Shown here: piece by piece, positions 1-26,585 of the stretch
Layout: every line of letters begins with the position of its first letter
Position numbering within the stretch: position 1 is the first letter of the stretch
Assembly: GCA_020720945.1 (NCBI GenBank)
Contig: DYNR01000001.1
Coordinates: 4,268-30,852 of the forward strand
Length of the DNA stretch: 26,585 bases
DNA from: Chthoniobacter flavus
Lineage (GTDB): Bacteria; Verrucomicrobiota; Verrucomicrobiia; Chthoniobacterales; DYNR01
Reading direction: 5' to 3'
The notes under the pieces: model-generated
What the model was told of the DNA's origin: nothing
Seen by the model: only the letters and a program-made list of their open reading frames with translations
The model's database searches: none
Program-made: the position numbers and the translations under genes

Positions 1-2
1 CG

Positions 3-275
<273 letters not shown>

Positions 276-369
276 GCTCACTGGATGCTCGCAATGCAGG
301 AAAGAGCAAGGCCAGAAAATTCAGCAAACGCCGCAAACAGTCACAATTACCACCCTGACCCCTATTCCT

Positions 370-2790
370 ATGGACCAATCCCAGCTCAACTGGCTCACCA
401 ATTTCATCTGGAACATCGCCGACGACTGCCTGCGCGATGTCTTTGTCCGGGGCAAATACCGCGATGTGATCCTGCCGATGACCGTCCTTCGCCGCCTCGA
501 TGCCGTGCTGGAGCCGACCAAGGCCGCCGTGCTCGAAATGAAGTCCGCGCTCGACAAGGAAAAAATCACGAATCAAGACGATGCCCTCCGCGCCGCCTCC
601 GGTCAGGCTTTTTACAATACCTCCCCCTTCCTCCTGCGCGATCTGAAATCCCGCAAAACCCAGCAAACGCTCAAAGACGACTTCATCGCCTACCTCGACG
701 GCTTCTCGCCAAATGTGCAGGACATCATCAAAAACTTCGAATTCCGCAACCAGATCGGCAAGCTCGTGGAGTCCGACGGCCTCGGCCAACTCATCGAAAA
801 GTTCCTCAGCAAGGACATCAACCTCAGCCCGCATCCCGTGGGCGAGTTGCCCGGTCTGGACAACCACAGCATGGGCACCGTCTTCGAGGACCTCGTTCGC
901 ATGTTCAATGAGGACAACAACGAGGAAGCCGGGCAGCACTGGACACCACGCGATGCCGTGAAGCTCATGGCGAGCCTCATGTTCCTCCCCGTGGCAGACA
1001 AGATCGAATCCGGCACCTACCTGCTTTACGACTGCGCCTGCGGCACCGGCGGAATGTTGACCGTTGCCGACGAAACACTCCAGCAAATCGCCACTGCGCA
1101 CGGGAAGCAGGTGTCCACTTACCTTTACGGGCAGGAAATCAATGCCGAGACCTACGCCATCTGCAAAGCCGACCTCCTCCTGAAAGGCGATGGCGAAGCG
1201 GCGGACAACATCATCGGAGGCCCCGCCTTCTCCACGCTGTCAAACGATGCCTTCCGCTCCCGCAGCTTCGACTTCATGCTCGCCAATCCGCCCTACGGCA
1301 AAAGCTGGAAGAGCGACCTGGAACGACTCAGCGGCGACGGCGGCAAAAAGGGCGTCAAAGACCCGCGCTTCGTCATCGAACACGCTGGCGACCCCGAGTT
1401 TTCCCTCATCACCCGCAGCAGTGATGGGCAGATGCTTTTCCTCGCCAACATGCTCAGCAAGATGAAGCATGACACGCCACTCGGCAGCCGCATCGCGGAG
1501 ATTCACAACGGCTCCTCCCTCTTCACCGGCGACGCCGGGCAGGGCGAGAGCAACATCCGCCGCTGGGTCATCGAAAACGACTGGCTGGAAGCCATCGTCG
1601 CCCTGCCCCTGAATATGTTCTACAACACCGGCATCGCCACCTACATCTGGGTGCTCACAAACCGGAAAGCGGAACACCGCAAAGGCAAAGTCCAGCTCAT
1701 CGACGCCACCAACTGGTTCCGCCCCCTGCGCAAAAACATGGGCAAAAAAAACTGCGAACTCGCCCCCGAAGACATCCAGCGCATCTGCGATACCTTCCTC
1801 GCCTTCGAGGAAACGCCACAGTCGAAAATCTTCCCCAATGCCGCCTTCGGTTATTGGAAAGTAAAAGTCGAACGCCCGCTCCGCCTCCACAGCCAGCTCA
1901 CCCGCCCGCACATCGAAACCCTGCGCTTCACCTCGGGCGATGAAGACATCCGCGCCGCCCTCTATGCCGAGCTAGGCGAGGCCGTTTTTGAGAAATGGGC
2001 CGCCACGCTCCCCGCTTTGGAAAAACTCTTGTCCGATTGGTCGGATCCGTCCGAACCGACTGATCCCTCCGAAGACGAAGAGGTAGCACCCAAGAAAACC
2101 CTCTCCGACAAAAAGAAAAAGAAGCTCCTCAGCGAAGCCACTTGGCGGCGCGATGCCATGCTGCTCGATACCGCCCACCAACTCCGCAAAGCTCTCGGCG
2201 AAGACCTCTTCACCGACCACAATGTCTTTCTGGAAAAAGTCGAAGCCACGCTGAAAAAGCTCAACCTCAAACCCAGCGCCTCCGACCTCAAAACCATCAT
2301 CGCCGCCGTCAGTTGGCGCGTCGAGGACGCCCCGCCCGTCATCAAAAAAATCCACAAGCCGGGCAAAACCAAAGCCGACCCACTACACGGCCTCTACGAA
2401 ATGAATCCTTGCAATAAAAGCGCTTCACGGGTAGCGGGCATGGACACAGATCCCAATCCCATCTGCGAAAATCTGCGAAATCTGCGGATAAAAAATCCGG
2501 GGGCCGTAGTCGAGTTTGAACCCGACCCCGAACTCCGCGACTACGAGCAAATCCCCCTGCTGGAGGAGGGCGGCATCGAAGCCTTCCTCCGCCGCGAAGT
2601 CCTGCCCTACACGCCCGATGCCTGGATCGTCGAGTCCGACACCAAGATCGGCTACGAAGTCAGCTTCACCCGCCACTTCTACCAACCGCGCCAGCTCCGC
2701 ACCCTCGCCCAGATCAGCGCCGACATCCTCGCCTTGGAGCAGGAGACCGAAGGCCTGCTCCACGAAATCACGAAAGGAGCCAGCGCGTGA
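370..2790 (+). CDS. hsdM: Type I R-M N6-adenine methyltransferase subunit M (806 aa)
   Basis: Likely start is ATG 370 (MDQSQLNWLTNFIWNIADD), not 37. SAM motif YDCACGTGGML, catalytic ANPPYG, and YGQEIN, DGQMLFL and LPLNMFYNTGIATYIW segments. Confidence 0.95.
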   Translation: MDQSQLNWLTNFIWNIADDCLRDVFVRGKYRDVILPMTVLRRLDAVLEPTKAAVLEMKSALDKEKITNQDDALRAASGQAFYNTSPFLLRDLKSRKTQQTLKDDFIAYLDGFSPNVQDIIKNFEFRNQIGKLVESDGLGQLIEKFLSKDINLSPHPVGELPGLDNHSMGTVFEDLVRMFNEDNNEEAGQHWTPRDAVKLMASLMFLPVADKIESGTYLLYDCACGTGGMLTVADETLQQIATAHGKQVSTYLYGQEINAETYAICKADLLLKGDGEAADNIIGGPAFSTLSNDAFRSRSFDFMLANPPYGKSWKSDLERLSGDGGKKGVKDPRFVIEHAGDPEFSLITRSSDGQMLFLANMLSKMKHDTPLGSRIAEIHNGSSLFTGDAGQGESNIRRWVIENDWLEAIVALPLNMFYNTGIATYIWVLTNRKAEHRKGKVQLIDATNWFRPLRKNMGKKNCELAPEDIQRICDTFLAFEETPQSKIFPNAAFGYWKVKVERPLRLHSQLTRPHIETLRFTSGDEDIRAALYAELGEAVFEKWAATLPALEKLLSDWSDPSEPTDPSEDEEVAPKKTLSDKKKKKLLSEATWRRDAMLLDTAHQLRKALGEDLFTDHNVFLEKVEATLKKLNLKPSASDLKTIIAAVSWRVEDAPPVIKKIHKPGKTKADPLHGLYEMNPCNKSASRVAGMDTDPNPICENLRNLRIKNPGAVVEFEPDPELRDYEQIPLLEEGGIEAFLRREVLPYTPDAWIVESDTKIGYEVSFTRHFYQPRQLRTLAQISADILALEQETEGLLHEITKGASA
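2444..2489. repeat. ATCTGCG-triplet element (full right arm plus short left-arm remnant) in frame inside hsdM
   Basis: ACACAGAT (2444-2451), a 9-nt spacer, then ATCTGCGAAA-ATCTGCGAA-ATCTGCGGAT (2461-2489). Same 10+9+10 layout as the arm in hsdS. Confidence 0.8.
2761..2790 (+). repeat. Direct repeat copy 1 (hsdM 3' end, with Shine-Dalgarno and GTGA overlap)
   Basis: CACGAAATCACGAAAGGAGCCAGCGCGTGA, 25/30 identical to 3998-4027. Confidence 0.75.
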
Positions 2791-3908
2791 AAAAGAAGAA
2801 GCCCAAAATAGTGTCACCAGCGGTGACACAAATAGTCTCACCATTGGCGAGACAATTGCCAAAGGCAGCAATGGCTCCTGCCTTCACCGAAGTGCTCCAG
2901 CTGATTCAAGCCGCCAAACAAAGGGCGTATCAGGCCGTCAACACCGAGCTTGTTACGCTTTATTGGCAGGTCGGCGAATACATCAGTCGCAAGCTGGAAT
3001 CCTCCGAGTGGGGTGATAAAGTGGTGAACGATCTTGCCAGATACCTCGCGCGAACTCAGCCTGGGCTGATAGGTTTCACCCGCCGAAACCTGTTCCGAAT
3101 GCGCCAGTTTTATGATGCCTACCGCAACACTGAAATTGTGTCAGCAGTGCTGACACAATTGCCGTGGACCCATCACCTCATGATCATTGGAAGTTGCAAG
3201 CGCCCGGAGGAACGCGAGTTCTACATCCGCATGGCAACCAGTGAAGGGTGGCGCAGCAGAGAACTCCAGAGACAAATCCGATGCTGCCTGTTCGAGCGTG
3301 CCGTCATGAATCCGCCAAAAGTCGCAGCAGCACTGCGACAATTGCAGCCAGAGGTCACCAACATCTTCAAAGACATTTACACCCTCGAATTCCTCGGCCT
3401 CCCCGCCGACCACTCGGAGGCCGATCTGCACGGCGCACTGCTGCGCAATCTGGGCCGCTTCATCACCGAACTGGGGCGGGACTTCTGCTTTGTCGGCTCC
3501 CAATACCCGGTGCAGGTCGGCGGGCAAGACTTCGCTCTCGACCTGTTGTTTTTTCACCGCACCATGAACTGCCTCGTCGCCATCGAACTGAAGATTCGCG
3601 AGTTCCGCCCGGAGGATCTCGGCAAGCTCAACTTCTACCTCGAAGCCCTCGACCGCGACTACCGCAAGCCCCACGAAAACCCCTCCGTCGGCCTCCTCCT
3701 CTGCGCCACCAAAGATACCGAAGTCGTCGAGTATTGCCTCAGCCGCAGCCTCTCCCTGGCCATGATCGCCGAGTATGAAACCCTGCTGCCGGACAAGGAA
3801 CTACTGAAGGCCAAGCTGCACGAGTTCTACCAACTCTGCGCCCCACCGGAGGATGATATGGCAGAGCCAAAGCCATCAAAGCCCGCTCGAAGGAGGGAAA
3901 AGCCATGA
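2787..3908 (+). CDS. DUF1016/YhcG family PD-(D/E)XK nuclease-domain protein (373 aa)
   Basis: Motifs YQAVNTELVTLYWQVG, GFTRRNLFRMRQFY, LPWTHH, FKDIYTLEFLGL, DLLFFHR..VAIELK, LGKLNFYL and ENPSVGLLLC. GTG start overlaps the hsdM stop, with GAAAGGAG upstream. Confidence 0.92.
   Translation: MKKKKPKIVSPAVTQIVSPLARQLPKAAMAPAFTEVLQLIQAAKQRAYQAVNTELVTLYWQVGEYISRKLESSEWGDKVVNDLARYLARTQPGLIGFTRRNLFRMRQFYDAYRNTEIVSAVLTQLPWTHHLMIIGSCKRPEEREFYIRMATSEGWRSRELQRQIRCCLFERAVMNPPKVAAALRQLQPEVTNIFKDIYTLEFLGLPADHSEADLHGALLRNLGRFITELGRDFCFVGSQYPVQVGGQDFALDLLFFHRTMNCLVAIELKIREFRPEDLGKLNFYLEALDRDYRKPHENPSVGLLLCATKDTEVVEYCLSRSLSLAMIAEYETLLPDKELLKAKLHEFYQLCAPPEDDMAEPKPSKPARRREKP
2807..2857. repeat. Two tandem hairpins (24-nt period) in the 5' end of the DUF1016 gene
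   Basis: GTGTCACC-AGC-GGTGACAC and GTCTCACC-ATT-GGCGAGAC, encoding IVSPAVTQ and IVSPLARQL. Confidence 0.85.
3134..3160. repeat. Perfect 13-bp inverted repeat inside the DUF1016 gene
   Basis: AATTGTGTCAGCA-G-TGCTGACACAATT, encoding IVSAVLTQL just before PWTHH. Confidence 0.95.
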
Positions 3909-4027
3909 TCCACCGAATTGTTGACTCAGTGCGTCTAAATTCGATTTGGAACGCAGTGCGTGCCAAATTGAATCGGCGATGGCCCTCAGAAGCCTCGCAC
4001 GACATCATGAAAGGAGCCACGGCATGA
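3905..4027 (+). CDS. 40-aa bridging ORF, not in the supplied track (MIHRIVDSVRLNSIWNAVRAKLNRRWPSEASHDIMKGATA)
   Basis: AGGAGG at 3891-3896. ATGA overlaps with both the DUF1016 stop and the hsdS start. It contains two hairpin units, and its C-terminus resembles the HsdM C-terminus. Confidence 0.5.
   Translation: MIHRIVDSVRLNSIWNAVRAKLNRRWPSEASHDIMKGATA
3916..3969. repeat. Two tandem 27-nt hairpin units downstream of the DUF1016 gene
   Basis: 3943-3969 is GATTTGGAACGCA-G-TGCGTGCCAAATT (11/13 paired plus one G.T). 3916-3942 is a degenerate copy (about 8/13). Confidence 0.7.
3998..4027 (+). repeat. Direct repeat copy 2 (directly before and overlapping the hsdS start)
   Basis: CACGACATCATGAAAGGAGCCACGGCATGA, 25/30 identical to 2761-2790. 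Confidence 0.75.
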
Positions 4028-5502
4028 TCGAGGGACTTAAACCCTATGCGGAATACAAGGAGTCGGGCTCGAAGTGGCTAGGTGCTGTTCCAGCGAAATG
4101 GGAAGTGCGGAATCTCCGCACGCTGATCTCAAAGCGAGCCGAGCGAGACCGTCCCGACCTTCCGCTGCTTTCGGTGGCACGGGAGAAAGGCGTCTTCGTT
4201 CGCTCAATGACCGATGCGGACGAGAACCACAATGTTATCCCCGAGGACTTGACCAACTACAAGGTCGCCCGCGCTGGCAATCTCGTGATCAACAAGATGA
4301 AGGCGTGGCAGGGATCAATGGGCATTGCGCCTTGCGATGGTATTGTCAGCCCAGCGTATTTCGTCTTCGACTTCCGCATCGGCAATCACGGGTTCGGCCA
4401 GCGTCTCCTTCGCAGCAAACCGTATGTAGCACATTTTGCGCAGGCATCGGACGGTGTGCGAGTCGGTCAGTGGGATTTGTCCATTCCCGGAATGCGGCAG
4501 ATTCCCGTGCTCGTGCCCAGCGACGACGAACAAGCGGCGATCGTGCGGTTTCTGGATCATGCGAACCGGAAGATTGACGGATTCATCCGTGCCAAGCGGA
4601 AGCTGATTGGTTTGCTGAACGAGCAGAAGCAGGCCATCATCCACCGTGCCGTCACCCGTGGAGTGGATCATCCACAGATTTCGCAGATTTCCGCAGATGA
4701 AAACCAAAAAAATCTGCGCCCATCTGCGCAATCTGCGGATAACAACCTCAAACCTTCCGGCATCCCTTGGCTCGGCGACATCCCGAAGCATTGGGAGACT
4801 ATTACAGTGGGAGCGGCAACCTCCATGATTCAGACGGGGCCATTCGGAAGTCAGATTCACTCGAATGAGTATATCCGTGGAGGCACGCCGATCATCAATC
4901 CGTCGCATATGAAGGATGGCTCTATCGTAGCCGACATGGATGTCGCTGTTGGCGAAAGCAAGCTGCGAGAGCTTGCTCGGCATCGGATGTTGGTTGGCGA
5001 TATTGTCGTGGCGAGACGGGGAGAACTTGGTCGATGCGCTTTAGTTACCCAAAATGAAGAGGGATGGCTATGCGGCACAGGCAGTTTGCTTGTTCGGATT
5101 AAGCGCGATGTCTTTAATCCCGGTTATTTCCAGGAGGTGTTCTCTTCGTCAGGCGTGTGTGATTTACTTAGTTTGGCATCAGTTGGCTCGACGATGGACA
5201 ATCTCAATGCGGGCATGGTCGGTCGGTTAAGGTTTCCACTTCCGAGTGTTGAGGAGCAGACAGAGATACTAAAGTTTATTGGTGTTGAGAGGTCGAAAAA
5301 CACCGCCGCCATCGCCCGCACGGAGCGAGAAATCGCGCTGATGCAGGAATACCGGACGCGCCTGACGGCGGATGTAGTGACGGGCAAGCTGGATGTGCGC
5401 GAAGCCGCCGCCCAGCTCCCCGCCCTCGCCCCCGATTCCACCCCCGAACCCGCCAGCGAGGATTTGCCGGAAGAAACTGAACCCGAGGAGGATATGGAAT
5501 GA
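4024..5502 (+). CDS. hsdS: Type I R-M specificity subunit S (492 aa, two target recognition domains, TRDs)
   Basis: Start ATG 4024 after GAAAGGAG. Repeated conserved segments KESGSKWLGAVPAKWE and KPSGIPWLGDIPKHWE, plus P..DEQAAIVRFLD and LPSVEEQ..I. Ends with ADVVTGKLDVR. Confidence 0.93.
   Translation: MIEGLKPYAEYKESGSKWLGAVPAKWEVRNLRTLISKRAERDRPDLPLLSVAREKGVFVRSMTDADENHNVIPEDLTNYKVARAGNLVINKMKAWQGSMGIAPCDGIVSPAYFVFDFRIGNHGFGQRLLRSKPYVAHFAQASDGVRVGQWDLSIPGMRQIPVLVPSDDEQAAIVRFLDHANRKIDGFIRAKRKLIGLLNEQKQAIIHRAVTRGVDHPQISQISADENQKNLRPSAQSADNNLKPSGIPWLGDIPKHWETITVGAATSMIQTGPFGSQIHSNEYIRGGTPIINPSHMKDGSIVADMDVAVGESKLRELARHRMLVGDIVVARRGELGRCALVTQNEEGWLCGTGSLLVRIKRDVFNPGYFQEVFSSSGVCDLLSLASVGSTMDNLNAGMVGRLRFPLPSVEEQTEILKFIGVERSKNTAAIARTEREIALMQEYRTRLTADVVTGKLDVREAAAQLPALAPDSTPEPASEDLPEETEPEEDME
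4670..4740. repeat. 71-nt imperfect palindrome in frame inside hsdS
   Basis: 29-nt arms at 4670-4698 and 4712-4740 (24/29 complementary) with a 13-nt A-rich loop. Each arm is three ATCTGCG-like units. Confidence 0.9.
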
Positions 5503-6281
5503 TGCTCGAACTCCTCATAGCCACCCGGTTTGAAAAGGTGATGGGCTCTGGTCGCACCCAGCCTTGCCTGCTGGTGTGTGAAAACGAGGCAGGCGAAGAG
5601 GTCGAGGTGGTGGCCAAACTGCGCGGCCATCCGCAGATCATGCCGGGCGGCTTGCTGGCTGAGGCCGTGTCGTCTTTGCTCGCGCTTGATCTCGATCTGC
5701 CCGTGCAGACACCGTATCGAGTTGAGATTGAGAAGGCGTTTGCCGATGCGTTGCCGGACGCCGCCTTGCGGACAGTCATCCAGAAAAGCGAGGGGCTGAA
5801 CTTTGGCTCTGCAAAGTGGGCACCCGGCTACACGATCTGGCCGAGGGACAAAACGCCGTCGCGGGATATGAAGCAGAGCCTAACGGAGATTTTCGCCTTT
5901 GACGGGTTGATTCAAAATCCCGACCGTCGTCAAGCCAATCCGAACTGTGCTTTTCTTGGCACCGACCTCCGGATTTTCGACCACGAGTCCGCTTTTTCGC
6001 ACTTTATGTCCATCCTGCCGGTTGCTCCTTGGGATACAGGCGGGCTGGCTTTTCTAAAGGACCACATTTTTTTTCAATCACTTCGCGGCGGGAATCTTGC
6101 GCTGGATCGATTTCAGGGAGCACTGGAAGCCGTGGACGAATCCCGGCTGGACGCGTATATTGAAGCTGTTCCGAAGGAATGGAATGGTCAAACAACCACG
6201 GGGCCAAAGATCAAAACGCATCTGATGGAGTGCATCGCCAATTTTCAACACATTCGATTACAAATGGAGACACTGTTATGA
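5499..6281 (+). CDS. HipA-like / PI3K-PI4K-fold protein kinase (260 aa)
   Basis: Gly-rich MGSGRTQP, VVAK lysine, LLAE glutamate, catalytic loop NPDRRQANPN and IFDHESAF. ATGA overlaps at both ends. Confidence 0.8.
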   Translation: MMLELLIATRFEKVMGSGRTQPCLLVCENEAGEEVEVVAKLRGHPQIMPGGLLAEAVSSLLALDLDLPVQTPYRVEIEKAFADALPDAALRTVIQKSEGLNFGSAKWAPGYTIWPRDKTPSRDMKQSLTEIFAFDGLIQNPDRRQANPNCAFLGTDLRIFDHESAFSHFMSILPVAPWDTGGLAFLKDHIFFQSLRGGNLALDRFQGALEAVDESRLDAYIEAVPKEWNGQTTTGPKIKTHLMECIANFQHIRLQMETLL

Positions 6282-7135
6282 AAAAACATCCCTACACCTA
6301 CACCATCCTCCGCTATGTGCATGACACGAGCACGGGGGAATTTGCCAATGTGGGCATCGTTCTCTCTTCCCCGGAGGCTCACTACGCGACCGCCATTCTG
6401 TGCCCGAAATACACACGCCTCTCGAAGATGTTTCCGGGCTTCGATGGAGAGCATTTCCGCACGGTAATTCGTCACCTCCAATTGCGCCTCGATGAGATTG
6501 CCTGTTGCGTGCAACAGGAGCTGGAGCTGGGACAGAAGCCCGTGAATGCCCAAGAGATGGCATTCGCGGTGATTGCTCCCGACGATAGTTCTTTCCAGTG
6601 GTCGCCGATGGGAAGCGGAATAGCTACCGATCTAGCCGCCACGGCGGAGTCCATCTACGAGCGCATGGTCGAACGGTATGACGATCCAAAGAAGAATTTC
6701 AGTCGCTCCGACGAGGCCGTGTGGAAGACCTTCAAGAAGGGCTTTGAGGAGAAGCAGATTCTCTCGCGTTTCGGGACGAAGATTATTGCGGTGAAAGACG
6801 ACGAGGTTGAGTTCAGCCACGCATGGCAGAACCAGCAATGGCACTGCATGGAAACCTTGTCCTTCGATCTGATGCAGCCGCAGAGCATCAAAGATAAGGC
6901 TCACTCGTGGCTTGGCCGGATGACCAGCGTGAAGGATTCGCCGGACAAGTTCCGGGTCTATTTCCTCGTGGGAGAGCCGCAACTTGAAGGGAGCAAACGC
7001 GCCTTCGAGCAAGCCCTCAATGTGCTTCACAAAACACCCGTCGAACATGAGATCGTTCGCGAGAATGAAGCAGAGCACTTCGCGGAAGAGGTGGCAAAAA
7101 AAATTGCGGCGCATGACAAACAACTCGGAAAATAA
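6278..7135 (+). CDS. DUF3037-like protein (285 aa)
   Basis: N-terminal YTYTILRYVHDTSTGEFANVGIVL signature. Start ATG 6278 overlaps the kinase stop. Confidence 0.75.
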   Translation: MKKHPYTYTILRYVHDTSTGEFANVGIVLSSPEAHYATAILCPKYTRLSKMFPGFDGEHFRTVIRHLQLRLDEIACCVQQELELGQKPVNAQEMAFAVIAPDDSSFQWSPMGSGIATDLAATAESIYERMVERYDDPKKNFSRSDEAVWKTFKKGFEEKQILSRFGTKIIAVKDDEVEFSHAWQNQQWHCMETLSFDLMQPQSIKDKAHSWLGRMTSVKDSPDKFRVYFLVGEPQLEGSKRAFEQALNVLHKTPVEHEIVRENEAEHFAEEVAKKIAAHDKQLGK

Positions 7136-7153
7136 ACTAAACTAATAAAAAAT

Positions 7154-8699
7154 ATGCCATCCGACACCAGCGAAAAAGGACTCGAAACCCTGATCATGCG
7201 CCACCTGACCGGGACGGATGGCTTGGTTTCTGACCCAGCGGGAGTCGTCGCCGAGGATGCGCCCGCCAAGGCTGGAAGTCGTTGGTTCGCGGGAAGCCCC
7301 CAAAGTTATGACCGCGAGTTTGCGGTGGATACGGCGCAACTCTTCGCCTTTCTCATGACGACCCAACCGGAGGAATGGGCGAAGTTGGGCATCGCAAATT
7401 ACAAAGACGAGCACGGTATGGCGCGGCAGAAGTTCCTCGCCCGATTGCAGGGGGAAATCACGCGGCGGGGAACGATTGATGTGTTGCGCAAAGGCATCAA
7501 ACACGGGCCGTTGAGCTTCGACCTTTTCTATGGCACGCCGTCGCCGGAGAATGCGAAGGCGGTGGAGCGACACGCGAAAAACCGTTTCAGCATCACGCGG
7601 CAACTCCATTTCAGTCGGGAAAACAAACGCTCGCTGGACTTGTGCGCCTTCATCAACGGACTGCCGCTCATCACCTTTGAACTAAAGAACAGCTTGACCA
7701 AGCAGACGGTCGAGGATGCCATCGAGCAATACAAACGGGACCGCGATCCCCGCGAGACGCTGTTCGCATTTGGCCGCTGTGTCGTTCACTTCGCAGTGGA
7801 CGACCACGAAGTGGCAATGTGCACCGCCCTCAAAGGCAAGGGCGGCACGGCGAAGGACTCATGGTTTCTCCCGTTTAACCAAGGCTGGAACGACGGGGCG
7901 GGCAATCCTCAGCAACGAGACCGACCCAAATAAACTCCACACGCTCAAGGGCGATCTGGACAAGGTGCAGGTTTATTCTCCCGAGCAAATCGACGCGCTG
8001 GTTGAGCTGTATCTTGGAGGAGCCGACCGCGATAAACTCGACCCGATCCTCGACGCCTGCGTGGCTGTTTACATTAACGACCTCGACGAAGACGGGCAGG
8101 TGGATTTCAAAGGGAAAGCGAAGGCATTTACCCGCACCTATGACTTCCTCGCCACGATCCTGCCTTATGGCATCCAAGACTGGGAAAAACTCTCGATCTT
8201 CCTGAACTTCCTCATCCCCAAGCTACCCGCACCGAAGGAGGAAGACCTCGCCAAAGGCATCCTCGAAGCCATTGATATGGACAGCTACCGCGCCGAAAAA
8301 AAAGCGACGATGGCAATCGCGCTGCCTGATGAACCTGGCGTGATTGACCCGGTTCCCGTGTCAGGCGGAGGTCGCAAGCCGGAGCCAGAAATGGACAAAC
8401 TCTCGAACATCGTGAACGAGTTTAACCAGCATTACGCGGGCGGCTACGCGGACCCCGAACGAACGCTCGGACGGATCCACGGCGAGATCCCACAAAAGGT
8501 TTCCGAAGATCAGGCTTACAAAAACGCCAAGCAGAACTCGGACCGGCAGAACGCGAAAATCGAGCATGACAAGGCACTCAAACGAGTAATCACTGCGATG
8601 TTCAAGGACGATGCCCAACTCTTCAAGCAGTTTCAGGACAACGAATCCTTCCGCCATTGGCTGACGGAAACGGTTTTTGGCATGACCTACGAGGAGTAG
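7154..8699 (+). pseudogene. hsdR: Type I R-M restriction subunit R, internally deleted and frameshifted
   Basis: The N-part has SEKGLE, RFSITRQLHFS, DLCAFINGLPLITFELKN and FLPFNQGWNDGAGNP. At about 7905 it jumps to a C-terminal HsdR segment in another frame (ILSNETDPNKLH...FKQFQDNESFRHWL). No Walker A, DEAH or helicase motifs lie between them. Confidence 0.88.
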
Positions 8700-8729
8700 G
8701 AACTAATTTTTGCATAGCGAGTCGATAAC

Positions 8730-8761
8730 AGACGGATTATTAAAAAGTTATCCGTTTTTTC
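8730..8761 (+). terminator. Possible weak intrinsic terminator after hsdR
   Basis: ACGGAT...ATCCGT stem with an AT-rich interior, followed by a T6 run. Confidence 0.4.
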
Positions 8762-8880
8762 TCCACCCCATTTTGTGCGATCTTGGAGCCTGCGAGCAGG
8801 CGCAAAAATTTCTCGAATTGCTTCTCCCTATTGCCAAGAAAAATTTTTTCGGCTAATACACCTCCCTCCTTTTGCCACCA

Positions 8881-9822
8881 ATGAAACACTTTATCCAATT
8901 TGCACCGCTCCCGATGGAACGGGTTTGGGGGGGGCGCGAACTTGCCTCCTTGTTCGGAAAAAAATTGCCAGATGGGGTTCCCGTCGGCGAATCTTGGGAA
9001 ATCGTTGACCGCCCAGAAGCACAAAGCGTCGTCTGCTGCGGCGAATGGGAAGGCAAATCGCTCAACGACCTTTGGAAAAACCACAGGCAAGAAGTGTTTG
9101 GAACGGCCTACGCCAACCACCCTTCGGAACGCTTCCCAGTTTTGGTCAAACTGCTGGACGCAAGGGAAACGCTCTCTGTCCAAGTCCACCCGCCCGCGCA
9201 CCGTGCCGAAGCGCTCCGCGGCGAACCTAAAACGGAAATGTGGTATTTCCTGCGTGCCGATGAAGGGGCGTGCATTTATGCGGGTGTCCAAAATGGCGTG
9301 GATCGCGCGGAGTTTGAACGCCTCCTCGAAAAAGGTGGCGTAGAAAACGCCCTGATCCGCCTACCCGTCAAACCGGGCGAAAGCATTTTCATCCCCAGCG
9401 GCAGACTCCACGCCATCGGTGCCGGAACCGTCATCGCCGAAATCCAACAAAACAGCGACACCACCTACCGCGTGTTTGACTGGAACCGCCTGGGACTGGA
9501 CGGCAAACCGCGGGATTTGCATGTCCAAGAATCACTGGAATCCATTGATTTCGAGGATCATGCACCATCCCTGCAACCCGCCGAACAACCCTTGCTCGCC
9601 GATTGCCCTTACTTCCGCGTAGAAAAGAAAACCCTCTCGGGAAAAAGCTCGCTATCCCTCGGAGAAAAATTCCTTTTGTGGTGCGTAGCTTCCGGCAAAC
9701 TGATCATCGGAGAAGAAGAAATCCCGCCGGGCCATTTCCTCCTTTTGCCCGCAGGAAACTCGTTCGCCATCGATTGCGATAATTGCGAAATTTTAGAAAT
9801 CTCGCTGCCGGCGCAAGGCTGA
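8881..9822 (+). CDS. manA: Type I mannose-6-phosphate isomerase
   Basis: WGG, GESWE, VKLLDARETLSVQVHP, KTEMWY, HAIGAG and EIQQNSDTTYRVFDWNR. ATG 8881 preferred over TTG 8872. Confidence 0.9.
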   Translation: MKHFIQFAPLPMERVWGGRELASLFGKKLPDGVPVGESWEIVDRPEAQSVVCCGEWEGKSLNDLWKNHRQEVFGTAYANHPSERFPVLVKLLDARETLSVQVHPPAHRAEALRGEPKTEMWYFLRADEGACIYAGVQNGVDRAEFERLLEKGGVENALIRLPVKPGESIFIPSGRLHAIGAGTVIAEIQQNSDTTYRVFDWNRLGLDGKPRDLHVQESLESIDFEDHAPSLQPAEQPLLADCPYFRVEKKTLSGKSSLSLGEKFLLWCVASGKLIIGEEEIPPGHFLLLPAGNSFAIDCDNCEILEISLPAQG

Positions 9823-9829
9823 TTTTTTT

Positions 9830-11095
9830 ATGAAAGTAATGGTCGTCGGTAGCGGCGGACGCGAGCAAGCCTTGGCTTGGAAAATCTCTCGCTCTCCGAA
9901 GGTTGAAAAAGTCTTTTGCGTTCCCGGCAACGGGGGCACTCGTCCCCCGGCAGAAAATGTCCCCATCGGCGCTCTGGAAATCGAAAAACTCCGGGACTGG
10001 GCACTGGCAGAAAAAATTGGCCTGGTCGTCATCGGCCCGGACGACGCGCTGGCCCTCGGTGCAGCCGATGTTTTTTCTTCTGCCGGTATCCCGTGCTTCG
10101 GCCCCAAAAAAAATGCCGCCCGCCTGGAGTCATCGAAATCTTTTGCGAAGGATTTCATGCTGCGCCACGGCATCCCTTGCGCGAAGTCCCGTGTTTTCAC
10201 CGACAGCGACGAGGCGCGGGATTACCTTTTGCAGGCGAAGTATCCGCTCGTGGTCAAAGCGGACGGCCTAGCTCTCGGCAAAGGGGTCGTCATCGCGGAA
10301 ACGCCGGAGGAAGCACTCGCCGCGACCGGGAGGATGATGGACGCCAAGGAATTCGGCTCCGCAGGGGAAACCGTTGTCATTGAAGAGTTTTTGCGAGGAA
10401 CCGAATGTTCGATCCACGCCTTTATCGACGGCTCCAGCCACTTGCTTTGCCCTGACGCAAAAGACCACAAACGGGTCGGAGAGGGAGATGAAGGCCCGAA
10501 CACGGGTGGCATGGGCACCATTTCTCCTTCGGGCGCGGTGGACGAAACAATGCTCGCCCGCATCCGCGAAGAAGTCCTCGACCGTTTTGTTTGCGGCCTA
10601 AAAAAAGACGGGCTGGATTACCGCGGGATGCTTTTTCCAGGACTGATGATCACGGAAAACGGCCCCGTGGTTTTGGAGTTCAACTGCCGCTTCGGCGACC
10701 CGGAAACGCAAGTGCTCCTGCGCCGCCTCGAAAGCGACTTGGTGGAAATTTTGCTCGCGACCTGCGAAGGCCGCCTCTCCGAAATCTCCCCGACTTGGAG
10801 TAAAAATGCGGCCGCCTGCATCGTGATGGCATCCGCCGGTTACCCCGGGTCTTACGAAAAAAGCTTGCCGATTGAAGGGATTGACCTCGCGGAAGCTTCT
10901 GGGGACACCGTGGTTTTCCACGCCGGCACCGCATGGAAAAACGGGGAACTTGTCACCAATGGCGGACGCGTCCTCGGCGTCACGGCGACGGGCGAAACCT
11001 TGGAAGACGCGAGACGCAAAGCTTACGCCGCCGTCAACGAAATCCACTTCGACGGATGCTTTTGCCGCAGAGACATCGGCGGAGGAATCCTGTGA
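9830..11095 (+). CDS. purD: Phosphoribosylamine-glycine ligase
   Basis: GSGGRE, PGNGG, LESSKSFAKDFM, VVKADGLALGKGV, GPNTGGMG, EFNCRFGDPETQ and TNGGRVL. Confidence 0.97.
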   Translation: MKVMVVGSGGREQALAWKISRSPKVEKVFCVPGNGGTRPPAENVPIGALEIEKLRDWALAEKIGLVVIGPDDALALGAADVFSSAGIPCFGPKKNAARLESSKSFAKDFMLRHGIPCAKSRVFTDSDEARDYLLQAKYPLVVKADGLALGKGVVIAETPEEALAATGRMMDAKEFGSAGETVVIEEFLRGTECSIHAFIDGSSHLLCPDAKDHKRVGEGDEGPNTGGMGTISPSGAVDETMLARIREEVLDRFVCGLKKDGLDYRGMLFPGLMITENGPVVLEFNCRFGDPETQVLLRRLESDLVEILLATCEGRLSEISPTWSKNAAACIVMASAGYPGSYEKSLPIEGIDLAEASGDTVVFHAGTAWKNGELVTNGGRVLGVTATGETLEDARRKAYAAVNEIHFDGCFCRRDIGGGIL

Positions 11096-12210
11096 CTTCA
11101 CGCACCCTTCCAGCCTTCCTCGCAAGCGCGGCGTTTTGCCTCTCCTGCGCCACAGCCCAAGACGGAAAAAATCTTCCAAACGAACCAGAAAAAATTTCGC
11201 CAAGCCGCCCGCTCCCCGAAACGACATCCCCTGTCCCCCTCGCTCCCGGCGACAAAAAAGGTGCGGTCAACTCTCTCAGCGATTCCCAGCTAGAACAAAC
11301 CATCCAAACGCTGAAGGAAAAATTTGTCACCCCATCGGCCGTCACCGACAAAGAAATGTTGCGGGCAAAACTCGATGGCTTGCTCCTGCGCTTGGGAAAC
11401 GGCGCCTCCCTCGAAGTCGGTGCCCCCGCCGAACAAAAAAAAATCCCCCACCGCTTCTTGGCGGAAGTCATTGACGGGCGCGCCGTTTACATCCGCCTCG
11501 GTGAAGTGAACGCCGATTCTTTGCCGCAAATCGACGCAGTTTTGCTGGGGCTAACCGAAAAAAAAATCTCGGCGGTAATCCTCGATTTGCGCTCCGTCCC
11601 TTACACCCAAGACTTTGAAACCGCAGCGGAAATCGCCCGCCGCTTTTCTCCCAAAGGCAAAGTCCTCTTCCGCCTAGAAAAACCGAGCGCGAAACAGGAA
11701 AGGATTTTCACCGCAAACCAAGACCCGATTGTTTCTGGCGTGCTCGTCGTTTTGACGGACTCGAAAACAGCCGGTGCCGCCGAAGTCGTCGCCTCCGTTT
11801 TGCGCGCCTCCGCCGGCGCGCTAATCATCGGTTCCCCCACGGCAGGGCAACCCGTGGAATTCGCCTCGTTCTCTTTGGGTGACGGCGTGAATCTGCAAGT
11901 CGCCGTCGCCGAAGCCGTCTCTGCCGACAACAGGAAAGCCTTCCCGAACGGGGTGCAACCGGATTTGCTCCTCGCACTGCCGGAAGAGGAGCTAGAAGAA
12001 ATTTTTCGCGCCTCCGCAGAAAGCGGTGTCGGTGATTTCGTGTTTGAAAAAGAACAACCCCGGATGAACGAAGCCGCCCTGATCTCCAACCTCAACCCCG
12101 AGCTGGAAGCGGCTTCTCCAAACGGAGAACAAAAAAAAATCCACTTGATTGACAAAGTGTTACAACGCGCCGTCGATATCGTGACCGCCATGAAATTTCT
12201 CCAAAAATGA
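11092..12210 (+). CDS. Secreted S41 (C-terminal processing) peptidase homolog, catalytic dyad apparently absent (372 aa)
   Basis: GTG start overlaps the purD stop and is followed by a signal-peptide-like N-terminus. YIRLG, ILDLR, TAGAAEV, IIGSPTAG, GVQPD and terminal D.VLQRA segments. Confidence 0.75.
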   Translation: MTSRTLPAFLASAAFCLSCATAQDGKNLPNEPEKISPSRPLPETTSPVPLAPGDKKGAVNSLSDSQLEQTIQTLKEKFVTPSAVTDKEMLRAKLDGLLLRLGNGASLEVGAPAEQKKIPHRFLAEVIDGRAVYIRLGEVNADSLPQIDAVLLGLTEKKISAVILDLRSVPYTQDFETAAEIARRFSPKGKVLFRLEKPSAKQERIFTANQDPIVSGVLVVLTDSKTAGAAEVVASVLRASAGALIIGSPTAGQPVEFASFSLGDGVNLQVAVAEAVSADNRKAFPNGVQPDLLLALPEEELEEIFRASAESGVGDFVFEKEQPRMNEAALISNLNPELEAASPNGEQKKIHLIDKVLQRAVDIVTAMKFLQK

Positions 12211-12785
12211 AAGCTCCCGCACCGAAGAAAGCCGTTTTTTTCGACCGGGACGGGACGCTGATGGACGAAGTGCACTACTGCAACGACCCCGCAAAAGTCC
12301 GCGCCATCCCCGGCGCGCGCGAAGCCTTGCGCACCTTGCGCGAAGCGGGTTTTGCCCGCATCATCATCACCAACCAAAGCGGGATAGCCCGCGGCACGAT
12401 CACGATGGACCAATACCACGCCGTCCAAGCCGAACTGCTCCGCCAGTTAGACGGCGAAATCGACGCCGTCTATTTTTGCCCGGAAACACCAGAAAACGCG
12501 ACGCGCCGAAGGAAGCCGGAGCCCGGCATGGTGGAAGAAGCCTCCGCGGAGTTGGGTCTAGCCACCGCAGGTTCGTGGTTCGTCGGCGACAAAGAAATCG
12601 ACCTCCTCTGCGGGCGCGCCGCCGGCCTTTCCACCGCGCTCGTCCAAACCGGCTACGGGCAAACCAGCGACGAAAACCTGGCAGACCTAATTTGCCCAAC
12701 CGTCGTAGATGCCATCGAAAAAATTTTAGCGAGACCTCTGTTGTCTGTAACTGAGGAACAACGCAGGATGGCTGCAAAAGGATGA
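12207..12785 (+). CDS. gmhB: HAD-IIIA phosphatase, D-glycero-manno-heptose 1,7-bisphosphate phosphatase type
   Basis: FFDRDGTL, ITNQSGIARG, RRKPEPGM and FVGDKEID. Confidence 0.85.
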   Translation: MKAPAPKKAVFFDRDGTLMDEVHYCNDPAKVRAIPGAREALRTLREAGFARIIITNQSGIARGTITMDQYHAVQAELLRQLDGEIDAVYFCPETPENATRRRKPEPGMVEEASAELGLATAGSWFVGDKEIDLLCGRAAGLSTALVQTGYGQTSDENLADLICPTVVDAIEKILARPLLSVTEEQRRMAAKG

Positions 12786-12822
12786 GCAGATTTTGTTTAT
12801 GCTGTTTGTGAACATCTCCTAA

Positions 12823-14010
12823 ATGCAACCGAAAACCGAAAACAACCAAAAGCTCTCCCGCTGGCTCAACCGCGCGTTCTCCGCTCTTCTGGTCGCCGCC
12901 GGCTTCGGGTTTTCCGCCTTCTGGGCTTTCCCCACATTCCTCAAATCCGTTTCCTCCCGCTCTTGGCACGAAGTGCCAGCAAAAATTATCTCCTCGGAAG
13001 TCACCTCTCATTCGGGCAAAAACGGGCGGTCTTACGGGATCGATGTCACTTACGAATATACCTGGCAATCAAAAACATACAAATCAGACCGCTACGATTT
13101 CCTCAATTTTTCTTCGAGCGGAAGAGCCGATAAAGAGGCGGTCGTCCGCTCCCTCCCCGCAGGGAAAACCGTGCCCTGCTGGGTCAATCCGAAAAAACCG
13201 GAAGAGGCGGTGCTCTTTCCCGGCCTCGCCCTCGCCCATCTCGTCTTGCTGCTCCCCTTGGTTTTCTTTGTTGTCGGCTGCCTCTTCTTGATCCGTGGCC
13301 TGGATAAAACTTCCGCCCAAACCGCCCTCGCCCCTCCGGACGAACTCCTTTCGGTTCCTCTCCCGACAAACTTTCTCCACGATGCCTCCCTCCCTCTCGA
13401 ACTCAAACCCGCCCCCGTTTTTTGGAGCACCATCTCGCTCGCCGTTTTCGCCGTCCTGTGGAACTCCTTCGTTGTTTTTCTCCTCCAAGAAACTCTCGCA
13501 AAAAAAAACACGGACTGGCTCCCCTCGCTTTTTTCCGGGATTTTTTTCATTATCGGCATCGTTTTACTCTTCGCTGCACTCCGAAAAATTTTGGCTTTAA
13601 AAAACCCGCGTCCAAGCGTAAGTCTCTATCCACCAAGGGTTCATCCGGGTAGAAAACACGAGATTTCCTGGTCGATGACGGGAGATCCCCACCGGCTTGA
13701 ATCCCTCCGCATCAACCTCCGCTGCGTAAAAATTTCGATCGTCGGCAGCGGGAAACACCGCCGCGCAAAACGCGAAACGCTATTTGAAGAAACCCTCTTC
13801 GATTCCTCTTCACGCCCGGATTTCGCCGCGGGAGACAAACTGGGCTTCACCATGCCAAAAAACGCCCTGTCGAGCGGTGAGGCGGACGGCGGGACTGTCG
13901 TTTGGTTTTTCTCGTTTGAAGGTGCCTTCCCCCGCTGGCCAGACATGAAAGCAGAAATTCCATTTCCCGTTTATTCTTCCCCAAACCCCGTTTCTTTGAC
14001 CCCCGATTAA
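12823..14010 (+). CDS. DUF3592-like integral membrane protein
   Basis: TM helix, then W.EV.A.I..SEV...YEY....Y.SDRY...V.CWVNP..PEEAVL, then further TM helices. Confidence 0.7.
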   Translation: MQPKTENNQKLSRWLNRAFSALLVAAGFGFSAFWAFPTFLKSVSSRSWHEVPAKIISSEVTSHSGKNGRSYGIDVTYEYTWQSKTYKSDRYDFLNFSSSGRADKEAVVRSLPAGKTVPCWVNPKKPEEAVLFPGLALAHLVLLLPLVFFVVGCLFLIRGLDKTSAQTALAPPDELLSVPLPTNFLHDASLPLELKPAPVFWSTISLAVFAVLWNSFVVFLLQETLAKKNTDWLPSLFSGIFFIIGIVLLFAALRKILALKNPRPSVSLYPPRVHPGRKHEISWSMTGDPHRLESLRINLRCVKISIVGSGKHRRAKRETLFEETLFDSSSRPDFAAGDKLGFTMPKNALSSGEADGGTVVWFFSFEGAFPRWPDMKAEIPFPVYSSPNPVSLTPD

Positions 14011-14763
14011 ATGAGCACCGCCCAAACCCCTCCTTCATGGCTCCTGAAGCGAGTGCCCCGCGCCCGCTCGACGAACGACTTGGCCAAAGACCTCGCACCA
14101 TGGCAGGCCATCTCCGCAGAAACGCAGGAGGCGGGACGAGGGCGTTACGGGAGAAAATTCGTTTGTTCCGAAGGCGGGGTTTGGCTCTCGGCGGTCGTCC
14201 CGATCCCAGGAGGCCCCGCCCGTTGGACTGGTCTCGCCCTGGCCGTCGGATGGGGAATCCTCGGTTGGCTGCGCTCCATCCCCGTCGAAGGCGCGCGCCT
14301 ACGCTGGCCAAACGACTTGATGGCAAACCAAAAAAAACTCGGCGGCATCCTGCTCGAACAGTCCTTGCCCGACCGTTGCGTCGTCGGCGTAGGAATCAAC
14401 ATTTTTAACGACCCGGCAACAGATGACCCTGAACTGGAAGGGGTTACAACCTGTTTGAAAGATTGCGCAGGAGATGCCAGCGCCCTGCCCCAGAAGGCGG
14501 AAGAGTGCATCCCTTTCATCTTGGAAGGCATCGCGAACGGATGGAAAAAAATGCACGACGCCGGGCTGGAAGGGATGACGGATGCCCTCAACGAATCATG
14601 GGGCGGAAAAAAACGGGTGGAAATCCGCCCTGTCGATGGTGCTCCCGTCTGCGGAGAAATGGTCGGCATTGACACCGAAGGCGCGATCGTGGTCGCCCTG
14701 CCCGACGGCGGGGGGCGTTCGTTTCCCGCGCACTGGATCGAACGGATGGTGGAGCTATCCTGA
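14011..14763 (+). CDS. birA: Biotin-[acetyl-CoA carboxylase] ligase (no N-terminal HTH)
   Basis: STND, QEAGRGRYGR, RWPND, KLGGILLE and GVGINI. Confidence 0.85.
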   Translation: MSTAQTPPSWLLKRVPRARSTNDLAKDLAPWQAISAETQEAGRGRYGRKFVCSEGGVWLSAVVPIPGGPARWTGLALAVGWGILGWLRSIPVEGARLRWPNDLMANQKKLGGILLEQSLPDRCVVGVGINIFNDPATDDPELEGVTTCLKDCAGDASALPQKAEECIPFILEGIANGWKKMHDAGLEGMTDALNESWGGKKRVEIRPVDGAPVCGEMVGIDTEGAIVVALPDGGGRSFPAHWIERMVELS

Positions 14764-14774
14764 CCCCTGCGGCC

Positions 14775-16751
14775 CTACTTCGGAAAAAACTCCGTTTGCG
14801 CCAAGACTTCGGCAAAAGGGACATCCCGCAGCATCCCAAATTCATCCATGCGAGAAAGGCGGTCTCGGGTCGCCGCCGGGCTGCTGATCCCGCACAGGAA
14901 CCTCGCAAGCTGGCGGGCGGAACGCAATGCGGGCAACTTCTTGTCGTGCAGTTCCCGGACGACCCGCAACTCATCCAAAGAGATTTCTTTGTGCGGGGAT
15001 TGCGGGATGACGACCTTCCCGCCCTTCGGGTTCAAACAATTCCCGCAGTGCCCGCAAGGGGCTTCCGGCTTTTCCCCGAAGTAGCGCAAAAGGTGGTTCA
15101 CCGTGCAAGAGGAGTCCGAAAATAAATCGATAACCTGTTGCAGGCGAAGGAGTTCCATTTTCTCTCGCCTCTGAAAAACGGCGTGCATTTCCTCGGCTAT
15201 CTCGCGGGGAACCCGCCCTCGCGCACCCGGAAGCAGGCGGAACTTGTGCCTGGAGCCCGATGGCTGAATTTCTATGTCCCCCATCTCTTCGAGGTAGCGG
15301 AGCGCTTTTTGTATCCGCTCTTGCGTCTCGCCTATTTTTTCTGCCGCTTCCGCAAGATCCAGCGTCAGCCACTTCGGCCCCCTCTTGCCGGCGGAAAACA
15401 ACTTCTCCAAAAACACCTTCCTCCGCGGGTTGTGCCCGGCGAGGATCCGCGCCTCGGAATGCCGGAACCCGATTTTGTAAGTGGAGTAAAAAGAGCCGAG
15501 CGGTTCGAGAACGCCGTCCAGTTCCAGATAGGTGAGAACCGTTTCGAGAACGAGAGGACGGATGTCGGTGACGCGGGACAAATCGTAGCGGCTGATGTCG
15601 AACTCGTCGCCTTGCCGCAACAAGTGGTCGAGCAAAGAACAGATCGCCTGTTCGCCTGGCGTATCCCCAAAAATAAAGTTTTGGAGCGGGACCAAGTCAT
15701 CGGCGCAAGCCAGCGCCTCGCAATGCGCGGGCTTCCCGTCCCTGCCGGAACGCCCGATCTCTTGCTGGTAGTTCTCCAGCGTTTTCGGCAAGTTGAAATG
15801 ATAGACCGAGCGGATGTCGGCTTTATCGATTCCCATCCCAAAAGCGATCGTCGCCACGATGACATCGATCTCCCCCCGCATGAACCGGTTTTGGGTTTCC
15901 GAGCGGACCTCGTCCCCCAACCCCGCATGGTAGGCGCGGGCGCGGATTCCCGCGCGAGAAAGCGTCCCTGCCAGCGTTTCCGTCGTTTCTTGAAAAGTTG
16001 CGTAAACAATTGCAGGAAAACGCTTTTCGGACGATAGGAGGGACACCAACAACGCCGTCCGCTCCGCCGCACGGACGGGCGTGATGTGCAAAGAAAGGTT
16101 GGGGCGATGAAACGGGGTCTGCACGAAATGCTCTTTTGCGATGCGGAACTGCTTCCGGATTTCTTCCACCACGGGAGGGGTTGCGGTCGCCGTGAGCGCG
16201 AGCACGCGCGGGACCCGCAACTTTTTCGCCATTTTCGCCAAGCGCAAATACTCGGGACGAAAATTGTGCCCCCATTCCGATATGCAGTGCGACTCGTCGA
16301 TCGCGAGCAAAGAAATCTCGGTTTTTTTCAAACGGAGCGTGAACCGCTCATTCAAAAACCGTTCTGGCGCAACATACAACAGCTTGATGCGCCCCGATTC
16401 CATCCCGTCAAAAACCGCTCGGGTTTCTTCTTCCGACAATGTGGAATCGAGGCGCGCCGCCGCGTGCCCGCGCGCGAGAAGCGCGTCAACCTGGTCTTTC
16501 ATCAAGGCGATGAGCGGAGACACCACCACCGTCAAACCAGGCAACAAAATGCCGGGAAGCTGATAGCAAATGGACTTTCCGCCGCCGGTCGGAAACAGCG
16601 CAAGCGACGAAAAACCGTCCAGCAAAGCACGGATGACCCTTTCCTGCCCCGGCAAAAACGCACGGTGCCCGAAGTGCTCAAAAAGCGGGGCGGACAAATC
16701 GGAGCCGCGCAGAAACGGCTCCGCACCATCAGCTATCGCAACCTCTTCCAC
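14775..16751 (-). CDS. recQ: RecQ-family ATP-dependent DNA helicase
   Basis: PTGGGKSICYQLP, VSPLIALMKDQV, IDESHCISEWGHNFRP, ATIAFGMGIDK, YQQEIGRSGRDG and a CGHCGNC zinc motif. Confidence 0.93.
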   Translation of the reverse strand: MEEVAIADGAEPFLRGSDLSAPLFEHFGHRAFLPGQERVIRALLDGFSSLALFPTGGGKSICYQLPGILLPGLTVVVSPLIALMKDQVDALLARGHAAARLDSTLSEEETRAVFDGMESGRIKLLYVAPERFLNERFTLRLKKTEISLLAIDESHCISEWGHNFRPEYLRLAKMAKKLRVPRVLALTATATPPVVEEIRKQFRIAKEHFVQTPFHRPNLSLHITPVRAAERTALLVSLLSSEKRFPAIVYATFQETTETLAGTLSRAGIRARAYHAGLGDEVRSETQNRFMRGEIDVIVATIAFGMGIDKADIRSVYHFNLPKTLENYQQEIGRSGRDGKPAHCEALACADDLVPLQNFIFGDTPGEQAICSLLDHLLRQGDEFDISRYDLSRVTDIRPLVLETVLTYLELDGVLEPLGSFYSTYKIGFRHSEARILAGHNPRRKVFLEKLFSAGKRGPKWLTLDLAEAAEKIGETQERIQKALRYLEEMGDIEIQPSGSRHKFRLLPGARGRVPREIAEEMHAVFQRREKMELLRLQQVIDLFSDSSCTVNHLLRYFGEKPEAPCGHCGNCLNPKGGKVVIPQSPHKEISLDELRVVRELHDKKLPALRSARQLARFLCGISSPAATRDRLSRMDEFGMLRDVPFAEVLAQTEFFPK

Positions 16752-16760
16752 GCCAAGCGA

Positions 16761-17774
16761 TCACAAAGAATCAACCGCGTAGCGCGCCGCACCCAGCAAA
16801 GCCGCCTGGTCGTTCAAAATCACCTTGATCGGCATGGACTCCATCAAGCTTTGCAACCTTCCCTTGCTGTTGAAAGAATGCAAAAAGCCGACACCCTTGA
16901 TGTCATCGAGCATTTTCGTCGGAATCCCGCCACCGAGATACACCCCGCCGAGCGACATGGATTTGAGCGCCATATTCCCCGTCTCGGCACCCAGGCAAGA
17001 AACAAAAATTTCTAGCGTCTCCTTGCACATCCGGCACTTGCCGCTCTTGGCAAACTCCGAAATCACCTTGCCGGGATCGTTTTCCTGCATCGCCTCTTTC
17101 ACCTGCGGAAGCTCCTTGCCCCGCCCGGAATCCCGCAAAAAATTGTAAATGTTGAGGATCCCCATCCCGGAAACAATCCGCTCGACGCTCACATGGCCGT
17201 AGTGCTTTTGCAAATACTCCAGCAAGCCGTTCTCCACTTCCGAGCGCGGCGCAAAATCCGTATGCCCCCCCTCGCACGCCCAAACGAGATGCTTCTTGCC
17301 ATCCCAAAACAACCCCGCTTCACCAAGCCCCGTCCCGGGAGAAACAACGCAGCGGTTGCCCACAGCCTGCGGGTCGCCGTCCTGGATCACCGCAAAATCC
17401 GAAGGGCGCAGCTCGGAAATCCCGTAAGCGTTTGCCGCCAAATCGTTTAGGACTTGCACCGTATGGATTTTTAAGTCGGCGGCAATCTCTGCCGCATCCA
17501 CGCCCCAATTCAAATTGGTCGCCTTCACCCTCCCGTCCTTGACTGGTCCCGGAACCCCGAACCCCGCGCACGCCAAATGCACGGGCTCGTCGCCCAAAAA
17601 TTCGCGGATGATCGCGTTCAAGCTCGGGTAGGCCCCGCTCGAATACCGCTCGTTCCGCTCGATGAGCAAATCTTCGTGGCCCTTCTCCACCACGGCGCGG
17701 AGGATAGCGAGGTTGGTTTTAGTCCCGCCGATGTCGCCGGCGAGGATACGGATTCCGTTAGGTAGAGATCGCAT
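16761..17774 (-). CDS. glk: Glucokinase
   Basis: LAGDIGGTKTNL, VLNDLAANAYG, PGTGLGEA, EGGH and GGVYLGGGI. Start placed at ATG 17774, overlapping the zwf end by 17 nt. Confidence 0.93.
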   Translation of the reverse strand: MRSLPNGIRILAGDIGGTKTNLAILRAVVEKGHEDLLIERNERYSSGAYPSLNAIIREFLGDEPVHLACAGFGVPGPVKDGRVKATNLNWGVDAAEIAADLKIHTVQVLNDLAANAYGISELRPSDFAVIQDGDPQAVGNRCVVSPGTGLGEAGLFWDGKKHLVWACEGGHTDFAPRSEVENGLLEYLQKHYGHVSVERIVSGMGILNIYNFLRDSGRGKELPQVKEAMQENDPGKVISEFAKSGKCRMCKETLEIFVSCLGAETGNMALKSMSLGGVYLGGGIPTKMLDDIKGVGFLHSFNSKGRLQSLMESMPIKVILNDQAALLGAARYAVDSL

Positions 17775-19314
17775 GAGGTGTCGGTGGTTTGTAGTAGTGC
17801 CATTGGTGCCCTTCTTGGGCGACGAGCCGGTCGGAAGCCTCTGGCCCCCAAGTCCCCGATTCGTAATTCGGAAAATCGCGCGCGGGAAGTGCTCCCCACA
17901 CATCGAGGATGGGATTGCAAATCTGCCAAGAGGTATCGACGCTGTCGTAGCGGTGGAACAAGGACGACTCCCCGATCATGCAATCGTAAAGGAGCGTCTC
18001 ATATCCCGTTGCCGCGTTTTGCTCGCCAAAATCTTTGTAGTTAAAATCGAGGGGCACCCCGACAACTTGGATTTTCGGTCCTGGTTGCTTGGCGTGAATA
18101 TCGAAGGTGATGCCTTCTTCGGGCTGGATATGAAGCACGAGGCGGTTCGGCTTAACTGTTTCTCGCTGAAGGTCTTCCCCAAACAGGCGCAACGGCGTCC
18201 TGCGGAACCCTATGACCACTTGAGTCGCCCTTTGCGCGAGCCTCTTGCCCGACCGCAAATAAAACGGGACATCCGCCCAGCGCCAGTTTTCCACCTTCAG
18301 CTTCATGGAAACAAAAGTCTCCGTGTTGGACTTCGGGTTCACATTCGGCTCGTCCCGATAGGAAACCACTTCCTTGCCGTCGATCATCCCGCCCCCGTAT
18401 TGCCCGCGCACCGTGTTGGCGATCACATCCTCCGGAGTCATTGGGCGAATGGCTTCGAGCACTTTCACTTTTTCGTTGCGGACGCTTTCTCCCGTAATGG
18501 AGCTAGGTGCTTCCATCGCAATGAGCGAAAGCACGGAAAGCATGTGGTTTTGCACCATGTCCCGCAACACCCCGGAATGGTCGTAGTATCCGCCGCGCAG
18601 CTCTACGCCCAACTCTTCGGCGACGGTGATTTGCACATACTCGATGTAACGGCGGTTCCAAGTCGGCTCGAAAATAGAGTTCCCAAAACGGAACACCATG
18701 ATGTTCTGGACGGTCTCTTTTCCCAAGTAATGGTCGATCCGGTAAATCTGGTCTTCGCGCAGGCTTTTCGTGATCTGCGCATTCAACTCCCTCGCGCTGT
18801 CCAAATCGCGCCCGAACGGCTTTTCGATAATGACGCGCCGCCACGCCCCTTGAGGCTCCCGGGTAAGGTTCGCCGCTCCAAGCTGATCGACCACTTTTCC
18901 GAAAAGGGTCGGTGTAATCGCCAAGTAAAACAGGACATTGCCTCCCGGGATTTCCCACGCCTTCCGCACCGCATCGATTTTTTCGGAAAGGCGCGTGAAG
19001 GTGTCCGCCGAATTGAAGTCGCCGCTGGTGTAATAGCAGCGTTTGCAAAATTCCTCCCACTGCGCGAGATCGACGGGACGAGTCGCAAACTCCTTGATGT
19101 CGCGCGTCAGTTGCTCCCGGAAACTCTCGTCCGTCCCCTCCGTGACCGCACACCCGACGACCGCGATATGCTCGGGTAACAAATTGAGTTCCTTGAGGTT
19201 GTAAAGAGCCGGCAAAAGCTTGCGCTTGGTCAAATCGCCAGACGCTCCAAAAATGACGATCACGCAGGGGTCTCCTGGACGCTCGTGACCAGTCAGTGGT
19301 TTGAGGGATGACAT
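17758..19314 (-). CDS. zwf: Glucose-6-phosphate 1-dehydrogenase
   Basis: IFGASGDLTKRKL, IIEKPFG, RIDHYLGKETVQN and RWADVPFYLRSGK. Confidence 0.97.
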   Translation of the reverse strand: MSSLKPLTGHERPGDPCVIVIFGASGDLTKRKLLPALYNLKELNLLPEHIAVVGCAVTEGTDESFREQLTRDIKEFATRPVDLAQWEEFCKRCYYTSGDFNSADTFTRLSEKIDAVRKAWEIPGGNVLFYLAITPTLFGKVVDQLGAANLTREPQGAWRRVIIEKPFGRDLDSARELNAQITKSLREDQIYRIDHYLGKETVQNIMVFRFGNSIFEPTWNRRYIEYVQITVAEELGVELRGGYYDHSGVLRDMVQNHMLSVLSLIAMEAPSSITGESVRNEKVKVLEAIRPMTPEDVIANTVRGQYGGGMIDGKEVVSYRDEPNVNPKSNTETFVSMKLKVENWRWADVPFYLRSGKRLAQRATQVVIGFRRTPLRLFGEDLQRETVKPNRLVLHIQPEEGITFDIHAKQPGPKIQVVGVPLDFNYKDFGEQNAATGYETLLYDCMIGESSLFHRYDSVDTSWQICNPILDVWGALPARDFPNYESGTWGPEASDRLVAQEGHQWHYYKPPTPHAIST

Positions 19315-19390
19315 AACGGCAGGATGCTACGGAGAAAAACCTCCGGAAGCAAGCGGCAAAAATGCTCTCAAAAAATTTTCGCCAACCCCC

Positions 19391-20500
19391 TCACGCCCCG
19401 CTCTCACGAGGGACGAAAAGCGCGGCCAACTCGATTTCTGCCGTCTGCGCAAACATATCGAACAACGCAATTTCCGTGAGCCGGTGCCGCGCCGAAAGCT
19501 TTGCCGCATCGCGGGCAAAAGTGGACGGGTTGCAGCTCACATAAACCAGCGGCGAACAGGTCCGCGCGGCCAGCATCTCGGCAACTTCTGGCGCAAGCCC
19601 CTCTGCGGGAGGATCTAACAAAACAGAAAGCCCCCCTGGCCCTCCTTCCGCTCCCAGCACTTCCCGGAGCCCGTCTGCCGCATCTGCCTCCAAGTATTCC
19701 TCGTTCTCCGCCGCATTCTCCCGCGCCGCCGCAATGGCGGCAACACTCCAGTCAACCCCCACCACCCGACGAAACTTCTCCCGCAACCTCCGAGAAAAAA
19801 AACCGCCGCCACAATAGGCATCGACGAGCAACTCTCCCCCGCCATCAAAAAAACCGCACACCGTTTCGGCGAGCTTCTCGGCCATGAAGTCGTTCGTCTG
19901 CCGAAACCCCGAAGGCCCCGCGTAAGCCCGCAGCGTGCGGTGCCCGTCATAGGGCCTTTTCGCACGGAACTCCGCAAGCTTGCGGTTGACTTCCTCCGAA
20001 GCAATCGCGCACGCCTTGATGTCCACAAGCCCTTTCCCACCCGGACGATGAAACCCCGTCACTCCGTCTTGAATGTGGACGGTAATCCTGTTCCGATACC
20101 CAAACTCCGGGACACACGGCACGACATCCCGCACCGTCACCTCTCCGTCCCCCACCCGCGCAACCCTCCGCAAAAGCGAAAGCACCTGCCGCTTTTTCAA
20201 TTCTAGCTGAAAATCGTAACTTGCGTGCTGATAAGAACATCCACCGCATTTTCCGAAATACTCGCACCGCGGCTCCACCCGTTCCGCGGCTGCGGCGACC
20301 ACCCGCACCAGCTCCGCCCGAACAAAATCTTTTTTCGCCGTCACCACACGCGCGACGACCTTCTCCCCCGGAAGCGTGAACGGGACAAACCAGACCCGCC
20401 CTTCCACCCTGCCTACCCCGTCTCCCCCAAACCCCACATCCGAAATCTCCAGCTCGACCTCTTCCCTCTTCTCCGCCCGTCCCCGTTTTCTTTCTTTCAT
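19391..20500 (-). CDS. TRAM-domain RNA (uracil-5)-methyltransferase, RlmD/TrmA family
   Basis: TRAM N-terminus, CEYFGKCGGC, FRQTN, DAYCGGGFF, LDPP and YVSCNPSTFARD. Confidence 0.88.
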   Translation of the reverse strand: MKERKRGRAEKREEVELEISDVGFGGDGVGRVEGRVWFVPFTLPGEKVVARVVTAKKDFVRAELVRVVAAAAERVEPRCEYFGKCGGCSYQHASYDFQLELKKRQVLSLLRRVARVGDGEVTVRDVVPCVPEFGYRNRITVHIQDGVTGFHRPGGKGLVDIKACAIASEEVNRKLAEFRAKRPYDGHRTLRAYAGPSGFRQTNDFMAEKLAETVCGFFDGGGELLVDAYCGGGFFSRRLREKFRRVVGVDWSVAAIAAARENAAENEEYLEADAADGLREVLGAEGGPGGLSVLLDPPAEGLAPEVAEMLAARTCSPLVYVSCNPSTFARDAAKLSARHRLTEIALFDMFAQTAEIELAALFVPRESGA

Positions 20501-20522
20501 AAAAAATCTTTTCTCCCCCGCA

Positions 20523-21308
20523 TCACATCTCCAAATCGATCCCCACCGGGCAATGGTCGCTCCCCGTCACTTCCGGCCAAAGGAACGCATCCCGCATCCC
20601 CGCCAACACCCCACCCGTCACCAAAAAATAATCGATCCTCCAACCGATGTTTCTCGCCCGCGCCTGCCCCTGGTAACTCCACCAGCTATAATGCCCCCCC
20701 TCGGGGCACCTTTCGCGAAAACTATCCCGGAAACCCGCATCCAGCAACCCGCCAAAACACTTCCGCTCCTCGTCCGTAAATCCCGCATTCCCAACATTTT
20801 CCTTCGGTCGAGCAAGGTCGATCTCCCGGTGCGCCACATTCAGATCCCCGCAAACCACCACCTCGCCCCCGCGTTTTTTCTCCTCCAGCCAACGCAAAAA
20901 CGCGGGCTCCCACTCTTCGGTCCGATACTTCAACCTCCCCAACTCCCGCTGCGAGTTCGGCGTGTAAACATTCACCAGACAGAACCCCGGAAAACGGACG
21001 GAAAGAACTCTCCCCTCCCCATCGTGCTCTTCCTCGCCAATCCCCGCCTCAACCTCCGGCAAACCGACCCTCGAAAAAATCGCCACCCCAGAATAACCGG
21101 GACGCCTCGCAGGGTTCCACGCGACTTGCCACCCCTCGGGCCAAACCGTCCCCGCGACCTGCTCGGGCCGCGCCTTAATTTCTTGGACGCAAACGACATC
21201 CGCTTCGCTCTCCACCAAAAAATCGCAAAAACCCTTTTGCAAAACGGCGCGCAAACCGTTGACATTCCACGACACCAAACGCAAGTGACCGGCGGGCTTG
21301 GGCTTCAT
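20523..21308 (-). CDS. xth: Exodeoxyribonuclease III / AP endonuclease
   Basis: SWNVNGLRA, QEIK, GYSGVA, GDLNVAH, WWSY, GWRIDYF and SDHCP. Confidence 0.95.
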   Translation of the reverse strand: MKPKPAGHLRLVSWNVNGLRAVLQKGFCDFLVESEADVVCVQEIKARPEQVAGTVWPEGWQVAWNPARRPGYSGVAIFSRVGLPEVEAGIGEEEHDGEGRVLSVRFPGFCLVNVYTPNSQRELGRLKYRTEEWEPAFLRWLEEKKRGGEVVVCGDLNVAHREIDLARPKENVGNAGFTDEERKCFGGLLDAGFRDSFRERCPEGGHYSWWSYQGQARARNIGWRIDYFLVTGGVLAGMRDAFLWPEVTGSDHCPVGIDLEM

Positions 21309-22075
21309 TCCTCAAAAGAAAAAACCGCGCGGACCGCATGGTGGTCGGATGCCGCCGTCGGGATGACCTCGCTCTTTTCCAAACGGAAAGACTCGCCATA
21401 AAAAATGTGGTCCACCACATACGGACGCCGCTTCCATGTCGCCTCCCGCGTCTGCGAACTACGGTAGCCAGACTCTTGCATCTGTTTGTCCAACCCCTCT
21501 CCCGGCGCAGAATTAAAATCTCCTCCGAGAAGCGCCGCCCCGCCCAACCCCTTCAGCAAACTCTCCAGGCATTCCCTCTGCTCGGGATGCTCCAGACTGC
21601 TCGAACCAACCATGAAATATGCCTGCAAGTGCGTGTTGACCAACTGGATAACTCGACCGTCCACCACCGTGTTTGCCCGCAGGATGCTCCGCTGCGAAGG
21701 CCTCCGCTTCCTCCCGTCAAACTCGAATTCCAAGTCGCTCGCGGGCAACCTGTGCTCCCCGACCCCGCCCAAAGGCCAGCGGCTCAACACCGCCAAACCC
21801 AGCCCAAACGGCAGCTCGTCGGGGTTCACGGGCGGATAAACAAACGCGGAATCAAAACCGGGAAACCCGTCTTTCAGCACCCCGTAATTCGGTGGCGGAT
21901 AAACCTGCTTCCCCCCGTCGTAACCCCTCTCGACCTCCTGCAAAAAATAAATGTCCGCGTCCAGCGACTTCAAAAACTCCACGCCGGCGGAAAAATCCTG
22001 CTCGGTGCAATCCGGGTCTTCCTCTTTCCAGAGCTGCCCGTTCTGCATATTGAAAGTGACCGCCGTTATTTTCAC
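21305..22075 (-). CDS. Endonuclease/exonuclease/phosphatase (EEP) superfamily protein
   Basis: TFNM, LQEV, NTHL, GGDFNS, DHIF and SDHH. 4-nt overlaps with both ACP and xth. Confidence 0.85.
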   Translation of the reverse strand: MKITAVTFNMQNGQLWKEEDPDCTEQDFSAGVEFLKSLDADIYFLQEVERGYDGGKQVYPPPNYGVLKDGFPGFDSAFVYPPVNPDELPFGLGLAVLSRWPLGGVGEHRLPASDLEFEFDGRKRRPSQRSILRANTVVDGRVIQLVNTHLQAYFMVGSSSLEHPEQRECLESLLKGLGGAALLGGDFNSAPGEGLDKQMQESGYRSSQTREATWKRRPYVVDHIFYGESFRLEKSEVIPTAASDHHAVRAVFSFEE

Positions 22076-22347
22076 TGCGTTTCGCCTTTACCAGAATTTT
22101 CGCGGATATGGGCTGCCAAGCTCTCGACATTCACAAAAGCCTTGCGCGCGACTTCCGCGTTCGGCACCGCAACCCCGAAATTTTTTTCTACCGCGACGGA
22201 TAGCTCCAGCGCATCGATCGAATCTAGCCCCAGCCCCTCGGGCGAAAAAAACGGCGCTTCATCCCCGATGTCTTCAGGAGAAATTTTCAGCATCAGGCTT
22301 TCGGTCAACACTTGCTTGATGCGGGTTTTAAGGTCGGATTCTGTCAT
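22072..22347 (-). CDS. Acyl carrier protein
   Basis: GLGLDSIDALEL phosphopantetheine-attachment motif in a 91-aa acidic protein. Confidence 0.9.
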   Translation of the reverse strand: MTESDLKTRIKQVLTESLMLKISPEDIGDEAPFFSPEGLGLDSIDALELSVAVEKNFGVAVPNAEVARKAFVNVESLAAHIRENSGKGETQ

Positions 22348-22382
22348 GGTAAAAAACGGGAGTTCCCGCTAGTATCCACAAA

Positions 22383-23132
22383 ATGCCCGCTCATAACAAC
22401 CACGAAAAAATCCGGCTCGACCAGCTTCTCGTCGAACGAGGCTTGGCTGAAACGCGAGAAAAAGCCCAGCGCCTGATTTTGGCGGGCGAGGTTTTGGTGG
22501 ACGGGAAACCCGCGCCGAAAGCCGGGACAAAAATACCTGCCGAAACCCCCGTCTCCGTGAAAGCCCAAGAAAAATTCGTCAGCCGTGGCGGGCTGAAACT
22601 GGAAGCCGCCTTGTCGGCCTTCCGCATCGATCCCACCGGGCGCACCTGCATCGACATCGGAGCCTCCACGGGGGGCTTCACCGACTGCCTCCTGCAAAAC
22701 GGTGCCACCCGCATCTACGCCTACGATGTCGGCCACGGCCAACTCCACTGGAAAATCCGCCAGGACCCCCGCGTCGTCGCCGCCGAGGGCATCAACGCCC
22801 GCCACCTCCAGCCTTCCGATTTCCCAGAAACTTTTTCTCTGGCGGTCGCGGATGTCAGTTTTATTTCGTTGACTACCATCCTCCCTCCCGTTTTTGCTTT
22901 GCTGGAAAAAGACGCTGATATGGTCGTGCTGATCAAACCGCAATTCGAATTGTCGAAAGAAAAAATCTCCCGCGGGGGAATCGTGCGGGATGCCGCTCTC
23001 CATGAAGAGGCCACGGAAAAAATTCGCTCGTTCGTCGAATCTTCGCACTTGGCCGACTGGCTCGGCCTAGTCCCTTCCCCCATCCTGGGCGCCAAAGGCA
23101 ACCGCGAATTTTTGGCCCACCTCCGCAAATGA
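22383..23132 (+). CDS. tlyA: TlyA-family rRNA methyltransferase
   Basis: S4 domain RLDQLLV, FVSRGGLKL, DIGASTGGFTD, DVSFISL and LIKPQFE. Confidence 0.93.
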   Translation: MPAHNNHEKIRLDQLLVERGLAETREKAQRLILAGEVLVDGKPAPKAGTKIPAETPVSVKAQEKFVSRGGLKLEAALSAFRIDPTGRTCIDIGASTGGFTDCLLQNGATRIYAYDVGHGQLHWKIRQDPRVVAAEGINARHLQPSDFPETFSLAVADVSFISLTTILPPVFALLEKDADMVVLIKPQFELSKEKISRGGIVRDAALHEEATEKIRSFVESSHLADWLGLVPSPILGAKGNREFLAHLRK

Positions 23133-23989
23133 CCATCGGACTCATAGCCCATGTAGAAAAACCGGGAGCACCCGCCGCCCTCGCCCTCGCCGTTGCTGCC
23201 CTGCGCTCCCGCAACGCCCGCTTTTTGGCAGAAACAAAAACCGCCCATTTGGTCGGCGGCATCGAAGACGGCGGCGACACCGCCACCCTCGCAAAAAAAT
23301 GCGACCTCTTCCTCGTCCTCGGAGGCGACGGCACGATCCTGCGAGTCCTCCACCACCTAGAGGAAACAATCCCGCCCATCTTCGGGGTCAACATCGGCTC
23401 GCTGGGCTTCCTGACCTGCCTGGGCCCGGAAGAAACCGACGCCGCCGTCGCGAGCATCCTCGCCGGAAATTTCCTCCTCAGCCACCGCAAGTTGCTCCTC
23501 GCCACCCTCTTCAAAGAAAACGGAGAAACCTCCCGCTTCGAGGCACTGAACGATGTCGTCGTCAGCCGCGGCGAGCACTCGCAACTCGTAAAGGTCCGCG
23601 TCTTCACCGACGGAGTTCCTTTGACGGACTACCACGCCGACGGCCTGATTGTCGCCACCCCCACGGGTTCCACCGCCTACTCGCTTTCTGCGGGCGGCCC
23701 CATCCTCGTCCCGGAATCCCGTTCGCTGGTCATCACCCCCATTTGCCCCCATGTCCTCACCAACCGCTCCGTCGTCCTCGGCGACCACTCCACCATCGAG
23801 ATGGAACCCGCAGACTCCACCCGCAAACTTTTCCTGACCGTGGACGGCAACCTCTGCGCCGAAATCGCGGGAAACAGCCGCCTCGAAATCCGCAGTTCCC
23901 AACGCTCCCTCCCCCTGGCCATGTTGCCAGGGCGCTCCTTCAGCGAAATCCTCCGACAAAAACTCAAATGGTCTGGCAGTAATATATGA
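23129..23989 (+). CDS. nadK: NAD(+) kinase
   Basis: LGGDGT, GSLGFL, LNDVV and DGLIVATPTGSTAYSLSAGGP. Confidence 0.95.
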   Translation: MTIGLIAHVEKPGAPAALALAVAALRSRNARFLAETKTAHLVGGIEDGGDTATLAKKCDLFLVLGGDGTILRVLHHLEETIPPIFGVNIGSLGFLTCLGPEETDAAVASILAGNFLLSHRKLLLATLFKENGETSRFEALNDVVVSRGEHSQLVKVRVFTDGVPLTDYHADGLIVATPTGSTAYSLSAGGPILVPESRSLVITPICPHVLTNRSVVLGDHSTIEMEPADSTRKLFLTVDGNLCAEIAGNSRLEIRSSQRSLPLAMLPGRSFSEILRQKLKWSGSNI

Positions 23990-24450
23990 CGCTGAAATTT
24001 TCCGAAGTCCTCCACGAAAAACAGGTTTTTTTGCAACTGGAAGCAGCTAGTAAAACCGCCGCCGTCTCCGCCCTTCTCGCCGCTCTCGCCGATGACGAAC
24101 GGGTCTCCTCCCCGCAAGAACTAACGGACGCAGTCATCGGTCGCGACGCCGCTGCTCTCGAAGAAAACGGCATCGGAATCTGCATCGCGCACGGACGCAC
24201 CAACGCCGTCCGCTCCCTTGTCATGGCCGCGGGCAAACTACTCACCCCCATCGTGATCCCAGAAATTTCTTGCCCCCTCTCCCTGATTTTTGTCGCAGGC
24301 ATCCCGTCGGCATTCAGCTCGGATTACCTCCGCTTGGTCGGCGCGATCGCCCGCATTTGCAGCTCCCCTTCCCAAATGGAAAGGCTGCTCGCAACCCGCG
24401 AACCTTCCGAGTTTATCGCCTTCCTCGAAGCCCACACAAACCGTTTTTAG
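23986..24450 (+). CDS. PTS IIA-domain protein (fructose/mannitol/Ntr type)
   Basis: GIGICIAHGR phospho-His region, typical length, ATGA overlap with nadK. Confidence 0.8.
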   Translation: MTLKFSEVLHEKQVFLQLEAASKTAAVSALLAALADDERVSSPQELTDAVIGRDAAALEENGIGICIAHGRTNAVRSLVMAAGKLLTPIVIPEISCPLSLIFVAGIPSAFSSDYLRLVGAIARICSSPSQMERLLATREPSEFIAFLEAHTNRF

Positions 24451-24492
24451 GCTTCCCAAAAACCTGCCCCCCCCGCAAGCCCCACAAGCCCC

Positions 24493-25104
24493 ATGACCCC
24501 GCCCTCAACTCTCCCCCTCGCTGTCGGCATCCTTCTATTCCCTGGGTTCGAACTGCTCGATGCCTACGGCCCGATGGAACTCTTCGGCGCAATGCACGGA
24601 GCATCCCTTTCGACGATCGCAGAAAAAACGGGCATCGTGCAAAGTGCCCAAGGTCCCAAAAGCATCGCAGATTTTTCTTGGGAAACGCCCCCCGCCCTGG
24701 ATGTCTTGCTCGTCCCTGGAGGGCAAGGAACCCGGCGAGAAATCGGCAACCCAAAACTGCTCTCTGCCTTGTGCGCAATGGCCGCGGGTACCCGCATCGT
24801 CGCCAGCGTTTGCACGGGCAGTGCCCTCCTCGCAAAAGCGGGGCTCCTCGACGGAAAACGGGCGACTTCCAACAAACAAGTTTTTGCTTGGGCGCGCAGC
24901 CAAGGCCCCGCCGTCCGCTGGATCGAAAAAGCCCGATGGGTCGAAGACGGAAAATTTTTTACCTCTTCGGGGGTCTCCGCCGGCATGGACATGACGCTCG
25001 CCATCATCGCCCATTTGTCGGGAAAAAACGAAAGCCTCCGCGTCGCCCGTTACGCCGAATATTGCTGGAACGAAAACCCGGACAACGACCCGTTCTCCCC
25101 TTAA
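24493..25104 (+). CDS. DJ-1/PfpI family protein (InhA-like)
   Basis: LDAYGPMELF, LVPGG.GTR, SVCTGS nucleophile Cys and TSSGVSAGMD. Confidence 0.88.
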   Translation: MTPPSTLPLAVGILLFPGFELLDAYGPMELFGAMHGASLSTIAEKTGIVQSAQGPKSIADFSWETPPALDVLLVPGGQGTRREIGNPKLLSALCAMAAGTRIVASVCTGSALLAKAGLLDGKRATSNKQVFAWARSQGPAVRWIEKARWVEDGKFFTSSGVSAGMDMTLAIIAHLSGKNESLRVARYAEYCWNENPDNDPFSP

Positions 25105-25206
25105 TCCGAAAAACAAAATCCCCCCTCCTCTCGTTCCAAAAATTTCCTTCTTGCCAATCCCGCCTTTTCCTGTTTCCTCTATCCCGTTCACCTTTTTCAT
25201 TTACCT

Positions 25207-25485
25207 ATGCCTACAACAACAAAAACTACCCGCAAAGCGAACCCCGCTCTCCTCAAACCCGTCCAACCCGATGCAGAACTCGCCGCAGTCGTCGGCTCTG
25301 ATGCCATCCCCCGTAGCGAGATCATAAAAAAACTCTGGGACTACATCAAAAAGCACAAGCTCCAAGACGAAAAGAACAAGCGCAACATCAACGCCGATGC
25401 CGCCCTCAAACCGATCTTTGGCGGCAAAGACCAAGTCTCGATGTTTGAAATGACCAAACTGGTGAGTGGCCACATCGTAAAGTAA
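25207..25485 (+). CDS. Stand-alone SWIB/MDM2-domain protein
   Basis: PRSEIIKKLWDYIKKHKLQDEKNKRNINADAALKPIFGGKDQVSMFEM. Confidence 0.92.
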   Translation: MPTTTKTTRKANPALLKPVQPDAELAAVVGSDAIPRSEIIKKLWDYIKKHKLQDEKNKRNINADAALKPIFGGKDQVSMFEMTKLVSGHIVK

Positions 25486-25515
25486 CCAGAAGGTTCCAAA
25501 AAAACTTTTCTCGAC

Positions 25516-25550
25516 AACGGCACCTGGCTTTCAGGTGCCGTTTTTTCTTT
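25516..25550 (+). terminator. Intrinsic terminator after the SWIB gene
   Basis: AACGGCACCTG-GCTTT-CAGGTGCCGTT (11-bp stem) running into TTTTCTTT. Confidence 0.85.
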
Positions 25551-25594
25551 CTTCCAAGCACTAGGAAAAAACAAAATCCCGCACCTGCACAACG

Positions 25595-26131
25595 ATGAAA
25601 AACCACTTCGACTCCCTCCGGTTTTGCCCCATTTGCGGATCGCCGGAACTCCTCCCAAACGGCAAATCTTGCAAGCAGTGCAACCGTTGCTCCTACCGCA
25701 CCTTCGATAACCCGGTAGTCGCCGTCGGCGCTTTCATTTTTTCCCCTTCAAAAAAAATCCTCCTCACCCGCCGCGCCATCGAACCCGGCTTCGGAATGTT
25801 GAGCTTGCCGGGCGGATTTGCCGAAGCGGGCGAGTCTCTGGAAACGGCTCTCCGCCGCGAAACTTCCGAAGAGACGGGCATCTCCCTCACCGGCTTGCAC
25901 TACCTCACCTCCGCACCAAACTCCTACAACGAAGGCGGAATCCCCCGCGCCGTTTGCGATGTTTTTTTTACCGCTCACACGACCACGGAAACCGTCCTCC
26001 TCCAAGAATCCGAAGCCAGCGAATGGCTCTGGCTCTCTCTCCCTGAAGTCCGCCTCGAAGAAATCGCATTCCCCACAGTCCGCCTCGCCTTCGCCTGCCT
26101 AAAAGAAAATTTCTCATCCATCTGCCCATGA
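25595..26131 (+). CDS. NUDIX hydrolase with N-terminal zinc ribbon
   Basis: CPICG...CNRC and Nudix box GGFAEAGESLETALRRETSEETG. Confidence 0.9.
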   Translation: MKNHFDSLRFCPICGSPELLPNGKSCKQCNRCSYRTFDNPVVAVGAFIFSPSKKILLTRRAIEPGFGMLSLPGGFAEAGESLETALRRETSEETGISLTGLHYLTSAPNSYNEGGIPRAVCDVFFTAHTTTETVLLQESEASEWLWLSLPEVRLEEIAFPTVRLAFACLKENFSSICP

Positions 26132-26585
26132 TTCCCACCTTCCCCGAAACCCTCCCCCGCACCGCTCTTGTCACTGGCTCCAACCGCGGCATCGGCATCG
26201 AATTCACTTCCCAACTCCTACACCTCGGCTGGCGAGTTTTTGCCGTCTGCCGAAAAAAAAATGACCCCCTGCTTCTCTTGGAAACCAAGTTCCCAAATTC
26301 CCTCCACTGCCTCACTGCCGAAATCACTTCGCAAAAAGAAAAAATTTCCGCAGCCCTCCATGACGCAAACTCCCCCCTCGATCTCCTCATCAACAACGCC
26401 GGCGCATTTGAACCCGAAGAAGGCATTTCTTCGCTCACCGCAGAAGGAATGCTCCGCATCTATCACCTGAACGCCATCACCCCTCTCCTGCTCGCCCAAG
26501 CCCTTCTCCCCTCCTTAAAAAAATCCCCACACCCCATCATCGCAAACCTCGTCTCCGGCTCTGGCATTTTACAAAAAAAGAACGG
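26128..26585 (+). CDS. SDR-family oxidoreductase (3'-truncated by window edge; not in supplied track)
   Basis: Own translation from ATG 26128 (ATGA overlap with NUDIX): ALVTGSNRGIG...LDLLINNAG, open to the window end. Confidence 0.88.
   Translation, partial: MIPTFPETLPRTALVTGSNRGIGIEFTSQLLHLGWRVFAVCRKKNDPLLLLETKFPNSLHCLTAEITSQKEKISAALHDANSPLDLLINNAGAFEPEEGISSLTAEGMLRIYHLNAITPLLLAQALLPSLKKSPHPIIANLVSGSGILQKKN

Follow-up and report, generated by a model that had tools for sequence, protein, structure and literature searches.

Genomic organization of the locus

The window analyzed here, meaning the whole stretch of 26,585 nucleotides from Chthoniobacter flavus, bears a type I restriction-modification (R-M) operon in which a gene of the DUF1016/YhcG family and a short ORF, called here the relay ORF, lie between hsdM and hsdS. 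The genes and the repeats at the junctions are the following:

37..2790, + strand: hsdM, type I R-M methylase, 917 aa (Pfam N6_Mtase, HsdM_N)
2761..2790, + strand: left copy of the junction duplication (direct repeat D2), with the hsdM 3' end, the Shine-Dalgarno sequence AAAGGAG and the stop/start overlap GTGA; it lines up with the empty site in the related genome G039
2787..3908, + strand: DUF1016/YhcG gene, DUF1016_N and YhcG_C domains, the latter a predicted PD-(D/E)XK nuclease (Pfam)
3905..4027, + strand: 40-codon relay ORF, its overlapping start and stop found also in L057 and L058
3998..4027, + strand: right copy of the junction duplication (direct repeat D2), comprising the Shine-Dalgarno sequence and an ATGA that overlaps the start of hsdS
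4024..5502, + strand: hsdS, specificity subunit (Pfam Methylase_S), adjoining hsdM directly in G039

Membership of the DUF1016/YhcG family was established by two Pfam matches, both over the cut-off (E-value = 1.2e-44 and 3.1e-53). The likely start codon is GTG at 2787, the alternative being ATG at 2871. The GTG has a ribosome-binding site and overlaps the hsdM stop codon, and a start at this position is kept in three related loci (GTG in L057, ATG in L058 and G449), always with Lys codons next to it. The ORF opens, as a GTGA overlap, at the very position of the displaced hsdS start. The AF2 model of the protein has a pLDDT of 80, with residues 5-29 of the leader disordered. In a fold search the C-domain resembled the NucS/EndoMS and Bax1 nucleases, and the confident matches of the protein (E-value ≤ 0.001) were PD-(D/E)XK nucleases only, with no DNA-binding fold among them; a search of the PDB by sequence gave chance-level matches only. 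The nuclease domain is NucS/Hjc-like (Kosinski 2005), and an action on branched or cruciform DNA is conceivable.

The ATG of the relay ORF overlaps the DUF1016 stop codon (ATGA) and its TGA overlaps the hsdS ATG (ATGA), while its last 10 residues are a copy of the hsdM C-terminus. In L057 and L058 it is likewise 40 codons long and overlaps its neighbours in the same way, the other reading frames being closed in both. Through these overlapping codons the relay ORF is predicted to keep the hsdM-DUF1016-hsdS operon translationally coupled. Pfam analysis of most of the larger ORFs across the window gave no recombinase gene near the features described below.

Insertion at the hsdM/hsdS junction

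In G039 hsdS follows directly after hsdM, which represents the empty site. In the window, 1.2 kb are inserted exactly at the overlap of the hsdM stop and the hsdS start, flanked by a duplication of 22-30 nt that comprises the hsdM end and the Shine-Dalgarno sequence; the D2 copies at 2761..2790 and 3998..4027 are 83% identical. This alignment shows the DUF1016 gene to be a 1.2-kb cassette inserted into a type I R-M operon. The contents of the junction vary among relatives. One type of DUF1016 gene (type 1) is found in the window and in L057 (77% protein identity to the window), type 1 together with a second type in L058, type 2 alone in G449 and nothing in G039, the type 2 protein of L058 being only 31% identical to type 1. 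Between the window and G449, identity is 80-100% from the end of hsdM across the MKKK codons to a hairpin of the leader (26/30) and then falls to about 35%. This hairpin (unit 2 below) is the last element that the two gene bodies share, and relative to G449 the window has one extra 24-nt unit (unit 1), giving two leader units against one. Among 16 other R-M loci with DUF1016, flanking direct repeats amounted to one short repeat of 13 nt, and none lay at an R-M junction.

Palindromic units in the cassette

Six palindromic units, all read in the sense of the operon, were annotated in the locus:

2807..2833, + strand: unit 1, in the MKKK leader, peptide IVSPAVTQ; perfect 8-bp core (2811-2829), 10/13 paired overall, fold z = -7.2
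2831..2857, + strand: unit 2, in the leader, peptide IVSPLARQL; 11/13 paired, covariance-model E-value = 2e-8
3134..3160, + strand: site A, peptide IVSAVLTQL, the family-wide palindrome directly before PWTH; 13/13 paired
3317..3345, + strand: site B, the sixth unit, peptide KVAAALRQL; 7-bp stem, 186 nt past site A, covariance-model E-value = 9e-4
3916..3942, + strand: unit 4, in the relay ORF, decayed; 8/13 paired, centre 3929
3939..3973, + strand: unit 5, in the relay ORF, peptide IWNAVRAKL; 15/17 paired (11/13 over 3943-3969), fold z = -5.4

Five of these (all but site B) had been proposed in a sequence-only reading of the stretch as structure-conserved, sequence-variable hairpins in a common register. 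The pairing counts were reproduced; four of the five are far beyond chance, while the fifth (centre 3929) is decayed but has a perfect ortholog in L057. The register was confirmed and extends to all six, the centre falling on the first base of unit codon 5 in each. The leader holds two units, the N-domain linkers another two (sites A and B) and the relay ORF the remaining two. The proposed placement of two upstream and two downstream of the gene is corrected on both sides: the downstream pair is in a separate ORF, and the upstream pair falls inside the gene if translation starts at GTG 2787. Since that start position is conserved, units 1 and 2 would be part of a translated, disordered leader. 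Unit 4 shares its complete right arm with a perfect palindrome that L057 has at the equivalent place, and the L057 ortholog of unit 5 is perfect at 15 bp. Because both downstream units are perfect there (13 and 15 bp), the weak unit 4 of the window is best regarded as a decayed copy. Unit 5 also resembles site A of the type 2 DUF1016 gene in L058. The stems differ between the six units, yet each unit keeps its own self-complementarity, which argues for a constraint acting within the unit (pairing or arm-to-arm copying) and not for one shared protein-binding sequence.

In the 2.69-Mb genome as a whole, 67 sites (0.025 per kb) reach 11/13 pairs or more about a centre of 1 nt; the 1.2-kb cassette would be expected to have about 0.03 of them and has three. 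Perfect palindromes with 13-bp arms number six genome-wide, of which four lie in the genome's four DUF1016 genes, with a different sequence in each. A covariance model, whose E-values are rough, was made from 24 internal units of homologous genes, that of the window among them, and matched the units centred at 2844 (E-value = 2e-8) and 2820 (E-value = 3e-6) and the segment 3317-3345 (E-value = 9e-4). It did not match the two downstream units, which are supported by their L057 orthologs, two perfect palindromes at the same place. Against the whole 2.69-Mb genome the model matched three DUF1016 loci only, a result that covers units of the site A type, as stems like those of units 4 and 5 escape the model. 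Palindromes resembling unit 4 were also met in two other genomes (L195 and L202), with no DUF1016 gene nearby, and were set aside because their E-values are at chance level over 400 genomes. The sole Rfam match was a chance-level snoRNA (E-value = 4.1). No sense-strand terminator was found at any unit, the weak antisense matches at units 1 and 2 lying within shuffle expectation, and a promoter scan of 2600-4200 gave no promoter-like site.

A coding palindrome throughout the DUF1016 family

The internal unit is not a peculiarity of the window. An in-frame coding palindrome of 27 nt (9 codons) was found in DUF1016 genes from uncultured soil and water bacteria through E. coli K-12, and also on phage contigs; the window gene carries it at 3134-3160 with 13/13 pairs and covarying arms, before the (P/S)W(T/S)H motif. 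The literature searched gave no prior description of it. In 24 homologs 90.6% of the cells at site A are paired and 11 of the 12 pairs have changed on both sides, against 31-46% paired in controls with slid partners. When 111 unique units were collected from genomes, metagenomes and phage contigs, Watson-Crick pairs filled 1158 of the 1443 cells, the sampled family members being related to one another. A hairpin of at least 9 bp occupies site A in 102 of 157 loci (3-8% in control zones), and 25 of 158 homologous loci have one at the position of site B (about 187 nt downstream of site A). Flanking copies are rare in the family: the leader has one in 4 of 154 cases, the downstream region in 8 of 152. 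The covariation that the sequence-only reading would expect of orthologs is present, and so are extra copies at other loci.

Codon choice within the unit is extreme. In 88 genes, unit codon 4 is NCA in 76% and NCG in 20% but never NCY, whereas about 55% NCY is used elsewhere in the same genes. Unit codon 7 ends in A in 99%, Gln within the units is CAA in 79 cases and CAG in none, and Ile is ATT in 30 and ATC in none. The units consist of rare codons and oppose the usage of the genes that contain them. The peptide itself varies (IVSAVLTQL, KVSPLVTQL and IVQAVPAQL among others), and on the predicted structure, where its placement had been called for, it forms a short helix or linker with a pLDDT of about 69-72. 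A variable peptide, together with extreme codon choice and covariation, points to a constraint on DNA or RNA and not on the peptide, in agreement with what had been claimed from the window alone.

Complementarity runs up to the base beside the 1-nt centre, too near for the loop of a hairpin to be closed, and templated symmetrisation or duplex symmetry fits this better than RNA stability does. Mismatches are position-specific and lie at synonymous sites only; read on the sense strand, G.T outnumbers A.C (83 vs. 33), an excess limited to three positions and confounded by coding constraint, and pair 8 has no wobble in 111 units. In the Lys-variants AAA and CAA-TTG are fixed, though the A.A positions cannot pair, and pairing offers no explanation for this.

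Allelic variation of yhcG in E. coli

In yhcG of E. coli K-12 three units stand in tandem inside the gene, and another, perfect one follows 15 nt past the stop codon. When 5,426 complete E. coli genomes are compared, incomplete matches stop at query positions 40, 123, 137/138 and 144, all of them at the edge of a unit. In one allele class replacement by foreign DNA begins exactly at the end of a unit, another has IS1 within a unit, and another has lost two units by an 80-nt deletion. Intact mosaic alleles diverge by 30-55% over the units only, against 0-4% in the flanks. The downstream unit d exists as two perfectly compensated alleles, in 2842 and 244 genomes (counts by a 51-nt megablast, in which uncompensated intermediates are not cleanly separated), and the arms of one unit d allele recur in the internal unit b of another strain. 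Since an internal and a flanking unit have these arms in common, copying from unit to unit is plausible.

Recombination signal among homologs

A split moved along the alignment of 88 homologs gave a left/right distance-matrix correlation of 0.41-0.47 at columns 264-345, which include site A (278-304), and of 0.75-0.83 across the C-domain, with no dip at site B; around site A the fall is wide and coincides with a sub-domain that evolves faster. Between L094 and L119 identity falls from 97% to 84% right after site A, and the window gene is nearer L057 before site A and nearer L058 after site B. Pairwise max-chi-square breakpoints fell in large number in the variable C-terminal tail, and of the six internal ones only three lie near sites A or B, which is not significant. 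A triplet recombination scan was dominated by an artefact and its signal was rejected, the contig of L104 simply ending within the palindrome. The flank units of the window resemble the site A alleles of other relatives. A rank test for concerted evolution of flank units with site A of their own locus was negative, only L107 ranking first.

Interpretation of the palindromic units

These data lead us to propose that the units of the window are local copies of the in-frame palindrome of the DUF1016/YhcG family, and that they are recombination-prone, self-complementary DNA hairpin modules which also delimit an R-M cassette, a reading to which we give a probability of roughly 0.45. The units would be hairpin- or cruciform-prone DNA sites, whose arms would be kept matched by template switching and, probably, selection, and which would act as preferred points of copy-choice and recombination. 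Extra copies, changes in unit number, mosaic alleles and the exchange of gene bodies behind a common leader would be the outcome. Formation of a cruciform by 13-bp arms requires strong underwinding. Several observations count against this reading, namely that flank units are not nearest to site A of their own locus, the lack of a recombinase nearby, the breadth of the correlation dip and its absence at site B, the rarity of flanking copies and the fixed letters that do not pair. Moreover, the hot-spot behaviour is expected of any quasi-palindrome and is thus no proof of a selected role. A bolder form, very doubtful at present, holds that the units and the nuclease are one co-evolving module: the units would extrude as hairpins or cruciforms to be bound or cut by their own Holliday-junction-resolvase-like enzyme, and the breaks with their copy-choice repair would both carry DUF1016 cassettes into defence operons and change the units themselves, making of them a self-encoded site of recombination and diversification hidden in the reading frame.

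An origin of the units as a mutational by-product we consider unlikely. An ancestral quasi-palindrome would perpetuate itself by template-switch correction, in which either arm serves as the template for the other, selection on the protein would only forbid its deletion, there would be no function and the extra copies would be debris of duplication. Template switching has indeed been argued to conserve perfect inverted repeats (Lavi et al., 2018; PMC5941160), and the strictly Watson-Crick arms that are complementary right to the centre, the compensated double change of unit d within one species and the decay of flank copies (unit 4 of the window and the units of L058) all agree with it. However, these terms do not account for the retention of the element by a single gene family, at a fixed codon position, in distant phyla and on phage contigs, when the 2.69-Mb genome has, outside its DUF1016 genes, no more than two perfect palindromes as large. 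The flank units of L057 stay perfect, a leader unit is conserved between two otherwise unrelated cassettes, and letters outside the pairing are fixed too. Less likely again is a role of the units as mRNA hairpins of the operon transcript, tuning translation or stability through ribosome pausing in the linker, through blocked independent initiation (DUF1016 and hsdS being made by coupling only) or through protection from exonucleases. It would suit six units that are all on the sense strand, in translated ORFs and in one register, a leader unit that starts about 25 nt past the start codon, a conserved relay ORF with overlapping stop and start codons, the rare codons and the G.T mismatches in excess of A.C (83 vs. 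33). That excess, however, is confined to three coding-confounded positions and pair 8 is without wobbles (0/111); the pairs beside the 1-nt centre cannot form in RNA and yet are kept (76% NCA), structured RNAs usually tolerate wobbles and bulges whereas the units are perfect, and neither an Rfam family nor a sense-strand terminator tail was matched.

The sequence-only reading had offered two functions, donor cassettes that rewrite a segment of the nuclease, or mobility sites that carry the gene into R-M operons. The former would be a templated mini-diversification, in which flanking units act as donors and the 9-residue linker is rewritten by copy-choice or gene conversion, so that a defence protein could vary fast and in frame. 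Here the E. coli data weigh in, as the unit region is the sole strongly diverged part of intact alleles and one strain has, in internal unit b, the arms of a downstream unit d allele of others, and the window adds flank units like the site A alleles of relatives and a variable unit number (one leader unit in G449 vs. two). Nevertheless, a near-identical MAG (99.8%) has no swapped units, most family members have no flank copies, and matches between units are expected when stems are drawn from a small alphabet. The segment, a short helix or linker of modest pLDDT (about 69-72), has no known role, and Pfam gave neither a reverse transcriptase nor a recombinase among most of the larger window ORFs. 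Copying from unit to unit is plausible from the E. coli alleles, while a purposeful diversification system seems improbable. We give even less credence to the units as operators, bound as duplex palindromes by a dimeric protein (the DUF1016 N-domain or a controller-type regulator) that would regulate the nuclease and the R-M operon. R-M controller proteins have tandem C-box operators, which the two adjacent sites at the gene start resemble, and the dyad symmetry is perfect through the centre; the conserved CAATTG box, unexplained by pairing, would also fit. But the six units differ in stem though each is symmetric in itself, and as one protein cannot prefer different bases at each site, the symmetry at the variable positions needs another cause; no promoter-like site lies near the units and no DNA-binding fold was among the confident fold matches. 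As for mobility sites, the inserted cassette, the empty site and the end of homology at the leader hairpin support the proposal in part, while the lack of a recombinase nearby, of REP-like dispersal and of attC features speaks against it.

On the preferred reading of recombination-prone hairpin modules, an element inside the reading frame of a widespread defence-island nuclease family bends the protein sequence to keep the symmetry of its DNA, and we infer that the units mark where DUF1016 genes break, recombine and get slotted into R-M operons. The cassette could also show how an accessory gene is inserted between hsdM and hsdS without loss of translational coupling. As the palindrome is present in yhcG of E. 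coli K-12, these ideas are directly testable by standard genetics and could give the first functional handle on DUF1016/COG4804. Even if the units are a self-perpetuating mutational structure, template switching would here have shaped a protein family, a striking example from nature.

Comparison with known systems

The window ORFs have no reverse transcriptase domain and the repeats are 27-nt palindromes and not TR/VR pairs, which distinguishes the locus from diversity-generating retroelements, and it differs from R-M controller operators in that 2600-4200 has no promoter-like site and no HTH gene stands beside the units. Like the units, the attC sites of integrons are imperfect palindromes of conserved structure and variable sequence that bound gene cassettes. 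However, attC sites are 57-141 nt long, have R''-L''/L'-R' boxes (RYYYAAC/GTTRRRY) and extrahelical bases, are placed at the cassette 3' end and need IntI and attI, whereas the units are 27 nt long, perfect or nearly so, devoid of such boxes and located mainly inside the gene, and Pfam analysis of most of the larger window ORFs gave no integrase. REP/BIME elements with their RAYT are also short, often paired palindromes between the genes of operons, but they occur in tens to hundreds of dispersed copies per genome. A palindrome scan of the genome gave no such family elsewhere and no RAYT gene was seen; as the unit model matches only DUF1016 genes genome-wide, units of the site A type are not REP-like.

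Perfect inverted repeats within translated genes, preserving both protein and structure, are known from the mitochondria of Nematomorpha (PMC6649704). Those palindromes are up to 284 bp long, are spread over many genes of a single organelle genome and encode conserved protein with both arms, while the units are short and belong to one prokaryotic gene family. Another likeness is to quasi-palindrome hot spots (Ripley model; PMC5941160), where short arms are corrected to perfection, compensated double changes arise and templated mutations and deletions cluster. These hot spots are scattered and mostly non-coding, in contrast to one in-frame 27-nt module that is found at the same codon family-wide across phyla, with extra copies in the leader, the second linker and the relay ORF. 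Finally, the presence of DUF1016, RhuM and Fic/DOC genes between the core genes of type I R-M systems has already been published as statistically enriched (PMC9881135), in reports of accessory genes that describe no insertion junction, relay ORF or hairpins. New in our work are the cassette junction, the leader and the relay ORF, the end of homology between two gene bodies at a hairpin and the breaks, divergence and swaps of E. coli alleles at the units, all connected with an apparently undescribed palindrome.

Site A and other palindromes

The palindrome before the (P/S)W(T/S)H motif (site A, 3134-3160 in the window) was compared among 42 Lys-variant homologs, in which codons 1, 8 and 9 of the unit proved invariant in their spelling, being AAA and never AAG, CAA and never CAG, and TTG or TTA, respectively. 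The A.A positions of these homologs are unable to pair, yet their letters stay fixed. The self-complementary CAATTG box at site A is conserved beyond what the hairpin accounts for. The site-A palindrome of one homologous metagenome contig (Ga0160439_1017722) is cut off by the contig end, a sign that the palindromic units of DUF1016 genes may break short-read assemblies.

Outside DUF1016 genes, the genome (G000) holds only two perfect palindromes with 13-bp arms, C65:9-37 and C450:769-795, one of them at a contig end and the other within a coding region. The DUF1016 paralogs L004 (contig C128) and L003 (contig C17) are, like the window gene, found in defence contexts, one being located directly 3' of a cas3 gene (helicase C-terminus and HD domain) and one adjoining a DUF4391 gene. 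Each carries two palindromes, which lie within long linker insertions.

The host operon and its junction

A second MAG, labelled Verrucomicrobium spinosum and originating from a sulfur-cave sample, belongs to the same species and is 99.8% identical over 2678-6905. Seven of its eight differences from the window fall in the final 110 nt of hsdM (2685-2775), immediately 5' of the inserted DUF1016 cassette, and its contig begins at this same 3' region of hsdM. The cluster may represent strain heterogeneity or, alternatively, a recombination edge at the junction.

Further upstream, an in-frame stretch of hsdM (2380-2504) spans 125 nt in the window vs. 44 nt in the ortholog of the related genome G039, and includes three tandem copies of a short ATCTGCGAA-like motif at 2459-2495. 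Related genomes contain dozens of 30-nt sites matching this motif, and one further match lies within the hsdS of the window (4670-4699, minus strand); the motif thus resembles a short repeat of dispersed type that is able to occupy coding sequence.

After hsdS, the following genes were annotated in order within 5499-8699 (Pfam):

HipA_2 kinase gene
DUF3037 gene
259-aa ORF with an HSDR_N domain
ORF without a Pfam match

The ORF with the HSDR_N domain has only 259 aa and a full-length hsdR was not visible within 5499-8699, so the R-M system of the window may be without a restriction subunit.

Comparison with Escherichia coli yhcG

Concerning the yhcG gene of E. coli, the first unit of the K-12 allele (8128-8156 of locus L190) has a single A.C mismatch, while in five other examined alleles (H11, H20, H22, H24, and H26) the same unit is a perfect palindrome.

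Follow-up and report, generated by a model that had tools for sequence, protein, structure and literature searches.

An in-frame DNA palindrome in DUF1016/YhcG nuclease genes and its additional copies at a Type I restriction-modification locus of Chthoniobacter flavus

Rickettsia palindromic elements, which measure about 100-150 bp, invade many unrelated genes of one genus. In phiX174, the origin lies inside gene A, i.e. a cis site is found within the own coding sequence of a DNA-cleaving enzyme; this enzyme belongs to the HUH nickases, and its site is a sequence-specific origin. REP sequences and their RAYT genes (REPtron/REPIN) combine short structure-conserved hairpins, sometimes arranged as doublets on both sides, with the nuclease/transposase gene at which they cluster. 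They are intergenic and dispersed, occur in tens to hundreds of copies and go with an HUH Y1 transposase. Integron attC sites are also structure-conserved, sequence-variable DNA hairpins and are read as folded single strands; they are 57-141 nt long, imperfect, provided with extrahelical bases and RYYYAAC/GTTRRRY cores, and located 3' of cassettes beside the integrase. In type III toxin-antitoxin systems (ToxIN-like), tandem short repeats occur 5' of a nuclease gene; these ToxI repeats are direct and non-coding, fold into pseudoknots and undergo processing by an endoribonuclease. The coding palindromes of hairworm mitochondria (PMC6649704) are in-frame perfect inverted repeats in functional genes, where protein and stem are preserved together. 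They occur in many genes of a single organelle genome, are up to 284 bp long and lineage-specific.

Our results showed that one copy of an in-frame DNA palindrome is an almost universal feature of the DUF1016/YhcG family. Like Rickettsia palindromic elements, units of this palindrome lie in frame in permissive protein parts, but the Rickettsia elements show no tie to a single family or position. A replication role such as that of the phiX174 origin is not indicated for it. Unlike REPs, the units are confined to their own locus, mostly inside an ORF, and go with a PD-(D/E)XK nuclease. A REP-like genome-wide repeat was ruled out, given that copies occurred only in four DUF1016 loci; the associated gene encodes no HUH Y1 transposase. 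In place of the attC traits, the units display AWTTGT ... ACAAWT ends and are mostly perfect palindromes of 25-31 nt. As in ToxIN-like systems, a cis-encoded nucleic-acid partner is conceivable; yet the units are no non-coding RNA repeats, being palindromic, in frame in a conserved translated tail and intolerant of wobble pairs. As an in-frame perfect inverted repeat in a conserved, apparently functional gene, the palindrome belongs to the descriptive class of coding palindromes (PMC6649704). In contrast to the hairworm repeats, it measures 25-31 bp, occupies one position in one gene family and displays covarying stems across bacterial and archaeal phyla; the trait of many long repeats over many genes was not encountered. 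No description of this palindrome emerged from searches of the literature on DUF1016, YhcG, COG4804, PDC-S02 and coding palindromes, and it is apparently undescribed so far.

The window, i.e. the whole 26,585-nt stretch of DNA that was analysed, carries a Type I restriction-modification operon, and all features given here are on its + strand. Gene hsdM (37-2790) codes for a methyltransferase of 917 aa (Pfam HsdM_N and N6_Mtase; PADLOC MTase_I), and its stop overlaps the start of the DUF1016/YhcG gene (2787-3908) in the sequence GTGA. From GTG 2787, the latter codes for 373 aa including DUF1016_N and a YhcG_C PD-(D/E)XK nuclease domain (Pfam E-values of 1.2e-44 and 3.1e-53). Family membership was established by 152.2 bits for DUF1016_N (PF17761, cut-off 32.8) and 180.2 bits for YhcG_C (PF06250, cut-off 32.5). 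GTG 2787 is the real start, since the N-terminal tail MKKKKPK-IVSPAVTQ-IVSPLARQL-P... is kept in homologs of 65-89% identity. A bridging ORF of 40 codons (3905-4027) follows, connected by ATGA overlaps to the DUF1016 stop and to the start of hsdS (4024-5502), which codes for the Type I specificity subunit (Pfam Methylase_S; PADLOC Specificity_I, 2.6e-93). The bridging ORF, annotated as a gene in a second assembly, bears at its 3' end a relic of the hsdM C-terminus (HDIMKGATA). It has no counterpart in homolog loci L114-L119 and is therefore lineage-specific. A 30-nt direct repeat (family D2, 83% identity between copies) occurs on both sides of the DUF1016 gene. Its left copy (2761-2790) comprises the hsdM 3' end, the ribosome-binding site and the overlapping start, and its right copy (3998-4027) is now the junction to hsdS. 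In L114-L119, about 40 nt matching the left repeat region precede the DUF1016 gene, whatever the upstream gene. Over 3845 nt, the second assembly of the locus departed from the first in 2 positions, both outside the units.

The DUF1016 gene corresponds to PADLOC candidate defence gene PDC-S02 by profile match (E 1.3e-130); in tests by others, one representative of PDC-S02 did not protect against T4, T5 or T7 (bioRxiv 10.1101/2024.09.26.614923). A sequence search retrieved no solved structure of the family, and a DNA search for E. coli yhcG with a Pseudomonas homolog as query gave no match. In the AF2 model of the protein, the nuclease domain resembled Cas4, MGME1 and AdnA (best Foldseek matches), all matches being weak (TM 0.2-0.36) and restricted to the C-terminal domain. 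Cas4, MGME1 and AdnA are nucleases working on single-stranded DNA or DNA ends.

Six in-frame hairpin units of 27 nt, all in one codon phase, were found in the window (folding energies are in kcal/mol and z-scores refer to dinucleotide shuffles). Five of them, centred at 2820, 2844, 3147, 3929 and 3956, had been recognized in the initial annotation, and they were recovered here with the same 27-nt frame and codon phase; the sixth had been missed. The main palindrome, unit 3 (IVSAVLTQL, 3135-3161; -16.7, z -4.8), forms a perfect 12-bp stem (3134-3145/3149-3160) and ends 3 nt 5' of the Trp codon (3165) of the LPWTH motif. In the AF2 model, its peptide makes up a loop and a short helix between two helices. 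Units 1 and 2 had been placed upstream of the gene and proved to be inside it, in the conserved N-terminal tail. Unit 1 (IVSPAVTQI, 2808-2834; -12.6, z -6.4) has its stem at 2811-2818/2822-2829 with loop AGC, and the homologous tail units of L114 and L118 displayed 8 of 10 pairs. Unit 2 (IVSPLARQL, 2832-2858; -8.9, z -3.0) has the stem GTCTC.CC/GG.GAGAC; other stems (GTCGC, CTCGC, CTCTCA), with 7-9 of 10 positions paired, were present in the tail units of L114, L116, L118 and L119. The newly found unit 6 (KVAAALRQL, 3318-3344; -12.3, z -2.4) forms stem 3321-3327/3333-3339 (GTCGCAG/CTGCGAC) around loop CAGCA. It codes for part of the interdomain linker, which is modelled with low confidence by AF2. 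A linker unit was observed at the same fixed offset (+165 nt from the Trp codon) in the orthologs L004 (G009), L107 (on a Methylibium plasmid), L114, L116 and L118. Units 4 and 5 do lie beyond the DUF1016 stop as initially annotated, more precisely in the bridging ORF. Unit 4 (IVDSVRLNS, 3917-3943; -7.3, z -2.1) is weak and degenerate, though in the codon phase of the others. Unit 5 (IWNAVRAKL, 3944-3970; -16.3, z -4.7) displays 11 of 12 pairs in a stem extended to 3939-3973 (inverted repeat I7). Searching all 26.6 kb of the window for the unit frame, with 7 or more of 10 pairs and A/T at the base required, returned 20 matches against 8.0 +/- 3.1 in shuffles, 7 of the 20 being within 2808-3970.

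Across the family, the palindrome measures 25-31 bp and is composed of an A/T-rich foot (AWTT...AAWT), a variable stem of 8-11 bp and a centre of 1-5 nt. The end of the main copy is separated by 3 nt from the Trp codon in motif (L/I)(P/S)W(x)H. At the main site, each of the four DUF1016 paralogs in the window's own genome, which are 27-36% identical, displayed a perfect 13-bp hairpin, and their four stems differ. In a survey gathered with a 5-sequence alignment and thus biased to one subfamily, 86 of 90 loci, drawn from many bacterial and archaeal phyla, had a hairpin of at least 9 pairs in the 200 nt preceding the Trp codon, compared with 2-9 of 90 for control windows of equal size. Because of this bias, an independent, unbiased Pfam-based sample of the phylum was added. 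At least 9 pairs were found in 22 of its 29 loci; among the other seven, six displayed a shorter stem at the site and one had apparently lost it. Where the ancestral site was unpaired, a replacement unit was observed just upstream, within an insertion at which the Pfam profile is split. The palindrome was also present in homologs on named plasmids, clearly in Curtobacterium, Legionella and Citrobacter, and in a weaker form in Rhodococcus and Methylibium.

Pairing in the main unit displayed covariation: 85.4% of cells were paired against 70.7% after shuffling (none of 500 shuffles reached the observed value), and partners slid out of register paired in 21-39% of cells. Changes on both sides concerned 135 cells where 47.7 were expected, and compensatory changes were recorded at 11 of 12 pairs. 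When codons were resampled for the same peptides, 5.5 Watson-Crick pairs out of 12 were expected and 9.4 observed. For codon choice, the rest of the same DUF1016 genes provided the expectation. In the unit, Gln was CAA in 63 of 63 cases (26 expected), Ala GCA in 47 of 50 (8 expected), Gly GGA in 17 of 17 (2 expected) and Phe TTT in 37 of 37; the sixth codon ended in T in 69 of 73. Silent codon positions are thus nearly fixed on the Watson-Crick partner. The codon resampling and codon-choice tables ruled out chance or a protein motif as the source of pairing. The initial annotation had proposed selection on nucleic-acid structure rather than on protein, which both covariation and silent sites bear out; it was to be given up if orthologs showed neither covariation nor silent-site constraint, flanking copies were absent elsewhere and no swapped alleles occurred, a combination contradicted by the covariation, the silent sites, the recurrence in orthologs and paralogs and the extra or flanking copies at some other loci. 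Wobble pairs were avoided on both strands. Codons giving G·U on the sense strand (CAG, GCG, GGG) were seen twice where about 55 were expected, and those giving antisense G·U (ATC, TTC, GTC, GCC, CTC) three times where about 63 were expected. Likewise, mismatches inside stems comprised 13 G·T and 20 A·C, i.e. G·T was no commoner. Since G·U is tolerated on neither strand, selection probably acts on DNA structure (a single-stranded hairpin or a cruciform) instead of mRNA. Unit position 25 was always A or T, paired or not, a preference that pairing alone does not explain.

The palindrome is specific to the DUF1016 family. Over the whole 2.69-Mb genome, a pattern scan and a count of perfect hairpins found copies in four DUF1016 loci only and none dispersed; of the 25 perfect hairpins of at least 11 bp, about six were inside long ORFs, four of them in DUF1016 genes. 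In a covariance-model search of 41 genomes, all matches with E < 1e-4 were DUF1016 genes, one convincing orphan unit (L120) occurred with no gene, and the other inspected matches outside DUF1016 genes were chance-like or weak. An exact-pattern scan of viral contigs gave five matches: one was in a clear DUF1016 gene, another in a probable variant of the family, and the remaining three lay elsewhere, one of them between two phage tRNA genes. Given the 10-nt arm, the three non-family matches were judged compatible with chance. No Rfam covariance model matched region 2600-4200 at E <= 1, which ruled out a known RNA family.

Most DUF1016 loci contain a single unit, about 80% being without any extra copy. 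The clade of the window gained in-frame copies in permissive protein parts: the N-terminal tail received two and the interdomain linker one. The window lineage has two further copies in the small ORF bridging translation to hsdS. Extra or flanking copies were also present at some other loci. L062, L076 and L099 have them either upstream of the gene or downstream, and perfect copies outside genes were recorded in these three loci and in L120. Gene fragments centred on a unit were found in L085 and L112. Within single genes, two units of the C515 paralog were identical at 25 of 27 positions, and the main and linker units of L004 at 18 of 23. In homologs of the window clade, main and linker units displayed position-specific sequences kept across orthologs.

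The units are copies of an in-frame DNA palindrome, which we regard, with moderate confidence, as a DNA-level cis element tied to a candidate Cas4/RecB-like nuclease. The hairpin or cruciform would be a structure-specific binding, control or cleavage site in cis for the encoded Cas4/RecB-like PD-(D/E)XK nuclease, and such a putative site could mean autoregulation or self-recognition. A cis role with the encoded nuclease appears most likely because the palindrome is tied to one gene family. The variable stem fits poorly with sequence-specific recognition, so that any reader of the palindrome must be shape-specific. Recognition of the hairpin had already been suggested in the initial annotation, and this general form of the idea is the one retained, without its attC- or REP-like mobility form. 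Extra copies may arise through in-frame local duplication, and arm-to-arm template switching during replication may help keep every copy perfect. Besides the variable stem, several points speak against this cis-element reading: a target within the nuclease's own gene would be hazardous, the structural matches behind the Cas4/RecB-like link are weak and C-terminal only, the PDC-S02 representative assayed by others did not protect, and pairing leaves the A/T preference at position 25 unexplained. A further-reaching version, which we put forward tentatively and with some doubt, is that of a defence-island nuclease family with an obligatory cis DNA hairpin or cruciform in its own coding sequence, read by shape for auto-control, self/non-self discrimination or triggering, where paralog-specific stems would prevent cross-talk.

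Strict Watson-Crick pairing could also result from selection for maximal RNA stability, or from functionless mutational copying from arm to arm (template switching, PMC8794818). A stem-loop acting in cis on the mRNA would delay or control translation, or determine how stable the transcript is. The level of a potentially toxic nuclease would thereby be held down and its synthesis strictly coupled to that of the upstream gene product. All in-ORF units do share the coding strand of a single operon whose stop and start codons overlap, the tail units come 20-70 nt past the start codon, a further hairpin encloses internal ATG 2871 and its AAGG, and the stems are stable as RNA (-9 to -17 kcal/mol). 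This explanation is nevertheless unlikely: sense G·U, silent at three codon positions, is almost absent, G·T is not commoner than A·C in stems, no RNA-type motif is present in the loops of 1-3 nt, perfect copies occur outside genes as well and no Rfam family matches. Improbable as well is a functionless, self-perpetuating palindrome, in which one arm of a chance ancestor would be recopied from the other by template switching before point mutations could build up, silent sites of one arm would be dictated by protein selection on the other, and extra copies would result from slippage. It is on record (PMC8794818) that template switching generates perfect stems, preserves them and brings about compensatory changes in a single step, and the hairworm coding palindromes have no known function (PMC6649704). 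Such a process predicts strict Watson-Crick pairing on both strands, as observed, and extragenic copies remain perfect. Yet a generic mutational process should mark many families, whereas DUF1016 genes provided four of the about six cases in long ORFs of the genome. Moreover, across phyla, the share of lineages retaining the palindrome is about 95% or more, a decayed site was replaced by a new upstream unit, and A or T is required at the stem foot even when unpaired.

The more specific proposals of the initial annotation, mobility sites and stored cassettes, were not supported. A role of the units in recombination or mobility (as attC-, REP- or IS200-like sites moving the gene or its parts) would suit the copies flanking the gene body in the window or found upstream or downstream of it elsewhere, the unit-centred gene fragments, the orphan unit and the frequency of the family on plasmids and integrative elements (PMC4316617). 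We consider it very unlikely, as the genome is free of dispersed copies, the units have neither attC core sites nor extrahelical bases, the internal copy is alone in most loci, and no integron or other integrase and no HUH transposase was found among the Pfam-scanned ORFs of 37-11095. In addition, cassette ends in the clade match the shared hsdM 3' end with its overlapping start and stop codons, not the units. Distances of the N- and C-terminal parts correlated at 0.65 across the hairpin and at 0.64 within the C-part; with distance matrices as concordant as this, a recombination hot-spot at the hairpin was ruled out, no excess of mosaicism being apparent. As to a mini diversification system, in which flanking units would serve as donor cassettes converting the 9-residue segment, several similar units in one codon phase at one locus and the within-gene likeness in C515 and L004 are what one would expect. 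It is extremely unlikely all the same: the unit was more conserved than its flanks in 3 of 5 close gene pairs, main and linker units are position-specific across orthologs, both assemblies of the window locus agree in all units, and about 80% of loci have no donor copy. A hypervariable cassette found no support in the close gene pairs or the second assembly; a hypervariable target with donor copies was not found, and neither was a reverse transcriptase or recombinase among the same Pfam-scanned ORFs (37-11095).

DUF1016/YhcG is among the commonest uncharacterised nuclease families and regularly occurs inside restriction-modification and defence loci. In the window's phylum, 63 of 201 sampled genomes gave matches, a single genome reaching at most six profile matches (with split ones counted twice); 525 plasmid records matched as well. 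A palindrome that stays in the same position in bacterial as well as archaeal phyla represents a strong constraint, which costs codon choice and nine protein residues. It offers a clean natural case of dual coding, for protein and DNA structure, and a handle on what DUF1016 proteins may recognise, namely hairpin or cruciform DNA. It is also a test bed for template switching versus selection in the upkeep of perfect stems, and it accounts for the split Pfam matches and odd repeated peptides of the family. Silent recoding of DUF1016 genes for expression may thus be non-neutral.

The hairpin unit that precedes the (S/P)W(T/S)H motif is a DNA palindrome read in frame, specific to its gene family and strongly constrained at silent sites. 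The host gene belongs to a Type I restriction-modification operon whose consecutive genes are joined by GTGA or ATGA overlaps: hsdM (37-2790), the DUF1016_N + YhcG_C (PD-(D/E)XK) gene (2787-3908), a 40-codon ORF (3905-4027) and hsdS (4024-5502). PADLOC recognised the nuclease as candidate defence gene PDC-S02 and placed a PDC-M66 pair downstream. This pair (PDC-M66A/B), a HipA-like kinase gene and a DUF3037 gene, occupies 5499-7135, between hsdS and an hsdR remnant. The latter (7154-8699) looks broken, its only recognisable part being an HSDR_N fragment (7154-7933) followed by an overlapping ORF without Pfam match, and the operon may be reduced to methylase and specificity subunits.

All five 27-nt units of the initial annotation were found where it had placed them (units 1 to 5, starting at 2808, 2832, 3135, 3917 and 3944), with -7 to -17 kcal/mol and z values of -2.1 to -6.4 against shuffles. 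A sixth unit (3318-3344), lying in the linker, had been overlooked; a repeat search groups it with units 1-3. One codon phase is common to all six, the palindrome centre being the first base of a codon. The unit frame was matched 20 times in the whole window (8 +/- 3 in shuffles) and was locally enriched, 7 of these 20 matches falling within 1.2 kb. A separate 9-bp hairpin, AAGGCAGCA-atggc-TCCTGCCTT (2862-2884), surrounds an internal in-frame ATG (2871) and its AAGG, and could occlude this alternative start; its codon phase is unlike that of the family units.

The main unit (3135) has counterparts throughout the family. Three further DUF1016 paralogs in the same assembly (2.69 Mb in 529 contigs), 27-36% identical to the window protein, each displayed a 13-bp perfect hairpin in the segment preceding the motif, and the four stems of this genome were all different (GTGTCAGCA, GTGCAGGCA, GGTCACAC, AAGCTCATCA). 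Most DUF1016 loci of related genomes likewise displayed a hairpin at the same site. A survey then covered 80 fetched loci from many bacterial and archaeal phyla, anchored on the Trp codon through profile alignment. Hairpins of at least 9 pairs occurred no more than 200 nt upstream of this codon in 86 of 90 non-redundant loci, against 2-9 of 90 in control windows of equal size; 80 of them fell into one 60-nt bin, with about two per bin elsewhere. Since these 90 loci had been drawn with the alignment of one subfamily, a second sample was taken across the phylum with the Pfam profile alone. At least 9 pairs were present at the expected place in 22 of its 29 loci; six of the other seven had a shorter stem there and one looks to have lost it. 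Of the homologs on named plasmids, those in Curtobacterium, Legionella pneumophila and Citrobacter showed the hairpin clearly, those in Rhodococcus and Methylibium more weakly. One contig (G009:C10) carried tandem DUF1016 genes of different subfamilies (L004 and L015), with hairpin(s) in each.

Pairing was assessed in a fixed-register alignment of 87 distinct sequences. Cells were paired in 85.4% of cases, against 70.7% with 3' partners shuffled (the observed value was reached in 0 of 500 shuffles) and 21-39% with partners slid. Changes on both sides affected 11 of 12 pairs (135 cells, 47.7 expected), which bears out the covariation read from the window alone. Where Val is GTG its partner is Ala GCA, and where it is GTC the partner is Gly GGA; the silent base therefore covaries with the amino-acid change. 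Stem classes included Gly-Gln ... Ala-Asp (GGTCAG/CTGACC), Glu ... Leu (CAAG/CTTG) and, in the window, Ser-Ala ... Leu-Thr. When synonymous codons were resampled for each gene's own peptide, Watson-Crick pairs dropped from 9.4 to 5.5 out of 12, with p <= 0.005 individually in 60% of genes.

Codon choice, with expectations taken from the rest of the same genes, was equally constrained. Gln at codon 8 was CAA in 63 of 63 (26 expected), while codon 7 was GCA in 47 of 50 for Ala (8 expected) and GGA in 17 of 17 for Gly (2 expected); codon 6 ended in T in 69 of 73. At codon 1, Phe was TTT in 37 of 37 (17.5 expected) and Ile ATT in 31 of 37 (11 expected), and the preceding codon ended in A in 62 of 64. 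Pairing is thus maintained beyond protein needs, at silent sites. Position 25 of the unit, the first base of the ninth codon, was always A or T in 76 genes, even opposite T, and Leu was encoded there by TTR in 51 of 51 (CTN expected about 40 times). Something other than pairing must require an A/T-rich stem foot.

Codons keeping a U·G pair in the sense strand (CAG, GCG, GGG) were seen twice at silent sites against about 55 expected, and those keeping a G·U pair in an antisense transcript (ATC, TTC, GTC, GCC, CTC) three times against about 63. Among in-stem mismatches, G·T (13) was not commoner than A·C (20). A DNA hairpin or cruciform needs this kind of strict Watson-Crick pairing on both strands, and copying from arm to arm yields it too. 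A selected RNA stem does not usually leave such a pattern, and a role of the palindrome as mRNA regulator is unlikely. The innermost pair (positions 12 and 14) was not conserved, hence a physically reasonable stem of 10-11 bp with a 3-5-nt loop.

The element is also confined to its family. The whole genome contained 25 perfect hairpins with stems of at least 11 bp; DUF1016 genes hold 4 of the about six located in long ORFs, and one of the two others lies at a contig end. A pattern scan detected the unit frame nowhere else in the genome. With a covariance model built from the alignment, every match with E < 1e-4 in 41 related genomes fell inside a DUF1016 gene. The search yielded one convincing orphan (L120), the other inspected matches outside DUF1016 genes being weak or chance-like. 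This intergenic unit (G036:C3, ~263.87 kb), of the IVQRPVAQL type, has a perfect 12-bp stem and a half unit just upstream, and no DUF1016 gene nearby. A 23-nt palindrome identical to that of many DUF1016 genes also occurred between tRNA-Trp and tRNA-Gly of a phage tRNA array (L106:5042-5064), probably by chance. Template switching (PMC8794818) acting on a palindrome without function would account for the identical arms, and probably helps to maintain them under any reading. Yet a generic mutational process would not be so confined to DUF1016 genes, and we consider this explanation quite improbable.

Extra copies, proposed as a check by the initial annotation, were also recorded at other loci, about one in five (21 matches, 7 for a reversed-unit control). 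Most lay in tandem, often with a 39-nt period, within an insertion that directly precedes the main site, which accounts for the frequent splitting of the Pfam profile at positions 83-92. In L006, L007, L016, L005, C17, C128, L067 and others, the ancestral site was devoid of pairing and the upstream unit carried the hairpin. Other copies occurred in the N-terminal tail or upstream of the gene (the window, L027, L031, L082, L062, L076, L085) or, in L099, directly after the stop codon. By its score, the copy upstream of the L062 gene (1301-1329) would be an intrinsic terminator for the gene before it (stem then GCCGCTTTTT).

A protein search for the window's clade returned 120 homologs (64-100% identity), many of which begin with MKKK... 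followed by one or two units (e.g. IVSPAVTQ-IVAPPARQL-P). The coding sequence therefore begins at the upstream GTG and includes units 1 and 2, previously placed upstream of the gene. In the DNA of five clade loci, tail, main and linker units paired at 7-10 of 10 positions with differing stems (GTCTC, GTCGC, CTCTCA). L004 and the Methylibium plasmid gene retained the linker unit, at +165 nt, as well. In an AF2 model (mean pLDDT 74), the main unit corresponds to a loop and short helix flanked by two helices, and the linker unit falls in a low-confidence interdomain stretch; all copies thus occupy permissive protein regions.

Units 4 and 5 had no counterpart in the clade loci examined (L114-L119). 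There, the gene was preceded by ~40 nt of hsdM tail regardless of the upstream gene, and the next gene followed immediately after the DUF1016 stop, overlapping it in L114-L116. L114 and L115 displayed a relic hsdS start after this stop codon. In the window, a 30-nt copy of the hsdM 3' end and start junction closes the 40-codon ORF, which looks like a lineage-specific bridge keeping translational coupling to hsdS. The resulting direct repeat (2761-2790 and 3998-4027; hsdM 3' end, ribosome-binding site and start) flanks the DUF1016 gene and the small ORF.

Both readings initially offered for the units fared poorly. That flanking units serve as donor cassettes for diversification found no support and is exceedingly improbable: most loci lack a donor copy, the unit was more conserved than its flanks in three of five close gene pairs, all units were identical in two independent assemblies of the window locus, and main and linker sequences were position-specific across clade orthologs. 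Recombination or mobility sites of attC or REP type are very unlikely as well. Neither attC cores nor dispersed genomic copies were found, no integrase or HUH transposase appeared among the scanned neighbours, mosaicism was not in excess at the hairpin, and the clade gene travels with its hsdM 3' end, whatever lies upstream. Unit-centred fragments (L085, L112) and orphan units (L120, L076) nevertheless exist, and some hairpin-centred rearrangement may occur. In L085 (200-420), a 35-codon fragment of another DUF1016 allele, centred on its own hairpin with a different stem, lies between the hsdM end and a full DUF1016 gene. L112 (Calothrix brevissima plasmid5, 1477-1709) is an unannotated DUF1016 pseudogene with two family-type units 200 nt apart, the first joined directly to domain residue ~30.

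Papers mentioning DUF1016, YhcG, COG4804 or PDC-S02 dealt with the protein and its neighbourhood alone, without the palindrome, and Rfam holds no model of it. The nearest described phenomenon, coding palindromes in hairworm mitochondria, differs in scale and distribution and lacks a family-specific conserved position (PMC6649704). As far as the literature could be searched, we therefore take the palindrome to be undescribed.

The catalytic domain of the AF2 model was closest to Cas4, MGME1 and AdnA, with low TM scores. These enzymes act on single-stranded DNA and DNA ends. That the encoded protein reads the palindrome structure is a tentative proposal, to which we give less than even weight. 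The palindrome would act as DNA, in cis, linked to the encoded nuclease. Our preferred reading, held at about even confidence when taken as a whole, is that it would constitute a shape-specific self-site for auto-control or self-recognition.

What the first reader, a model, noticed from the sequence alone, without database searches (positions are those of the whole stretch)
5499..7135. Kinase plus DUF3037 pair in the hsdS-hsdR slot: candidate R-M guard / abortive-infection module
Seen: an intact-looking HipA/PI3K-fold kinase (Lys, Glu, DRxxxN and DHE motifs present) coupled by ATGA overlaps to hsdS and to a DUF3037-like gene. No HipB-like HTH antitoxin is visible. Established: the same hsdS-hsdR position holds PrrC in EcoprrI, a toxin held silent by the R-M complex and released when phage inhibits it, and HipA-family kinases are toxins. 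Inference: the kinase is a toxin or signal and DUF3037 is its antitoxin or effector (its C-terminal EFSHAW...METLSFD half might be a degenerate nuclease-like fold), together backing up type I R-M. Its mechanism is, to my knowledge, uncharacterised.
Basis: partly seen in the sequence, partly recalled or inferred. Interest (0 to 1): 0.75.

Follow-up and report, generated by a model that had tools for sequence, protein, structure and literature searches.

The report
Known kinase/DUF3037 anti-phage gene pair
The two overlapping genes are a real, intact copy of an already catalogued and partly validated anti-phage toxin/neutraliser pair (a small HipA-like kinase and its DUF3037 partner, called PDC-M66, HipAD or DS-6), carried as cargo inside a type I restriction-modification operon whose own cutting enzyme gene has been destroyed by a deletion.

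Summary
A 260-aa HipA_2 kinase (5499-6281) and a 285-aa DUF3037 protein (6278-7135) are joined to each other and to hsdS by ATGA overlaps. All kinase motifs are present and no HTH antitoxin is visible.

The pair is not uncharacterised:
- It matches PADLOC candidate PDC-M66 A and B (E 8e-67 and 3e-86). That candidate was predicted from exactly this kind of embedding in R-M loci.
- Distant homologues have been validated. In DS-6/HipAD of E. coli, the kinase mutant D139A loses defence. In the Retron-Sda1 module, deleting the kinase abolishes defence and deleting DUF3037 is toxic.
- This scan has met the pair about 284 times on other DNA, including in this same slot.

New here:
- In this subfamily, 30 of 56 loci are attached to type I R-M, always just after hsdS. 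This holds in two R-M families with different gene orders.
- 26 of 56 loci are free-standing, and the two states alternate on the tree.
- In this window hsdR has lost residues 254-742, the motor, while the pair is intact and under purifying selection.
- The C-terminal half of the DUF3037 protein has a restriction-endonuclease-like fold.

A PrrC-like R-M guard role is not excluded but is not favoured. This is an ordinary new member of a known kind.

The parts
5499..6281 (+). HipA_2-type short protein kinase (260 aa; PDC-M66A / HipA of HipAD type), the inferred toxin/effector
   Evidence: Pfam PF20613 E 1.6e-12. PADLOC PDC-M66A E 7.8e-67, covering 2-258 of 260 residues. K40, E55, D142, R143, N149, D161 and H162 are invariant. 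AF2 model pLDDT 95, pTM 0.92. Best fold matches are CtkA, PI3K/PI4K and HipT. dN/dS is 0.10-0.12 against relatives.
6278..7135 (+). DUF3037 protein (285 aa; PDC-M66B / HipD type), the inferred neutraliser. It has an N-terminal DUF3037 domain (about residues 1-132) and a C-terminal restriction-endonuclease-like domain (about 144-280).
   Evidence: Pfam PF11236 E 4.6e-17 on residues 8-131. PADLOC PDC-M66B E 2.6e-86. AF2 model pLDDT 89 with two domains. The C-terminal domain gives VIA Z 8.2, 7.6 and 7.5 to BstEII, BsoBI and PspGI. dN/dS is 0.05-0.07. The 4-bp overlap with the kinase gene is present in 71 of 73 related loci.
3946..5502 (+). hsdS (type I specificity subunit); its stop codon overlaps the kinase start
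   Evidence: PADLOC Specificity_I E 3e-93; Pfam Methylase_S. ATGA at 5499-5502.
370..2790 (+). hsdM (type I methyltransferase). The listed ORF starts at 37, but similarity starts near residue 112 (nt 370).
   Evidence: Pfam HsdM_N and N6_Mtase. PADLOC MTase_I E 8e-253 on residues 113-912. Position of the MDQSQ start.
2787..3908 (+). DUF1016/YhcG PD-(D/E)xK protein, a second embedded cargo gene (PADLOC PDC-S02)
   Evidence: Pfam DUF1016_N and YhcG_C. PADLOC PDC-S02 E 4e-131.
7154..8699 (+). hsdR remnant. The N-terminal 253 codons and C-terminal 264 codons are joined out of frame at 7905-7909; residues 254-742 (the helicase motor) are deleted.
   Evidence: tblastn of an intact 1006-aa HsdR (L002) hits 7160-7909 in frame 2 and 7905-8696 in frame 3. 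There is ATCC microhomology at the junction, and a second assembly (L017, 99.68% identical) crosses the same junction. Unitigs reaching 24 nt past the junction occur in two runs, short of the tool's 31-letter bridging rule.

Best explanation
The pair is a Verrucomicrobiota member of the PDC-M66 / HipAD (DS-6) family, a two-gene kinase-toxin and neutraliser anti-phage module. It is carried as self-sufficient cargo in the hsdS-hsdR slot of a type I R-M operon and is co-transcribed with it. Inferred mechanism: the short HipA-like Ser/Thr kinase is the effector. It is made in fixed ratio with the DUF3037 protein through the conserved 4-bp overlap, and that protein holds it inactive. Phage infection releases or outlasts the neutraliser by a trigger that is still unknown. 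The kinase then phosphorylates an essential target, so that the cell stops growing and the infection aborts. The C-terminal restriction-endonuclease-like domain of the DUF3037 protein probably binds nucleic acid, for autoregulation or sensing, and does not act as a standard nuclease. Shown here: identity of the families, intact catalytic residues, conserved coupling, purifying selection, predicted folds and genomic distribution. Taken from papers on distant homologues: toxicity without DUF3037, loss of defence without kinase activity. Inferred: target, trigger and the abortive outcome in this organism.
For: PADLOC PDC-M66A at 7.8e-67 and PDC-M66B at 2.6e-86, both nearly full length. Pfam HipA_2 and DUF3037. 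PMC12548924: the HipA-like/DUF3037 pair of the Retron-Sda1 operon is called PDC-M66 by PADLOC, deleting the kinase abolishes defence against Bas51, and deleting DUF3037 is toxic. PMC13092281: DS-6 = HipAD defends E. coli, the catalytic mutant D139A loses defence, and AF3 predicts A-B binding. DS-6 has the same gene order and the same 4-bp overlap (coordinates). Read by eye against the printed sequence, its D139 sits in NADR, matching D142 in NPDR here. The kinase-DUF3037 4-bp overlap is present in 71 of 73 loci. dN/dS is 0.05-0.12. The kinase model is confident and kinase-like. The kinase profile aligns to the catalytic loop of a canonical HipA at hhalign E 8e-4. Autonomy: 26 of 56 related loci have no type I R-M nearby, with at least 10 switches between linked and free on the tree. 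Standalone examples were seen. Copies on Vibrio and Pseudomonas plasmids are annotated as HipA family kinase plus DUF3037. The pair is intact here although hsdR is dead.
Against: All functional evidence comes from distant homologues; by eye DS-6B shares only motif-level similarity, and no test exists for this clade. Kinase-neutraliser binding could not be assessed computationally. The trigger and the phosphorylation target are unknown for the whole family. The very frequent attachment to the 3' end of hsdS (30 of 56 loci) is more than a fully context-independent module would need.
Confidence: 0.72

Rival explanations
1. R-M guard, working like PrrC. In the R-M-linked members the kinase or neutraliser is held silent by, or monitors, the HsdM2S (or HsdR2M2S) complex. 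It fires when a phage anti-restriction protein such as Ocr or ArdA inactivates that complex.
For: Same slot as prrC in EcoprrI (established knowledge). 30 of 56 loci of this subfamily are attached to type I R-M, always directly behind hsdS. This holds in two R-M families with different gene orders: hsdS-[pair]-hsdR, and an EcoEI-type hsdR-hsdM-hsdS-[pair]. The hsdS stop and the kinase start lie within -7 to +8 nt in 17 of 30 linked loci. The whole clade containing the window (7 of 7 loci with flanks, support 100/99) keeps the embedded position.
Against: 26 of 56 loci are free-standing and the free and linked states are interspersed on the tree. Validated homologues defend E. coli when cloned without any cognate R-M. 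The same slot in relatives also holds unrelated cargo (RT, pP_pnuc, Fic, DarT/Macro, Ymh, DUF1016), so it is a general landing site. hsdR is destroyed here while the pair stays intact; a guard that reads only HsdM/S would not be affected by this. There is no sequence or fold similarity to PrrC.
Confidence: 0.12
2. Pure addiction module. The kinase/neutraliser pair only stabilises the R-M/defence island, by killing cells that lose it, and gives no phage protection in this organism.
For: Toxin/antitoxin behaviour in a homologue. It persists in an island whose restriction function is already lost. Copies occur on plasmids.
Against: Two independent homologues gave measurable phage defence that depended on the kinase. 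Other cargo in the same slot consists of defence genes.
Confidence: 0.1
3. The DUF3037 protein is itself an effector nuclease through its C-terminal PD-(D/E)xK-like domain, controlled by phosphorylation from the kinase. The kinase would then be the sensor or switch, not the toxin.
For: The C-terminal domain matches restriction endonucleases and cOA-activated nucleases (BstEII, BsoBI, PspGI, Cdn1, Can2, Card1) at Z 8.2-5.9. D174, E176, H189, E192, D197 and K207 are at least 93% conserved in the subfamily.
Against: The Z values are in the range the tool reports as common background. The canonical Lys of (D/E)xK is Leu/Val at position 194. By eye, several of these residues are not conserved in DS-6B. 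In the Sda1 module, deleting DUF3037 is toxic and deleting the kinase abolishes defence, which is the pattern of a kinase toxin.
Confidence: 0.06

Closest known systems
HipAD = DS-6 (E. coli prophage system; DeWeirdt et al., DefensePredictor, PMC13092281; Brenes & Laub 2025, PMID 40409266, not readable here)
   Same: Short HipA-like kinase of about 250-260 aa, followed with a 4-bp overlap by a 275-285 aa DUF3037 protein. No HipB. The catalytic Asp (D139 there, D142 here) lies in N-x-D-R. The N-terminal DUF3037 motifs (Y-x-I-x-RY...EFAN-G, S-x-FQ-S) and the C-terminal H-S-x-W-x-x-R-x-T motif are shared (by eye).
   Different: Only motif-level sequence similarity. DS-6 lies in a prophage, not in an R-M operon. 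Several conserved acidic residues of the C-terminal domain in this subfamily are not conserved in DS-6B. Nothing has been tested for the Verrucomicrobiota clade.
PADLOC phage-defence candidate PDC-M66 (Payne, Hughes, Fineran & Jackson 2024, bioRxiv 10.1101/2024.01.29.577857)
   Same: Both proteins match the two PDC-M66 profiles end to end. The candidate was derived from genes embedded in BREX, DISARM and type I R-M loci, which is the situation seen here.
   Different: PDC-M66 is a bioinformatic candidate without a mechanism. That paper does not describe the pair individually (no mention of HipA or DUF3037 in the text).
HipA-like/DUF3037 module of the Retron-Sda1 operon (PMC12548924)
   Same: PADLOC calls it PDC-M66. 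It is a standalone defence with kinase-toxin and DUF3037-neutraliser genetics.
   Different: It sits next to a retron RT/ncRNA instead of an R-M system. The authors report similarity of the C-terminus of its DUF3037 protein to a retron DNA-binding accessory protein; this was not examined here.
Canonical HipBA and HipBST type II toxin-antitoxin systems
   Same: Remote homology of the kinase core: the catalytic loop aligns to a HipA_C protein (hhalign E 8e-4), and HipT is among the fold matches. The logic is a kinase toxin.
   Different: The kinase has 260 aa, not about 440. It has no HipA N-terminal subdomain and no HipB HTH antitoxin. The toxin gene comes first. The DUF3037 profile shows no similarity to a HipA N-terminal region.
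PrrC anticodon nuclease in the EcoprrI type I R-M locus
   Same: Gene position between hsdS and hsdR; a latent toxin as a second line of defence.
   Different: No homology, since PrrC is an ABC-ATPase-like anticodon nuclease. PrrC is almost exclusively R-M-embedded, whereas this pair is free-standing in about half of related loci.

Membership tests
PDC-M66 / HipAD (DS-6) kinase-DUF3037 defence system | Short HipA_2-type kinase of about 250-265 aa | tested here: met
   PF20613 E 1.6e-12. PDC-M66A E 7.8e-67, residues 2-258.
PDC-M66 / HipAD (DS-6) kinase-DUF3037 defence system | DUF3037 protein encoded immediately downstream and translationally coupled | tested here: met
   PF11236 E 4.6e-17 and PDC-M66B E 2.6e-86. 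ATGA overlap at 6278-6281, conserved in 71 of 73 loci.
PDC-M66 / HipAD (DS-6) kinase-DUF3037 defence system | Catalytic Asp equivalent to DS-6A D139, which is required for defence | tested here: met
   D142 in NPDR is invariant in 42 homologues. DS-6A D139 lies in NADR (sequence printed, aligned by eye, not by a tool).
PDC-M66 / HipAD (DS-6) kinase-DUF3037 defence system | Kinase toxic without DUF3037; kinase-dependent phage defence | not testable with these tools
   Needs expression and plaque assays. Known only for the distant homologues.
Canonical HipBA type II TA | About 440-aa HipA with an N-terminal subdomain plus the HipA_C domain | tested here: not met
   260 aa. Only PF20613 matches, with no HipA_C or couple_hipA hit even at E up to 10.
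Canonical HipBA type II TA | Upstream HipB HTH antitoxin | tested here: not met
   hsdS lies upstream and overlaps the kinase gene. No HTH domain in any ORF of the operon.
PrrC-type R-M-dependent guard | Located between hsdS and hsdR | tested here: met
   also 7 of 7 loci of the window's clade.
PrrC-type R-M-dependent guard | PrrC architecture (NTPase domain plus anticodon nuclease domain) | tested here: not met
   Pfam and PADLOC give only HipA_2 / DUF3037 / PDC-M66.
PrrC-type R-M-dependent guard | Obligate association with an R-M system | tested here: not met
   26 of 56 related loci have no detectable type I R-M within the flanks, and the two states are interspersed on the tree. Caveat: R-M families missed by my HMMs would be counted as free.
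PD-(D/E)xK nuclease superfamily (C-terminal domain of the DUF3037 protein) | alpha-beta-beta-beta-alpha-beta restriction-endonuclease-like core | tested here: inconclusive
   The secondary-structure order fits. Top VIA matches are restriction enzymes and related nucleases at Z 8.2-5.4, but the tool states that Z 7-8 is a typical best score for unmatched models. Foldseek found nothing at E below 1e-3.
PD-(D/E)xK nuclease superfamily (C-terminal domain of the DUF3037 protein) | Catalytic D...(D/E)-x-K triad | tested here: inconclusive
   D174 lies before beta2 and E192 in beta3, both conserved, but the Lys position is L/V194. K168 or K207 might substitute.

The most novel reading that the evidence does not exclude
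In the R-M-linked lineages the pair is more than cargo: it is a functional extension of the HsdM/HsdS methylase, made in fixed ratio from the same transcript. It would read the state of that complex, for example blockade by DNA-mimic anti-restriction proteins, and release the kinase, giving a kinase-based analogue of PrrC. That would explain why two unrelated type I families with different gene orders both carry it fused to the 3' end of hsdS, and why it survives here after loss of hsdR.
Probability: 0.12. Interest if true: 0.6.

Novelty: new member of a known kind. Interest (0 to 1): 0.22.

Why it matters
The finding mainly shows that this scan keeps rediscovering a defence system that is already named and partly validated, so it should not be treated as new. 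Three points add modest value:
- A quantified picture of how tightly this subfamily is tied to the 3' end of hsdS, in two type I families, while still switching repeatedly to free-standing sites.
- A natural case in which the embedded module outlives the restriction function of its host operon.
- A fold assignment (restriction-endonuclease-like) for the unannotated C-terminal half of the neutraliser. This gives a concrete hypothesis, nucleic-acid binding or sensing, for a family whose trigger and target are unknown.

Tried and rejected
- Complex prediction of kinase plus DUF3037 protein, run without alignments: score 0.28 against a mark of 0.34, so no verdict. It is not used as evidence either way.
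- The idea that the DUF3037 N-terminal domain is a HipS-like or HipA-N-subdomain-like neutraliser: hhalign of profile A1 against a canonical HipA from L012 gave nothing (probability 0.2). The whole-model fold searches returned only C-domain matches.
- Pfam DUF1829, reported for DS-6B at HHpred probability 0.78, was not found in the window protein even at E up to 10.
- tblastn against the phage collection found no match.
- Profile searches of PDB sequences found no solved relative of either protein.
- NCBIfam has no model hit for either protein.
- Large ORFs downstream of the pair in the EcoEI-type loci were tested as possible hsdR genes and are unrelated (CotH, TPR, histidine kinase and others). 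The hsdR of those loci lies upstream of hsdM.
- The promoter/terminator scan of 1-9500 gave counts at chance level and nothing between hsdS and hsdR.
- A literature search for the word 'HipAD' returned only unrelated papers. The Brenes & Laub paper is not held.
Full report
**What is in the sequence**

On the + strand the window starts with one tightly packed, co-directional gene row:
- hsdM: the ORF is listed as 37-2790, but similarity begins at residue 112, nt 370.
- A DUF1016/YhcG PD-(D/E)xK gene at 2787-3908, which matches PADLOC PDC-S02.
- hsdS at 3946-5502.
- A 260-aa kinase at 5499-6281.
- A 285-aa DUF3037 protein at 6278-7135.
- After 18 AT-rich bases, an hsdR start at 7154.

Each is preceded by a Shine-Dalgarno-like run. 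A consensus scan finds no promoter or terminator signal above chance between hsdS and hsdR.

**What the two proteins are**

- The kinase matches Pfam HipA_2 (PF20613, E 1.6e-12). The second protein matches DUF3037 (PF11236, E 4.6e-17, residues 8-131).
- Both match the two profiles of PADLOC candidate PDC-M66 almost end to end: A at E 7.8e-67 and B at E 2.6e-86.
- An alignment of 42 kinase homologues down to 35% identity keeps K40, E55, D135, N140, D142, R143, N149, D161 and H162 invariant.
- The AlphaFold2 model of the kinase is confident (pLDDT 95, pTM 0.92). Its best solved matches are the small bacterial kinase CtkA (E 1.4e-5), PI3K/PI4K-type kinases and HipT.
- The kinase profile aligns to the catalytic loop of a canonical 440-aa HipA at hhalign E 8e-4.
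- It is therefore a remote, truncated relative of HipA and not a HipBA member. It lacks the HipA N-terminal subdomain, there is no HipB HTH protein, and the toxin gene comes first.

**What is already known about this pair**

- PDC-M66 comes from Payne et al. 2024. They collected genes embedded in BREX, DISARM and type I R-M systems and released 145 candidates in PADLOC. The pair is not discussed by name in their text.
- PMC12548924 found a HipA-like/DUF3037 pair next to Retron-Sda1 and noted that PADLOC calls it PDC-M66. Deleting the kinase abolishes defence against phage Bas51. Deleting DUF3037 is toxic. The retron parts are dispensable.
- PMC13092281 validated DS-6 in E. coli, renamed HipAD with reference to Brenes & Laub 2025. 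Its kinase mutant D139A loses defence, and AlphaFold3 predicts A-B and B-DNA contacts.
- The DS-6 genes have the same order and the same 4-bp overlap (coordinates 2415-3164 and 1591-2418 on the minus strand).
- Reading the printed DS-6A sequence by eye against the alignment gives these correspondences: VLK to VAK (K40), LLAEF to LLAEA (E55), FD-W-I-L-NADR to FD-G-L-I-Q-NPDR, and IDHN to FDHE.
- The residue shown to be essential there (D139) thus corresponds to D142 here. This equivalence is by eye and not from a tool.
- The claim that the system is uncharacterised does not hold.
- This scan has also noted the pair 284 times in at least 248 other genomes, including in the hsdS-hsdR slot of a probable Verrucomicrobiota genome.

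**The DUF3037 protein**

- The AlphaFold2 model (pLDDT 89) has two domains joined by a low-confidence linker at residues 137-140; pTM is 0.53.
- The N-terminal DUF3037 domain found no solved relative.
- The C-terminal domain (about residues 144-280) has the order alpha-beta-beta-beta-alpha-beta-alpha-beta.
- In an exhaustive structural comparison its best matches are restriction endonucleases and related nucleases: BstEII at Z 8.2, BsoBI at 7.6, PspGI at 7.5. They are followed by Cdn1, Bax1, I-Bth0305I, XPF/Mus81-type domains, Can2, Card1 and EcoRII.
- The theme is consistent, but the Z values lie where the tool warns that unrelated best hits also fall. Foldseek gave nothing below E 1e-3. I treat the fold assignment as probable, not proven.
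- Within the subfamily D174, E176, H189, E192, D197 and K207 are at least 93% conserved.
- The canonical lysine of (D/E)xK is Leu or Val at position 194. By eye, several of these residues differ in DS-6B.
Whether the site is active is open.

**State of the surrounding R-M system**

- An intact 1006-aa HsdR from a close relative (L002) aligns to the window in two pieces. Residues 4-253 align at 7160-7909 in one frame, and residues 743-1006 at 7905-8696 in another frame. The whole helicase motor, 489 codons, is missing and the two parts are out of frame.
- The junction shows ATCC microhomology.
- A second public assembly (L017, 99.68% identical, 17 mismatches) crosses the same junction.
- In two metagenome runs, unitigs at the local depth (about 25-29x) reach 24 nt past the junction, which is short of the tool's own 31-letter rule for counting a record as bridging.
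- Other contigs in the same runs branch at 7905 and 7910 into sequence that reads like the intact gene. Intact alleles therefore seem to coexist in those communities.
- hsdM and hsdS look intact. The locus can probably still methylate but cannot restrict.
- The fragments of hsdR still show dN/dS near 0.1 against relatives, so the deletion is recent.
- The kinase (dN/dS 0.10-0.12) and the DUF3037 gene (0.05-0.07) are under purifying selection across the clade.

**Link of the pair to R-M systems**

- Look-ups of seven homologues gave a first picture. Three closer ones (82, 59 and 54% identity) lie in the hsdS-hsdR slot together with other cargo: a reverse transcriptase, pP_pnuc, Fic, DarT/Macro and Ymh. 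Four distant ones (37-42% identity) are free-standing.
- A scan of one genome per species found 388 relatives; the best 80 loci were fetched.
- I used HMMs built and iterated on these loci, with Pfam confirmation of ten upstream ORFs as EcoEI-type HsdR.
- Of the 56 loci with at least 3 kb of upstream sequence, 30 are attached to a type I R-M:
  - 7 have the order hsdS-[pair]-hsdR.
  - 2 have hsdM-hsdS-hsdR-[pair].
  - 21 have hsdR-hsdM-hsdS-[pair], in a different type I family.
- The other 26 loci have no R-M in the flanks.
- In 17 of the 30 linked loci the hsdS stop and the kinase start lie within -7 to +8 nt.
- The kinase-DUF3037 overlap of 4 bp is present in 71 of 73 loci.
- On a maximum-likelihood tree of the DUF3037 proteins the embedded arrangement forms one Verrucomicrobiota clade (support 100/99), which includes the window's relatives.
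- The 'behind hsdS' and 'free' states are interspersed, with at least ten changes forced by well-supported branches.
- Caveats: the 80 loci are the nearest relatives of this protein and not a random sample. R-M families that my HMMs miss would be counted as free.

**Interpretation**

The best-supported reading is a self-sufficient kinase-toxin/neutraliser defence module of the HipAD/PDC-M66 kind that rides in a cargo slot of a type I R-M operon (confidence 0.72). Four points argue against a PrrC-like dependence on the R-M complex:
- About half of the related loci are free-standing.
- Switching between linked and free is repeated on the tree.
- Tested homologues work in E. coli without a cognate R-M.
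- The same slot accepts many unrelated defence genes, and the pair persists here beside a dead hsdR.

The recurrent, often translationally coupled attachment to hsdS in two type I families is nonetheless striking. A guard that reads only HsdM/S would not be affected by the loss of hsdR. I keep that reading at about 0.12. Rarer alternatives are a pure addiction function (0.10) and a role of the DUF3037 C-terminal domain as the real effector nuclease (0.06).

**Verdict**

Its novelty claim fails. This is a new member of a known kind, of low interest apart from the quantified hsdS linkage and the fold hint for the neutraliser.

Noticed in passing
window 7154-8699 (junction 7905-7909): hsdR is an out-of-frame internal-deletion remnant lacking residues 254-742, the whole motor, with ATCC microhomology at the junction. 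The same junction is present in a second assembly (L017). Unitigs in two runs reach 24 nt past it, short of the tool's 31-letter bridging rule.
   Followed up: yes
window 7905 and 7910 (loose ends in runs X1-X4): Contigs in the same metagenomes branch at the deletion junction into sequence that reads like the intact hsdR (…FADYYRTT before 7905, PNPDGIKTDY after 7910). Deleted and intact alleles, or close relatives, therefore seem to coexist in the communities.
   Followed up: partly
window 2787-3908: A DUF1016/YhcG PD-(D/E)xK gene (PADLOC PDC-S02, E 4e-131) is a second embedded cargo gene, between hsdM and hsdS. Its start overlaps the hsdM stop.
   Followed up: partly
window 2678-7959 versus L017: The 17 mismatches between the two assemblies cluster in the hsdM 3' end (2685-2775) and the hsdR 5' fragment (7351-7714). 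The 3.8 kb of cargo plus hsdS between them differs at one base. This suggests recombination in the conserved flanks or mixing of strains.
   Followed up: partly
L002, L005, L008 (loci of close homologues): In relatives the same hsdS-hsdR slot holds further cargo: a 656-aa RT-like protein plus pP_pnuc (L002); Fic, RT and DarT/Macro (L005); and a Ymh-family gene between hsdM and hsdS (L008). In L002 and L008 the kinase/DUF3037 pair is the last cargo before hsdR; in L005 DarT/Macro lies between it and hsdR.
   Followed up: partly
L033, L037, L038, L041, L043, L048, L065, L071, L073, L084: In a second type I family, with an EcoEI-type HsdR of 800-950 aa and the order hsdR-hsdM-hsdS, the pair is appended directly after hsdS at the 3' end of the operon. 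It is not embedded.
   Followed up: yes
window 37-370: The long ORF listed for hsdM starts 111 codons upstream of the first residue with similarity. That extension translates to an Ala/Val-rich low-complexity run and is probably not coding.
   Followed up: no
window 6778-6904 (runs X3, X4): A minority unitig (depth about 11 against about 22) carries 12 substitutions within the DUF3037 gene, pointing to a second strain variant of the pair in those samples.
   Followed up: no
plasmid hits H3-H16 (Vibrio, Pseudomonas syringae/amygdali): Distant DUF3037 / 'HipA family kinase' pairs are annotated on mobilizable and conjugative plasmids, showing that the module also travels on plasmids.
   Followed up: no
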